From assembly GCA_963665095.1 (NCBI GenBank), contig OY762069.1, positions 4,064,001 to 4,128,000 on the forward strand: a DNA stretch of 64,000 nucleotides. Reading direction: 5' to 3'. The translations under genes were made by a program, and so were the position numbers. The notes beneath the pieces were generated by a model. The model saw nothing but the letters and a program-made list of their open reading frames with translations. It searched no databases and was not told the origin of the DNA. How positions within the stretch are numbered: the first letter of the stretch is position 1; each line of letters starts with the position of its first letter. The stretch comes from an uncultured Desulfobacter sp. (lineage in GTDB: Bacteria; Desulfobacterota; Desulfobacteria; Desulfobacterales; Desulfobacteraceae). Of the stretch, positions 1 to 64,000 are shown piece after piece.

Positions 1-78
1 TCCGGCAGGGTGATAGTGGACGAACCGATTCGCCTCAAAGCCCTGGACGCCGTTCAAAAAATGGTCAATATGAAATAA
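1..78 (+). CDS. nadA: C-terminal end of a gene entering the window, probably quinolinate synthase
   Basis: Frame 1 reads SGRVIVDEPIRLKALDAVQKMVNMK*, which resembles NadA C-termini; only 25 residues are visible. Confidence 0.5.
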   Translation, partial: SGRVIVDEPIRLKALDAVQKMVNMK

Positions 79-109
79 TCCCCGACATGACATAAAAAAA
101 AACAGACAC

Positions 110-156
110 AAATGAAAAAGGAGCCGGTTTGACAAACTGCAGCTCCTTTTTCATTT
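110..156. terminator. Bidirectional intrinsic terminator
   Basis: Inverted repeat AAATGAAAAAGGAGC (110-124) / GCTCCTTTTTCATTT (142-156) lies between convergent genes. Confidence 0.7.
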
Positions 157-189
157 TAGATTTAAAATCCGATTTAAATTCTAAAGGAT

Positions 190-933
190 TTACATGGCGT
201 CAAAGGCCTCATCCGGAATATCGGCATTGGTATAAAAATTCTGGACATCATCATTGTCGTCCAGGGCCTCCATAAACCGGATCATCTGTTCTGCTTCCTT
301 GCCGGAAACCTCTGTGGTATTCTGGGGAACCATGGAAATTTCAGCGACTTCACAGGTAATTTCAGCGGCATCAATGGCATCCTTAACCGCATCAAAGTCC
401 TCGGGGGAGGTGAGCACATCAAAGCTATCACCCTCGTCTTTAATATCTTCAGCACCAGCTTCCAGGGCCACTTCCATGAGGGCGTCCTCGTCAGCAGCTT
501 CTTTTGAAATGGTAATAACTCCCTTTTTATCAAACATCCAGGCCACGCATCCGTCAGTACCCACATTGCCGCCAGCCTTATTAAAAATGTACCTCACATC
601 GGCAATGGTCCGATTTTTGTTGTCTGTGAGACACTCCACCATTACAGCCACTCCGCCGGGCCCGTACCCTTCATACATGATCTCTTCGTAATTCACCCCG
701 TCCATGTCGCCGGTACCTTTTTTAATGGCCCGGTCCACATTGTCTTTGGGCATGTTCTGGGCTTTGGCGGAATCAATGGCACGGCGCAGCCTGGGATTGG
801 CTGAAGCATCGCCACCGCCCATGCGTGCCGCCACTGTGATTTCCTTGATCAGCTTGGTAAATACCTTTGCCCTTTTTTTATCGGCCGCACCTTTTTTATG
901 TTTGATGGTCGACCACTTGCTATGTCCTGACAT
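190..933 (-). CDS. yebC: YebC/PmpR family protein
   Basis: [15 protein letters not shown]-terminus, [15 protein letters not shown]; 247 aa. Confidence 0.97.
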
Positions 934-1606
934 GGGTATTCCCCTCCTTATTTTTATATTTTGCTATGATATATATCTCTTTGCTTTGTTTTCTACAGCT
1001 TTCCGGCTTAAATACCCGGCACTCTTTAAATGCTGATCTCACTTCTTTTTCAAAGGGCTTGAACTCATTCCCCTGGAATATTTTGCACACAAAATTACCC
1101 TGAAAAGCCAAATTTTTCAAGGCTGTATCCAGGGCCATGCGGCACAATTCAACGGAACGTATGGCATCCACATCCTTTCTGCCCGTGGTGGCAGGGGCCA
1201 TGTCACTTATCACGACATTAAAGGTGCCGGCAAGATCTGCTGTGAATGCCGGATGTTCAGGATGGAGGATATTATCCTCAATAGCCCGGACATTGGCCGG
1301 CAGTGTTATTTCAACCGGTTTCAGATCAATACCCAGCACCTGGCCCTGACTGCCCGCAAGTTTTGATGCATAAAGCAGCCAGGAACCCGGAGCACACCCC
1401 AGGTCCAGCACATTATCCCCATTTTTAATGATCTGACATTTATTCTGGATCTCTTCAAGCTTGAAAACAGACCGGGCCGGATAGCCCATGGATTTGGCCT
1501 TCTGGGTATAATGATCTGCCCACTGGCCGGACCTGCCGCCTTTTCCTGCAGGCTTTTGTCCTTTTGCAGGCCTCTTTTTACCCTTCAAACAACACCTCCA
1601 CAGCAT
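920..1606 (-). CDS. rlmE: 23S rRNA Um2552 2'-O-methyltransferase (true start probably slightly downstream, near the radA stop)
   Basis: [49 protein letters not shown] motifs. Confidence 0.93.
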
Positions 1607-2954
1607 CCTTCAAAAAACTGATACTCTCAATGGTCATACCCTTTATTTTTGATAATTGCTTCATGGTGGCCGTGGGCACCAGACACCGGGTAAACCCCAT
1701 TTTAGCAGCCTCCTTGATTCTTGCCTGGGCATGGCTGACTGCCCTGATCTCTCCTGTCAGCCCTATTTCTCCGATCAGGGTGGTCTCTTTATGTACAGGT
1801 CGGTCCAGAAAACTTGACGCAAGGGCGGCTGCAATGGCAAGATCTGCCGATGGTTCTGAAATTCTTACCCCGCCGGTGACATTCATAAAAATATCCAACC
1901 CTGTAAGGTTCATGCCCAGACGCTTCTCCATCACCGCCACAATCAGGGCCACCCGGTTGCTGTCCAGTCCAAGCACTGTGCGCCGTGGCGTACCAAGGCC
2001 GGAAGTTGAGACAAGCCCCTGGATCTCCACCAGAATGGGACGTGTCCCTTCCATGCTGGCTGTGACGACCGATCCCGGTGCCACCTGGGCCCGTTCCGAC
2101 AGGAATACGGCCGAAGGGTTCGGCACCTGGCTCAATCCCTGGTCCCGCATTTCAAATACCCCGATTTCATTGGTGGACCCAAACCGGTTTTTTACAGCCC
2201 GAAGAATCCGGAAGATATGGCTTTTATCCCCTTCAAAATAGAGTACGGTATCCACCATATGCTCCATAATCCTGGGTCCGGCAATGGCACCGCCCTTTGT
2301 CACATGCCCCACCAGGAAAATGGGCAGACCAATGGTTTTTGAAAGGCGCATGAACTGCATGGACGCCTCACGAATCTGGGTAATGCTGCCCGGAGTAGAA
2401 TTTACCTGGGGATGAAAAACGGTCTGGATAGAGTCGATCACCATGGCGTCATAGTCATCCTTTTCCGCCATGGCAAGAATGGCTTCAAGATCGGTTTCCG
2501 ACACAACAAACAGGGAGTCACCTGAAGAGCCAAGACGCTTTCCGCGCAACGAGAGCTGGCTGATCGATTCCTCTCCGGACACATACAGGCATTTTTTCCC
2601 AGCCTTTGCCAGTCGCGCCAGAACCTGGAGCATCAGTGTGGATTTGCCGATTCCGGGATCTCCGCCGATAAGCACAAGGGACCCATCCACAATACCGCCC
2701 CCCAGCACCCGGTCAAATTCATTAATGCCGGTGCGTATCCGTAAAGAAGGGGACACTTCCACCGAGTCAATGGACACCGGTTTTGCCGCAATGGCAGGCC
2801 GGCCTGCACCGGCCGCACCCGGGGTCCGGGCCACCAGCGTCTCTTCAACAAGACTGTCCCAGGCACCGCACTCTGGACACTGGCCCATCCATTTAGGGGT
2901 CTGGGCCCCACAGGCCCTGCAACTGAATATGGTCTTCTCTTTTTTTCTTGCCAC
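1578..2954 (-). CDS. radA: DNA repair protein RadA/Sms
   Basis: Zn finger CRACG..WMGQCPECGAW, Walker A GDPGIGKST, KNRFG motif; GTG start at 2954 inferred. Confidence 0.97.
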   Translation of the reverse strand: MARKKEKTIFSCRACGAQTPKWMGQCPECGAWDSLVEETLVARTPGAAGAGRPAIAAKPVSIDSVEVSPSLRIRTGINEFDRVLGGGIVDGSLVLIGGDPGIGKSTLMLQVLARLAKAGKKCLYVSGEESISQLSLRGKRLGSSGDSLFVVSETDLEAILAMAEKDDYDAMVIDSIQTVFHPQVNSTPGSITQIREASMQFMRLSKTIGLPIFLVGHVTKGGAIAGPRIMEHMVDTVLYFEGDKSHIFRILRAVKNRFGSTNEIGVFEMRDQGLSQVPNPSAVFLSERAQVAPGSVVTASMEGTRPILVEIQGLVSTSGLGTPRRTVLGLDSNRVALIVAVMEKRLGMNLTGLDIFMNVTGGVRISEPSADLAIAAALASSFLDRPVHKETTLIGEIGLTGEIRAVSHAQARIKEAAKMGFTRCLVPTATMKQLSKIKGMTIESISFLKDAVEVLFEG

Positions 2955-3629
2955 GTCTATTTTACATCCAACAGGTTGAAAATCGCGTGAATATACCACG
3001 TTATGCGGTCCCTATCAAGAACACTAGCCGCCCCTGTTCCAAGAATTTCTGCCAAATTCAACTGGAGACAGCAGGGGAGTAAAACTAAATTTTTTCTTTT
3101 ATTTTCAGCATAATATCGTTATTTTAATACCATTTAAGCTTAGTTTTTACTGCAGACCTCTCCTTGTTTACCCTGCCCATGCCAGAGAGGTCGGGCGGTT
3201 AATTTACTTTGTATAGTCTATAATTCTGAACTTTTATACATCACAGCGGCTTGACAGAACATCAGTTTCTAGTTTATACATATAATAATTGCTATATATC
3301 GTCATAGGCTAATTCGTAACTGATCACTCCCATTAATTAATCCCCGGCCTCAAAAGCCTATGGCCGCAGCCTTGAACCGGCTGGTGTACTATTATTTATA
3401 CTGACGACAGTTTCACCCTGCCTTAACAGGGAAAGGAATCATCATTTTTCACTAAACGCCGGTACCAGGGGCACTACGAATAAGAAAAAGCTAAAGAAAA
3501 TTTCCTGTAACAACCGCAGCTTGGATCTGGCCTTCGCGCTGGCGAGACAATGCAACGAAAAGCTATGATTCCAATGTGGAATATTTTTTTCGCCAAGAAA
3601 ATCCAAATATTTTTGGAGTAAAAATAGCT

Positions 3630-5057
3630 ATGAATAAAACCACCGAAGCCCCCCTGCAGGAAATCAGACTGCTGATGATATCCGACAAGCTTGAAAAATG
3701 GTTCGGACAACGCGGTATCGCTGAAGTAGTCAGTCTTAAAGAGGTTGACGGTTCCATTGATTTTTTATCTTACCCCGGTATCCTTCTTGATCACGACATC
3801 CCGAAACAGGCCAGACAAATCGTGCTGAAAATCCGTTCAAACAGCAGATTCGCATTTATCCCCCTGTTTCAGACCATGCCCATAGACCCCTTTACAGACC
3901 ATTTAACCGATGGAATTATGGATGACATCCGGCCCGCTGTAGAGCAGACAATTATCATTCAGAAACGGCTTCAAAGCCTGGAATACAATCTGAATGAACT
4001 TGTCTCTTCTGCCCGGGCAAGACTTTTTATCTTTCTTTTCAGTAGAAAAAGACTGCTTTCCCCCGTCAGAAACTGGCGGCATCCGTCTTTTTACCAGTAC
4101 CCTTTGATAGAAGCAATCGCCATTCCGGAAGGACAGCCTGAGTTCTGGCTGGAAAATCTTGAAAAACGCGGTTTGCTTGATCCGTCCGCATTGGTAGACA
4201 GGGTTCGCAGATGCCCCAAATGCGGATTGTCCAATCCAAATTACATTGATGTCTGCCCTCACTGCTCATCCATCGATATCACCCAGGCCAGTTTTATCCA
4301 TTGCTTTACCTGCGGTACGGTCATGCCGGAAAATAATTTTCTCACAGACCAGCACCAGATTCTGTGCCCCCAGTGCAAAACCCAATTGCGCCATATTGGC
4401 ACGGACTATGACCGTCCACTGGAAAATTACTCCTGTTCAGCCTGTCACAGTGTTTTTTCCGAACCTGAAATAAAGGCCGTTTGCGGCCGATGCGAAAAAG
4501 AGTCCATACCGGAAGATTTAAATATAAAAATATTTTACACCTATGAACTGACGGATAAAGCCGAGCTCATCACAAAATCAGGTCGGTTTATAGAGCCGGA
4601 AGCGCTTATCCAGACGCTGCTGAATGTCAATTTTCAGCAGTTCAAATTTCAATTGAACTGGATGCTTTTAATGGCCCGGCGGGTGAAACAGGAAATATTT
4701 TCCATTATGGCCATAAAAATAGTGAATCTTGAAGCCCTGGAAGCAGACATTGGCATTATTCGTCTGATGGAGCTGGTTGAAGAGTTTGTTAAACGATTTA
4801 CAGCCACACTTCGAATCACGGATTTCGCAACCCAGCAGAAGCCTGACGATCTTTGGCTGCTCCTGCCGCGGATGAACGCGGACAATCTGAAAATAATGAT
4901 TGACCGTCTCAACGTTTTCAGCCATGCCCCCAAGGAAAACAAAAAGATACCGGTACTGAAGTTCTCGTTTGGCGCACTTACGATTCCGGACCAGCTCAAT
5001 GAAAATGATACAGTCGAGTCCATTCTTTCAATCCTGGACGACGAAATAAACGGGTAG
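3630..5057 (+). CDS. Cys-rich (TackOD1-like zinc ribbon) protein with degenerate GGDEF-like C-terminal domain; MxdA-like
   Basis: Six CxxC pairs (CPKC, CPHC, CFTC, CPQC, CSAC, CGRC). The C-terminus (LRITDFAT..DDLWLLLP) resembles a GGDEF fold but lacks the GGDEF motif. GGAG lies upstream of ATG 3630. Confidence 0.7.
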   Translation: MNKTTEAPLQEIRLLMISDKLEKWFGQRGIAEVVSLKEVDGSIDFLSYPGILLDHDIPKQARQIVLKIRSNSRFAFIPLFQTMPIDPFTDHLTDGIMDDIRPAVEQTIIIQKRLQSLEYNLNELVSSARARLFIFLFSRKRLLSPVRNWRHPSFYQYPLIEAIAIPEGQPEFWLENLEKRGLLDPSALVDRVRRCPKCGLSNPNYIDVCPHCSSIDITQASFIHCFTCGTVMPENNFLTDQHQILCPQCKTQLRHIGTDYDRPLENYSCSACHSVFSEPEIKAVCGRCEKESIPEDLNIKIFYTYELTDKAELITKSGRFIEPEALIQTLLNVNFQQFKFQLNWMLLMARRVKQEIFSIMAIKIVNLEALEADIGIIRLMELVEEFVKRFTATLRITDFATQQKPDDLWLLLPRMNADNLKIMIDRLNVFSHAPKENKKIPVLKFSFGALTIPDQLNENDTVESILSILDDEING

Positions 5058-5072
5058 CGGGAAACCACAGAT

Positions 5073-6422
5073 ATGATTGACGCCATCATAATATTCATCA
5101 GCGAGGTGTTTGAGGCTTTCCTCCTCATCATTGAGGCCCCTGTGACCAATTTTGAAGAGTTTATTCTGAAGTTCATTCCATTTGCCCTTTTTCTTGAATT
5201 CCCCCTTTATGTGCTGATTATGACAGGCGCGATTCTTCACCTTATGAGAGAAAAAATAGTATGGAACAAAAAAGATAAAGAGTTTTACCCGTCTGTCTCC
5301 TGTATTGTCCTGTGTTATTCAGAAGGCCTTGCGGTTCAGCAGACCATCCGTACATTAACGGAACAGCTGTACGAGGGGCCAGTGGAAATCCTTGCCATCA
5401 TGGACGGGGCAGCCCAGAACAAAAGCACATACGAGGCTGCCAAAAAGATGGAACCTTTTGTCCGGACATTTTATAACCGCCGACTGCGGGTGATTCCCAA
5501 ATGGCAGCGGGGGGGAAGGGTCTCGTCAATGAATCTCGGCCTGACCCTGTCCACCGGCCAGATCGTGATGGCCCTGGATGGTGATACCTCCTTTGACAAT
5601 GACATGATATATCATGCCGTTAAACCATTTCGCGACGAAAACGTAGTTTCTGTGGCGGGAAACCTTCGGGTCCGAAACGCATATGAAAGTATCTGCACCC
5701 GGATGCAGGCCATTGAGTATCTGCTATCCATCTATCTTGGAAAAGCCGGTTTAAGTGAATTTAATATTGTAAACAATGTGTCAGGGGCCTTCGGGGTGCA
5801 CCGCAGGTCCTTTCTGAAACAGTTAGGCGGCTGGGACTCCGGTACGGCAGAAGACCTTGACCTGACAATACGCATAAAAGGGTATCTGGGACGATATCCC
5901 CATTTAAGAATTCTTTTTGCACCCAAGTCCATCGGCCACACAGATGCGCCATCAACATTCAGGCAGCTGGTCCAGCAGCGGATCCGCTGGGATGGCGACC
6001 TTTACTATCTCTATTTTAAAAAACACGGTCCCAGAATTGCGCCACGGCTTTTAGGGTGGAAAAACTTTTCCATGGTCTTCTGGACCGGTTTCCTGTTTCA
6101 AATCGTCATGCCGTTTCTGATTATTTTTTATACGGTTTTCTGCCTGATATTTTATCCCCTGGCCATGGTGACGGCCCTGTATCTGTTTCTCTACCTGGTC
6201 TATCTGCTGGTTGCCTCGGGCATGTACTTTTTTTTCCTGCTCTTTTTTTCAGAAAGAAAAAAGGAAGATGCCCAGCTGATCAGATGGCTGCCGGCGTTTC
6301 CCGTGTACAGCTTTTTTATCAGAGTGGTATCCGCAGTTGCTACTCTGTTTGAAATTGTCCACAACAGCCACCTGGATTCGTCCATGGCGCCCTGGTGGGT
6401 ACTGCGAAAAACAAAATTTTAA
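5073..6422 (+). CDS. Processive GT2 beta-glycosyltransferase (PgaC/IcaA/MxdB-like)
   Basis: ALDGD (DxD), AEDLDL and QQRIRW (QxxRW) motifs; N- and C-terminal TM helices. Confidence 0.9.
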   Translation: MIDAIIIFISEVFEAFLLIIEAPVTNFEEFILKFIPFALFLEFPLYVLIMTGAILHLMREKIVWNKKDKEFYPSVSCIVLCYSEGLAVQQTIRTLTEQLYEGPVEILAIMDGAAQNKSTYEAAKKMEPFVRTFYNRRLRVIPKWQRGGRVSSMNLGLTLSTGQIVMALDGDTSFDNDMIYHAVKPFRDENVVSVAGNLRVRNAYESICTRMQAIEYLLSIYLGKAGLSEFNIVNNVSGAFGVHRRSFLKQLGGWDSGTAEDLDLTIRIKGYLGRYPHLRILFAPKSIGHTDAPSTFRQLVQQRIRWDGDLYYLYFKKHGPRIAPRLLGWKNFSMVFWTGFLFQIVMPFLIIFYTVFCLIFYPLAMVTALYLFLYLVYLLVASGMYFFFLLFFSERKKEDAQLIRWLPAFPVYSFFIRVVSAVATLFEIVHNSHLDSSMAPWWVLRKTKF

Positions 6423-6443
6423 CCCCATTTTAGAGCGATATGT

Positions 6444-8954
6444 ATGACTAAGATCCTGCAAAAAATCGGTCCGGGCAAAAGGATGCGAACAGAGCTGATT
6501 CTGGTCGCTTCTCTGGCATGTTTTCTGCCACTATTTCTGCTGTTGTGCAATGCATGTTCTTCAAAAAACATTGTCTCGTTGCCGGCATCAGAACAAATAG
6601 CTGACGCACAGACTGTTGACGTACAGGTTGCTGACGCACAGATTGTCGAAACACCCATCCCCGTGGAAGAAAACCATGCAGACAAAAAAAATCCGTCTGA
6701 CATCCAAACCAGACAGATCGCCCATAATCTGCAATGGAATGTACCTGCCATCAATATTGCTGTTGACGCAAATGGTACAGACAGCGTGCTGCAATGGGAC
6801 GTGCCGGAAAACACCTCCTACCTTGAACGACTCATCCGTTCCGAGAATCATTTCGGCAACCTGGAAAAGGGAAAGCATAAGGACTGTTCTCTTGCCCAGC
6901 TGGAAAAACTTGTCGATACCAGCAAGGATGTCAGCGCAGAGACAGCCGTGCTTGAGGAACTGATCAGCCGCCTGGAGCATGAAAAAGGCATTTCAGGTTT
7001 GCAGATCATCGGATTTGCCAGGACCGGGTATACCAATGAGGAATTGACCAACGGAGATCGAAGAGAGTATTACCCCACCCAGGTTTCAGCCGGCATTACC
7101 TATCCCCTTTTCGGTAAGCTGACTGAGCAGCGGAACAGCCTTTTCGAACTTGAAACAGATATCAAGAATGAAAAACATATCATTGCCATGAAACGCAGCA
7201 ATGCAATTGAAAACCTGCGCCAGCATTATATTTTGCTGTGGGGCAGCGAGCAGAAGGTGGCCCTTGCCAACGCCTTTTTCAATCAGCAGGATGTGTATGA
7301 ACATACCCTTGAACACCGACTTTCCACCGGCCATCTGCTCAAGGCCGATTACCTTGAATTCATTGCCATGTTTGATGTGGTGGCCCGGGACAGAGCCATA
7401 AGCCTCGCCGCCTGTCAGCGGGCACGCGACATCATTCACTCCCTGACCGGTGTACGCCCCGGTGTCCCATTGCAATCTGCCCCGGATCTGCCGGTACATA
7501 CCGAAGATACGGCGGCAGCAGTCGCATCTGTTGCCTGTGATCCGGAAATACTGATGCTCCAGAACCAAATTGAAAGCCAGCTTAAAGTGCTGAAAAATTC
7601 TTCGGGTATTGATATTAAAGGCAATATTTCTGCCCGGGGATTTGTGGGGAGTTCAGAGGATGTAAACACCGATATAGGCTATGGTGCCCTTGTCTCTCTT
7701 GATCTTGTCATGCCTTCCAATCCCTTCCATGCGGATAAAACCAACCGGCTCTATGAATTACGAAAATTATCGCGTCTGCAAAGCCAGCTTAAATCCCGGA
7801 CCCGGGCTTTGAAACTTGAAATCGCAAGCAGACTGAGAACCATCTTTGCCGACCGCCAGAACAGGGTCTTTGCCCTGACCCGGCTTGAGACATCAGCAGA
7901 ACACCTGCGGGAACGGACAGCCCGCATCGGCAGGATTGACGGAGATGTGCTTGAACGGGTCATCCGGGCCAGACACGACTATTACAGGTGTGCCTACGAC
8001 CTTATCGATCTGGAAGTGGTAATGATGCAGCATATCTCCCGGCTGCTGCAGCTGACCCCGGAAAAAGAGGAGGAAACCCGGCGATTCTCTTCCCAATTGT
8101 CTGTGATTGGGCCCTTAAATGAAGACACCAGTGCACCGATCAAAAACAGTGCGCCCGCCTCAGATCCGCCTGTTGTACAGGTCGGGGAGGGGAAAATCGG
8201 GGTTTACATCTGGAAAAGCCGGCCGGTGCTCAACGGCACCATACCATTGGAGCAGTTTAAGGAAAAAGGAATCTCACACCTTCTGCTCTCCTTTGACCGG
8301 GAACAACTGGACAGCCTTTCCATCCCGGAACGGGCCGCCCATGTCCTGCAATTTCTGCGGGCCTGTGCTGAAAACAATTTAAAAGCGTTCATGCTGTTAG
8401 GAGAGCCCACCTGGATTCTGCCGGAATCAAGAGGGGACCTGATGTCCATTCTTTCCCTGACCAACCGGTTCCCCTTTGACGGGGTCCATCTTGATCTTGA
8501 ACCCTGTCAGCTGGATGTGGAGCACTACGGTCTTGAATATCTGAGTTCCCAGCTTTTAAAAACCGTACAGATGGCTGCAGACACCTGTGAACATCCCCTT
8601 GAACTCAGCCTCCACCCCAGGATGTTTGACAGAGAAGAAACCCGCATCTGTTTTGGCTGCGCCCTTGCCAATATCCATATTGATAAGGCCGTAATGATGA
8701 TCTACAGGACAGACTCCCAACAGGTGCTGCAGCGTATAAATACCATTGCCGCACAATATCCCCGTATCCGTTTCGGACTGGCTGCCAGCGTGGAAAAAGA
8801 TATGGGGAAAACCGTCAGCTTTGCGGACCTCGGGTTAGAAACGTTGAACGATGCACTGCAGCAGTACACCGCCCGGGAACCGGCATCCAGGTGGCACGGG
8901 GATGTTTATATTCAGGACTGGGCATCACTTCAGGAGATGAACGAAACGCCATGA
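6444..8954 (+). CDS. Putative TolC-like outer-membrane export domain fused to a C-terminal glycoside-hydrolase-like barrel
   Basis: Lipoprotein-like signal (LLLCNACSS); helical/beta alternation with AGITYPLFG as in outer-membrane efflux proteins; C-terminal FDGVHLDLEP resembles the GH18 DxxDxDxE motif. Confidence 0.55.
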   Translation: MTKILQKIGPGKRMRTELILVASLACFLPLFLLLCNACSSKNIVSLPASEQIADAQTVDVQVADAQIVETPIPVEENHADKKNPSDIQTRQIAHNLQWNVPAINIAVDANGTDSVLQWDVPENTSYLERLIRSENHFGNLEKGKHKDCSLAQLEKLVDTSKDVSAETAVLEELISRLEHEKGISGLQIIGFARTGYTNEELTNGDRREYYPTQVSAGITYPLFGKLTEQRNSLFELETDIKNEKHIIAMKRSNAIENLRQHYILLWGSEQKVALANAFFNQQDVYEHTLEHRLSTGHLLKADYLEFIAMFDVVARDRAISLAACQRARDIIHSLTGVRPGVPLQSAPDLPVHTEDTAAAVASVACDPEILMLQNQIESQLKVLKNSSGIDIKGNISARGFVGSSEDVNTDIGYGALVSLDLVMPSNPFHADKTNRLYELRKLSRLQSQLKSRTRALKLEIASRLRTIFADRQNRVFALTRLETSAEHLRERTARIGRIDGDVLERVIRARHDYYRCAYDLIDLEVVMMQHISRLLQLTPEKEEETRRFSSQLSVIGPLNEDTSAPIKNSAPASDPPVVQVGEGKIGVYIWKSRPVLNGTIPLEQFKEKGISHLLLSFDREQLDSLSIPERAAHVLQFLRACAENNLKAFMLLGEPTWILPESRGDLMSILSLTNRFPFDGVHLDLEPCQLDVEHYGLEYLSSQLLKTVQMAADTCEHPLELSLHPRMFDREETRICFGCALANIHIDKAVMMIYRTDSQQVLQRINTIAAQYPRIRFGLAASVEKDMGKTVSFADLGLETLNDALQQYTAREPASRWHGDVYIQDWASLQEMNETP
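6600..6650 (+). repeat. Short imperfect 15-bp-period tandem repeat (ADAQTVDVQVADAQIV)
   Basis: GCTGACGCACAGA occurs twice 30 bp apart, with GTTGACGTACAGG between. Confidence 0.7.
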
Positions 8955-10072
8955 AAATTAATTTTACAAAAAAAAAGGCTCATCCGAAAACTGAGGGCAA
9001 TATCGCCGTCACCTATGGCCCGGCAAAGCGTGTCGCCTCCTATCTGAAGTGGCGGCTGACCATATTGCTTGTGCTGAGCCCTTTTATTTACTTTCTGCTC
9101 AAACTGCTGTTCTCTTTTTTCATTGCACCGTCAACAGGGTTTATCTCCCTTGATGTGATGAACTATTACAGTCCGGGAAACGGAATTGTTGTGGAGACGT
9201 ATGCCGAAAAGGGGGCATCTGTTGAAAAAGGCGATCTGCTTGTTGTCCTGAGAAATATAAATATGGAAAACACACTGGCCCAGTTGAATACCCGCCTGCG
9301 TTTTGTCAACGAGCGTGTCCAGGAACCGGAACCGTCCGACAACCGGGGAGATATCTTAAGATCACAGTTGCACAGGGCCAAAAAATCCCTGGCCTTTGTG
9401 GAGAGCCGGTATAAAGACACCTGCTTTCTTTTTGAGCAGGGTGCCGCCACCTTGGCAGAACTGGCCAGTGCCAAAGACCAGCTTGATATACGCAGAGAAA
9501 GAATTTTAACGCTTCAGTCTGCCTTAAGTCAATGGCAGCAGAACCGGCAGGACCGGACCAGCCGCTTTAACGATGACTTTGGCAAAATAATGGCGGAAAA
9601 AGCCCAGCTGGAGCAGCAAATCGCTCAGTTGGGAGACCAGCTGGGACAGTACCGGATTAAAGCGGTTGAACAGGGACGGGTGATTGCCGCCAATATCAAA
9701 CCGGATCAATATGTCACCATTGGCGACTCCCTGCTGGCGGTGACCCATCAGGACGGTGTGAGAATCACCGCCTTTCTGCCTCCCAAACAGACAAGCCTGG
9801 CACCTGTGGGAAAAGAGCTTGATGTCATTCTGCCGTCAAAAACTGTGGTCAGGGCGGTTGTCCAGTACGAGGCCCATGATACCGGGCGGCTGCCGGCTTA
9901 TCTGTCCACCCCCATGCTGGGACGTCAGAGAATGGTGGTTGTGGATCTTAAGCCCCTGTCCCCCATACCGCCGGAAGAGATGGTTGACGGGTTGCCTGTG
10001 GAAGTCATGTTTGATACCAAATATCAAAGACTGTGGCAGCGATTCAAAAACGCGATTAAGGCGATATTTTAA
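8951..10072 (+). CDS. HlyD-family membrane fusion protein (MxdC-like)
   Basis: Single N-terminal TM, lipoyl half-motifs (GASVEKGDLLV; DQYVTIGDSLL) flanking a coiled coil; ATGA overlap with the upstream stop. Confidence 0.85.
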   Translation: MKINFTKKKAHPKTEGNIAVTYGPAKRVASYLKWRLTILLVLSPFIYFLLKLLFSFFIAPSTGFISLDVMNYYSPGNGIVVETYAEKGASVEKGDLLVVLRNINMENTLAQLNTRLRFVNERVQEPEPSDNRGDILRSQLHRAKKSLAFVESRYKDTCFLFEQGAATLAELASAKDQLDIRRERILTLQSALSQWQQNRQDRTSRFNDDFGKIMAEKAQLEQQIAQLGDQLGQYRIKAVEQGRVIAANIKPDQYVTIGDSLLAVTHQDGVRITAFLPPKQTSLAPVGKELDVILPSKTVVRAVVQYEAHDTGRLPAYLSTPMLGRQRMVVVDLKPLSPIPPEEMVDGLPVEVMFDTKYQRLWQRFKNAIKAIF

Positions 10073-10159
10073 TATCTCTATGGTGTCTGCTGCAAGGGCC
10101 GCATCCCTGCAGTTCCGGCTGCGGCCTTAAAACAGGTAGGCCTGGTATAACGGCCATGC

Positions 10160-11761
10160 CTATACCGGTTCCGGGTCTGCCGCGGAAGAGTGCGGTGTAC
10201 CAAGGGCCGGGGCAGACTTAGAAACATGGATCAGATAATGTTCCGTGGTCAACTGTTCCTCCAGAGGAGGGTCCCCCAGCCAGCGACGGAGACGTTTCCA
10301 TGTGCCCACCTCAAGTGCCCCCCGGGGGGAACGCAGGCTTCCGTCACTCCCTGTCTCCCTGAACCTGAGCCGCCGGCTTTTCACATCAACACCCCTGCTT
10401 GAAAACAATGTCTGAACGCTGTCAATATGAAGTCCGTAACGGTCTGCATGCCGTGCAAAGTGGGTCCGGTCAAACAGGACAAAGGCACTGGCAGTGAAGC
10501 TGTGGACATGGGGGTATACCCCGATGAGGAACTCCAGGGTCTGGTCCAGGTCCTGATCCGTGGATGTGGGCAGTCCGAAAATCATGAGCGCAGTGCTGGC
10601 AATGCCCACGGCAGCCGCATCCTCAAGAACCTTTCGAATATCGGTAACATTTGTCCCTTTGTTAATGAGGTCAAGCAAGCGCTGGGAACCGGTTTCCACA
10701 CCCCAGCCGATCCACCGGCATCCGGCCGCAGCCCACAACGCCATCCGTTCCCGGGTACAGTCAGCCACCGGCCTGCCTAAAATGTGCAGGTTGACGCAGA
10801 GCCCTCTGGCCAGAATAACAGCGGCAATATCATCCATATCCTGTGCTGTAATAAATTCATCTGCCGAATAGAAATGGTGGACATGAAATTGACGGCACGC
10901 CTGTTCCATCTCAAGTACAAAGGCCTGTGCCGCTTTCTTCCGGTATCCGCCAAAGGAGAAGTTATGGGTGCAAAAACGACAGCGCCGCCAGGCACATCCC
11001 CGGGAAAAGAGTACGGGCAGGACCGGCACAGGGTTTAAATAGGCATCCAGGGGCAGCTGTGAAAAATCCGGCGCCGGCAGACCATCCAGGCAAAGGGATC
11101 TGGCCCTGGGATTGGCACGGATGGTGCCCTGGTCCCGGAAAACAAGGCCGGGCACCGATGCCAGGTCTTTTCCGGCACAAAGGGCGGCACAGGCCGCCTC
11201 CCCCTCCCCTTCAACCACCCCGTCAATTTCCGGCACGGCTTCCAGCAGCTCACGGATATTTAGTGCAGACATCATGGCCCCGCCCAGAACAATCCTGCAG
11301 CCGGAAGCCTGTCGCAACGCCCGGGCCAGGGCAGCAGCAAAGGGAACCTGCTCGGGAAAAAGAACGGAAATCCCCACAAGTTCAGGATCAAAATCCAGTA
11401 ACTGGCCGGTCAGGGCACCCAGAAAATTCAAAAACAGGGCATCTGCCTCCCCTGTGGACAGAAAGGTCTCGGCCTGATGCCCCATCTCCGCCATGCTTCT
11501 GCGAAGCTGATCCCACGTCTGTTTATGCGCCAGGGTCTGGTCAGCATTGAAGAACTCACCCTTTTTTCCTGAAAGAAACGCCATCAGGTCCATGCCCGAA
11601 GGGTGGACACTGGCCAGCCGCATCCAGGCGGCAAGGTTCAGGTCAGCCAGACGGACAGCCGTGCCGGGCACGGTTGCTTCCATATAGGGGGCCAGGGTTG
11701 CAATACCCAGAGGGACGTAGGTGGCACTGGCTCTGGGCGGGAAGGCAAGCACAACCCGCAT
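10160..11761 (-). CDS. B12-binding radical SAM protein
   Basis: PLGIATLA N-terminus, IVLGG, GEGE, SRGCAWRRCRFC, WGVETGS. Confidence 0.88.
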   Translation of the reverse strand: MRVVLAFPPRASATYVPLGIATLAPYMEATVPGTAVRLADLNLAAWMRLASVHPSGMDLMAFLSGKKGEFFNADQTLAHKQTWDQLRRSMAEMGHQAETFLSTGEADALFLNFLGALTGQLLDFDPELVGISVLFPEQVPFAAALARALRQASGCRIVLGGAMMSALNIRELLEAVPEIDGVVEGEGEAACAALCAGKDLASVPGLVFRDQGTIRANPRARSLCLDGLPAPDFSQLPLDAYLNPVPVLPVLFSRGCAWRRCRFCTHNFSFGGYRKKAAQAFVLEMEQACRQFHVHHFYSADEFITAQDMDDIAAVILARGLCVNLHILGRPVADCTRERMALWAAAGCRWIGWGVETGSQRLLDLINKGTNVTDIRKVLEDAAAVGIASTALMIFGLPTSTDQDLDQTLEFLIGVYPHVHSFTASAFVLFDRTHFARHADRYGLHIDSVQTLFSSRGVDVKSRRLRFRETGSDGSLRSPRGALEVGTWKRLRRWLGDPPLEEQLTTEHYLIHVSKSAPALGTPHSSAADPEPV

Positions 11762-11871
11762 GATGCGTATCTCCTGTTATTCCGGTTCATTAAGCCCTGA
11801 ACATCGGGGCGATATCATTTAGCACCATTTATACTAAGTTTCAAGTCCAATTCAATTTATGCAATTTCTGG

Positions 11872-12696
11872 TTATGCCATGCCACCCCCCTCCCATATGG
11901 CATAAAAATGGTGGACCGGGCCATGCCCGCTGCCGGTCTGATAAACAGCGCCGGCCTTAAGCGCATCGGTAATATAATCTTTTGCCTGATCAACCGCGGA
12001 TCTTAAATCAAGCCCCCGGGCAAGCCCCGCGGCAATGGCCGATGACAGGGTGCAGCCGGTACCATGACTGTTAGGGGTATCCACCCGGACGGCCGGGTAC
12101 TCCCTGATCATGCCTGAACCCGGCTCATAGAGCAGATCCACACTCTGCCCGGCGGATAAATGCCCGCCTTTTACCAGCACATTACCAGCCCCCAGGGCGG
12201 CCAGATCTCTGGCGGCTGCTGCCATTTTTTCCAGGGTATCTATTTCCCGGCCCAGAAGCGCGGACGCCTCTGGCAGATTCGGGGAGATCACTGTGGCCAG
12301 GGGCAACAACCGCTCTTTCAAGGCAGCCACAGCGTCATCCCGGAGCAGTTTGTCCCCGGATTTTGAGACCATGACCGGGTCCAGCACCACATTGGGGCAA
12401 TGCCACTGTTCCAGCCGGTCTGCCACGGCCTCAATGACCTGTGGGGAGTGGAGCATCCCGATTTTCACAGCATCTGTGCCAATATCCGCCATAACCGCAT
12501 CAATCTGTGCCCCGATAAACTCCGGTGCCACAGGAAAAATCCCTGTAACCTCCCTGGTGTTCTGGGCCGTAAGTGCCGTAACCGCAGACATGCCAAATAC
12601 CCCCAAGGCGCTGAAGGTTTTCAGATCGGCCTGGATCCCGGCGCCGCCGCCGCTGTCCGAACCTGCAATGGTGAGTGCGCGAAAATATGTTTTCAA
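11872..12696 (-). CDS. thiD: Hydroxymethylpyrimidine/phosphomethylpyrimidine kinase
   Basis: [37 protein letters not shown]. Confidence 0.96.
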
Positions 12697-12708
12697 GGCA
12701 TCCTCCTT

Positions 12709-13647
12709 TTATTCCCAGGTATAAATAAGCTTAGCGGCATCCACCCGATGCTCGATCAATTTGTATTTCAAAGCAAAATCGGCAAAAGCCTGCCACTTTG
12801 CCGGATCATTGGCCTGCCCTGGCTCGGCATAATATGCACAAGTCAGTGAGAATGCCTTTGTCTCCGTCTCCCTGTCCACATCGGGCAGGGCATTCAGGTA
12901 GATGGCCAGGGCTTTGTCCGGATCTTTTCTGATATCAGCCAGGGCCCTGTGAATGGCGACAACAAAACCACGGACCGCCTCTTTTTTCTTTTCAAGGGCA
13001 GTCGGACCGGCCACAAAAATCAGCTCTTCATAGTCCGGGATGCCAAACTTTTCCAGCTCAAAAAACCGGGGTTCCACCCCATGCTGACGCATGGTCACGG
13101 TTTCATAGGTCTTGAACGGCCCCATGACAGCACTTACCTGCTTTGAGGCCAGTGCCGGCAGGATGGTGAAGCCCACATTCACCGGTGTATACGCTTTTAT
13201 CCCGTTAATATCGGCAAAGCCTTTGAGCAGCACGTCCATCAGTCCCGGTACCGTGTAGCCGATTTTTCTGCCGGACAGATCCGAGGGCTTTTTAATGGAT
13301 TCATCCACAAAAAGCAGGGTGGTCAGCGGCTGCACCACCAGGGGAGCCACGGCCCGGATGTCAAGGCCCTGGTCTTTTGCAATAATGGTCTGGGGCTGAT
13401 AGGATACAGCCAGGTCAATTTTTCCCGCCGCAACAAGCTTCAGTGCATCAGATGTTTCTGACGGCACAATGATCTCAAGATCCACGCCCTGGTCGGCAAA
13501 GTATCCTGATGCCCTGGCCAGGTAGACAGGCAGATGATCTACATTGGGGAACCAGTCCAGCATCAGGGTCAGCTTCTGGGCACCTGCTGCAGGGGCGGCC
13601 AGCGCCATGGCCGCCAGAATTAACACAGTGATGATTTTTTTCTTCAT
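12709..13647 (-). CDS. thiY: NMT1/THI5-like ABC substrate-binding protein (ThiY-like)
   Basis: Signal peptide, [17 protein letters not shown]; lies under a TPP riboswitch. Confidence 0.85.
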
Positions 13648-13660
13648 AGTCTTCTTTCCT

Positions 13661-14416
13661 TTACTTTACAGATTTCCATGTAACCATACGTTTTTCCAAT
13701 ATGTGAACCAGCCCCCACAACCCCACCCCCATGACGGTCAACCAGAGGATACAGGCAAAGACCAGTTCCGTTTTCAGCCTGGCATTGGACTGAATCATCA
13801 GGTACCCCAGGCCCTTTTGGGCGCCCACCCACTCGCCGATCACCGCCCCGATGGTGGCCACGGACACCCCGACCCTGAGCCCTGAAAAAAACTGGGGCAG
13901 GGCCCAGGGCCAGTATAGCAGGCGCAGTTTCAGCCGGAAGCCGGCACCCATGAGGGTGAACAGCCGGCGGTAATCCGGGTCGCAGCTCTTCAGGCCGGAC
14001 AACAGACTGACCGTGATGGGGAAAAAAATGATCACCCAGGCCATAAACACCTTGGACCAGATCCCGTAGCCCAGCCAGATCACCAGCAGCGGGGCCAGGG
14101 CAAATACCGGGATGGCCTGGGAGGCCACCAAAATAGGTGCCAGCCCCTTTTCAACACCTGGCATGGCAAACATGAGCACAGCCAGGGGGATGGATGTGAC
14201 AAGGGCCAGCCCAATGCCAAGCACGATTTCCAGTGCCGTGGCAAGGGCATGGGGCCAGATCAGGCCTGCGTTCATCACAGCACACCGGAAAACCGCAGAT
14301 GGCGGGGGCAGAATAAACCCGGGAATCTGCCAAAGATGCACCCCAATTTCCCATATTCCCAAAAACCCAAAACAAAGAACCGTCGGCATGACCAGCCCGG
14401 AAATCTTTATACCCAT
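13661..14416 (-). CDS. thiX: ABC permease (ThiX-like)
   Basis: SQAIPVFALAP, IGAVIGEWVGAQKGLGY; multiple TM segments. Confidence 0.85.
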   Translation of the reverse strand: MGIKISGLVMPTVLCFGFLGIWEIGVHLWQIPGFILPPPSAVFRCAVMNAGLIWPHALATALEIVLGIGLALVTSIPLAVLMFAMPGVEKGLAPILVASQAIPVFALAPLLVIWLGYGIWSKVFMAWVIIFFPITVSLLSGLKSCDPDYRRLFTLMGAGFRLKLRLLYWPWALPQFFSGLRVGVSVATIGAVIGEWVGAQKGLGYLMIQSNARLKTELVFACILWLTVMGVGLWGLVHILEKRMVTWKSVK

Positions 14417-15159
14417 GGCAGCACCCGTTGATCCCGCAGCCAGGCAAGGATCTCCAGTTTCATCTGCGAAAACTTCGCAGACCTGAAATCCCGGGGTTTG
14501 GCAGACTCAGGCACAAAGGTCTGAACAATGCTCATGGGGCATGGGCTTAAAACACAGATCTCATCGCCAAGGCACAGGGCCTCGTCAATATCATGGGTAA
14601 TCATGAGAACGGTTTTGTTAAAATCTTTCTGGAGCATGAGCAGCAATCCCTGGAGGGCCTGCCGGGTGATGGCGTCCAGGGCGGACAGCGGCTCATCCAG
14701 CAGCACCAGATCCCGGTCAAACATCAGGGTACGCACCAGGGCGCAGCGCTGGCGCATACCGCCGGAGACCTGGGCGGGGTAATAGGTTTCAAACCCTTTC
14801 AGGCCCATACGGGCAAACAGCTCCCCGGCCCTGGGCGCTGCGATTTTTATCCCGCCGGCAGGACCGGCGGCCCGCACCGGCAGAAGGGCATTTTCCATCA
14901 GGGTCAGCCAGGGCAGCAGCATGTCCTTTTGCTGCATATAGGCGGCATGGGTGCCAAGGTGATCCACAGGGATGCCGTTCCAGGTGATCTGCCCCTGATC
15001 CGGGGGCATCATGCCGGTCAGGCAGTCAAAGAGTGTGGATTTCCCGCAACCGGACGGTCCCACCAGGACGGTAAACCCGCCCGGAGCCAGCGTCAGGCTG
15101 AAATCCTTAAAAATTGTCTGTGAACCCAGTGTCCTGGCAAGGCCAGTAAGCGCAAGCAT
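14407..15159 (-). CDS. thiZ: ABC ATP-binding protein (ThiZ-like)
   Basis: GPSGCGKST, VSGGMRQR, LLDEP. Confidence 0.85.
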   Translation of the reverse strand: MLALTGLARTLGSQTIFKDFSLTLAPGGFTVLVGPSGCGKSTLFDCLTGMMPPDQGQITWNGIPVDHLGTHAAYMQQKDMLLPWLTLMENALLPVRAAGPAGGIKIAAPRAGELFARMGLKGFETYYPAQVSGGMRQRCALVRTLMFDRDLVLLDEPLSALDAITRQALQGLLLMLQKDFNKTVLMITHDIDEALCLGDEICVLSPCPMSIVQTFVPESAKPRDFRSAKFSQMKLEILAWLRDQRVLPWV

Positions 15160-15219
15160 CTCATGTTTCCAACGTTAAATTGATACCGGCAGAGCCATAG
15201 GTGGGATGGGGGGACGGAC

Positions 15220-15317
15220 GGGCTTTCCTTCGCCGGTATGATCCGGATCAGGTTCCAGGGGTCGAAACAGGGAATTGTTGTTTCCTCTCAGCCGAATACC
15301 TTCGGCTCCCCCAGCCT
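15220..15317 (-). ncRNA. TPP riboswitch
   Basis: Minus strand reads GGGGAGCC..GGCTGAGAG..GACCC..GAACCTGATCCGGATCATACCGGCGAAGGAAAGCC, the canonical THI-box elements, upstream of a thiamine salvage operon. Confidence 0.95.
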
Positions 15318-15481
15318 TCCATTGACAATGCAACTGCGCAGGACTTTAGCACCGGGATCAGCCGGAGTCAAACCCTGATTCATTTAAAGGGTATTTACCA
15401 ATATCAGCTGCCGTGGTAAAAATAAGACATTAAAAATACCGTTCACCTCTTTTATTCACCAATCAGTTTAGGGCAACGTCA

Positions 15482-17992
15482 ATGTCAGATAAAAATGAGA
15501 CCGCATCCGGCCGGCTGGGTACATTTGCCGGGGTTTTCACGCCAAGTATTCTTACCATTTTAGGGATCATTCTTTTCCTGCGTTTAGGCTATGTGGTGGG
15601 CGCCGCAGGCCTTGGGAAAGCCCTGATTATCATTGCGGTTGCCAATCTGATTTCCGTTCTGACCAGTATGTCTCTGGCGGCCATTGCCACCAATATGAGG
15701 GTTGGTGGTGGCGGTGTCTATTACCTGATTTCCAGAACCCTTGGCATCGAGTTCGGCGGGGCCATAGGTATTGTGCTGTTTTTAGCCCAGTCTGTCTCCA
15801 TTGCCTTTTACTGTATTGGTTTTGGTGAAGCCCTGGCCGCCATCCTGGGCCTGACCGGCCATTTTACGGTGCAGATCATTGCAGGTGCGGCCCTGCTGTT
15901 TCTTTTCCTGCTGGCATGGATCGGCGCAGACCTGGCCACCAAGTTCCAGTATGTGGTCATGGTATTTCTGGCCCTGGCCCTTATATCCTTTTACATTGGC
16001 GGCATCCGGCAGTGGGATACCGGGCTTCTGGTGGAAAACTGGATTGCCAACGAAAGCACAGCCCCCTTCTGGGTTCTTTTTGCCCTGTTTTTTCCGGCGG
16101 TGACCGGGTTTACTCAAGGCGTCAGCATGTCCGGTGATCTTAAGGATCCCAGTAAAAGCATGACCACAGGTACCTTTGCTGCGGTTTTTCTCTCTATCCT
16201 GGTCTATTTTTCTGTGGCTGTGGTGTTTGCCGGTTCCACGCCCTTGAAAACCCTTGTCAGTGACTACGGGGCCATGAAACAAATTTCCATGTATGCCTGG
16301 CTGATCAATGCCGGCGTTATTTCCGCCACCCTGTCTTCAGCCATGGCCTCGTTTCTTGGTGCGCCCAGAATTTTACAGTCCCTGGCCGCGGACAGGATCA
16401 TTCCGTTTCTGAACCCGTTTGCAAAGGGGCATGGTCCGTCCGGCAATCCCCGCCGGGGGGTGCTGCTCTCCTTCGGGATATCTGTTGCAACCGTTTTCAT
16501 GGGCCAGCTTGACCTGATTGCAGGGGTGGTCTCCATGTTTTTTCTGATCTCCTACGGCCTGCTTAATTATGCCACCTATTATGAGGCCTCTGCCGAGACC
16601 CCGTCTTTCAGGCCCAGGTTCAAGTGGTACAGCAAAAAAATCAGCCTTGCGGGTGCATTGATCTGCCTGGCCGTCATGCTCATCATTGATTTCAGAACCG
16701 GCATTGCTGCAGTGGCCATCCTGCTTGCCATTTTCCAGTATCTCAAACGGATTTCCACCCCGGCAAGGTGGGCGGACAGCCGGCGCTCCTATTATCTTAA
16801 ACTGGTCAGGAACAACCTGATGGGTGCCAGCAAGGTGCCGGAACACCCCAGAGACTGGCGGCCTTACGTCCTTGCCTTGTCCAATGATGAAAAAGAGATG
16901 AAGCAGCTTTTGAATTTCTCCTCCCTGATCGAAGGGAAAAGCGGCATGACAACAGCTGTACGGATTCTCCAGGCACGGGGATACCGGGCACTAAAGCTCA
17001 AGGAAGAGGCCCAAAAGGATCTTTCACGGATTATATCCGAGCAGGAGAGTTCGGCATTTTCCCTGGTGCTGGCGGCAGAATATGTGGCCAACGGCCTGTC
17101 TGTGCTGTGCCAGTCCTTTGGTATCGGCCCGGTGAAAGCCAACACCGTACTCATGAGCTGGAGCGAACAGTATATTCAAGAAAATGATCCTGTCCAGTTT
17201 CACAACTATAAAGATTTGATACGGCTGGCTGTCCAGTCCGGGTGCAATATTATTCTGCTGGATGATAAAAACCAGGACCGGCCCGAAGAGAGCCATGGCA
17301 AAGCCCGGACCATAGATGTATGGTGGAAAGCCGATGACACCAGCCGGCTCATGCTGCTGCTGGCCTATCTCATCACCCGTGCCGGCCATTGGGAAGGCGC
17401 CTGTATCAGGCTTCTGGCCTGTTATCTGGACCGGGATAACAAAGAGATCATGGAAATGCTCACCCACACCCTGGATGAAATACGGATCACGGCAGAGCCT
17501 AAAATTGTCCTTGGCCTGAATGAAAAGGTCTTTTTAAATACCTCCGGAGAGACCGATCTGGTATTCATCCCGGTCTCCCTGAAAAAAGATGACCAGGTGA
17601 TGTTTGGGGATCTTTCGCTTGAGCAGATCCTGCCGAACCTGAAATCCGTGGCCATGGTCATGGCGGCCCAGAAAATCGATTTGGATTCAGCCCCGGAAGA
17701 GGGCCGGGCCGGAGAACTTGCCCACCTGTTTGACGAACTGAAACATGCGGAAAAACGGGTGGCAGTGGCAGAAAAACGCGCGTTTCAGGCTGCAAAATCA
17801 GCCACAGAATTCCTGGAAGATTCCCAGGAGATGAACCTGAGCGATCCCAACCTGTTAAAACACCTTAAAGAGACCCTGGCATTGCGGGAAAAATCCGATG
17901 ATGCCAATAAAAAGGTGCTCAGGGAACGGGCCAAACTCATGGAGATCTCCCAGCGGGCAAAGGATGAGGGAATTGCTGTGGACAATGAATGA
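15482..17992 (+). CDS. Cation-chloride cotransporter (SLC12-like) APC-superfamily permease
   Basis: GVFTPSILTILGIILFLRLG, GGVYYLISRTLGIEFGGAIG, FFPAVTG, PSFRPRF and HPRDWRP motifs; large cytoplasmic C-terminal domain. Confidence 0.88.
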   Translation: MSDKNETASGRLGTFAGVFTPSILTILGIILFLRLGYVVGAAGLGKALIIIAVANLISVLTSMSLAAIATNMRVGGGGVYYLISRTLGIEFGGAIGIVLFLAQSVSIAFYCIGFGEALAAILGLTGHFTVQIIAGAALLFLFLLAWIGADLATKFQYVVMVFLALALISFYIGGIRQWDTGLLVENWIANESTAPFWVLFALFFPAVTGFTQGVSMSGDLKDPSKSMTTGTFAAVFLSILVYFSVAVVFAGSTPLKTLVSDYGAMKQISMYAWLINAGVISATLSSAMASFLGAPRILQSLAADRIIPFLNPFAKGHGPSGNPRRGVLLSFGISVATVFMGQLDLIAGVVSMFFLISYGLLNYATYYEASAETPSFRPRFKWYSKKISLAGALICLAVMLIIDFRTGIAAVAILLAIFQYLKRISTPARWADSRRSYYLKLVRNNLMGASKVPEHPRDWRPYVLALSNDEKEMKQLLNFSSLIEGKSGMTTAVRILQARGYRALKLKEEAQKDLSRIISEQESSAFSLVLAAEYVANGLSVLCQSFGIGPVKANTVLMSWSEQYIQENDPVQFHNYKDLIRLAVQSGCNIILLDDKNQDRPEESHGKARTIDVWWKADDTSRLMLLLAYLITRAGHWEGACIRLLACYLDRDNKEIMEMLTHTLDEIRITAEPKIVLGLNEKVFLNTSGETDLVFIPVSLKKDDQVMFGDLSLEQILPNLKSVAMVMAAQKIDLDSAPEEGRAGELAHLFDELKHAEKRVAVAEKRAFQAAKSATEFLEDSQEMNLSDPNLLKHLKETLALREKSDDANKKVLRERAKLMEISQRAKDEGIAVDNE

Positions 17993-18035
17993 CGCCCGTC
18001 CCATTTTCGATTTCAAGGAAAACGATTAGAAAAAA

Positions 18036-18578
18036 TCAGGCTTTAAATATATTGTGAAAGTTATCCCACAGGCCCTTGGTTTTTAAAAAATCCTCGTAGC
18101 CCTGAATTTGTTTTTTGGCAGCCACCAGATCGTCATTGGCCTCATCCATCCGGTGGATGGCGATGCGTTTTAACTCCCGGTGGAATTTGTCCCTGCTGGC
18201 CTGATCCAGCCGGTCCAGAACGGATAAATCCAGTCCGACAACCAGAACCCGGGTCAGTGCCGTCAATGTGGCCGAGCGCGGATTATTATTAATGGGGCCC
18301 ATCTCTCCGAAAAGTGTCCCTTTTTTATCCAGCACCTTTAAATTCACCCCGCTTTTTGACAGTTGAATACTGCCCTCCAGCAGCCAGAACATCCAGGCAT
18401 CGAACTGTTTTTCCATGATCAGTGCCTGGCCCGGATCATACCGCATTAAAAAAGAGCAGCCCGACGCACTGAATATGGCACGGACCATATCTTCAGGTAA
18501 TATTTTCAACACAGGAAATCTCATCAGTGACGACAGAGATTTTCGTACATCAATAGCTTGTAACCGTTTTCCAGCCAT
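18036..18578 (-). CDS. Cyclic nucleotide-binding domain protein
   Basis: LFGEMG..PRSAT phosphate-binding cassette; no HTH seen. Confidence 0.8.
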   Translation of the reverse strand: MAGKRLQAIDVRKSLSSLMRFPVLKILPEDMVRAIFSASGCSFLMRYDPGQALIMEKQFDAWMFWLLEGSIQLSKSGVNLKVLDKKGTLFGEMGPINNNPRSATLTALTRVLVVGLDLSVLDRLDQASRDKFHRELKRIAIHRMDEANDDLVAAKKQIQGYEDFLKTKGLWDNFHNIFKA

Positions 18579-18857
18579 GCTGGTCCTCCATTCTCATAAT
18601 CCGCCATATTGCGCGACAGCAATAATCTGACGAAGGGATCTGTCTGTCTGAGCTAACAGTATTTTGGCGATCAATAAGGAATTAGGATCATCCTGGATGT
18701 GACCCTTGCACAATATGATAAAATTTAATTTCCTGATAATTTAAAATAACAGCAGGTAATAAGCAATAGAAATTTAAGCATATCATTTCAATATATGGCA
18801 CGACTGCACAAGGCAGCCAAATATCAGAAAGTCAAACCTGACCCCGTGTATTAAAAA

Positions 18858-18886
18858 TATACTCAAGTATAAATTTTAATTTGACT
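18858..18886 (+). promoter_or_regulatory. Palindromic operator candidate next to a -35-like element
   Basis: TATACT-CA-AGTATA (18858-18871) followed by TTGACT (18881-18886), upstream of a cluster that ends in a TetR gene. Confidence 0.4.
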
Positions 18887-18954
18887 TCAAAAATATATTT
18901 TCATATGAGTGTACAGGCGAATTAACTTAAATCTTGAAATTATGGAGGATTGTT

Positions 18955-20340
18955 TTGGAACAAAGTTTTGCCCCCTATATCGGAAGCTTTCTCTGGATGT
19001 CGGTTCTGCTGCTCATCGGTACGATCCTGCGCGCCAGGATCTCTTTCTTTCAGAAATTTCTCTTCCCCTCTGCCATTATTGCAGGACTCCTCGGCTTTGT
19101 TCTCATGAGCCTTGGGTGGGTGGGGCTGCCCATTAACCAGCAGTGGACTCCCATTCCCCACAGCACCTTCACCATGGTCACAACCCACTTGTTTGCCTTC
19201 GGATTCGTGGGCATAGGCCTCATGTCCGGGGACCAGGGGCAGCAGGGCAAAGGCGGCCAGATTCTCAAGGGATCCATCTGGATGACCCTGCTGTTTCTGG
19301 GTATGCTCTTTCTGCAGTCCACCTTTGGTGTCGGCGTCATGCTGGGCTGGGAAAAACTCACCGGCCAGGGACTGACAACAGGCGTGGGCTTCCTTGCCGG
19401 TCACGGATTTACCCAGGGCCCGGGCCAGACCCTGGCCATTGCGGCGGGATGGGAAAAGATGGGCCAGGCAGACGCAGTCTCCATCGGCTTAGCCTTTGCC
19501 GCTGTGGGATTTTTCGTCGCAGCCCTGGTGGGGGTGCCCATTGCCAACTGGGGTATCCGCAAAGGATTTGCCACCCATTCAACCCAGGAGCTGTCCGATG
19601 ATTTTCTCAAAGGCATTGAACTTCCCGGGAAGCAGAGCGTGGGAACGATGAATATCACCCATAACTCCAACGTGGATTCCGTCTCCTTTCACCTGGCCCT
19701 CATGGGCCTGGTCTATGCCCTGGGGTTTGGCATCAGCTATGTTCTGCTTCACTACCTTCTGCCCAAATCCCTTTCAGGGCTTGCCTTTGGCTTTTTGTTT
19801 GCCTGGGGGCTTTGCGCTGCCATGGCCTTTAGAAAGGTCCTCAATGCCTTTGGCGGGAATTCTCTGATTGATGAAAATACCCTTCGACGGCTGACCGGGG
19901 TCACTGTGGACTATATGGTCATCTCCGTCATGATGGCGGTCCAGGTCTCTGCCCTGAAAAACTATCTGATACCCTTTCTCATCATTGTTGTGGCCTTGAG
20001 CATTATTACGCCGGCCATCATTATCTTTGCCGGCCGCAGGGTAGGGTCCATGGGGTTTGAAAGAAGCCTGGTCATGCTGGGGTACTGCACAGGAACCGGA
20101 GCCAGCGGGCTTTTACTGCTTCGTCTGGTGGACCCGGAGTTCAAGACCACAGCAGCCGTGGAAACAGGCGTGATGAATCTGTTTGCCATGCTTACCATTC
20201 CTTTGACTTTCTTTGTCTTTATGATGCCGAAATTTGGTTTATATAACCTGCTGCTCCTGGAATTCGCCACTGCCGTGACCATGTTCCTGGCCATGTTCCT
20301 GCTGCATAAACTTAAATATTTCGGACCCAAACAGTACTAA
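18955..20340 (+). CDS. Sodium/glutamate symporter (GltS/ESS) family transporter
   Basis: FPSAIIAG, GFTQGPGQ, GYCTGTGASGLLLLRLVDP; GGAGG precedes TTG 18955. Confidence 0.8.
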   Translation: MEQSFAPYIGSFLWMSVLLLIGTILRARISFFQKFLFPSAIIAGLLGFVLMSLGWVGLPINQQWTPIPHSTFTMVTTHLFAFGFVGIGLMSGDQGQQGKGGQILKGSIWMTLLFLGMLFLQSTFGVGVMLGWEKLTGQGLTTGVGFLAGHGFTQGPGQTLAIAAGWEKMGQADAVSIGLAFAAVGFFVAALVGVPIANWGIRKGFATHSTQELSDDFLKGIELPGKQSVGTMNITHNSNVDSVSFHLALMGLVYALGFGISYVLLHYLLPKSLSGLAFGFLFAWGLCAAMAFRKVLNAFGGNSLIDENTLRRLTGVTVDYMVISVMMAVQVSALKNYLIPFLIIVVALSIITPAIIIFAGRRVGSMGFERSLVMLGYCTGTGASGLLLLRLVDPEFKTTAAVETGVMNLFAMLTIPLTFFVFMMPKFGLYNLLLLEFATAVTMFLAMFLLHKLKYFGPKQY

Positions 20341-20356
20341 CACATATAGGGGGACT

Positions 20357-21988
20357 ATGATGAAACGCCACATATTTATCAACTGTACCGTTCTGACCAT
20401 GGATGACCGTATGCCTGAAGCGGAAGCGTTCGGGGTTCTCGGGGAGCGGTTCGCTGTTGTGGGAACCAGACAGGAGGTGACAGCCTGGGGCGGGGACGCG
20501 GCGTCCGTAACGGATCTTGGGGGACGCACCGTGCTGCCGGGCTTTATTGAAACCCATAACCACCTCTCCTTTTTCAGCCTGCGCCTGGACCATATCAACT
20601 GCGGTTCCCCGCCCAATACCACCATTGCCCAGATTCTGGCCCTGGTGGCGCAAGAGGCTGAAACAACGCCGGCCGGAGAATGGATCTTCGGGTACGGATT
20701 TGACGACAGCCTGATCAGCGACAACCGTCATCTCAACCGGGACGAACTGAATAACATCGCCCCGGACCAGTACGTGATGATCTTCCATACCTCGGGGCAC
20801 CTGGGGTATGTGAATTCCAACCTTCTCGATCTTATGGGGATTGACGATAACACGCCCAATCCCGAAGGTGGCGAAATTCACCGGGATAAAAACGGCCGGG
20901 CCACAGGACTGCTCAAGGAGACGGCGATTTTTCCCATCATGGACCATATTCCCAAACCGGATCTGGCCGAGATCAAATCCTTGCTGTACCGGGGTGCGGC
21001 TGTGGCCGGCAAGGTCGGGGTCACCTCAGTTCACGACGCCGCCGTTGGCATGGAGGGGGCAGGTCCCCTGGTGGTACAGGCATACAGGGAGCTGGCGGCG
21101 GAAAACAAACTGGGCCTGCGGGCCTATCTCACCCTGATGAGCGATCTGTTTGACCAGTACAAGGCCCTTGGCCTGGGATCGGGTTTCGGCAACGACCATG
21201 TAAGGATCGGCTCGGTGAAACTTTTCCAGGACGGCTCCATCCAGGGCCACACCGGCTGGCTCTCCCAGCCATACCACGACCGGCAGGAGGATGGCTTTAC
21301 CAGCGGGTATATCATGCCCCAGAAAGACCTGGACGAAAAGATACTGGCCTGCCACAGTGCAGGGCTTCAGATCGCCATCCACGGTAACGGGGATGCGGCC
21401 ATTGAATCCATCATCCAAGCGGTGGAAAAGGCCCAGGCCCAGGCTTTTCGAAAAGATCCCCGCCACCTGCTCATCCACTGCCAGACTGTACGCGAGGACC
21501 AGATTCCGCGCATGAAAGCGTGCGGACTCATGCCCTCCTATTTTGTGGACCATGTCTATTTCTGGGGGGACCGGCACCGCGACATCTTCCTGGGCCCGGA
21601 GCGGGCCGCCCGTATCAGCCCCCTGGCAAGTTCGCTTGAAAAAGGGGTGATCTTTACCCTGCATTCAGATCTGCCCGTGACCCCCATGAACCCGCTGCAC
21701 TCCATCCACACGGCTGTGAACCGGCTGACCCGGCAGGGAAAAGTGCTGGGACCGGACCAGCGCATTTCCGTAAAAGACGCCCTGAAATCCTTCACCATAT
21801 GGGCTGCCATGGCCGGGTTTGAAGAGGATATCAAGGGCACGGTCACCCCTGGCAAGCTTGCGGACTGGGTGGTGCTGTCAGACAACCCTGAAAAAATCGA
21901 CCCGGCCGGAATCGAAAATATCCAGGTTCTGGAAACGGTTGTCGGCGGCTGCACCGTGTACGCAGCCCAGGCTTGCCGAAAGGAATAA
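20357..21988 (+). CDS. Amidohydrolase_3 (YtcJ/NfdA-like) metal-dependent hydrolase
   Basis: PGFIETHNH, KLFQDGS, AIHGNGD, HCQ, HSDLP, PGKLADW. Confidence 0.9.
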   Translation: MMKRHIFINCTVLTMDDRMPEAEAFGVLGERFAVVGTRQEVTAWGGDAASVTDLGGRTVLPGFIETHNHLSFFSLRLDHINCGSPPNTTIAQILALVAQEAETTPAGEWIFGYGFDDSLISDNRHLNRDELNNIAPDQYVMIFHTSGHLGYVNSNLLDLMGIDDNTPNPEGGEIHRDKNGRATGLLKETAIFPIMDHIPKPDLAEIKSLLYRGAAVAGKVGVTSVHDAAVGMEGAGPLVVQAYRELAAENKLGLRAYLTLMSDLFDQYKALGLGSGFGNDHVRIGSVKLFQDGSIQGHTGWLSQPYHDRQEDGFTSGYIMPQKDLDEKILACHSAGLQIAIHGNGDAAIESIIQAVEKAQAQAFRKDPRHLLIHCQTVREDQIPRMKACGLMPSYFVDHVYFWGDRHRDIFLGPERAARISPLASSLEKGVIFTLHSDLPVTPMNPLHSIHTAVNRLTRQGKVLGPDQRISVKDALKSFTIWAAMAGFEEDIKGTVTPGKLADWVVLSDNPEKIDPAGIENIQVLETVVGGCTVYAAQACRKE

Positions 21989-21992
21989 ACTG

Positions 21993-23657
21993 ATGGCAAT
22001 GACTCCCGTTCAAATTTTCAAGGCCAGAAAAATCATCACCATGTATCCGGAGCAGCCCGTTGCCACTGCAGTGGCTGTGACAGCGGGCAGAATTCTGGCC
22101 GCAGGCGAACCGGATGAACTGGAATACCACCTGAAACGATCCCCCTTTTGCAGTTACCTCATTGATGACCGCTTCAAGGAGATGGTACTCATGCCGGGGC
22201 TGGTGGATGCCCACACCCATGTGGAGCTCCAGGGAATTATCTATGCGGGAGAATTTCTCTCACAGATTCCCTGGCCTGACCCGGCAGGGGGATTTTTTCC
22301 GGTCTATCCGGCAAAGGAAGATGTTCTGGAGCGGCTGAAGGTTCTGGATAAAACCATGCCTGAAGGCAGGCCCATCTTTGGCGTGGCCTATGACGATAAT
22401 AAGATCGGAAGTCTGAGTCTCAAAGACCTGGATTCAATATCCACCCGGCGCCCTATTCTCGTGGCCAATCTTGTATTCCACAGGTTCTGGTCCAATTCCA
22501 GACTTCTGGAAACAGCCGGCATCGGTCCCGGGAATCTGCCCAAAGGGGTTGAAACCGACAAGGACAACATGCCAACAGGCACCCTTGTTGAATCAGCGGG
22601 TCTGATGGCGGTATATCCAGGGTTAACGGATATTTTTTCAGATCTGGAGAAAAAAATTGAGCGGATATTTCCTCTGTTTATCCGGGGCGGGCACACAACG
22701 GTCTGTGATGCCGCATTCGGCGCCCTGGGCCTTGATTTCTCCCTGGATTTCATGGGACGGGTCTGCAGCAGGCAGACCCGTGCCCCCAGGGTGGTAGGCC
22801 TGCCCTGGGCCGTAACGCCCATGGGTGAGGGGGCCGATATACAGGCCTTTATCCGGAAGGTGACAGAGGCCCGGGCCGTTGACAGGGGCAACCTGCGACT
22901 GGGCGCGGTAAAGCTCTACACAGACGGATCCCTGATCTCAAAAACAGCCCCGGCAGACTGGCCCGGGTTCTGGAACGGCACGCCGTCCGGCACCATGGCC
23001 GTTCCTCCAGAGCAGGTGGCCCGATGGCTTATTGAACTGCATAAAGCGGGCATTCCCACAGTAACCCACGCCAATACAGCCCTGGGATGCCAGGTGGTGC
23101 TGGATGCCGTGGAAGAGGCACAGGCACAGTGTTTCAGACCGGACATCCGCCACCGTATAGACCACTGCTACACCATCACCGAAGCCCAGCTGCGAAAGGC
23201 AAAGGCCCTGGGCGTCTGCATCCAGTTTTTCACGCCCCAGCTCTACTATTACGGGGATACCCACCTGAAACTGCTGGGGCCGGGCCAGGCCCCCCATTTA
23301 ACGCCTGTGGGTACGGCAGAACGGCTTGGGGTCTCCTGGGGATTTCACAATGATCCCCCGGGTACACCCCAGCTTCCCTGGACCGGGGCCTATGCCGTGG
23401 CAACCCGGATGACCCGGGATACCGGAACCGTGCTGGGAGAACGCCACTGCATCCCCATGGAACGGATTCTTCATGCCATGACGCTGGAAGCCGCCTATCA
23501 GATGCACATGGACCATGAAATCGGTTCTGTGGTGCCGGGCAAAAAAGCGGATTTTTGCGTTCTTGAAGCTGATCCGCTGACCATGGATCCCGCGGAGATC
23601 AAAAAGATGCCGGTTTGGGGCGTCATCTTTGAGGGCGAGCCCCAGAAGGCGGTGTAA
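21993..23657 (+). CDS. Second Amidohydrolase_3 family hydrolase
   Basis: PGLVDAHTH, KLYTDGS, THAN, DHC, HNDPP, PGKKADF. Confidence 0.9.
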   Translation: MAMTPVQIFKARKIITMYPEQPVATAVAVTAGRILAAGEPDELEYHLKRSPFCSYLIDDRFKEMVLMPGLVDAHTHVELQGIIYAGEFLSQIPWPDPAGGFFPVYPAKEDVLERLKVLDKTMPEGRPIFGVAYDDNKIGSLSLKDLDSISTRRPILVANLVFHRFWSNSRLLETAGIGPGNLPKGVETDKDNMPTGTLVESAGLMAVYPGLTDIFSDLEKKIERIFPLFIRGGHTTVCDAAFGALGLDFSLDFMGRVCSRQTRAPRVVGLPWAVTPMGEGADIQAFIRKVTEARAVDRGNLRLGAVKLYTDGSLISKTAPADWPGFWNGTPSGTMAVPPEQVARWLIELHKAGIPTVTHANTALGCQVVLDAVEEAQAQCFRPDIRHRIDHCYTITEAQLRKAKALGVCIQFFTPQLYYYGDTHLKLLGPGQAPHLTPVGTAERLGVSWGFHNDPPGTPQLPWTGAYAVATRMTRDTGTVLGERHCIPMERILHAMTLEAAYQMHMDHEIGSVVPGKKADFCVLEADPLTMDPAEIKKMPVWGVIFEGEPQKAV

Positions 23658-23748
23658 AGCCAGGAAAAATTCTCAGCCAGGAACTGCCCCGGCCCAAAAT
23701 TTGGTTTAGTATTTGACTTGAATTCACTCTTTGGAGTATCAAGGTCTT

Positions 23749-24432
23749 ATGGAATTCAAAGACCTGCCCTTAAGAGAACGAAAAGCCTCACGGACCCGGC
23801 TGGCCATTTACCGGGCCGGCCGGAGTCTGCTGAAAAAAAAGGGGCTGGCCGACATCAGGGTGGAGGAGATCTGTGAGGATGCAGAGGTGTCCAGGGGGAC
23901 CTTTTTCAGTTACTTCAGCCGGAAAAAGGATCTGATTATTTATTCCATACGGCTGTGGAGCATTGAGATCGGATGGCATATGGCCCAGATGCCCGAAGCG
24001 GCGCTTGGACTGTCATGGATTGAAAAAATTTTCCTGGACCTGGGCCACGAGATGCCGGACGAACCCTTTTTCTGGAAGGAGCTTCTGGCCATCCGTATTT
24101 TTGAACCTAAAAATATTCACCGGCTGAACCAGAACGAGGTCTCCATGGTCACCCTTGGAGACAGACTGCTCCACTTCCCGGACAAACCCGGCATTGAAGA
24201 TGTTCTGGAGGGTACCATTGTCACCTACCTGAAACAGAACCTGATCATTGCCATGGAAAAAGGGGAACTGCCGCCGGGCATCAATTTCGAATCCACCCTC
24301 ATCTCTCTGACCAGCCTTCTTTATGGTGTCCCCACCATGCTGTCCGGATACACAGAACTGGAAACCCTGGATCAGGAGTACAGCCGCCAGCTCAACACCT
24401 TGTGGGCTGGTCTTCGGGTGACCTGTACATAG
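23749..24432 (+). CDS. TetR/AcrR family transcriptional regulator
   Basis: LRERK..TR, VEEICEDAEVSRGTFFSYFSRKKDL HTH. Confidence 0.9.
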   Translation: MEFKDLPLRERKASRTRLAIYRAGRSLLKKKGLADIRVEEICEDAEVSRGTFFSYFSRKKDLIIYSIRLWSIEIGWHMAQMPEAALGLSWIEKIFLDLGHEMPDEPFFWKELLAIRIFEPKNIHRLNQNEVSMVTLGDRLLHFPDKPGIEDVLEGTIVTYLKQNLIIAMEKGELPPGINFESTLISLTSLLYGVPTMLSGYTELETLDQEYSRQLNTLWAGLRVTCT

Positions 24433-24437
24433 AAACA

Positions 24438-27404
24438 CTATTTAACGGATAAAAATGCCTCTAACCGGTCAAACTCCCGGCTTATTTCTGCAACCAGGTC
24501 ACCTGTGTTTTCACATTGACCTGATCTGATCTCCGTCTCCAGCTTTGCTGCAGCACCGGCCAGTGCATCCATGCCCATATTGGCTGCACCGCCCTTTATT
24601 TTATGGACTTCCTCGGCGACAATTCCGGCCATGTTTTCAGCCAGCGCCTTTTTCATGGTTTCAATTTGTGTCCGGCCGTGGGTCAGGAAATGGGCCAGCG
24701 TGGACAGGAGGACCTCCTCTGCACCCATGAACGCTTCAAGGGCCAGGGCATAATTGAGGGGCGGCTTTTCGGTGTCGTCCAAAACCTCATTTCCGGCAGG
24801 CACAACCTCTTTCGTTTGCTGGTCATCACTTAGCCGGGAGGCCAGAAAAGCCTGAAGGGACTTTTGTGTTACCGGTTTGGTAATGAAATCATCCATTCCT
24901 GCCTCAAGACAGTGATCTTCATCACGTTTCTGGGCGTTTGCCGTCATGGCGATGATGGGCGTTCGCTCTCTGCCCTCTTGTTTTTCCATTTCCCGGATAA
25001 TCCGGGTTGCTTCCAGGCCGTCCATCACAGGCATCTGCACATCCATAAGAATCGCGTCAAAGTTCCCCTTTTGAAATGCATCAACGCCTTCCTGTCCGTT
25101 CTCAGCCTCTTCTACTTCAAACCCTGACATTTCGAGAAAAAAGACAGCCACCTGTCTGTTGGTAGGGTAGTCCTCCACCAGGAGGATGCGCTTTTTCAAA
25201 TTCGCTGATTCGGCAGCCGAATACCGCGTTACCAGGTCTGGGGCTTCCCCAGGTTCTGGTACGGGGCGTTTATTCATCACCACTCTAATGGTTTTTTCAA
25301 GAACGGAGGACGCCACAGGAAGATTCAAATAACCCGCAACCCCGATACGCCTGCTTTTTTTTCCGTCGCCTGTGTAACCGGCACGGACTGTCATTATAAT
25401 GGGTATATCCTTTATCTTTTCCAGAGTCATGATCTCTTCAGCCAGAATGAATCCGTCGGCATCCTCCAAAAAATCGTCAATCATGATCAAATCAACTGGT
25501 CCGGCCAGGCCTGGATTCCTCAGAAGGGTCAGGGCATCTCGGGCATACAGCACTGATTCAACCCGAAACCCCAGTTCCGATAGCTGTCCCAGATACGACA
25601 ACGGGGTACCCAGACGTCCCCCGACCACCAGAATCACGATCTGGTCGACACAGGCCTGTATCTCCCGTTTCATTGGGCGTTGTGCCAGTCCGAAATTTAC
25701 GGTAAACCAGAAAGTACTTCCCTCTCCGACCCGGCTTTCCACACCGATCTGCCCCCCCATCAGCTCAACCAGTTGTTTTGAAATACTGATGCCCAGCCCG
25801 GTTCCGCCGAACTTTCGGGTAGTGGACCCATCGGCCTGGGTAAAGCTGTCAAATATTGTATCAAGCTTGTCCTCATCGATTCCAATTCCCGTATCGGTCA
25901 CGGAAAACCGCAACTCACATCTTCCTTCCCGGCTGTCCGTTATTTCGCTGCTCAGTGAAAGCCCCCCGTCCTGGGTAAACTTCAGGGCATTTCCTGTAAG
26001 ATTCATGAGGATCTGACGAAGCCTGCCCGGATCCCCCATCACATACTGGGGGAAATCCGGTGACAGTGACATGTCAAATGACAGATTTTTTCTTTCCGCC
26101 TGGAAGGCCACACTCTTACCGATATCAGACAAAAGCAGCCTTATGTCAAAGGCGATGCTTTCGATATCCATTTTCCGTGCCTCGATTTTTGAAAAATCAA
26201 GAATCGTACTGATGATCCCGAAAAGCGCATGGGCCTCCCGGTTGATGGTTTCAAAAATATCCCTTTGTCTGTCTGTTTGAATGGTGGTGAGTGCGATTTC
26301 AGTCATACCGATAATCCCGTTGAGCGGGGTCCGGATCTCATGGCTCATGTTGGCCAGAAATTCACTTTTGGCCCGGCTGGCATCCTCCGCAGCCATCCGG
26401 GCCTCTTCCAGCGCCTGGTTGGCCGTTTTCAATTCCCGGGTCCTTTGATCCACCTGGGCTTCCACAGCAGCTGTGCGGTGTTTTTCCTCCCGAATGTACC
26501 ATCGCATCATAAACAATAGAAAACCCGTACACAGCACAAAGGAAATCAGCAATGACAAGGAGACGTAGAAGGCCGCTTTCCGCCCTTTCTCCATGATGGG
26601 ACGCCCAAGCGATGCAGATAACAAAACGGAAGGATGACCATAAATGTCATTAACCATGCCAAAAGCCCTTAACTGCTCCCGGTCTTCAGGGATAATAACG
26701 ATCTTTTCCTTCTCAACACGATCCAGTGAAGATTGTTCAAGATCCGTTAGTTTGTCCACACCGATTGTTTTCAGGGTAAATTCAACCTTGATCTGTTCCG
26801 CCAGGGAATCGAGCATCTCTTTTGTGGCCAGGCGCCCCATGATCAGGTCTCCGGTAGTGGGTCCGTTTCCCATGCTGTCCAGAATCGGGGCACAAACCAC
26901 AAACATCAGGCCGTGATTTGTCACAAGAATGCCGGCTCTATCGTCTTTATCGGCCTCAAATAAACGGAATTGATCATAGACAGCCTCCATGGCCCGGCCC
27001 TTAGCATCCGTAACGGTGATATCTCCGCCCAATGCCTTCGCGAAACATTTTCCCCAGACCACCTTGCGTTGAGGGGTAATGATATAAATCAGGTTAATGC
27101 CGCCATTACTCTCCAGGGTATCCGCGGATATGAGATTGGAGTCGATATAGTTGGGGTTGCCGTCTTGGGCAAACTGGTATGAATCATCCCATACAGCCCA
27201 GTCGTATGCCAGTCCCATCAGATGCTGGATTTCGCGATGAACCGCATCGTAACACCGGGCGATATCCTTTCGGGCTTCTGTCTCTTCAAGTTCCCTAAAG
27301 CTTTGCAGAATCACCTGATTTTTCAACTGGTAATCAATGGCAGTATACGCCAGTACCAGGATGGCAAACACGACCACCCATATATATTTTTGCGCAGGGT
27401 TCAT
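24438..27404 (-). CDS. Hybrid sensor kinase (CHASE4-HisKA-HATPase-REC-REC-Hpt)
   Basis: [11 protein letters not shown] (CHASE4), [40 protein letters not shown]. Confidence 0.92.
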
Positions 27405-27746
27405 ACATTGTCCTTCACTATATCAATGCACTATGCCTTACCACAATTCTGGTCTATTGCTCGCCGGTCAATGGAAATGACAGGAAAGCGCCATGCTCAA
27501 GCAGATAAATTGAATATAATGTCACATTATATCAATCATCATACCATGTTCCATGATTCCGGTGCAATATATGGTACAGCCTTGCAACTGCCGGTAAAAT
27601 TTAAAGTTCCATTTGTGCATACCGGTTTTTTTCACCCGGACACAACTGCCACCCCCCCCTTTGCAACCCGGGTTAAACCTTGACACAAAAATACTGTTCA
27701 GGCATGTTCTGATTATATGTAAATACAATTTACCGGTGAACAGGAC

Positions 27747-30629
27747 ATGGTCTCAAACAATAATTCCAAAAACGTGAACAGCCTCAGTGCCGTTGTTGAC
27801 GTGGAAAAGCTTCAGTCAATCATGAACGATTTTCATGAGTTGACCGGAATGACCACTGCCATTCTTGACATGGAGGGAAACATCATTGAAGCAACCGGAT
27901 GGCAGGATATCTGCACGAAATTTCACAGGATTCATCCTGAAACCGCTCAAAACTGTGCGGACAGTGATTTTCACCTCGTTCAGGACCTCAAGCCGGGGGA
28001 ATACAGGGAATATCAGTGTAAAAACGGGCTGTGGGATGTTGTGACGCCGCTGTATATCGAAGACAGGCATATGGGCAACATTTATACGGGCCAGTTTTTC
28101 TACAATGACGATGTCGTTGATAAAACCCGGTTTATCAAACAGGCAGAAAAATATGGATTTGACAAAGAGGAGTACATGGCCGCGTTTGACCGTGTCCCCA
28201 GATACAGCCGAAAAGAAATAAAGCATTTGATGCAGTTTCTTGTCAAATTCACCTCATATATTTCAAGCGTCAGTTATGCAAAACAAAAGCTGGACAAAGA
28301 GGTCGGTGAACGGAAACTGGCCCAAAGAGACCTGGCCGAGCAAAAAAACCGGCTTGATTACATTCTTCAGGGCACCAATGCCGGTACATGGGAATGGAAT
28401 ATCCAGACCGGAGAAATGATCATAAACGAACAATGGGCCAATATCATCGGCTACAGCCTTGATGAGATTACACCGTTCTCCATTAAAACCTGGAACGAAT
28501 TTTGTCATCCTGTCGACGAGAAAGAGTCGTCCCGGCTTTTACAGCTGTGCTTTGACAAAACGTCCCAATACTACGAGTATGCGTGTCGCATGAGGCACAA
28601 AAAGGGTCACTGGGTCTGGGTACTTGATCGGGGCAAGGTCATTACATGGACAGATGACGGAAAGCCGGAATGGATGTTCGGCACACACCAGGACATCACC
28701 AGGCAAAAGCAGGCGGAAGAGGCTTTACGATTTACCCAGTATGTTGTGGATGAAACAACAGACCAGGCATTCTGGATGACCAGGGACTGCAAGTTTTTTT
28801 ATGTAAACGACGCGGCCTGCCGGTCTTTAGGGTATACGCGGGAGGAACTTCTGGCCTTATCCCTGCCCGATATTGATCCCAATGCTTCCTTTGAATTCTT
28901 TGCTGAACATTGGCAGGCGTTACAGAAGGAAAAATTTATTGCTTTAGAGGCATTGCATCGCGCAAAGGATGGCCGCGAATATCCGGTGGAAATAAGGGCC
29001 AACTTTGTAGTTTTTGACGATGTTGAATACAACTGTGCTTTTGCAACCGATATTACTGAACGAAAACGGATGGAGCAGTCTTTAAAGGATGGGGAAAGAT
29101 TTCAGCGAGCCCTGCTGAAAACCATCCCTGATTTAGTCTGGCTGAAAGATGAAAATGGTGTTTTCATTACCTGCAACGCCATTTTTGAACGTCTGCTCAA
29201 TGCAAAGGAAGCTCAGATTATCGGCAAAACCGATTACGATTTTGTGGATAAAAACAGTGCAGATAAATTCCGGGAAAACGACCGCAGGGCGATTGCTGAA
29301 GGTAAGCCGCGCCGAAATGAGGAGTGGCTCACCTTTGCCGACAACGGCGAAAGGGTCCTGGTGGAAACCGTAAAAACACCCATGATGGATGAAAAGGGCA
29401 GATGTATCGGGGTCCTGGGCATCGCCCGGGATATCACCGAACGTAAAAGGGCTGAAGAAGAAAAAACAGAGCTTAGAAATCAGCTCCAGCAGGCCCAGAA
29501 AATGGAATCTGTCGGGCGGCTTGCCGGGGGTGTTGCCCATGATTTTAACAATATGCTTGGGGTGATTATCGGCTATAGCGAACTGGGCATAAGGCAGGCG
29601 CCTCCGGAATCCCAACTGCACAAAGCCCTGCAGCATATCATGACGGCGGCCAAACGATCCGCCGATATTACCCGCCAGCTGCTGGCCTTTGCCAGAAAGC
29701 AGACGGTTTCACCCAAAGAACTTGACATCAACAGTACCGTAAAAAGCATGACGGGTATGCTGCGCCGTTTCATTGGCGAGGATATCGATCTGGTATGGCG
29801 GGCCGGCAAAGAGGTCTGGCCGGTAAAGATGGATCCCGGCCAGATAGATCAGATTATGGTCAACCTGTGCGTAAATGCCCGGGACGCCATTGAGGATGTG
29901 GGGAAAGTGACCATTGAAACCGGCAATGTTCGCATGGACGAGACCTACTGCAACCATCATTACGAGTTTCTGCCAGGGGAGTATGTGCTTCTGGCCGTCA
30001 GTGACAACGGATGCGGGATGAAGCCGGAAATCCTGCAAAATATCTTTGAACCGTTTTTCACCACCAAGGAAGCAGCCAAAGGTACCGGGCTCGGATTGTC
30101 CACTGTATACGGCATTGTCAAGCAGAATAAGGGGTTCATCAATGTATACAGTGAACCCGGCCTGGGTACGACATTCAAAATATACCTTCCAAGGCACAGA
30201 AAAGAAGAGAAGACCCTTCCTGTCGAAGCACCGGAACAACCGGTTGAAAGCGGCCATGAAACCATCCTGGTCGTGGAGGATGAACCGATTATTCTTGAAA
30301 TGACAACGCTGGTGCTTGAAAGTCTCGGGTACAAGGTGATATCCGCAGGGACGCCTGGTGATGCTATTCTTCAGGGGAAAAAGCATAATGGTGATATAGA
30401 CCTGCTCCTGACGGATGTGATCATGCCGGAAATGAACGGGCGGGATCTTGCCCGGACGATTCAGGATCTCCACCCGAATCTGAAATGCCTGTTCATGTCC
30501 GGGTACACGGCCAATGTCATTGCGCATCACGGTGTTCTGGATGAAGGGGTAAACTTCATCCAGAAACCGTTTTTAAGGGGAGAGCTTGGAAGCAAAATTC
30601 ATGAAGTCCTGAGAAAGGGCAAACATTAA
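27747..30629 (+). CDS. Hybrid sensor kinase (PocR-PAS x3-HisKA-HATPase-REC)
   Basis: WQDICTKFHR..CKNGL..TGQF (PocR), repeated DIT-RK PAS ends, GGVAHDFNN, PFFTTK, LLTDVIMP. Confidence 0.92.
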   Translation: MVSNNNSKNVNSLSAVVDVEKLQSIMNDFHELTGMTTAILDMEGNIIEATGWQDICTKFHRIHPETAQNCADSDFHLVQDLKPGEYREYQCKNGLWDVVTPLYIEDRHMGNIYTGQFFYNDDVVDKTRFIKQAEKYGFDKEEYMAAFDRVPRYSRKEIKHLMQFLVKFTSYISSVSYAKQKLDKEVGERKLAQRDLAEQKNRLDYILQGTNAGTWEWNIQTGEMIINEQWANIIGYSLDEITPFSIKTWNEFCHPVDEKESSRLLQLCFDKTSQYYEYACRMRHKKGHWVWVLDRGKVITWTDDGKPEWMFGTHQDITRQKQAEEALRFTQYVVDETTDQAFWMTRDCKFFYVNDAACRSLGYTREELLALSLPDIDPNASFEFFAEHWQALQKEKFIALEALHRAKDGREYPVEIRANFVVFDDVEYNCAFATDITERKRMEQSLKDGERFQRALLKTIPDLVWLKDENGVFITCNAIFERLLNAKEAQIIGKTDYDFVDKNSADKFRENDRRAIAEGKPRRNEEWLTFADNGERVLVETVKTPMMDEKGRCIGVLGIARDITERKRAEEEKTELRNQLQQAQKMESVGRLAGGVAHDFNNMLGVIIGYSELGIRQAPPESQLHKALQHIMTAAKRSADITRQLLAFARKQTVSPKELDINSTVKSMTGMLRRFIGEDIDLVWRAGKEVWPVKMDPGQIDQIMVNLCVNARDAIEDVGKVTIETGNVRMDETYCNHHYEFLPGEYVLLAVSDNGCGMKPEILQNIFEPFFTTKEAAKGTGLGLSTVYGIVKQNKGFINVYSEPGLGTTFKIYLPRHRKEEKTLPVEAPEQPVESGHETILVVEDEPIILEMTTLVLESLGYKVISAGTPGDAILQGKKHNGDIDLLLTDVIMPEMNGRDLARTIQDLHPNLKCLFMSGYTANVIAHHGVLDEGVNFIQKPFLRGELGSKIHEVLRKGKH

Positions 30630-30690
30630 TCCCCCTTGATGCCATGACAGCCGCTTCCTTCGGGACTTAATTTCTGTTTTGAAATCACAT

Positions 30691-33642
30691 TCAGGCCAGC
30701 ACAGGCACCAGATACCGGCCGGTATGGCTTTGGGGCGCGGCCGCCACTTTTTCCGGCGAACCTTCCGCCACGATGCGGCCCCCGCCACTGCCACCTTCAG
30801 GGCCGATGTCGATGATCCAGTCCGCAGTTTTGATCACGTCCAGGTTATGTTCGATAATCACCATGGTGTTACCGGCATCAGTGAGTCGCTGGAGCACGTC
30901 CAGCAGCATGCGGATGTCCTGGAAATGAAGCCCTGTGGTGGGTTCGTCCAGTATATAAAGGGTATCGCCGGTGTCTTTCCGGGCAAGCTCCCGGGCCAGC
31001 TTGATCCGCTGGGCCTCGCCACCGGACAGCGTTGTGGCGGCCTGGCCCAGTTTGATATAGGAGAGCCCCACATCCACCAGGGTATCCAGAATCCGGGAGA
31101 TCTTGGGATGGGCATCGAACAGCTCCCTTGCCTGGATAACGGAGAGATCGAGCACATCGGCAATGGAGTGGTCCCGGTACTTGATCTCCAGGGTGGATTT
31201 ATTGAACCGCTTGCCGTGGCACACGTCACAGGGAACAAACACGTCCGCCAGAAAGTGCATCTCCACCTTGAGATACCCGTCTCCCTGGCAGGCTTCACAC
31301 CGGCCGCCTTTGACATTGAATGAATACCGACCCTTTTTATAGCCCCTGGCAACGGATTCCGGCAGCAGGGCAAAGAGGTCCCGGATGGGGTCAAACAGCT
31401 TGGTGTAGGTGGCGGGATTGCTGCGCGGGGTCCGGCCGATGGGCTTCTGGTCAATGTTAATGACCTTGTTGATATGGGAGAGCCCGGTGATTTTCCGGTG
31501 CTTTCCCACACTCATCTGGGAGCCGTTGAGCTTGACGGCCAGGGCCGGGTAAAGAATCTGGTTGATCAGGGTGGATTTGCCCGCCCCGGATACGCCGGTT
31601 ACAGCTGTCAGCAGGCCCACGGGGATTTTGGCCGTCATATCGGCCAGGTTGTTGGCACAGGCGTTATGAATGGTGATCCACATATTGCCCATGGCCTGCG
31701 GGGTCCGGCGGGTTTTGGGCACGGCAATGGTTTCCCGGCCGCTTAAAAATCGTCCGGTCAGGGATGCAGGATTGTGCCGGATCTGTTCCGGTGTCCCCTG
31801 GGCCACAATCTCCCCGCCTAAATGCCCTGCACCCGGGCCGATATCCACAATCCAGTCCGAGGCCTCCATGGTCTCCTGGTCATGCTCCACAATAAGCAGG
31901 GTGTTGCCGATGTCCCGCAGATGTTTCAGCGTGGACAACAACTTGATGTTATCCCGCTGGTGAAGCCCGATGGAGGGCTCATCCAGAATATAGAGCACCC
32001 CTGTCAGCTCAGACCCCACCTGGGAGGCCAGCCGGATGCGCTGGGATTCCCCTCCGGACAGCGTGGGACCGGACCGGTCCAGGGAGAGGTAATCCAGGCC
32101 CACGTTCACCAGAAACCCCAAACGGTCCCGGATCTCCTTGAGCAGTTCAGCGGCAATCAGTTTCTTGCTGCCTGTAAGTTCAAGGCCGGAGATGAAACTA
32201 AACGCCTCCCTCACCGTCATTTCAGTGACATCAATGATGGAGTTACCGTTGATCTTTACATGCACAATCTCGTCCCGCAGCCTTCGTCCCTTGCAGGTCG
32301 GGCAAAGTGCGGACGTCATAAACTGGGTATAGTATTTTTTCTGGTGTTCGGACTGGGTGTTTTTATACCGGCGCATCAGGGTGTGAATCAGCCCTTCGTG
32401 GGTACGGGAAAAGTTCCCCTGGATCTTTGACGAGTTCCACTTCACAGTCATCTGCCGGCTGCCGGAACCATAGAGCAGCAGATCCCGGTCTTTTTCAGGC
32501 AGCTTTTTCCATGGGATGTCGAAATCAATTCCCCACTGCTCTTCCATGGCAAGCAGCTGCCCCTTGCCCCAAGAGTTTTCATTGTTGAACCGCGGGTTTT
32601 TAATGAAATAATTTTTCCAGGGGATGACAGCGCCCTGGCGGATGGACAGATTGGAATCCGGCACCACCTTGTCCGGGTCCATGGCCAGCAGCGTGCCAAT
32701 GCCGTTGCAGTCCGGACACATGCCCAAAGGGGAGTTGAATGAAAAAATCTGGGGGGTAAGCTCCGGATAGGCAATGCCGCAGCAGGATCTGGCCTCACTC
32801 ATTTTCAGGTCTTCCCGGCCCAGCATGTGGACAATGAGCTGGCCTGCGCCCAGTTTCAGGGCTGCCTCCACGGAATCGGTGAGCCGCTTCTCAAATGCAG
32901 CGTCGGACTTTACCACCAGCCGGTCAATAACCACCTCAATGTGGTGCTTTTTGTTCCGGGCCAGGGACTGGACATTTTCCAGATCCTGGACCACCCCGTC
33001 CACCCGGACCCTGGCATAGCCGTCCCGCTTCAGTTCTTCAAGGCGCTCCCGGTGTTCGCCCTTGCGGTTTTCCACGATGGGGGCCAGAATCAGAATCTTA
33101 GACCCGTTGGGCAGGTCCATGATCTGGGAGACCATGGCCTGGGCATGGCCCCTGCCCACTTTTTTACCGCATTTATAGCAATACTGGGTGCCCACCCGGG
33201 CAAACAGCACCCGCAGATAATCATAAATCTCGGTGATGGTCCCCACCGTGGACCGCGGATTTTTAGACGCAGCCTTCTGCTCAATGGCAATGGTGGGAGA
33301 CAGCCCCCGGATGGTCTCGTAACGCGGTTTTTCCATCTGCCCAATAAACTGCCGGGCATAGGAGGAGAGTGACTCCACATACCGGCGCTGCCCTTCGGCA
33401 AAAATAGTATCAAATGCCAGACTGGACTTGCCGGATCCGGACACGCCCGTCACCACCACCAGCTTTTTCTTAGGAATCTCTACATCGATATTTTTAAGGT
33501 TGTGCTCCTTGGCACCCCGGACAATGATCCGGTCCAGCTCCCTGGTTGCCGCAGGTTCATCAACGGTCCGCAAAGGGGTCACATTACCCGGGGCATCAGA
33601 ACCAATACTGTCATTCACAGCTTCAGCCGTATTTTTTTTCAT
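30691..33642 (-). CDS. uvrA: Excinuclease ABC subunit A
   Basis: [12 protein letters not shown], two Walker A motifs ([16 protein letters not shown]), LSGGE-QRI twice, Zn fingers. Confidence 0.98.
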
Positions 33643-33721
33643 CTCACTTCCAAATTGGGTTTAAGGTCATCCCAACAACGATAATCACCCACCCTGAAAA
33701 GTAAAGCAGGTAACTATATCC

Positions 33722-34592
33722 AAATAATTGGGGTCAGAGTAAAATTAAATATTGAATTTATTAACTACCAGATGATACACAATATTCATGGCCCGATTAC
33801 CTCGAATAGCACCCATAGATATCCCCATTCATATTATCCAGCGGGGAAACAACCGCGACGTATGTTTTGAGGCTGATAAAAATTTTGCCGCCTATACAGG
33901 CTGGCTGAAAGATTACTCAACAAAATACCATGTGGACATTCATGCCTGGGTATTTATGACCAACCATGTTCATCTGCTTTGCACGCCCAGGCAGGAAAAC
34001 GGCATCAGCAGCATGATGCAGGCGCTGGGAAGGCGTTATGTCCGTTATTTTAACCATGAATACAACCGGAGCGGCACCCTTTGGGAAGGCCGTTATAAAT
34101 CCTGCCTGGTTGACTCAGAAAATTATCTCCTTACCTTGTACAGATATATTGAGCTAAACCCGGTCAGAGCAGGCATTGTTAAATCCCCGGAAGCGTATCG
34201 CTGGTCAAGCTATCAGATCAATGCCCTGGGAAAAACATCTGATCTTTGTACACCACATCCGGTGTTCATGATGCTTGGAGAAGACGTCCGGGAACGTTGC
34301 ACCCAATATAAAGCCCTGTGTGCACAGGCGCTTGATAAGCAGGCCATCGAACAAATCCGGCGTGCCACAAATAAGTGCATGGTTGTAGGCAGTGATCAGT
34401 TCCGGCAAAAAATTGAGGTGCTAACCGGTCGACGGACTGTGGAAAAAAAGAGAGGAAGACCGGTTGGGTGGCGGAAATCGTGACGTCAAAAAAAGTTAAA
34501 AACGGCAGATAACTTTGCCCCCAACGCTCTATAAATTGATCGGATCCTTCCTTTCGGAGCGGCATTTAATTTTACTCTGACCCCAATTATTT
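33722..34592. mobile_element. HUH (RAYT/Y1) transposase element delimited by perfect 29-bp inverted repeats
   Basis: AAATAATTGGGGTCAGAGTAAAATTAAAT (33722-33750) and its exact reverse complement (34564-34592) flank the transposase. Confidence 0.85.
33788..34483 (+). CDS. REP-associated tyrosine transposase-like (Y1 HUH) protein
   Basis: MARLPR..HIIQRGNNR, MTNHVHLL (HUH), LWEGRYKS, YIELNPVRAG, WSSY. Confidence 0.92.
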   Translation: MARLPRIAPIDIPIHIIQRGNNRDVCFEADKNFAAYTGWLKDYSTKYHVDIHAWVFMTNHVHLLCTPRQENGISSMMQALGRRYVRYFNHEYNRSGTLWEGRYKSCLVDSENYLLTLYRYIELNPVRAGIVKSPEAYRWSSYQINALGKTSDLCTPHPVFMMLGEDVRERCTQYKALCAQALDKQAIEQIRRATNKCMVVGSDQFRQKIEVLTGRRTVEKKRGRPVGWRKS

Positions 34593-34603
34593 AAGGATAT
34601 CAC

Positions 34604-35653
34604 ATGAGCCGTGAGTACCCGTTTGAAACTGGTGTTTATCGTCCGCCCAGTGAGGGGGGCAGTGCTTCTCTGCTGGTTCGGTTTACCCGGAACTGTCCCT
34701 GGAACCACTGCACCTTCTGCTTTATGTATAAGAAAGAGAAATTCAGCTTAAGGTCTGTGGATGAAATTAAAACAGATATCAATGCCATGGCAGACCTTGT
34801 TCTGGATCTTCAGAGCGAGTCAAAGGCCCTTGGGCACGGGGGCCAGGTTACGCGGGAGGCCATTCTGGCTTTGTTAAAAAAGGCACCGTCCCTGAATTAC
34901 CACCAGGGAGCGGATATGCTGATCCAGTGGATGGCTGCCGGCGGCAGGACCGCATTTTTGCAGGACGGCAACTCCCTGATTATGCCGCCGGAGGATCTTA
35001 TTGCGGCCCTGGCTTATCTTAAAGAAACCTTTCCCTCTATTGAACGGATCACCACCTATGCCAGGGCTCGGACCCTGGCCCAGCGCTCTCCTGAAGATTT
35101 AAAGGCCATACGGGCGGCCGGCCTGGACCGGCTTCATCTTGGGCTTGAATCCGGAGATGACGCCCTGCTCAAGCTGATTAAAAAAGGGGTGACAGCTGAG
35201 GGCCACATTGAGGGTGGTCAAAAGGCCATGGACGCCGGATTCCAGGTATCGGAATACTGGATGCCCGGCCTTGGCGGTAATGAAATGACGGAACAGCACG
35301 CTGAAAATACCGCCCGTGTACTCAGCGCCATCAATCCACATTATATCCGGTCCCGACCATTCCGCCCCAGTCCCGGCACACCTATCTTTGATCAGGTCAG
35401 CCAGGGCCAGATCACCATGCTTAATCCCAGGGATGAACTTCTGGAACTCCAGCGCATGGTCCAGGCCCTGGATGTGACCTCAAAGGTCTGCTTTGACCAT
35501 ATGGGCAACTACTGGCGCACCGCATCCGGGGAGCTCGTTTTTCACCATGAGTATGAGGGCTACCAGTTTCCGGACGAAAAACAGGCTGTCCTGGACCGCA
35601 TTGAACTGGGGCTGGCTTTTGAACAGACACCGGTCCAGTTTCTTCATATGTAA
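34604..35653 (+). CDS. Radical SAM protein
   Basis: YRPPSE, CPWNHCTFC, FLQDGN, GLESG. Confidence 0.88.
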   Translation: MSREYPFETGVYRPPSEGGSASLLVRFTRNCPWNHCTFCFMYKKEKFSLRSVDEIKTDINAMADLVLDLQSESKALGHGGQVTREAILALLKKAPSLNYHQGADMLIQWMAAGGRTAFLQDGNSLIMPPEDLIAALAYLKETFPSIERITTYARARTLAQRSPEDLKAIRAAGLDRLHLGLESGDDALLKLIKKGVTAEGHIEGGQKAMDAGFQVSEYWMPGLGGNEMTEQHAENTARVLSAINPHYIRSRPFRPSPGTPIFDQVSQGQITMLNPRDELLELQRMVQALDVTSKVCFDHMGNYWRTASGELVFHHEYEGYQFPDEKQAVLDRIELGLAFEQTPVQFLHM

Positions 35654-35658
35654 AAAAA

Positions 35659-35688
35659 TAAATCCGGAGCCTTGAGGCTCCGGATTTA
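35659..35688. terminator. Bidirectional terminator hairpin
   Basis: TAAATCCGGAGCCT-TG-AGGCTCCGGATTTA between convergent genes. Confidence 0.8.
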
Positions 35689-35712
35689 AGAATGCCGATT
35701 TGCTATAATCAA

Positions 35713-36237
35713 TTACTCTTCATTTATAGGAACCAGGAAAATCGGCCACTGGCTCTGTTTTATAATCTGCTTGGCTGACCCGCCTGTCAGGGATTTAAGG
35801 ATGGAACCTTTTTTATGATAGCCCATGGCCACCATATCGCAGCGGTGCAGGCGGGCGGTTTCAACGATAATCCGGGCAGGATTCCCGTACTGGACATCAA
35901 TGGTGTCAATCTGCACGGACTTTTCAATACTGCCCATTTTTTCATGGGTATCCTCACATAACTGCTGCAGGGCGTTCTGGATCGCTAATATCCCTTTGCG
36001 TTTACCAATAAGTACACTTTTCAGCTTATCCTCATTCTCTTTGCGGATCTTTTCATACTGCTCCCGGTCCACCAGATGTACCAGCCGGTCCTGGGAACTT
36101 GACGACCTGTCCTCAATCACATGAAGAATAACAATGGCAGCGCCTGTCTGGGCCGCCAGAACCACGGTCTGCTCAAAAACCACCACAGAGCTTTTGGACA
36201 AATCCGTTGTATAAAGGATCTTTTTTATCTGTTTCAT
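35713..36237 (-). CDS. Universal stress protein (TeaD-like position after a TRAP operon)
   Basis: KKILYTTDLS, LHVIE, GNPA..I, AMGYH..GGSA..IFLVP. Confidence 0.88.
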   Translation of the reverse strand: MKQIKKILYTTDLSKSSVVVFEQTVVLAAQTGAAIVILHVIEDRSSSSQDRLVHLVDREQYEKIRKENEDKLKSVLIGKRKGILAIQNALQQLCEDTHEKMGSIEKSVQIDTIDVQYGNPARIIVETARLHRCDMVAMGYHKKGSILKSLTGGSAKQIIKQSQWPIFLVPINEE

Positions 36238-36263
36238 AATCTATTCTCCTTATACATGAACAG

Positions 36264-37640
36264 CTATCGCATCAGCCCGGGCAGCCAGGTGGCAATGGGG
36301 GGATGGATGATGAGCAGAACCAGGACCACCAGCAGCACCACAATGGGCATGATAGCCCCGCGGACCACAGTCTGGAAAGGAATCGCCCCGATCTGGGAAA
36401 CAATATATAAAATGCCGCCCATGGGGGGCGTGATCAACCCCAGGTTCACATTAATCAGCAGGATCATGGCAAACCAGATATTGTTCCACTCCATGTGCAG
36501 CACCACTGGGTACAGCAGCGGGATGGCAAGATACATCAAGGAGACACTCTCCATGAACATGCCAAGAATAAAGAGGAAAACCACCACCATGAACAACAGC
36601 AGCTCCGGGGGCAGATTCCGGGCGATGATCAGCTCCAGAATCTGCTGAGGCACACGCCCGAAAATTGCGCCCTGGGAAAGCATGGCTCCGCCAATAACCA
36701 CAAGGGATATCATTGATGAGACCAACGTGGCGGACATCACCACTTCCCACAATTTTTTCAAATTCAGGGTTTTATAAATCAGCACCCCGATCAGCACACA
36801 GTAAACCACGGCCACGGCAGCAGCTTCATTGGCTGTAAAGATACCCAGGTAGATGCCACCCAGAATAATTACCGGTGCCAGCAACCCCCAAAAGGCATCC
36901 TTCAGGGCAGCAATCCGGTTGAATTCATCCTCTGCGATGTCAGGACTTTCAGAAAGTGCCATTTCCCGGGATACTGATTCGGTCGATCCGCCGGCCCCAT
37001 CCACTGACACAACAGCCACCTCTGGATAGGTCTGAGATCCGGCCTTTCCCGGAAATAACGCCAGGGCCAGGGCATATAAAAACATGAGCAGAATGCCCGG
37101 TACTACCCCGGCCATGAACAGCGCACCAATGGACTCATCCGTAAGAAAACCATAAATAATCAGAACCAGGCTGGGTGGAATTACGGCCCCTAAAGACCCG
37201 CCTGCGCAAATGGCTGACGAAATGGCGGCATCGCTGAATTTTGCCCGCCGTAATTCTGGAATGGCTATCAGCCCCATGGTGGAGGCCGCCACAAAACTGG
37301 AGCCGGTCATGGCCGAAAACACGCCTGAACTGGCAATGGTAGCTGCGCCCAAGCCTGCCCTGGAACGTCCCATCACTGCCCTGGCCGCATCAAATAGCCG
37401 TTTGCCCATACCCGTGGCAGAGATGAGCTGGGCAGCCAGAACAAAAAGTGGAATCGCCACCAGCACATCTGTATTCAGCGATGCATAGGCCTTTTCAACT
37501 CCAATATTCAGGGCAGTTTCAGGTCCCGCATACAGAGTGAGCAGCGTAAAGGCCAGCACCCCGAGCCCGAATCCCACAGGCAGGCCGCTGAACAGAACAA
37601 GCAGGAAAACCAAAATAAACCCGATGATATATAGCGTCAT
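36264..37640 (-). CDS. dctM: TRAP transporter large permease
   Basis: AIPLFVLA, GSLGAVIPPS, GIFTANEAAA, GLITPPMG. Confidence 0.93.
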   Translation of the reverse strand: MTLYIIGFILVFLLVLFSGLPVGFGLGVLAFTLLTLYAGPETALNIGVEKAYASLNTDVLVAIPLFVLAAQLISATGMGKRLFDAARAVMGRSRAGLGAATIASSGVFSAMTGSSFVAASTMGLIAIPELRRAKFSDAAISSAICAGGSLGAVIPPSLVLIIYGFLTDESIGALFMAGVVPGILLMFLYALALALFPGKAGSQTYPEVAVVSVDGAGGSTESVSREMALSESPDIAEDEFNRIAALKDAFWGLLAPVIILGGIYLGIFTANEAAAVAVVYCVLIGVLIYKTLNLKKLWEVVMSATLVSSMISLVVIGGAMLSQGAIFGRVPQQILELIIARNLPPELLLFMVVVFLFILGMFMESVSLMYLAIPLLYPVVLHMEWNNIWFAMILLINVNLGLITPPMGGILYIVSQIGAIPFQTVVRGAIMPIVVLLVVLVLLIIHPPIATWLPGLMR

Positions 37641-37687
37641 AACGTATCCTTTTTAGGGTAAACAGCACTGCTTTTTCAGCCGGACTG

Positions 37688-38200
37688 TCAGACCTGCTTC
37701 AGGTCACTCACATCCTGGGCAAGCTTATTGATAAACTGCAGGGTGAGCAATGCTCCGCCAATTGGCAATAGAGACCAGGGAATCCATAAAGGGGTTGCCA
37801 GCATCCCACTGCTGACATCCTCAATGTCATATGCAAACCAGGCCAGTTCCACCCCCTTATATATAAATGTACTTGAATAAAGGGCACCCAGGATATCGGT
37901 AATAATCTTTAACCGGATGCGGTTTTTAGATGTCAGGCGGTCCGTAAGCATGGTTATGGAAAAATGGCTGTTATTCTTCAACCCAAAGGCCAGACTCAGA
38001 AATCCTAAACCCATGCACAGATAAACGCTCATCTCACCCACCCAGACCGTGGGTGAGTTGAACAGGTACCGCAAGCAGACTTCCAGCACAATGATACAGG
38101 TCACGCAGATAAGACATACCGCAGCAATTACGCCGCCGGCAGTGCACACCCAGTCAATCCATTGAAACAGAAAAAATCGTTTTTTGAGGGATGTTGTCAT
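37688..38200 (-). CDS. dctQ: TRAP transporter small permease
   Basis: Four TM segments, EVCLRYLFNSPTVWVGE. Confidence 0.88.
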   Translation of the reverse strand: MTTSLKKRFFLFQWIDWVCTAGGVIAAVCLICVTCIIVLEVCLRYLFNSPTVWVGEMSVYLCMGLGFLSLAFGLKNNSHFSITMLTDRLTSKNRIRLKIITDILGALYSSTFIYKGVELAWFAYDIEDVSSGMLATPLWIPWSLLPIGGALLTLQFINKLAQDVSDLKQV

Positions 38201-38226
38201 AAGTCCTCCCTGGTATCTGCCCTGAT

Positions 38227-39222
38227 TTATGGACGGGCACAGTTTATTTCAAGCAGGCGCTTTGCATCCTTACCGTTTTCGTCTGCCCAGGCATTCCAGT
38301 ACTTTGAGGAGACCTCAATGATTTTATTCCTCTCTTCAGGGGCAAGCGTAGTGACTGTGGCCCCGATTTTTGACAGCTCGCCGGTAAACTTTTGTTCCCA
38401 GCCCTTGGATGTTGCCAGGGTGACGGCTTCCTGTTTTTTACCCAGTGACACCAGCGTTTCCTGAACATCTCCTGGAAGCTTTTTCCAGACCTTAAGGTTC
38501 ATGCAGACAAGGATGGTGGGGTGACTCATGTTCATTTTGGTGATATAGGGCGCCACTTCAAAAGATTTCTGAAAATAGCCGCCGACAATGGAGGTGGCCA
38601 TGGAGTCTGAAACCGACCGTTTCAGTGCCATGTACCACTCTGTCTGAGGAATGGACGCATCGGGCGCCGCCCCGAGTGCCACCATAATTTCGCTAAAAAT
38701 GGGACTGGAGGATAGAACGCGCAACCCTTTAAAATCCTCAATTGTGCTGATAGTACCCTTGTTGCTGAAAATTTGAACCGGATCCAGATAGCTTGTGTAT
38801 ATGAGCTTTAAACGTTTTTTCTCCATGGCTTTCTCTATAATGGACAGGGATTCCCCACTGTATGCTTTGGCCACGTCATCCACGCTTTCAAAGGCAAAGG
38901 GAAGATACACACCCTGCACCATGGGCACCATGGCCAGCATGGCCGGCTGAAGAATTACGCCTATGTCCACCAAGCCCTTTGCTACAGCCTTGTGAACATC
39001 AGACGGGCCATAAAGCTGGCCACCGGGATAGTCAACAATCTTATAGCGACCTGCCAGGGCCTGATTTACCTCGTTAATCCAGACACCCCGGGCCTGGGCA
39101 ACAAAATGCTGGGCCGGCCCCCAGGATGCAAGCTTGAGTTCAGCTTCCTTGGCAGGCAGACTACCAGCAACACATACAACAGCCATGACAACAGTTAAGA
39201 TCGTCCATACACATTTTTTCAT
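38227..39222 (-). CDS. dctP: TRAP substrate-binding protein
   Basis: Signal peptide, YPGGQLYG, DFKGLRV, WKKLPGDVQ. Confidence 0.88.
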   Translation of the reverse strand: MKKCVWTILTVVMAVVCVAGSLPAKEAELKLASWGPAQHFVAQARGVWINEVNQALAGRYKIVDYPGGQLYGPSDVHKAVAKGLVDIGVILQPAMLAMVPMVQGVYLPFAFESVDDVAKAYSGESLSIIEKAMEKKRLKLIYTSYLDPVQIFSNKGTISTIEDFKGLRVLSSSPIFSEIMVALGAAPDASIPQTEWYMALKRSVSDSMATSIVGGYFQKSFEVAPYITKMNMSHPTILVCMNLKVWKKLPGDVQETLVSLGKKQEAVTLATSKGWEQKFTGELSKIGATVTTLAPEERNKIIEVSSKYWNAWADENGKDAKRLLEINCARP

Positions 39223-39340
39223 TACATTCTGCTCCTTTTTACCAAGCTGGTTAAATTTTTCAGACATTTAAGCCCCAATTTCACGCAAACCACGATCCTT
39301 ATTAGGACAAAAAGCGGTCCCATGTCAAGAAAATGTGAAC

Positions 39341-39358
39341 GAAGTTAATATTAACTTC
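39341..39358. promoter_or_regulatory. Perfect 18-bp palindrome upstream of the dctP promoter
   Basis: GAAGTTAATATTAACTTC, with a minus-strand TTGACA between it and dctP. Confidence 0.5.
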
Positions 39359-39428
39359 ATTAATTAATATTTAATAAGATAACACATTGTTAATACGCAT
39401 AATATATTAGCCGAATATAAATAACGAA

Positions 39429-40610
39429 TTAAATAACTTCAACAATAAAGGCGTGCCCTGGCCCGCCGCTGGCACACAGGGCAGCACAGCCGAATTGCTG
39501 GTTTCTCAGGCGAAGCTGATTAATCATGGTAACCAGCAGACGTACACCCGTGGCCCCCACCGGATGCCCAAGACTAATACCTGAGCCTGCCGCATTAATC
39601 CGCTCCCTGTCCAACCCGAACTCCCTATTGCAGCCGATAATCTGGGCAGCAAAGGCCTCATTGAATTCAAAATAGTCAATCGCTTCCAGGGACATGCCGG
39701 CAAAATCCAGAGCATGTCTCACCGCCGGCACCACCCCCATCCCCATGATTCGAGGCGCCACAGACCCCGGCGCAGACGCCACAACACGAGCCAGCGGAGA
39801 CACCCCCAATTCCCTTGCCCTGTCCGCACTCATCATGATGACACAGGCCCCTGCATCATTCAGACCTGATGCATTACCGGCAGTCACCGTACCCCCCTTC
39901 TTAAACACGGGTTTCAGGCGAGCCAGAGACTCCATAGTCGTATCTGCCCTGGGGTGTTCATCAGTATCGAACACCACAGTCCCTTTCCGGGTCTTAATTT
40001 CCACGGAAACAATCTCATTCTTGAACCAGCCTGTCTCAATGGCCTTCACTGCCCGCTGATGACTCATGAGCGCCCATTCATCCTGCTCTTCCCGGGAAAT
40101 ATCATATTGCTCGGAAATATTTTCTGCCGTCACTCCCATATGATACCCCAGCAGGGCATCCACAAGACCACCAATCATCAGGCTGTCCTGGACCTGCTCA
40201 CCATCATTAAGTCGATAGCCCTTACGCGCACCCATAAGCAGATAGGGTGCATTGGTCATACTTTCCACGCCCACAGCCGCACCAGCATCCACCTTTCCCA
40301 GCATGATCTCCTGGGCCAGCAACTCAGCCCCACGCATGGAGGAGGCACACTGCTGGTGCACAGTAAAAGCAAAGGACGCCTCGGAAAGCCCGGCCCCCAT
40401 GGCAACATGACGTGCCGTGTTACCCGGTGACCCGGCCTGATTGCACTGACCGCAGACCACCTCCTGCAGGACCGCCTTGTCAATACCTGCTTTTTCCACC
40501 GCCCCGTTCAAAGCTATGATCCCCAGATCCACTGCGCCTCTCCCCGACAGTGATCCCATATATCCGCCAATGGCCGTCCTGGCACATCCTACAATTACGA
40601 CATCATTCAT
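39429..40610 (-). CDS. Acetyl-CoA C-acyltransferase (thiolase)
   Basis: CASS, TAGNASGLND, NEAFA, GHPVGATG, CASGG catalytic motifs. Confidence 0.95.
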   Translation of the reverse strand: MNDVVIVGCARTAIGGYMGSLSGRGAVDLGIIALNGAVEKAGIDKAVLQEVVCGQCNQAGSPGNTARHVAMGAGLSEASFAFTVHQQCASSMRGAELLAQEIMLGKVDAGAAVGVESMTNAPYLLMGARKGYRLNDGEQVQDSLMIGGLVDALLGYHMGVTAENISEQYDISREEQDEWALMSHQRAVKAIETGWFKNEIVSVEIKTRKGTVVFDTDEHPRADTTMESLARLKPVFKKGGTVTAGNASGLNDAGACVIMMSADRARELGVSPLARVVASAPGSVAPRIMGMGVVPAVRHALDFAGMSLEAIDYFEFNEAFAAQIIGCNREFGLDRERINAAGSGISLGHPVGATGVRLLVTMINQLRLRNQQFGCAALCASGGPGHAFIVEVI

Positions 40611-40862
40611 AACATCACCTCATTGTTTTAATGATAAGTTTATAAATCATAAAATAAAATACGATGTATACACTTATCCCTTACAAATCAATATTATTCA
40701 AGCTTTTTAATTAACAAGGTTAATAAAAATTATTAATTAACGAAATTAACATAAAGGCGTTGAAAATCAGATAAAAATCGCATATCTTCTTTATGGCTTG
40801 CAGCGGGGCCCATAAAAAAACCATGGCATAATCAAGACATAGTGGGATGATAATCAATACAA

Positions 40863-41075
40863 ATGAGACACTTTAACATAAGGCAACTGAAAGAAGATGA
40901 TTCTCTGGAAGCACTGACAGATCTTATTCATCGTGCATACAGACAACTGGCGGGCATTGGCTTTCGATACTGGGGAACCCACCAGAGCGTTGAAGATACA
41001 AAAAAACGGATTTCAAAAGGCCGCTGTTATGTGGGATTACTGGATGATAAAACGTACATTCCGCACTCGATTTGA
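40863..41075 (+). pseudogene. Truncated GNAT acetyltransferase (N-terminal fragment)
   Basis: IRQL..D..ALTDLIHRAY is a typical GNAT start, but the ORF ends after 70 aa without the acetyl-CoA binding motif. Confidence 0.6.
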
Positions 41076-41199
41076 TGGTTTTTTGACAATTTATCCGACG
41101 GCTTCATAACTTTTACGGTACAAAAAAGCATTCTGGAGTGACGTCCAAGGCTCTAAGGCACTGCACTTGAGTATCATTTAGCGGCTTTGCTAATTTTCG

Positions 41200-41732
41200 T
41201 TGTCTTCCAAGGACCGGATTCGGTCCGAATTCGGGGAGACAGGTCTTACCGATTATGCCGAGGCCTATGGCCGGTTGGGTGCCATCACCGATGATACCCA
41301 GATGACCCTGTTCACTGCTGAAGGGCTGATTCTGTCAAAAGTGCGCCAGAAGTATGCCGGGGAACAGCTGCCTGTCCTCCCTGAAAAGCGGAAAAATGGG
41401 GACAATGGGCCATTGGCGACGCCGTTGATGTTGTGGGGAAACAGCCCCCCGAACCTGAAACCATAGAAAACCTCGGCGCTGGCTGGATCGCTGAAGAGGC
41501 CCTGGCCATAAGTCTTTTCTGCAGCCTTACGGCCCAGGATGATTTCGAAAAAGGCCTGCTTCTTTCCGTGAATCATTCCGGAGACAGTGATTCCACAGGT
41601 TCAATTACAGGCAACATTATGGGGGCCTTATACGGCCTCGATAGCGTCCCGGAAAAATGGCTGGCCCCGCTTGAGTTAAGGTCATTAATCACTGACACCG
41701 CCATGGATCTGTTTGAACACTTAGATACCTGA
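41200..41732 (+). pseudogene. ADP-ribosylglycohydrolase remnant with internal deletions
   Basis: Out-of-frame blocks: [34 protein letters not shown] (from 41357); [29 protein letters not shown]. Confidence 0.85.
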
Positions 41733-42007
41733 TTAAGGCCCCGGCGAACTCTTTGTTATATTTGAGATTTTTTTTCGTATATTGTTTTGATATAATAGAA
41801 ATTCGTTACACCTGTTTGCCTTAAATGAAATTCCGGTCCGAATCGTTCTCACGCTCTTTTTCTCCATCTGATTTCCATGCTGTTTCTCTACTTCGGGCAT
41901 GAACTGAATACGAAAAATAAACGAAATAAAAACAGATATCTTTATTCAACGGCATTGCAAGTTTAAAGAAAACGAAACAGCCATTTTCGTATTAATGAGA
42001 AAGGGTT

Positions 42008-43066
42008 ATGTCTCATATTGACTGCAAACTCGATTCTGATTCCAGGGCCGCCATACTTAAAAGCGTCTATCTGGAAAATCAGCGAATGATTACTAGAACT
42101 GCGGTCAATGGCCAAAGGGAAGGTCACCCCTTTGATTTCAGTTTTTTAAAAATTGGCAAAGTGGTCTCTGTCCTGGTTTTTTTAAGTGTCCTTTCAATAG
42201 AGCTGTTCAGCAAAAACCTCTCCCCTGAAAATTATGAGGCGCCAGTGATATATGAGATAAAACAAGCACCGATTCATTCGATGGTTGCTCCTGAATCATC
42301 CAATAATTTTGACCTCTTACTTGTTGGTGATAATAATATTGAGCTGTCATCACTGTTCGGGCTCGGCGTTAAAACCGTTGTCATTGATCCCGGCCATGGC
42401 GGCCGGGATCCCGGAGCCGTTGGGGCTGAAGGGACGCTTGAAAAAGATATTACCCTGGATGTTTCCATCAAGCTTAAGGCGCGTTTGGACGAATTCGCCC
42501 AATTCAAAGTATTGCTGACCCGGAATAAAGATATCACAGTAACATTGGCGGACCGCGTTGCCTTTGCCAAAAAGAATAACGCGGATCTGTTTGTCTCCAT
42601 ACATGTGAATGCACTGCCCAATAAATCCCTGAATGCCATTGAAACCTATTATTTCGGTGCGCCGAGAAGTCCTGAAACCCTACACCTGGCCCAGGTGGAA
42701 AACTCCGGATCTGATTTCAGTATGGCAGAGCTCGATTTGATTCTTGCCGATTTTGAAAACACCCTGAAACGTCAGGAGTCAGCTAAACTTGCCAAGTTAA
42801 TTCAGGAAAGTCTGTTTAAAAACATAAAACGCCGGGATACCAAAGCCCTTAATTTCGGCATCAGAATGGCGCCTTTTGTAGTTATTTCCCAGACCGGGGT
42901 CCCCAGCGTGCTGGTTGAAATTTCATGCATATCCAAATTAGAGCAGGAAGCCAAGCTGGCCACGGCAGATTATCGCTCGGATGTCGCAGGTTACATTACA
43001 GATGGGATCACTGCCTACCTTAAGATGCAAAATACCATAATATCAGACAGGAGGATTGAGCAATGA
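42008..43066 (+). CDS. N-acetylmuramoyl-L-alanine amidase (Amidase_3) with membrane anchor
   Basis: VVIDPGHGGRDPGA, EKDITL, LTR, FVSIHVNA, PSVLVEI. Confidence 0.92.
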   Translation: MSHIDCKLDSDSRAAILKSVYLENQRMITRTAVNGQREGHPFDFSFLKIGKVVSVLVFLSVLSIELFSKNLSPENYEAPVIYEIKQAPIHSMVAPESSNNFDLLLVGDNNIELSSLFGLGVKTVVIDPGHGGRDPGAVGAEGTLEKDITLDVSIKLKARLDEFAQFKVLLTRNKDITVTLADRVAFAKKNNADLFVSIHVNALPNKSLNAIETYYFGAPRSPETLHLAQVENSGSDFSMAELDLILADFENTLKRQESAKLAKLIQESLFKNIKRRDTKALNFGIRMAPFVVISQTGVPSVLVEISCISKLEQEAKLATADYRSDVAGYITDGITAYLKMQNTIISDRRIEQ

Positions 43067-43654
43067 GCAGCAACGCGAGTGACGGAAACGATGGTACTTC
43101 CAAAAACGGGAGAGTGGATCAAATGAAAATCCTGAATATCGGCATTGATCTTGGCACCTCAAGAAGTGCTATGTCGGCCAGCAACAGAAAAAGAGACTGG
43201 GTGGAAAGCTATGTGGGATGGCCCAAGGATTTTGTCGCCCAGAAGATGCTGGGCAAACGTGTCCTGTTAGGTGGGGATGCCCTGAAGAACCGCTTGTCAC
43301 TGAACCTTTACCGGCCGCTGGAGCATGGCGTGATCAAGGACGGGTCGGAATTCAATGAAGCGGCCGTCAAAGAGATCGTTGGCTGTTTAATTGACGTGGC
43401 CCTGGCAAAAAACGGGGATGAAGAGATGGACCTGCGCATTATTGTGGGCGTGCCGTCGGATTCGTTCAAAGAGAATAAAATGGCCATCAAGCGGCTGCTG
43501 TCCGATTTCTCCGAATCGATCATGGTCGTGTCCGAGCCCTTTTCCGTGGCCTATGGGATGAACGAATAGAATCAATGATCCGCTTTATGCCGGTGCGGAC
43601 GGTGCCCTGGCCCTGGCCGAAGACATGCCGGAAGAGTACTGGCAGAACAGTTAG
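43063..43654 (+). pseudogene. MamK-like actin gene with large internal deletion
   Basis: N-half IGIDLGTS..VGWPKD..IIVGVP..VVSEPFSVAYGM stops at 43569. In another frame, 43571-43654 reads INDPLYAGADGALALAEDMPEEYWQNS*, resembling the MamK C-terminus. Confidence 0.8.
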
Positions 43655-43751
43655 AAGCCACCTTAAAATAAGCTTTCAGGCAACTCCTATGTGGATGAAA
43701 ATTTTAATTCGCCGGCATGCCACAGCGGTTAAAATTTTCATCCTGCCACCA

Positions 43752-44084
43752 TTAAATTTGGCAGGCCTTTTCAAAAACACCAGCTGCCCACTGATTAATG
43801 CTTTTCCCGTTAATTTCTGCTGCGGCGGCAACTGAAGCATGAATTTCTGCCGGGATTCTCAGCATCAAATTGCCGGAATATGTTTTATTGGGCACCTGTC
43901 CAAGTTTCTCACATGCTGCAAGATAATCATCAATGGCTTGGGTAAATGCTGCCTCAAGTTCAGAAACAGACTCTCCATGGAAACCTATTACGTCACGAAT
44001 ACCAACAACCCTTCCCGTGAAAATTTTATCATCAGCGTCAAATTCAACCTTAGCAAAGTATCCTTTGTAATTTAGTCCTTTCAT
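43752..44084 (-). CDS. hicB: HicB family antitoxin
   Basis: YKGYFAKVEFD..FHGESVSELEAAF..DDYL..YSGNLMLRIPAEIH..SINQW. Confidence 0.92.
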   Translation of the reverse strand: MKGLNYKGYFAKVEFDADDKIFTGRVVGIRDVIGFHGESVSELEAAFTQAIDDYLAACEKLGQVPNKTYSGNLMLRIPAEIHASVAAAAEINGKSINQWAAGVFEKACQI

Positions 44085-44128
44085 GCTGCTTCTCCTATTC
44101 TACTTATTTTTTTATGTTTTGAGTTCAT
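44081..44128 (-). pseudogene. hicA: Collapsed hicA toxin gene (15 codons)
   Basis: MNSKHKKISRIGEAA* begins like HicA (MNxKHxK) and overlaps the hicB start as ATGA. Confidence 0.7.
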
Positions 44129-44134
44129 GAACAT

Positions 44135-44163
44135 ATTATAATGCAATCAATTAATGATTGCAA
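44135..44163 (-). promoter_or_regulatory. hicAB promoter with overlapping palindromic operator
   Basis: Minus-strand TTGCAA-17 bp-TATAAT; palindrome TGCAATCA-N5-TGATTGCA at 44142-44162. Confidence 0.75.
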
Positions 44164-44283
44164 AATTAAATTTTCATCTTGGAGATACGTTGCTTTAAAA
44201 GCCTATTTATTTCTCCAAGATAGTGGTAAATATTGGGGGAATAAAATAACACCCCACCTTCCTTTAAAGGAGAATTCACAGCA

Positions 44284-44784
44284 ATGGCAGACAACACAGC
44301 CCCATACGGGTGGGATGCCTCAATGGGTATATCCCTGCATGACAAGATCAGGCAGGATATGAAGGCATCCATGTTAAAAAAAGATACCGAAGTCCGGGAT
44401 ACCATGCGCCTGATCATGGGGGCGTTTCCCGACATCACGGTTCCCATCACCCTTGAAAGCGGCAAAAAATCCACCCGGGCCAAAAAGCCCGAAGAGATCA
44501 CGGATGAGGATATCCATGACATCATCCGGAAGTTTGTAAAATCGGAAAAAACCGTACTGGAACTAAAAAAAGAGACCACATCGGATTATCTGGAACTGTT
44601 AGAGGCATATCTGCCCAAAATGGCAACCACCGAAGAGATAGAAGCCTGGATCAAAACCAATGTAGACTTTTCCACCGTGAAAAGCCCCATGCAGGCCATG
44701 GGCGCCGTTATGAAACATTTCGGCAAACTTGCTGACGGGAACCAGGTCAAGGCTATTCTTCAGGGGATGAATGGCGGGAAGTAA
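44284..44784 (+). CDS. GatB/YqeY domain protein
   Basis: SLHDKIRQDMKASM, YLPKMAT, MGAVMKHFGKLADG. Confidence 0.85.
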   Translation: MADNTAPYGWDASMGISLHDKIRQDMKASMLKKDTEVRDTMRLIMGAFPDITVPITLESGKKSTRAKKPEEITDEDIHDIIRKFVKSEKTVLELKKETTSDYLELLEAYLPKMATTEEIEAWIKTNVDFSTVKSPMQAMGAVMKHFGKLADGNQVKAILQGMNGGK

Positions 44785-44840
44785 ACTGAAATCCATCGGC
44801 ACCCCAGGATAAGATTACGGGGAGTGGGCGCCAGTGAACT

Positions 44841-45082
44841 TTATGCAATTTCCCTGAACTGGGTTACCTCAACCATCCGATATTCATTCTTTGCCTCTTG
44901 GACAATATGTTCAATGGCTTCTGCCGTATCATCGGACAGCCATTCATGACCGCACAAGGCGCAAATGATTGCCGGAACCCCTTTAATAACAACCAGGGTT
45001 GACCCTATATCTACAGTGAAAGTGTAGCCCCATGCTTTTTATTGCCCCCGCAAATCGGGCATTGGCAGCTAATTGAATTCAT
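44841..45082 (-). pseudogene. YgiT-type zinc-finger (MqsA-like) antitoxin, frameshifted
   Basis: MNSISCQCPICGG / TFTVDIGSTLVVIKGVPAIICALCGHEWLSD / RMVEVTQFREIA*, joined across two frameshifts. Confidence 0.7.
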
Positions 45083-45280
45083 TGCTTTCTCCTGGTTTTA
45101 AAATCAGCCTCAAAATGATCCTTATCCGGCCTGTATACAGTGATTACAAAGATCATTTTATTCTGATCATCATAGGAAATAATAACATGCAAAGGGTCGT
45201 TATGCCACATCCTAAAAAATAAAGCGCTTGGAAATGGGGTGTCATCAGGGTAGTTTTCTGTTAATTCTCCATCAATGATT
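45079..45280 (-). pseudogene. DUF4258-like toxin, 5'-truncated
   Basis: IDGELTENYPDDTPFPSALF..PLHVII..VITVYRPDKDHFEADFKTRRKQ*, with an ATGA overlap to the zinc-finger gene; no N-terminus found. Confidence 0.7.
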
Positions 45281-45373
45281 CCAAGGAGTCAGCGGTTACC
45301 GAATAGAAAATTGCCATCTCGGTTTTCCTTTTTTCATTTGATATTCGTCAGAATTATCAATAAAACATCATCC

Positions 45374-45987
45374 ATGAGTCATTCAACTTTAAACTATTAC
45401 AGTCAGAATTACCTGGAAGTTGCCCGGAGGTATGAATCTGCTGATGTCACACAACTTCATGAGTTTCTATCATCCAGCCTGAAACCGGGCGGCAGGCTCC
45501 TGGAGCTTGGGTGCGGTTCGGCAGGGATGCCGCATTTATGGTCAGCCGGGGATTCAGGGTGCTGGCGACGGATGGTTCCGCATCCATGGTTGAACAGACA
45601 AAAATACACCACCCTGAACTTGTGGAACATGCGGTTCACATGGAACTGCCGGGAGGACTGTCAAATGAACTGGGGGTATTTGACGGCATATATGCCGTTG
45701 CCGTTCTGATGCATCTTTCCTTACAGGACATTGAAAGCACAATATCCGCCGTTTATTCGCTTTTGCCGGAAAAGGGCCGGTTTGCGTTTTCAGTCCCGGC
45801 CCGGCGGGATGATGTCATGACCAATGAATTTGACTCCAAAGGTCGGCGATTCACGGCATTATCACCGGACGGCTGGAAAGAGTTATGCCGGAAGCACAAT
45901 CTGCAGATAGTCCGGACCATGACTTCCGAAGATGGTCTGGGAAGAGGCGGGGTCGTCTGGATGAACTGTCTGGCAGAAAAGCCTTAG
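45374..45987 (+). pseudogene. Class I SAM-dependent methyltransferase with one frameshift
   Basis: MSHSTLNYY..LLELGCGS in one frame continues as GRDAAF..FDGIYAVAVLMHL in another; the shift is at ~45518. Confidence 0.8.
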
Positions 45988-46144
45988 GGATACTTCTGAT
46001 CAATAATTTTTTACTATAAGCCCCTCGATCACTTCGACACCAAAGCCCCGGCAAGGCATTTTTCGAAATCTTGATAATTTTTTTGCTGTCTGCTATATCT
46101 TGCTGGAAAAATTTCCGGTCTTTCTTAATGTTATTTGAGTTCTC

Positions 46145-48367
46145 ATGGATATTCAGACGGTACAATTTTATAATTCAAATGCAGATAGAATAACAGTGCA
46201 GCATCACCAATCTGAAAGCTGGATTGGGCGGTATCTGGCACAAGCCTTTACATCTGGTTGCTCGGTTCTTGATATCGGCTGTGGTCCCGGGCGTGATTTA
46301 AACATGCTTGTTGAAGCTGGATATGATGCGCATGGCATTGAGCCGTGTGATAAATTTATCAAATCTATATCTTACACATATCCGAATCTTTGCCAGCGGG
46401 TTAAAAGCGATTCACTGCCGAGCCTTGAAACAATTTCTGACAATTCGTATGACTCAATTTTTTGTTCGGCTGTACTCCATCACCTGCCCAGGGAACTGCT
46501 GTTCGATTCGGTTTACTCTATTCGCCGCATTCTTAGAGAGAACGGACGGATACTGATCTCTATTCCTGTTGATTCGACAATGACAGATCAACGGGATGAA
46601 AACGGATGCCTGTTTAATGGTGTAACGGCTGAAAATTTTCAGTTGATTTTTGAGCGGATAGGCTTTCGTATGATCAGTCGCTGGGATAACGAAAACAGCT
46701 TTGAACATGGGCACCGTAACTGGGTTATCATGTTGTTTACCCTTGGATCAGCCGATGGTTCCCGCAGTTTGGATAAAATTGAAGGGATTCTTAATAAAGA
46801 TAAGAAAGATGCAACATATAAACTGGCCCTGTTTCGTGCACTGGCTGACATTGCCATGACTAATTATAATTCGGCGGAATGGCTGCATGACGGTCGCGTT
46901 GCACTGTCAATTCAATCTATCTCCGAAAAATGGCTTGAATACTACTGGCCGATTATTGACTCAGACATATTTATTCCGCAGAAGCGCGGTGAAAAGAAAG
47001 ACAGCCGGAAACGCATTGCGTTCCGCGCACAGATGAATGATCTCATTGAATGCTATCGCAGTAATGGCGGCCTATCGGCCTTCTGTGTAGATTATCGTAA
47101 TCAGAAGTTGGAAAAAGATAAAACTGTAAAACAACTTTTCTCTAAACTCAACTCAACCATTAAAGCCGGACCTGTTTATTATTCCGGGGGCGGTGGTTCC
47201 AAGACCTTTGATTACGATAAGTACTCTAAGTCGGTGATTATGGATGCCGATATTTGGAGAGAATTATCAATTATGGGAAGTTGGATTACCGATGCGACTA
47301 TCCTGCGCTGGGCCGAATTAACCAAAGAAATTTCTAACCGTGAAATAAAGGCAAGCCAAATTATTGATCTTCTCCTGGAAACGCCCATTTCGGAGCGGGA
47401 TGTGGCATCGGCACGCGGCTTATATGAAACAATGGACAATAAGGTCTGTGTATGGAGTGATAAAATTATTACTGTTAAATTCGATGTGGATCATGCTATT
47501 CCGTTTGTGCTGTGGAAAAATAATGACCTGTGGAATCTGCTGCCTGCCGATCCCACGGTAAATAACCAGAAACGTGATAAGCTTCCAAGTCGTGATTTAC
47601 TCCTTTCCCGCAAGGATTGTATTGTTAATTACTGGGAAAAAATGTACGGAAAATTTGAGAACCGCTTTAAATTTGAAGCGTCAAGATTTGCCGGGAAGCA
47701 GGCCTTTGCAACAAAAAATTGGGAAAATAAGCTTTTTGGCGCGCTCACCGAAGCCACCGAGATCACAGCTATCCAGAGAGGCGTTGCTCGCTGGGAACCT
47801 GACGGCATCAAAGTGCAGCGTTATTCCCAAAACAAAAAGAGACAAATTGATATCCAATCTGCAGAATCAGCGATTTCTGAAAAATGTATTATCAAAATAT
47901 TGGATACTAAAGATATCGGGGCGGCCATGTTTAAAAAGGCCCTTCCCTTTGTGGGGGATATTGCGGCGGGAGAACCGTTCCGGGGGTTTGATATATATGA
48001 TCTGCATTCTGCGCCAGATGAACTGGACTGGATCGAGGTGCCTGAAAGACTGTGCAACGATCGCAGATTTCTGATACGGGTTGCCGGTAATTCCATGGAG
48101 CCCACCATCATGAAGGGGGATTATCTTGTCTGCGAATACCATCGGCATCGGCAGCAGAACCGTGATATTGTGATTATGGGTGACTTTTCTGTGCTGAGTG
48201 ACGGGGAAGTTGCTGTGAAACGTATTTCTGAATCAGAACATCACTGGATTTTCAAATCAGACAATCCACAATATGAGGATATTCGTCTGGAAAAAGAATA
48301 TGACGACCAATATCCCATTTTAGGAACGGTTATTTACAATTTGACCAGGGCTGTCCCTTGCCATTAA
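46145..48367 (+). CDS. Methyltransferase - HNH nuclease - S24 (LexA/UmuD-like) peptidase fusion
   Basis: VLDIGCGPGRD; TYKLALFRAL; CVWS..DVDHAIPF..NDLWNLLP..VNNQKRD; DIAAGEP, GNSMEP, AVKRI. Confidence 0.85.
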   Translation: MDIQTVQFYNSNADRITVQHHQSESWIGRYLAQAFTSGCSVLDIGCGPGRDLNMLVEAGYDAHGIEPCDKFIKSISYTYPNLCQRVKSDSLPSLETISDNSYDSIFCSAVLHHLPRELLFDSVYSIRRILRENGRILISIPVDSTMTDQRDENGCLFNGVTAENFQLIFERIGFRMISRWDNENSFEHGHRNWVIMLFTLGSADGSRSLDKIEGILNKDKKDATYKLALFRALADIAMTNYNSAEWLHDGRVALSIQSISEKWLEYYWPIIDSDIFIPQKRGEKKDSRKRIAFRAQMNDLIECYRSNGGLSAFCVDYRNQKLEKDKTVKQLFSKLNSTIKAGPVYYSGGGGSKTFDYDKYSKSVIMDADIWRELSIMGSWITDATILRWAELTKEISNREIKASQIIDLLLETPISERDVASARGLYETMDNKVCVWSDKIITVKFDVDHAIPFVLWKNNDLWNLLPADPTVNNQKRDKLPSRDLLLSRKDCIVNYWEKMYGKFENRFKFEASRFAGKQAFATKNWENKLFGALTEATEITAIQRGVARWEPDGIKVQRYSQNKKRQIDIQSAESAISEKCIIKILDTKDIGAAMFKKALPFVGDIAAGEPFRGFDIYDLHSAPDELDWIEVPERLCNDRRFLIRVAGNSMEPTIMKGDYLVCEYHRHRQQNRDIVIMGDFSVLSDGEVAVKRISESEHHWIFKSDNPQYEDIRLEKEYDDQYPILGTVIYNLTRAVPCH

Positions 48368-48405
48368 TGCTTTTGGGACGTTGCTGCAGTCAGAAATTCA
48401 TTAAC

Positions 48406-48429
48406 CAATCAGGGGCTGCACCCTGATTG
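48406..48429 (+). terminator. Hairpin downstream of the HNH fusion gene
   Basis: CAATCAGGG-GCTGCA-CCCTGATTG. Confidence 0.5.
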
Positions 48430-48463
48430 TCAATAGTCTGATAGTTGTTTACAGGGATAGCAT

Positions 48464-48889
48464 ATGAACGAAGAAAAACTAACCGATAAGCTAAAATTGA
48501 TAGAAGCGCTTTTTGCCGGGGCCACCACTGACGGGGAACGGGATGCAGCGTTTAATGCCCTTCAGAGAATCAGGGACCGGTTAAATGAAATCAAAAGGGA
48601 AGATCCGCCTGTGGAGTATAAATTTGCCATGGCGGATGTCTGGTCCAGAAAGTTGTTTTTAGCTCTGTTGAGAAGATACGATATCAAACCATATCGGTAT
48701 TACAGGCAGAAATATACGACGGTCATGGCAAAAATTCCCAAGAGTTTTGTGGATGAAACCTTGTGGCCTGAATTTGAAGAATTGAATAAGACTTTAAGGG
48801 AATATCTTGAGGAGATTACCGATAAGATTATTTGTGACACCATTCATTCTGACAGTTCGGATGCAGAGGTCGTTAAACAGTTGGAATAG
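48464..48889 (+). CDS. Hypothetical protein
   Basis: 141-aa ORF with purine-rich RBS; N-terminus EALFAGATTDGERDAA. Confidence 0.7.
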   Translation: MNEEKLTDKLKLIEALFAGATTDGERDAAFNALQRIRDRLNEIKREDPPVEYKFAMADVWSRKLFLALLRRYDIKPYRYYRQKYTTVMAKIPKSFVDETLWPEFEELNKTLREYLEEITDKIICDTIHSDSSDAEVVKQLE

Positions 48890-49061
48890 CTGTTGCCATG
48901 CATTGCGAAACGCTGGATCCTGGCGCCCGGCCACCTGATATTGTCCCTGACACAGGACCAGATAAATAATCTGCACAATAGGGCGTTAACGATCCTGATA
49001 TGCGTGTCCGATTCAGCGGACCATTCATGCGCAATATTATTGTGGGACTGGGGTCATAATA

Positions 49062-49086
49062 AAGGCCCCGCGATTTGCGGGGCCTT
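49062..49086. terminator. Terminator hairpin
   Basis: AAGGCCCCGC-GATTT-GCGGGGCCTT. Confidence 0.7.
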
Positions 49087-49125
49087 AGTCCTCATGACAA
49101 GATGTTACGCAATCAGAGCGCGTTT

Positions 49126-49317
49126 TTATCGTGGGATTTTAAATACTTTTTCCAGAATGTTTTCCATGGGGCAAAACCCCGTAAAGGCTGACTGAAAAAG
49201 ATTGGCCCCCACAAAGGCGGTGAACAGGTACCAGTAAGGGGAGACAAGCCAGCCCAGCAGAAGGGTGACAAGGATGACACTGCCGGCAATTGCCCTGATG
49301 TAACTTTCCATTTTCAT
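49126..49317 (-). CDS. DUF2892 (YgaP-like) small membrane protein
   Basis: IRAIAG..FVGANLFQSAFTGFCPM; AAGGAG RBS. Confidence 0.85.
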   Translation of the reverse strand: MKMESYIRAIAGSVILVTLLLGWLVSPYWYLFTAFVGANLFQSAFTGFCPMENILEKVFKIPR

Positions 49318-49443
49318 CGTGTTTCTCCTTTATTGCGGATCTTAAGCATATAAGCCGTTTGCCGTTGAAAATAAGTAAGACCGATACATAAATTAAGGAC
49401 GGATTATAGGGGCGTCAAGTTGTCACAGGGGCCAGCGTACCAA

Positions 49444-52400
49444 CTATTTTTTTTGTTTTATGGCATCCAGAGCCTGGTGGAACCGGTATTTTTTTAGCGC
49501 GGTTTTCACATTTTCAAACAGTTTTGCGTCATCCGGTTCGAGGGCTGCTTCTTCAAGCACGGCTAACAATGGCTGGATTAGATGGGGGCGGCGGGTTTCA
49601 ACCGCTTCAGACAGTTGCTCCCATAACTCGTTGCATTTTTGGGTGGTTATCTTTTTTAGGGTTACCCTGTCCGGTTGCGCCTGAAAAATGCTGCTGGCCC
49701 TGATTTCACCAATGACATCATTCAGGGCTTCATCAAAGGCGGGCAACAGCGTTTGGTCCAGAGTCATTTCAATCTGTTCGGCAAGTTTGTGCAGTCTTGC
49801 AGCGCCGATATTGGCGGCAAGTCCCTTGATGGTGTGTGCAATACGCTCGGCCTGATTTTTGTCTTTATCAATTGTTTCCCGCAGTTTGGTTGTAACGCCC
49901 TGGTATTCACCGGCAAAGTTGCATAGAAGCTTGATGAAAAGGGTTTTGTCCCCATTCGTATGGCGCAGCCCAAGCGGCACATCCAGTTGCGTCAACGCTT
50001 GAAGCCCTTCCTCCAGAGACGCTTTGACATTTTCAACAGATGCCTCAGGTTGCCCGGAACTGGTATCGCTTATATTGCAGGGCTCGCATTTTTTTGAAAC
50101 AAACTTAAGCAATGTCAGAAACAGTTGATCCACTTCAACGGGCTTGCGAAGATGTCGGGTGGCCCCGATCTCCATGGCCTGCCTCACATCGCTTTCCATG
50201 GCGCTGGCCGTGAGTGCAATGATTGGAATATGCTGATTAATCCGCCGTATTTGTTTGGTTGCTTCATACCCGTCCATCACTGGCATCTGGATGTCCATGA
50301 AGATCAGTTCGTACTGCTCAGGTGCGTTTCTGACCATTTCCAGGGCAATTTGTCCGTTTTCTGCTTCATCAATCATAATGCCGCTGCCGGTCAGTATGCC
50401 GCATATAATTTCACGATTCAGCTTAATGTCGTCCACCAGAAGGATTTGGCTGCCTTTAAGGGTTTTAATCTCTTTCCTCAATGATGCAATGTTGATGCTG
50501 CTCTGGGGCGGTGTCTGTTCAATGGTTTCTCCGGTGAAAATTTTGTGAATGATATTGTGAAGGTAAAAAGGGCTGACAGGTTTGAGCAAAAAGGCGGCAA
50601 TTTTTTCTTTTTCTGCCTCCTGCATCATGCGTTTCTGGTGATAGGCCTGGGTCATGACAATGATACCTGTGCCGCTGCCGGGTTGCCTGTTTATGGCCGT
50701 AATGGTTTCCTTCCAGCCCATGGCCTGGATGTTCCGGTCCACAAAGACCAGGTCAAATTTTTCCCGGGTGATCATGTCAACCGCTTTTTTACCGTCTGAT
50801 ATGGCCTGTGTCCTGATATGATACTGGCCCAGCATTTTTTGAAGGATACGCCGCCACGAGGCGGAACCGTCAATGATAAGTGCGGTTTTATCGTCAAATG
50901 TCTCTGATTCAACGGATGACTCTGTGTTCTCAGGCTGCTCAAAGAGCGTTACCTCAAAAGAGAAAACGCTGCCTCTGCCAGACATGCTTTTTACCCAGAT
51001 CCGGCCATCCATCATCTCCACCAAGTGTTTTGAAATGGCAAGGCCCAGGCCTGTACCGCCATATTTACGGGTGGTGGATTTATCCGCCTGTGAAAAGGAG
51101 AGAAACAGTCGTCCTATCTCCTCGTCTGTCAGGCCGATGCCGGTATCTGTCACGTCAAACCGGAAACGGTTCTCTCCGATTTTTTTGCAGTATATGCCCA
51201 CCTCCCCTCTGTTTGTAAATTTAACAGCGTTGTTGATCAGGTTGGTCAGGACCTGGCCCAGCCTCAAGGGGTCGCCGTGCAGATGCATGCAGGTAATGTT
51301 GTCGTAGGAGACAATCAGGTCCAGATTTTTCCGGGCCGTTGTCATCTCCACCAGGGTGGTGACATTTTCAATCACCGTATTCAACTCAAAATCAATCTGT
51401 TCAAGTTTAAGTTTACCAGCCTCAATTTTTGAGATATCCAGGATGTCGTTGATAATACCCAAGAGTGCGCTGGCAGAAGTTCTCATCTTTTCAGTAAAGT
51501 CCTGCTGGACTGGGGTCAATTCCGTCTCTTTCAGAAGATAGAGCATGCCGGTAATGGCATTGATGGGGGTGCGGATTTCATGGCTCATGTTGGCAAGAAA
51601 CGCGCTTTTGGCTTTTGACGAGGCAACTGCCGCTTCCCGTTTCTGTTCCGCCTGCTTGCCGATAAGTGCTATCTTTTTGTTTTTTTCCCTGAGGGCATTG
51701 ATCCTTCCGGCCAGTACGATGGAAAAAAGGCTTGCTTCAAGTGCAGAGCAGCACTGGTGGAAATAGTTTGTGAACTTACCATGGGGAAGAACTCCCAGAA
51801 ATGTCAGGCCTGCAATGGACGTTGACACCAGAACCAGTGCCCATATGAATATAAAGTGTTTTGAATAAGGGATACGGTGTCGCAGGCTTTGAAAACTGAT
51901 GAACAAAAGAACAACCGGATATATGCCTGCCAGGCTGGCTGTGTAGATATTGGCCAGAGGCGCCGGCACCACAAAAAGGATCAACAGGCCTATGGCCGAC
52001 AGTGCTATGATGATGTTCATTAATCTATCTGATAAGGGGATGTAGGCTTTCAGACTTAAAAACTGTTTTGAGAAAATCGCTGCAAATCCAATGAGAAGAA
52101 AAACAAATATAGGCATGGCTTTGATGTTGAACTGCGGGAAAAAAGGCCATAAATACTCGTACCCCAGTCCGTTAAAAGAGAGCTCAAAAAGAGCGGTGGG
52201 TGCAATATGCAGGATAAACAGCAGAAAACTTAAATCTTTTGTCGTCAGGTATACCAGCAGATTATAAAAGATGATTACAAACATCAGACCGTAAAAAGCA
52301 CCCATCAGGCAGTATTCGTTTTTTGCATGCTGCCAGAATGCCTGTTTTTTCCATAAAGTCAGAGGGGCCCGGAGGGAGTCATCTGTTTTGAGCTTGATGA

Positions 52401-52875
52401 AAACATACTGGTTTTCCCGGCCTTCAGGGGGAAGATTGAAAAGGAAGTTTCTGTGCCTGATTTCCCAGTCGGCCATTGGTACTTTTCTTCCGGTAAGTTT
52501 GTTGTGGGTTAAAATAAAGTTGCCGCGGGTATCTTTGACAAAAACAAACAGTTCAATCAGATCTGTATGGGGCCAGTCAAATTCCAATAACATATCGCCG
52601 GGTTTCGGCAGGTTGGTCTGAATGGTGAATTGCAGCCAGAAAGTGGCATCGGTGTAACCCAGATTGGGAACATCGCGTTTGCTTTTTTTAAATCGTCCTG
52701 CCGTATGCTGTTTGACGATATCATTGATGGTCCATTTACCCTGTTTATCCTCCAGAAGTTCAATATGGCCGCCCAGGGGATAGCATCCTTTGCCCTGCTC
52801 TATCACAACAGGAAGGGCTGCATGGGATAGTGCAGTGACCAATTGTAATAACATGCAATAGAGAAACAGTTTCAT
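49444..52875 (-). CDS. Hybrid sensor kinase with 7TMR-DISM-like extracellular and 7TM input (HisKA-HATPase-REC-REC-Hpt)
   Basis: Signal peptide, PNLGYTDATFW, GAFYGLMFVIIFYNL plus ~7 TMs, [29 protein letters not shown]. Confidence 0.9.
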   Translation of the reverse strand: MKLFLYCMLLQLVTALSHAALPVVIEQGKGCYPLGGHIELLEDKQGKWTINDIVKQHTAGRFKKSKRDVPNLGYTDATFWLQFTIQTNLPKPGDMLLEFDWPHTDLIELFVFVKDTRGNFILTHNKLTGRKVPMADWEIRHRNFLFNLPPEGRENQYVFIKLKTDDSLRAPLTLWKKQAFWQHAKNEYCLMGAFYGLMFVIIFYNLLVYLTTKDLSFLLFILHIAPTALFELSFNGLGYEYLWPFFPQFNIKAMPIFVFLLIGFAAIFSKQFLSLKAYIPLSDRLMNIIIALSAIGLLILFVVPAPLANIYTASLAGIYPVVLLFISFQSLRHRIPYSKHFIFIWALVLVSTSIAGLTFLGVLPHGKFTNYFHQCCSALEASLFSIVLAGRINALREKNKKIALIGKQAEQKREAAVASSKAKSAFLANMSHEIRTPINAITGMLYLLKETELTPVQQDFTEKMRTSASALLGIINDILDISKIEAGKLKLEQIDFELNTVIENVTTLVEMTTARKNLDLIVSYDNITCMHLHGDPLRLGQVLTNLINNAVKFTNRGEVGIYCKKIGENRFRFDVTDTGIGLTDEEIGRLFLSFSQADKSTTRKYGGTGLGLAISKHLVEMMDGRIWVKSMSGRGSVFSFEVTLFEQPENTESSVESETFDDKTALIIDGSASWRRILQKMLGQYHIRTQAISDGKKAVDMITREKFDLVFVDRNIQAMGWKETITAINRQPGSGTGIIVMTQAYHQKRMMQEAEKEKIAAFLLKPVSPFYLHNIIHKIFTGETIEQTPPQSSINIASLRKEIKTLKGSQILLVDDIKLNREIICGILTGSGIMIDEAENGQIALEMVRNAPEQYELIFMDIQMPVMDGYEATKQIRRINQHIPIIALTASAMESDVRQAMEIGATRHLRKPVEVDQLFLTLLKFVSKKCEPCNISDTSSGQPEASVENVKASLEEGLQALTQLDVPLGLRHTNGDKTLFIKLLCNFAGEYQGVTTKLRETIDKDKNQAERIAHTIKGLAANIGAARLHKLAEQIEMTLDQTLLPAFDEALNDVIGEIRASSIFQAQPDRVTLKKITTQKCNELWEQLSEAVETRRPHLIQPLLAVLEEAALEPDDAKLFENVKTALKKYRFHQALDAIKQKK

Positions 52876-53052
52876 TCAGGGAAACCTGTGTCTAAATTTT
52901 TAAACGGGATTTGACTGGATTGTTACTGTCAAATCTATAACGGATTGAAAAAAATGTCAAAAAAGGAATTTTGTACCTGCCGGCCCGCAGGTGTTATGGG
53001 TTCAACATCCTGAGCGAAAAATTTGTCTTTTGACGAAGCGTTGTCTGATAAC

Positions 53053-53085
53053 AACAAAGGCCCCGCAATTAACAGGGCCTTTGTT
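53053..53085 (-). terminator. Terminator hairpin after the ThiF-nitroreductase gene
   Basis: AACAAAGGCCC (53053-53063) / GGGCCTTTGTT (53075-53085). Confidence 0.6.
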
Positions 53086-53149
53086 CTTTTACAAAAATTG
53101 GGAGGGAATCATAAATTGGGGGTCAGGTAATATTCCATTTTTTATTTTT

Positions 53150-55177
53150 TCAGTCCAGCAAGTTGTCAAAGCCCTGCCTCAGGGTGCCGAAACGCATATC
53201 TTCGCCCATGCCAAATCTGAACAGCATGATCTGGGCTTTCTCATCCAGGTTGGGGATGGAAAAAAGAGAGTTATATTCCGGTTTTATTTTTTCCAGCATT
53301 TTGGTGTGGGCCGCTGAAAACTCAACGTCTCCTTCCATCTGAAGTCGCAGGAAGAACATGGTGAGGGCCGTCATGGGCTGGAACTGGTATCCGGCATGGG
53401 TCAGGCCCAGCCAGATCCGTTCCAGGGCCCGGCCGCCGTTAAGGAGCTGGTCGCGTCCGGTGCCGTCCACAGTTACAAGGCCCACGCCGGAGGCGTTCAT
53501 GATGCCCTTATGGGCGACAGCCGCCACGATTCGTCCGATGCCAAGGGTATTGGCAATGCTCATCATGCCCCAGCTTTTGGTCAGCTTCAGGAAGAGCTCG
53601 CCTTCCGGCCCGCCTTCCAGGTTTTTAAGGTAGAACCCGTCCCTTTTTTCCATGGCGTCGTCCAGGGTAAACCGGATCATGGCATTAAGGTGTTCGTGCA
53701 GGTCCCGGCGTTCGGTTCTGATCCGGTCCGCCATACTGACAAGACGGGCCACTTTCTCAAGCGCTGCCCGGTCCGTGATAAAATGGACTCCGGTGCCCTG
53801 GATATCCTTAATTGAGGAGGAGAGCCGCTCTAACATGGGCGCTGGCGGATCAGCTATTTTAAACAGTTTGCGGTTGGTGTGCCGTTTCCATATCATATCG
53901 GCCAGCGGGTCTTTCTTTATACCGGCCTCTTTTGACAGATTAAGTTCTGCCACCTTGTTCCCATCGTTTGAAAACCGGACACCTGCTTTCAGTCCCAGCT
54001 TTGTGGCTGCCAGACGCATGTTTTCAATGGCGGCCCCGCAGGAGATAAGGGATGCGGACTGGTTGACGTTAAAAAAGGAGTGGTCCACAGCCTCGTTTAA
54101 AAACAGGGAGACTTTATCCGGGTCATAACTGAATTTCCAGGGCTGGCAATTGTCGCCGGAGGGTGCCTGGATGCCGGCGTGGATAATATATTCCAGCATC
54201 TCCTTGGAAATTTCTGTATCTGTGGCCTTGACCGCCGGAATTTCCGCCTCTTCCGGGCCAATGGTGGTATTCTTGTTAATCATCTTTTTGACAACTGTTT
54301 TTTTGACCCGCTGCCAGGGATGGCGGTTGCCCATGTGCAGTTTTTTGACAATGTATTTGCCGATGTACGGATCAAACTGGGTAAAGTAGGGAACCGGATG
54401 GATTTTTCCGCGTTTACAAAGAATTTTCACTGCCTCAGTACCGGCAAGTCCTGCGCACAGCTGACAGGCAATGTTCAGGGACGGGCCCTTCCGGGATTTG
54501 AAGCTCACTTTGGAGGTATCCATGTACTTAAACTGGAGTGCTTTGGGAGCGAGCCCTAAGGCAAAGGAGAGATAACGGTCCTCGTACTCCATGCTTTCAA
54601 CAATATCAAAATATTCATCAAAGCCCATACCCCGGTCCGGGGCAAACACCAGCATGGCCGAGCTGAATCCCAAAGGTCCCGCTGTAATTACATGAAGCCC
54701 TTTTTCCCTGGCTTTTTTAAAGAGCATCCGCCGGGCATCAAAGGCGAAAAAGTCCAGAGCGTCAATGACCAGATCCAGTCCGTCCAGAAATTCATCAATG
54801 TTGTCCGGGCCGATCCCTTTGGGGAATTCTTTAATGGTTATAAAGGGGTTGACACTTAGTGCCTGCTCCTTCATCACCGTCATTTTCTGTCGTCCGAAAT
54901 CAGGGACCCGGGCACCGAACTGCCGGTTGATATTGGCCGCCTCATATACATCATAATCAGATATATGAAAATGTCCGATCCCGGTTCTGACCATGGTCAT
55001 GAAGTGGTTGCCGCCAACTCCGCCCATGCCTGGAATCCCCACAGTGGCGTTGGCCAGGGTATCCTGTTCCTCCTGGGTCAAAAGGCCCAGGTTCCGTGAA
55101 AATGCCTCGTCAAAATACTCTTTTCTAGTAAAAAGGCTGTACTCTGCGAGTTTTTCCATCAAAGGTGCAATGTCCAT
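53150..55177 (-). CDS. ThiF adenylyltransferase - nitroreductase didomain protein (OxzB-like architecture)
   Basis: FSRNLG, GMGGVGG, DYDVYEAANINRQ, IDALD (ThiF); APSGDNCQPW, RHTNR, GRALERIWL (nitroreductase); AGGAG RBS. Confidence 0.88.
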   Translation of the reverse strand: MDIAPLMEKLAEYSLFTRKEYFDEAFSRNLGLLTQEEQDTLANATVGIPGMGGVGGNHFMTMVRTGIGHFHISDYDVYEAANINRQFGARVPDFGRQKMTVMKEQALSVNPFITIKEFPKGIGPDNIDEFLDGLDLVIDALDFFAFDARRMLFKKAREKGLHVITAGPLGFSSAMLVFAPDRGMGFDEYFDIVESMEYEDRYLSFALGLAPKALQFKYMDTSKVSFKSRKGPSLNIACQLCAGLAGTEAVKILCKRGKIHPVPYFTQFDPYIGKYIVKKLHMGNRHPWQRVKKTVVKKMINKNTTIGPEEAEIPAVKATDTEISKEMLEYIIHAGIQAPSGDNCQPWKFSYDPDKVSLFLNEAVDHSFFNVNQSASLISCGAAIENMRLAATKLGLKAGVRFSNDGNKVAELNLSKEAGIKKDPLADMIWKRHTNRKLFKIADPPAPMLERLSSSIKDIQGTGVHFITDRAALEKVARLVSMADRIRTERRDLHEHLNAMIRFTLDDAMEKRDGFYLKNLEGGPEGELFLKLTKSWGMMSIANTLGIGRIVAAVAHKGIMNASGVGLVTVDGTGRDQLLNGGRALERIWLGLTHAGYQFQPMTALTMFFLRLQMEGDVEFSAAHTKMLEKIKPEYNSLFSIPNLDEKAQIMLFRFGMGEDMRFGTLRQGFDNLLD

Positions 55178-55187
55178 AAGAAATCTC

Positions 55188-55483
55188 CTATTTTTTTGAT
55201 CCGGGACCCAGGTAGATAACCGCAGGCAGACCCACAAGGTCGGCAATGAAAGCGGTCAGCATAATCACGGCACGTAAGACGCCGAAATTAACATGGGTGT
55301 GAATTTTAAAAAAACCATGACACCGAACCCAATACCCGGGGTAACTGATGATGTCGGAATGGCTTGACTTTTTTTCATGGTAACCCGGTTAGGGGCCTCA
55401 TCACGATCCTGGCCTTTCTGCCGCAGCTTGATATATTCATACAGGAAATGGATGGTATCATCAACGGCTTTTCCAGGCGTCAT
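55188..55483 (-). pseudogene. C-terminal remnant of an MMPL/RND transporter
   Basis: AVDDTIHFL..GIGFGVMVF, then after a frameshift NFGVL..IMLTAFIADLVGLPAVI..*, ending at the RBS of the ThiF gene. Confidence 0.75.
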
Positions 55484-55766
55484 AATTATATATTGGATAA
55501 TGATGCTTATATCCTTTATACTGTCATTTCTATTCATCGTAGAATAGTTCATGTTGTGTATATTTTTTAAAAAAGCGGGTACCCCAAAAAACGACCGGTC
55601 AAGGACAAACGACATCGCAATAAAACACCAGTGAGGCTGCAGTACGAAATTGAGTTTGGTTTTCATCTTTTTTTCTTGACTTCGACAGGAGTTTAAAAAT
55701 ATACCTGACGGTATCACGAACCATTTTTTTTATCTACATAAAATTGAATTATTTTTGGGAGTTGTG

Positions 55767-56498
55767 ATGTTTGAATACGGGAAATTCAAATTCAAGGAAG
55801 CCGCAACCCAGGAGTTGAAAGACCAGGTTTACAGACTGCGGTACGAAGTTTATGCCATGGAGTTCGAATTTGAGAACCCTGCCGATTTCCCGGACAAACG
55901 TGAACAGGATGATTATGATCCGTATTCCATTCATTTTGTGGCACTTAATGAGTATGACGAAGTGATAGGTACTGTCAGAATCATTCTTGAAAATGAAAAA
56001 GGGTTTCCTGCGGATCATGCATCTGACACGTCAGGGTTCAAGGACCGGCCTGAAGACAGGCATTTGACGGAAGTGTCCCGCCTGGCTGTATCCAAAACCA
56101 TGAGGCGGCGGCCTGAAGACGGTCTTCACGGGGTGGAGTCTTATCTCCCCCGGTCAAAGGGCGGCGTGGCAGATGCGCCTGACAGGCACAAGGGGTCTGA
56201 AAAACGGCAGCAGCCGGTTATCATCCTGGGATTATACAAGTCGGTATATCTCAAATGCAAGGAACTGGGCATTACCCACATGGTGATGATCACCGAGGAA
56301 AAACTGTTCCATGCCCTGTGTCAGTTTGGCTTTATCTTTTATCAGATCGGCCCGTCCGTGGAATATCATGGCCAAAGAACCCCTTACGGCACCTCATGGG
56401 CTGCCATTGAGCGGTACATGTACGAGACACATAAAGATCTTTTGGAATTTCTCACCTTTGGACTTGATAAAGAAGACCTTCCTGAATTTTTGCAATAA
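55767..56498 (+). CDS. N-acyl amino acid synthase-like (PEP-CTERM/exosortase-associated, FeeM-like) acyltransferase; start approximate
   Basis: YRLRYEVY..EQDDYDPYSIH..GTVRII..EVSRLAVS..GPSVEYHGQRTPY. Confidence 0.85.
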   Translation: MFEYGKFKFKEAATQELKDQVYRLRYEVYAMEFEFENPADFPDKREQDDYDPYSIHFVALNEYDEVIGTVRIILENEKGFPADHASDTSGFKDRPEDRHLTEVSRLAVSKTMRRRPEDGLHGVESYLPRSKGGVADAPDRHKGSEKRQQPVIILGLYKSVYLKCKELGITHMVMITEEKLFHALCQFGFIFYQIGPSVEYHGQRTPYGTSWAAIERYMYETHKDLLEFLTFGLDKEDLPEFLQ

Positions 56499-56528
56499 TA
56501 AACAGTACCTGAATGAAAACACCAATTA

Positions 56529-56569
56529 AAAATACCACTGCCCGGCAGAATGCCGGGCAGTGGTATTTT
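56529..56569. terminator. Strong bidirectional terminator
   Basis: AAAATACCACTGCCCGGCA-GAA-TGCCGGGCAGTGGTATTTT, a perfect hairpin. Confidence 0.9.
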
Positions 56570-56627
56570 TACTTAACAGCCGTTAAAAAGATCGCAATTT
56601 TCGCTGATTAAATTTTGCCTGGGTATA

Positions 56628-57455
56628 TCAGGAGCCCGTGGCAAAAAATGTTTGCGGCTCTTTGGGGGCGGCACAGTTTTCATTGAGCCATTTGGCTTTA
56701 TCTTTAATGGGGCCGTCCTTCATGATTCTTGCCCCTTCCGGACATGCCTTGATACAGGCACAGCACAAAATACAGTTTGCACCGATAGTCATGTACCCGT
56801 TCTCTGCATCAATGGCGTTTGACGGGCAGGCTGTGGCACAGGTGCCGCAGTTGGTACACTGATCCGTGACCTGAATAAAGTCCGGGGCACCCTTGCCCAT
56901 ACCGTCCTTGTAGGGAAAGTTTCCCGGTACCTTCAGAGGCGGCAGGGTTGTCAGATCATTGGTCTCTTTGAGCAGATCCCCTGTATATTTACCAAATTCC
57001 TCAGCCAGGCCCAGGTCGTTTTCATCCGGACGGTTCATGGCCACAGGAATATCTGCGTTTGCAAAGGAGTGTTCTCCAATAAAAGCAGCCCCTGAAACAG
57101 GGATAAATCCACACGCTGTTGCAATATCTCTCAGCTCCAGCAGGGCATCGTCATATTCCCTGTTTCCGTATACCACGGTCAGCAGGGCAGGGGTGCCGGA
57201 TGCCTTCAGCGTTTTAAAAGCGTCTGCGGCATCGGCAGGTAGACGACCGGCATATACGGGTGCCCCTAACAGAACAATATCATCGCTGCCAAAGGCAGCT
57301 GATAAGGAATCGCGAGCTTCCGGACGGGTAATATTAACCGTGGTAATGGTGGCTCCGTCCATGCCAAGTTCCTGGGCAAGGCCCTGGGCAGTCGCCTTAA
57401 GCACTGTTTCTGTGGTCTTGGTCGGGCTGAAATAGACCAGTGTGATGTTTTTCAT
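56628..57455 (-). CDS. Flavodoxin-like / 2x[4Fe-4S] ferredoxin (EFR1-like)
   Basis: YFSPT..T, PVYAGR, VYGNREYDDALLEL, CTNCGTCATACP, CILCCACIKACP. Confidence 0.88.
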   Translation of the reverse strand: MKNITLVYFSPTKTTETVLKATAQGLAQELGMDGATITTVNITRPEARDSLSAAFGSDDIVLLGAPVYAGRLPADAADAFKTLKASGTPALLTVVYGNREYDDALLELRDIATACGFIPVSGAAFIGEHSFANADIPVAMNRPDENDLGLAEEFGKYTGDLLKETNDLTTLPPLKVPGNFPYKDGMGKGAPDFIQVTDQCTNCGTCATACPSNAIDAENGYMTIGANCILCCACIKACPEGARIMKDGPIKDKAKWLNENCAAPKEPQTFFATGS

Positions 57456-57473
57456 GTTAAAACCTCCTTAAAT

Positions 57474-58214
57474 TCAGCGTATCCTTGTGTTTGGAACAAA
57501 GGGGGAAATAGCTGTCTTTAATTCTTCTAATTCCTCCTGATTGAAAAAATGCGCCTCTTCTTTTGTAAAGTTGTGATCCAGGACAGCCACGTCCCGGGAA
57601 CAGGGCTGCAGAACATATGATGCCGCCCCTTGGATCATTGCGCCAATATTTTTCATGATGCCGGGTGAGACAAACGGCCTTGCACAGGTGGTCCGGAATT
57701 CATACGCCGGTGCCTTTTTCATGATCAGTGCAATGCTCTCCATGACCCGGTCCAGTTGTCCGGGCTGCTTCATGACCATGGGATAATGCTTAAGATCAGT
57801 TTTGATATCCATGGCAATGTAATCCGCAAAACCCCGGTCCAGAAGCTGTTCAACGATTTCCGGCCGGGTGCCGTTGGTATCCAGTTTGATTTTATATCCC
57901 ATCTGCCGTGCTTTGCTGATGAAATCTCCAAGGTCTTTCTGAAGGGTGGGTTCTCCACCGGTGATCACCACGCCTTCAATCATGCCTTTGCGTTTTTCCA
58001 GGAACGCCAGAATCTCTTCCTGGTCCGGAATATAGATATTATCCGAAACGTGTTTGCCGGATCTGCCCTCTCCATCCGGGAGGGCAGATCCGGCAACCAG
58101 ATCCGGGTTGTGGCAGTACGGGCAGGTAAAGTTGCAGCCCCTGGTGAATACTACGCAGGCGATGGCCCCTGGAAAATCAATCAGGGAGTTTTTTTGAAAT
58201 CCGCCGATGTACAT
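57474..58214 (-). CDS. nrdG: Anaerobic ribonucleotide reductase activating enzyme
   Basis: SLIDFPG..GCNFTCPYCHNP, ITGGEPT, KLDTNG; directly after nrdD. Confidence 0.93.
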   Translation of the reverse strand: MYIGGFQKNSLIDFPGAIACVVFTRGCNFTCPYCHNPDLVAGSALPDGEGRSGKHVSDNIYIPDQEEILAFLEKRKGMIEGVVITGGEPTLQKDLGDFISKARQMGYKIKLDTNGTRPEIVEQLLDRGFADYIAMDIKTDLKHYPMVMKQPGQLDRVMESIALIMKKAPAYEFRTTCARPFVSPGIMKNIGAMIQGAASYVLQPCSRDVAVLDHNFTKEEAHFFNQEELEELKTAISPFVPNTRIR

Positions 58215-58226
58215 GGGAACAACGCG

Positions 58227-60350
58227 TTATGATGCCATTTTATCAGAAACAACTTTATGGGTATTGTAGGTCTTGCGCATGCAGAACTCTGTCTGCTTGC
58301 CGTTGTTCCACTGGCTCACAGGCCGCAGGTACCCGACCACCCTGGAATAGACCTCCGTGTCTGCATTACAGGTGTCGCACTTGACATGCTCACCTGAAAT
58401 ATATCCGTGAGAGGGGCAGATACTAAAGGTCGGGGTCAGGGTAAAGTAGGGCAGGCGGAATGAATTAGAAACCTTGGATACCATATGCTTGACCACTTCT
58501 GTGTCCGCAACCTCCTCACCCAGGAACAGATGCTGAACCGTGCCGCCGGTGTACTTGGTCTGGAGTTCGTCCTGCAGTTCAAGCGCTTCGAACAGATCGT
58601 CGGTATAGTTGACCGGCAGGTGGGTGGAGTTGGTATAGAAAGGATCTGATCCGTTCTGGAATTCCACTTCATTGGCACACAGAATCCGTTTGAATTTTTT
58701 CTTATCCAGGTTGGCAAACCGGTAGGTGGTGCCTTCGGCCGGCGTCGCCTCCAGGTTGAATATTTCGTCGGTGGCCTCCTGCAGGCTTTCAATTTTGCTG
58801 CGGAGATGGTCCATCACTTTGACGGCAAACGCCTGACCCTTGGAAGTAGCAATGCCGTTTTCTTCCCCCAGGAAGTTCAGGCAGGCCTCATTCATGCCAA
58901 GCACACCAATGGTGGAAAAATGGTTCCGCCAATAGACCCCTGTGCTTTCCTTGATTTTTCTTAAGTAAAATTTTGAATAGGGATACAGATCTCCTTCAGT
59001 GAATTTTTCAAGGATTTTACGTTTTATTCCTAAAGATTCGGCGCTCAAATCAACAAGCTTGTCCAGGCGCGCAAAGAAGTCCGCTTCATCCTGGGCAAGA
59101 TAGCCTATTCTGGGCATATTCAGGGTGACAACCCCGATGGAGCCTGTCAAAGGATTTGCGCCAAAAAGACCGCCGCCACGCTTGCGCAGCTCCCGGTTGT
59201 CCAGGCGCAGCCGGCAGCACATGGAACGTGCATCCTCTGGATCCATGTCTGAATTGACAAAGTTGGAGAAATAGGGAATGCCATACTTGCCTGTCATTTT
59301 CCAGATATTTTCCAGTCTGGGATTGGCCCAGTTAAAATCAGCCGTAATATTGTAGGTGGGGATGGGAAAGGTGAAAACCCGGCCCTTGGCATCCCCTTCC
59401 ATCATCACCTCGGCAAAGGCTGCATTGATGGTGTCCATCTCTTCCTGGAATCCGGCATAGGTCTCCTGCTGATACTCTCCGCCGATGATGATCGGAGAAT
59501 CCTTGAGCGTGGACGGTACGTTCAGGTCCATGGTGATGTTGGTAAAAGGCGTCTGAAAGCCTACCCGGGTGGGAATATTGATGTTGAAAACAAATTCCTG
59601 CAGCGCCTGTTTTACCTCTTTATATTCAAGATCGTCGTACCGGACAAAGGGGGCCAGAAGTGTATCAAAATTGGACATGGCCTGGGCACCGGCCGCTTCT
59701 CCCTGAAGCGTGTAGAAAAAGTTGACAATCTGCCCCAGCGCGCTTCTGAAATGTTTGGGCGGGGAGGACTCCACTTTACCGGCCACCCCTTTGAACCCTT
59801 CCATGAGAAGATCCTGCAGGTCCCAGCCCACACAGTAGACAGATAAAAGACTTAAATCATGGATATGGATATCTCCGGAATAGTGGGCATTCCTGACAGG
59901 TGGCGGATAAATTTTATTGAGCCAGTACTCGGCAGTAATGTCAGATGAGATATAGTTGTTCAGCCCCTGCAGGGAATAGCTCATATTTGAGTTTTCCCGG
60001 ACTTTCCAGTCCATACGGCTGATATAGGATTCCATGAGGCCGACGTTTTCATCAATGGCGATTTTCCGGATCTGGTTATGCTGTTCCCTGTAAATAATGT
60101 ATGCTTTTGCGGTTTTGTAAAACGGGGAATCCAGTAGCACCCGTTCCACAATATCCTGTACCTCCTCAACCTCTGGAATGGGGCCTAACTGAAGGTCCCG
60201 TGCAAGGGTCAGCACCCGCATGGTCAGTTTTTTGGCATCTCTGCCGTTGAATTCACCGGTGGCCTCTCCAGCTTTGACCAAAGCACTTGTAATTTTGGAA
60301 GAATCAAAAGCCGCTACCCGTCCGTCTCTTTTTTTGATTTGTTCAAACAT
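58227..60350 (-). CDS. nrdD: Class III anaerobic ribonucleoside-triphosphate reductase
   Basis: ATP cone (IKKRDG), HIHDL, RSMCCRL, EATPAEG, CPSHG..CDTC, glycyl radical motif YSRVVGYLRP. Confidence 0.96.
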   Translation of the reverse strand: MFEQIKKRDGRVAAFDSSKITSALVKAGEATGEFNGRDAKKLTMRVLTLARDLQLGPIPEVEEVQDIVERVLLDSPFYKTAKAYIIYREQHNQIRKIAIDENVGLMESYISRMDWKVRENSNMSYSLQGLNNYISSDITAEYWLNKIYPPPVRNAHYSGDIHIHDLSLLSVYCVGWDLQDLLMEGFKGVAGKVESSPPKHFRSALGQIVNFFYTLQGEAAGAQAMSNFDTLLAPFVRYDDLEYKEVKQALQEFVFNINIPTRVGFQTPFTNITMDLNVPSTLKDSPIIIGGEYQQETYAGFQEEMDTINAAFAEVMMEGDAKGRVFTFPIPTYNITADFNWANPRLENIWKMTGKYGIPYFSNFVNSDMDPEDARSMCCRLRLDNRELRKRGGGLFGANPLTGSIGVVTLNMPRIGYLAQDEADFFARLDKLVDLSAESLGIKRKILEKFTEGDLYPYSKFYLRKIKESTGVYWRNHFSTIGVLGMNEACLNFLGEENGIATSKGQAFAVKVMDHLRSKIESLQEATDEIFNLEATPAEGTTYRFANLDKKKFKRILCANEVEFQNGSDPFYTNSTHLPVNYTDDLFEALELQDELQTKYTGGTVQHLFLGEEVADTEVVKHMVSKVSNSFRLPYFTLTPTFSICPSHGYISGEHVKCDTCNADTEVYSRVVGYLRPVSQWNNGKQTEFCMRKTYNTHKVVSDKMAS

Positions 60351-60434
60351 CTGACTACCTCTTGAAATCTGATTGATATTCGCATACCCTGATGAGAATG
60401 CAGCCCGGGGTTCCAGACTGCAAAATCAGACTTA

Positions 60435-60482
60435 TCGCAATATGTAGTTGGATGTCAAGAAGAAAAAAACCATATCTTGTGT
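60435..60482 (-). promoter_or_regulatory. Tandem NrdR-box-like sites
   Basis: TCGCAATATGTAGTTG (60435-60450) and AAACCATATCTTGTGT (60467-60482), 32 bp apart, flank a minus-strand TTGACA upstream of nrdD. Confidence 0.75.
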
Positions 60483-60509
60483 TTTAACAAAATGCTTACA
60501 CGGACCGAT

Positions 60510-60758
60510 ATGCAGCTTGATCAGGCCCCTTTTTTTAGAAAAACCATAACTCCTTGGTATGATTCCAACTTTGCCTGCTGGGTGTTAATTTGGGCTATGG
60601 TACTGGTATTCTGCTTTGCTGTGGGCGGGGTCATTGTGGCCAATGGCACCCCCTGGCTGGCGCCCCATATCTGGTTTCCACTGCTCCTGGCAGGGCTGTC
60701 AGGGTTTCTGGCGGTAAAAGTGTTCTTGCGGTTGCGTATGAGAGCCTGCAACGAGTAG
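60510..60758 (+). CDS. Small two-TM hypothetical membrane protein
   Basis: MQLDQAPFFRKTITPWYDS followed by two hydrophobic segments. Confidence 0.6.
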   Translation: MQLDQAPFFRKTITPWYDSNFACWVLIWAMVLVFCFAVGGVIVANGTPWLAPHIWFPLLLAGLSGFLAVKVFLRLRMRACNE

Positions 60759-60847
60759 CCTGTGTTCTGAAAAAGTTATTCCCTGAAAGCGTTTTTAAAA
60801 ACCATCCCTCTCATTTAGTGCCTGAACGAAAACCCCGTGTCTGGTGT

Positions 60848-61423
60848 TTAATCCATGATGTCACCCACCACTTCAAGCAGGTGGTGAACAATTTTTGCCG
60901 TAACGCCCCATATCACCACATCTTTATATGGATAGGTCAGCTCCATGATGCTGGGCCTTCGGCCGGCATAGCCCTTCTGGTGGTGGGTATGCCAGAGATG
61001 CTCAAAAGGAATCTGAAATACCCTGGAGATTTCTTCAGGGTCAAACACAATGTCGTCTTTCCGGTTCCAGATCCCTGTAAAGGCCTGGATATCTCTGTTG
61101 TTCAATGTCTGGAAATGTCCCAGGGAGCCTACGACCTCCACATTTTTGGAAACAATGCCGGTTTCTTCATATAACTCACGTAATGCGGCCTGCTTTGCCG
61201 ATGGATCTGTTTTTTCCACATGCCCCCCGGGAAAGGCCATCTGGTTACGCCAGGTATATCCTTCCCGGTCAGCCTTTTGGATAAAAAGCAGCAAAGGCGC
61301 CTGGCTGAAAAGAAACAGGGCCATAACTGAGGTAGGGCGGAAAACATCCGGATCCGGCGCGCCTGGGTGTTCTGCCGCAGCCACTGCATGGTGAATTTTT
61401 TCAATATAGACTGAAGAATCCAT
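60848..61423 (-). CDS. NUDIX hydrolase (CoA pyrophosphatase-like); start approximate
   Basis: QMAFPGG..AALRELYEETG Nudix box, IWGVTA. Confidence 0.88.
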   Translation of the reverse strand: MDSSVYIEKIHHAVAAAEHPGAPDPDVFRPTSVMALFLFSQAPLLLFIQKADREGYTWRNQMAFPGGHVEKTDPSAKQAALRELYEETGIVSKNVEVVGSLGHFQTLNNRDIQAFTGIWNRKDDIVFDPEEISRVFQIPFEHLWHTHHQKGYAGRRPSIMELTYPYKDVVIWGVTAKIVHHLLEVVGDIMD

Positions 61424-61607
61424 GAGCATAAGAGTATCCTTTTTAACAGTGCGCACCAAGCCTACAATCTTAAAAGCCCCGTGTCAAATTGTGCGGGTTT
61501 GAATTTTGGGAACCTGCCTTGACAATTTCCATTTTGCAACAATTATATTTTGAAAATTAATAGCAACTTTAAACTTATACTAGAACTTTGACATTTTAGG
61601 AGTTAAC

Positions 61608-63530
61608 ATGGCAGAAAAACAGACACACCAATTTAAAACAGAAGTCCAGCAACTGCTGCACCTGATCATCCATTCCCTTTATTCCAACCGGGAAATTTTT
61701 GTCCGGGAGCTGATCTCCAACGCCTCGGATGCCATTGACAAGGCCAGATTTAAAGAGCAGACCGATCCTGACCTTTTTGCCGACGACAATGATTACCATA
61801 TCCGACTGGCCCTGGATAAAGATGCCAAAACTTTTACCATCACGGATAACGGCATCGGCATGACCTTTGATGAGGTGAATGACAATATCGGCACTATTGC
61901 CCAGTCCGGTACCGCCGCCTTCATGGACGCCCTGGAAAAATCCAAAAACGAAAGCGGCCTTTCCCCGGAACTCATCGGCCAGTTTGGTGTGGGGTTTTAT
62001 TCCGCATTTATCGTGGCAGATAAGGTGCGGCTGGATACCAAAGCACCGGGGCAGGAAAAAGGCGTCCGCTGGGAGTCTGACGGCAAGGGCGAGTATACCC
62101 TTGAAGAAATTGACAAAGAGACCCGCGGCACGGAAATCACCCTGTTCCTCAGTGATCCTGAAGAAGGGGACCAGGATTTCACAGAAGACTATACCATCCG
62201 GCACATCGTTAAAAAACATTCCGATTTTGTCACCTATCCCATTATCATGAATGTGGAGACCAGCGAGCCCATTCCTGAAAATGAAATCATCAAGGACAGC
62301 GAGGGTAAGCCCATTGGCGATACCTATCGCAAGGTCAGAAAAGATCAGACCCTGAACTCCATGAAAGCCATCTGGGCCAAGGCCAAGGATGATGTTACCG
62401 AAGAAGAGCATAAGGAGTTTTACAAGCACATTTCCCACAACTGGGATGACCCCTGTGAGATCATTCACAAAAAATTTGAAGGGGTGACGGAATATGATGT
62501 GCTCATGTACCTGCCTTCCAAGGCTCCCCTTGACCTTTTCCGGCCCGAGCGCAAACACGGGATGCAGCTTTACTGCAAACGCGTCTTCATCATGGATGAC
62601 TGCAAGGAGCTTCTGCCTGAATACCTTGGATTTGTCCAGGGTGTGGTGGATGCCCCGGACCTGAACCTGAATGTCAGCCGTGAGATTCTCCAGGAAGACC
62701 GTCTGGTCAGAAATATTCGCAAAAACCTGGTCAAACAGATTTTTTCCGTGCTGGAAGGCATGGAGGATAAAAAATATATCGAATTCTATGAGGAGTTCGG
62801 CCAGGCCCTTAAAGCCGGCATTCCGACGGATTATGACAACAAGGAACGGCTGGCCGCCCTGATGCGTTATAAGACCACCAAGTCCGGTGACGACTATGTA
62901 ACCCTGGACCAGTACATTGAGAACATGAAGGAAGACCAGAAGGAGATTTACTACATTACCGGTGAAAATCTGGCTTCCCTTGCCAACTCACCGTTGCTGG
63001 AGGCGCTTAAGGCCAAGGACTATGAAGTGCTTCTCATGGTGGACCCCATTGACGAATGGGTGACCCAGTCCCTGCCCGAGTATAAGGAAAAGAAACTGAA
63101 AAGCGCTGAAAAGGGCGACCTTGATGTGGAGAAGGTGGACGATGAAAAGAAAAATGAATATTCCGCACTTCTTTCATTCCTTAAAGGTAAGCTGGAAAGC
63201 AGGGTTAAGGATGTGGTGGTTTCAAGCCGGCTCAAGGATTCTGTCTCCTGCCTGACAGGTGATGAGTGGGCCATGAGCGCTTATATGGAGAAGATCCTGA
63301 AAGCTTCCGGACAGAAAGCACCGGACCAGAAACGCTCCCTGGAGGTAAATGTCAACCACCCGGTTATGGAAAAAATTAAATCTGTCTTTGAGACAGACAC
63401 CACCAACCCCGTGCTGACCGACTACAGTGATTTGCTTTATGATATTGCCGTGATTTCCGAAGGGGGCAAACTGGATAATCCTGCGCGGTTTTCCGCCCTG
63501 GTCGGGAATCTGATGGCAAAATCCATATGA
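61608..63530 (+). CDS. htpG: Molecular chaperone HtpG (Hsp90)
   Basis: [41 protein letters not shown]. Confidence 0.98.
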
Positions 63531-64000
63531 GGATATATCTTGAAAGCTTAGGGTGCTCAAGAAATCAGGTAGACAGCGAAGTCATGCTGGGCCGGCTCAT
63601 GGCAGCCGGCCATAAAATCACCCATGATCCGTCACAGGCGAAAGCTATTATTGTCAACACCTGCGGGTTTATATCAACCGCCTCCCAGGAGGCGGTTGAT
63701 GTCATTCTGGAGATGGCGGATTATAAAAAGAGGGGCAATTGTGAGCGACTGATTGTTACGGGCTGCCTGGTCCAGCGCTACAAGAGTGACCCGGATCTTA
63801 TGGGAAGTCTGCCTGAGGTGGATGCCTTTCTTGGTACCGCCGCCTGTGACCATATTGTTACTGCTGTTGAAAATGGTGAACCATCCCCGTTTTTTATGTT
63901 TCCGGATCCCGACTCCCGGCCGGTGAATATCTCTGTTGAGAAGCGGATTCTGCTCAATGACACCACCGCATATATTAAAGTTTCTGAGGGCTGTCGCAGG
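63527..64000 (+). CDS. rimO: Ribosomal protein S12 methylthiotransferase (runs off the window end)
   Basis: [52 protein letters not shown] overlap with the htpG stop. Confidence 0.9.

Follow-up and report, generated by a model that had tools for sequence, protein, structure and literature searches.

A candidate OxzAB-like acyltransferase and ThiF-flavoprotein pair in Desulfobacter, with a probably unrelated sensor kinase as neighbour

The window, 64,000 nucleotides from an uncultured Desulfobacter sp., contains three open reading frames that a sequence-only reading had joined into a signalling system; all three are present, with the domains named there. They encode a 7TMR-DISMED2 hybrid histidine kinase (positions 49444 to 52875, minus strand, 1143 aa); an OxzB-like ThiF-nitroreductase fusion (53150 to 55177, minus strand, 675 aa, with an ATG start and AGGAG 7 nt upstream); and an OxzA-like exosortase-associated N-acyltransferase of the TIGR03694 family, hereafter ExoAT (55767 to 56498, plus strand, 243 aa). 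Misassembly does not explain the arrangement: positions 52400 to 56700 are covered without a break by one contig from another strain (run X7, 15 substitutions). Judging from its named relatives (proteins at 60-61% in Desulfobacter and Desulforapulum), the host is presumably a sulfate reducer.

Two features stand between the fusion and kinase genes. The hairpin previously placed there folds at exactly 53053 to 53085, on both strands (-17.1 kcal/mol on the plus strand, -25.7 kcal/mol on the minus). It is likely a two-way terminator, whose short U-tail on either strand accounts for its absence from the terminators listed by the scan; in relatives, a convergent PEP-CTERM gene often occupies its position. 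The second feature, a sigma-70-like promoter site (52932 to 52960, minus strand, TTGACA-17-TAGATT, 10/12), lies 57 nt before the kinase start. It is a consensus match only, from a scan that found 17 sites against 10.3 +/- 3.7 in shuffled sequence.

The two enzyme genes are indeed divergent, but the 589 nt between them are not plain intergenic DNA: they contain an internally deleted, frameshifted MMPL-family transporter gene (55188 to 55666, minus strand). This remnant retains roughly 47 codons from the start and 95 from the end of a 762-aa gene, with one frameshift, and its stop codon overlaps the fusion gene's ribosome-binding site. It was recognized by its 77-78% nucleotide identity, upstream region included, to an intact paralogue 390 kb away in the same genome (G000:C1:4506835-4509120); identity to the MMPL genes of related loci is 37-50%. 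Strain changes in the remnant are 2 synonymous and 5 non-synonymous. Besides the intact MMPL gene, the host genome contains an exosortase, 8 ORFs with the PEP-CTERM motif, and LolA-like/DUF1302 genes. Its best match to PrsR (TIGR02915) reaches 429 bits, short of the 502.6 cut-off by which a PrsK/PrsR-regulated PEP-CTERM system would be recognized.

Domain search identifies the window acyltransferase as a GNAT enzyme. It belongs to TIGR03694 by score (179.7 bits, cut-off 111.95), and the exosortase and PEP-CTERM proteins of the host genome accord with that membership. In a quick tree it clusters with ExoATs, apart from FeeM-type enzymes, on a branch longer than those of its sisters (0.44 versus 0.06-0.29). 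The reading frame is intact in 4/4 sequencing runs; strain changes (2 non-synonymous, 1 synonymous) are too few to judge. A LuxI-type AHL synthase was considered and rejected, the match to solved synthases being no better than E 0.075. Rheinheimera pacifica is one of five species whose oxzAB genes yielded oxazolones in E. coli (bioRxiv 10.1101/2020.06.11.147165). In the R. pacifica strain compared, which may differ from that of the paper, a TIGR03694 gene (242 bits) directly precedes a 654-aa fusion, and a PEP-CTERM gene follows; ExoAT is 27% identical to this acyltransferase over 211 aa (E 4e-16).

In Pfam terms the fusion protein has both a ThiF and a Nitroreductase domain. It scores 1006 bits against PRK14851, under the cut-off of 1170; 362 against PRK08223, above the cut-off of 266; and 272 against PRK07877, the family of TrzAS and Rv1355c, where the cut-off is 476. 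Its structure model (pLDDT 90) matches first the Acg fold (2YMV) and then ThiF enzymes; a sequence search found no solved OxzB structure. The R. pacifica fusion is 32% identical over 612 aa (E 3e-85), Rv1355c/TrzS-family proteins 24-25% (E about 5e-35), and the nearest homologues, P0002-P0005, 73-86%; a metagenome scan gave no match exceeding 58% identity. By sequence classification, then, the protein is a predicted ThiF cyclase joined to an Acg-type flavin-dependent oxidoreductase, PRK14851-like and on a Desulfobacterota branch that was found in 38/160 genomes of the anaerobic family.

The two halves have different affinities. The cyclase is 42% identical to that of R. pacifica OxzB and 39-47% identical to proteobacterial fusions generally, versus 23-24% for the Rv1355c family. 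Residues G50, G55, D74, D76, N84, R85, K98, and D142 are invariant in 28/28 aligned proteins. The domain thus reads as OxzB/TyzB type rather than TrzS type, with its predicted ATP-site motifs intact. The flavin domain is 18-23% identical to proteobacterial OxzB-type domains and 20-24% to Rv1355c-type domains, so its substrate and acceptor may differ from those of OxzB. It sits on a separate Desulfobacterota branch with 92% support, and neither identity nor tree places it clearly inside or outside the OxzB subgroup (FDO-A8). Residues S340, N343, Q345, R432, R436, P601, R654, and R667 are likewise invariant (28/28). By alignment and their 111-residue spacing, R487 and Q600 would correspond to TrzS R540 and Q651, which are required for desaturation (PMC12856293, PMC10404671). 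Since the mapped residues are all kept, the domain is conserved (median 49% among 30 sampled homologues), and strain changes in the fusion are mostly synonymous (15/20, with 5 non-synonymous), the flavin domain appears to be under maintenance.

Within the family, an acyltransferase lies near the fusion in 30/35 fused loci, and ExoAT specifically is paired with it in 22. These 22 loci also carry an MMPL or LolCDE-like exporter (20/22), a PEP-CTERM gene (16/22), and an adjoining second acyltransferase, of FeeM type (15/22), all in counts that leave out the contexts of P0002-P0005. Four features support the proposal of an OxzAB-like pair: ExoAT belongs to the oxzA family; the cyclase is of OxzB type; the flavin-site residues are conserved; and the pairing holds across the family.

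These features suggest a pathway. ExoAT would acylate an amino acid, probably an aromatic one, with acyl-CoA or acyl-ACP as donor; the ThiF domain would adenylate the carboxylate using ATP, and then close the ring; and the FMN domain would desaturate the alpha-beta bond, a step requiring an electron acceptor. Because the local MMPL copy is deleted, export is assigned to genes elsewhere in the genome, presumably the intact MMPL paralogue together with the LolA-like/DUF1302 genes. An oxazolone-type product of the window enzymes is likely, so far as sequence can tell. We lean, with some reserve, toward the fuller interpretation: ExoAT and the fusion would be the Desulfobacteraceae version of the oxzAB cassette, with a predicted oxazolone lipid exported within a PEP-CTERM/exopolysaccharide surface system, and the kinase is probably unrelated. 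A flavodoxin-ferredoxin gene at 56628 to 57455 was considered as the electron acceptor and set aside: it runs convergently, is separated by a 20-bp hairpin, follows nrdD-nrdG, and had no counterpart in the related loci that were searched.

The desaturation step raises the question of oxygen, and the earlier concern on this point holds: both characterized oxidases, TyzC and TrzS, require O2 (PMC12856293, PMC10404671). The same enzymes might act without completing the pathway, which in the absence of O2 would halt at the saturated oxazolone, itself a reactive acyl donor, or at the product of its hydrolysis, desaturation occurring only when cells meet O2. TrzS under limited O2 does accumulate the cyclized, non-oxidized intermediate (PMC12856293, PMC10404671), and among anaerobic relatives the flavin domain has been lost from some (L166, L167) and is diverged, without an R487 equivalent, in others (L043, L182). 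Against this, the window flavin domain retains every mapped residue, and its conservation and mostly synonymous strain changes indicate that it is being maintained; such a halt is unlikely.

The oxzAB-like cassette could instead be a partly decayed duplicate, in which a distant FeeM-type synthase supplies the fusion with substrate, while the ExoAT next to it is redundant or otherwise employed. The MMPL deletion between the enzyme genes fits this idea, as does the company that FeeM keeps: it occurs with the fusion in 23/35 family loci, is fused to the ThiF-flavoprotein in Desulfovibrio vulgaris and several relatives, and is encoded in the host genome 435 kb from the pair (G000:C1:4554422-4555279). 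However, a divergent ExoAT (64-69%) is present in all five of the closest loci where an acyltransferase is seen, and in 4/5 no FeeM lies within 8 kb. Moreover, the validated proteobacterial pair employs a TIGR03694 enzyme, and the ExoAT frame is intact in every run. A decayed duplicate is decidedly improbable.

The kinase contains 7TMR-DISMED2, 7TM, HisKA, and HATPase domains, two receivers, and an Hpt domain. The sequence-only reading had the product act as an autoinducer sensed by this kinase, in a non-AHL quorum-sensing circuit. In its favour, the kinase gene is the next one after the fusion gene on the same strand, 274 nt away; publications have suggested that oxazolones act in signalling; at one locus (L176) a DISM kinase, not an orthologue, lies about 6.5 kb downstream; and some DISM sensor is present in 14/38 fusion-bearing family genomes, where 8.3 would be expected (nominal P 0.012, from related genomes that are not independent). 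At order level the corresponding figure is 5/19 versus 3.7 (P 0.31). Synteny, which that reading had itself named as a test of the signalling claim, is not conserved: a DISM sensor lies within 8 kb in 0/22 family loci bearing the ExoAT pair, 1/35 fused family loci, and 0/16 further order-level loci. The kinase has just two close orthologues (64-65%, in G407 and G408); these lie 1.05 and 0.92 Mb away from the intact clusters, and G407 has in common only the kinase gene itself. A search of two genomes of the same genus, each one contig and 100% complete with fusion identity of 59-60% (G335, G336), gave no kinase match at 1e-20. DISMED2 domains are known to take calcium and glycans as inputs, and the hairpin and promoter-like site intervene. 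On synteny the kinase was rejected as a system component, and the quorum-sensing circuit is very improbable; because related bacteria keep the pair beside export and cell-surface genes, the kinase is probably an orphan hybrid kinase, a chance neighbour outside the pathway.

The more striking outcome, a quorum-sensing circuit, finds no support in the evidence at this locus. What the cassette offers lies elsewhere. The oxazolone pathway has been characterized in aerobes only, and its two tested oxidases are O2-dependent; a branch in an anaerobic family, with a homologue in the tractable D. vulgaris that has a biofilm phenotype, makes both the electron acceptor and a cell-surface lipid role testable. 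That homologue, DVUA0034 (WP_011176612), is 41% identical to the window fusion over 687 aa. It is transcribed in anaerobic biofilm, and its overproduction alters biofilm formation (PMC6170446). A search of supplements to the response-regulator mapping paper did not find it, nor is it among the listed DVUA0057 targets that were compared. Tentatively, and short of an even chance, sulfate reducers may have their own oxazolone synthetase branch, with an FMN desaturase that works O2-free on a cellular acceptor or serves as an O2-gated chemical switch; the exported acyl-amino-acid heterocycle would shape the biofilm surface, explaining the DVUA0034 effect.

Among known systems, RetS/LadS-type hybrid kinases share the DISMED2, 7TM, kinase, and receiver architecture of the window kinase, which has an extra Hpt domain and, by sequence, does not significantly match the RetS sensor structure (E 0.98). 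DVUA0034, of the PRK14852 family, is a sulfate-reducer homologue in an XrtA/PEP-CTERM locus on pDV of D. vulgaris Hildenborough; unlike the window protein, it is a FeeM-ThiF-flavoprotein triple fusion. A point against an oxazolone product is that Stieleria, Massilia, and Thalassotalea clusters with the same three activities make ring-open dehydrotyrosines, and no oxazolone was observed there.

The mycobacterial TrzA/TrzS (Rv1356c/Rv1355c) and TyzA/B/C systems share domain logic and the Acg-type flavin fold with the window. Residues matching R540 and Q651 are kept, and an MMPL gene also adjoins tyzBC (mmpL9 in M. tuberculosis; PMC12856293, PMC10404671), although the window cyclase is just 23-24% identical to TrzS. 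The published OxzB-type homologues number 56, all alpha-, beta-, or gammaproteobacterial (de Rond et al., bioRxiv 10.1101/2020.06.11.147165). The window differs from OxzA/OxzB in its divergent, non-operonic genes with an MMPL remnant between them; in a flavin domain 19-20% identical and on a separate branch; and in its anaerobic host. As in Pseudoalteromonas rubra, R. pacifica, and others, however, a TIGR03694 acyltransferase adjoins a ThiF-nitroreductase fusion, the cyclase shares 42% identity with that of R. pacifica, and the neighbourhood in relatives is that of PEP-CTERM genes.

The sequence-only reading correctly described three genes, their orientations, and the hairpin (53053-53085) that separates the synthase from the kinase. 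The acyltransferase (ExoAT; 55767-56498, + strand; 243 aa) passes the PEP-CTERM/exosortase-associated model TIGR03694 at 179.7 bits (cut-off 111.95), and matches Pfam FeeM weakly. The divergent fusion (53150-55177, − strand; 675 aa) contains ThiF and nitroreductase domains by Pfam; its predicted model (mean pLDDT 90) best matches the Acg flavoprotein 2YMV, with ThiF enzymes next. Acg is likewise the homologue given for TrzS (PMC12856293). The third gene (49444-52875, − strand; 1143 aa) encodes a complete 7TMR-DISMED2 hybrid kinase.

That reading overlooked an exporter remnant: between the two enzymes (55666 to 55188, − strand) lie the two ends of an MMPL transporter gene that has lost about 1.85 kb from its interior and carries one frameshift. 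The remnant is 77-78% identical, upstream region included, to an intact paralogue in the same genome (G000:C1:4506835-4509120). The corresponding gap showed no sign of MMPL in any of the 12 related loci tested. Synonymous to non-synonymous strain changes number 2:5 in the remnant versus 15:5 in the fusion (Fisher P 0.065), counts that may include errors from sequencing run X7 (depth about 4). The window layout is real, because a single contig from a diverged strain runs through the whole of 52400-56700; moreover, all 30 bins of this interval are covered by four runs from as many studies, and run X3, near-identical to the window across it, may be where the window DNA came from.

Several neighbouring features deserve mention. 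Upstream of the acyltransferase, the divergent promoter region (55700-55790) is 66-68% conserved over 150 nt with two same-genus genomes (loci L150 and L155), short shared boxes included. On the acyltransferase side, nrdD-nrdG and, after them, an EFR1-like flavodoxin-ferredoxin gene (56628-60350) end at a 20-bp hairpin (56527-56571; 12 nt shorter in two strains). On the other side, a methyltransferase apparently split over two frames (45275-45987), a methyltransferase-HNH-S24 peptidase fusion (46145-48367; 43.5% GC), and a nearby hicB gene make up a plastic region adjoining the kinase.

Among 160 other genomes of the family, 38 encode homologues of the fusion, as do 19 of 300 genomes sampled from the order. 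Of those 38 family genomes, 37 supplied the 38 wide loci that we compared (35 loci encode fusions). Neighbours were flagged by BLAST with representative queries plus a motif; some contigs end early. An acyltransferase lies within 8 kb in 30/35 fused loci. Around the 22 ExoAT-bearing loci, the same distance includes an MMPL or LolCDE-like exporter (20/22), a PEP-CTERM gene (16/22), and a second, FeeM-type acyltransferase (15/22). The closest relatives carry LolD-like, LolC/E-like, LolA-like, and DUF1302 genes downstream, with a convergent PEP-CTERM gene. In the window's own genome the same functions are dispersed: the exosortase gene lies at 4.35 Mb, the MMPL gene at 4.51 Mb, the FeeM gene at 4.55 Mb, and the LolA-like, DUF1302, and PEP-CTERM genes at 4.59 Mb. 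No PrsR candidate scored above cut-off in this genome.

Related clusters show further variations. In several order-level loci (L033:7725-8882, L037, L040, L028, L063, and related), FeeM fused to a cyclic-nucleotide-binding domain precedes the fusion; presumably these proteins resemble NasP, a cAMP-activated synthase. Possible tailoring genes (L159:7411-8886, L160:7280-8794, L154:6402-7775, L164:15689-16948, and L150:3878-4594) encode B12 radical-SAM enzymes, MGT-like glycosyltransferases, and LbH acyltransferases.

The suggestion that the adjoining kinase senses the product, in a non-AHL quorum-sensing circuit, is not supported, and conserved synteny between kinase and enzymes was not borne out. 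Among the 22 ExoAT-bearing family loci, none has a DISM sensor within 8 kb or a histidine kinase within 3 kb. One of the 35 fused family loci (L176) has a DISM sensor within 8 kb (26% identical, three genes away); none was found at that distance in 16 further order-level loci, 14 GTDB-scan loci, or 15 metagenome loci (these locus sets overlap, and counts are not additive). Close kinase orthologues occur only in genomes G407 and G408 (sensor-part identity 64-65%, against 35% for the next match). An intact ExoAT-MMPL-fusion-FeeM-PEP-CTERM cluster is also present in each, respectively 1.05 and 0.92 Mb from the kinase orthologue, and window homology to G407 in this region is confined to the kinase gene. 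A sigma-70-like site accompanies the hairpin between fusion and kinase, and the known DISMED2 inputs are calcium (LadS) and glycans (RetS). Counting against our reading, 14 of the 38 fusion-bearing family genomes encode a DISM sensor somewhere, versus 8.3 expected (nominal P 0.012, with kin not independent); the order level shows no excess (5/19; P 0.31). The loci compared are those of relatives other than the four closest homologues, so a recent, lineage-specific link may exist.

A far stronger candidate than the window for such a synthase-plus-sensor circuit is an operon conserved in candidate-phyla contigs (Doudnabacteria and others; L070:6234-11598, L071, L073, the identical L220-L222, and L223). 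Its order is a ligase-like ORF of about 500 aa (no Pfam match), a TrzS-type ThiF, a flavoprotein, and a HisKA_7TM histidine kinase, and it stays together down to 33-45% identity; L215 has no ThiF match. We take the motif of the first ORF to be phenylacetate-CoA-ligase-like. Separately, in five family loci (four from one genus, one from another), a co-oriented MASE11 hybrid kinase precedes a FeeM-ThiF-flavoprotein triple fusion by 150-270 nt (L034:240-2078, L176:15365-17206, L177:11714-13555, L178:11662-13503, and L179:7688-9433).

In the most likely scheme, the window enzymes would acylate an amino acid, close the ring with the help of ATP, and carry out an FMN-dependent desaturation; as a fourth step, MMPL/Lol-like carriers would export the product into the surface layer. 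TrzS and TyzC require O2 (PMC12856293, PMC10404671), and TrzS without it stalls at the saturated ring (PMC12856293). Even so, the flavin domain of the window fusion is maintained. In the anaerobic relatives L043:8890-10899 and L182:8948-10966, the flavin domain has diverged and the R487 equivalent is lost; in L166 and L167 the domain is absent. All four retain the cyclase and an adjoining MMPL gene.

A Desulfovibrio vulgaris plasmid encodes a FeeM-ThiF-flavoprotein fusion, DVUA0034 (WP_011176612, by position 40,114 within that protein's gene), 41% identical to the window fusion. It is reported to be expressed in anaerobic biofilm (5626 TPM, versus 1428 TPM after dispersal; -3.94), and its overproduction to change biofilm formation (PMC6170446).

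OxzA acylates tyrosine, and OxzB cyclises and oxidises the resulting product; oxzAB from five species, including Rheinheimera pacifica, function in E. coli, and the 56 homologues listed are alpha-, beta-, and gammaproteobacterial (bioRxiv 2020.06.11.147165). Our literature search found no paper assigning the pathway to sulfate reducers, although supplementary tables may list such members. The fusion P0290, from R. pacifica by NCBI name (the strain may differ from the one tested), lies between an upstream TIGR03694 gene and a downstream PEP-CTERM gene. It is 32% identical to the window fusion over 612 aa: 42% in the cyclase and 19% in the flavin domain. The corresponding values for two proteins of the Rv1355c (TrzS) family are 23-24% and 20-24%. 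Across 28 aligned proteins the ATP-site and flavin-site residues are invariant; R487 and Q600, mapped by alignment and spacing, would be the counterparts of TrzS R540 and Q651. In the flavin-domain tree (28 proteins), the Desulfobacterota branch (92% support) is separate from the proteobacterial branch (100%), with two diverged Desulfobacterota copies falling outside the former.

Because of the cyclase likeness, the R. pacifica gene order, and the invariant site residues, the window pair likely works like oxzAB, with a product that is predicted. Apart from the flavin-domain subgroup, where identities to the OxzB and Rv1355c types are similarly low, the pair has every oxzAB feature tested. It is an oxzAB-type pair from an anaerobic lineage; its flavin domain is distinct, and the exporter gene has decayed.
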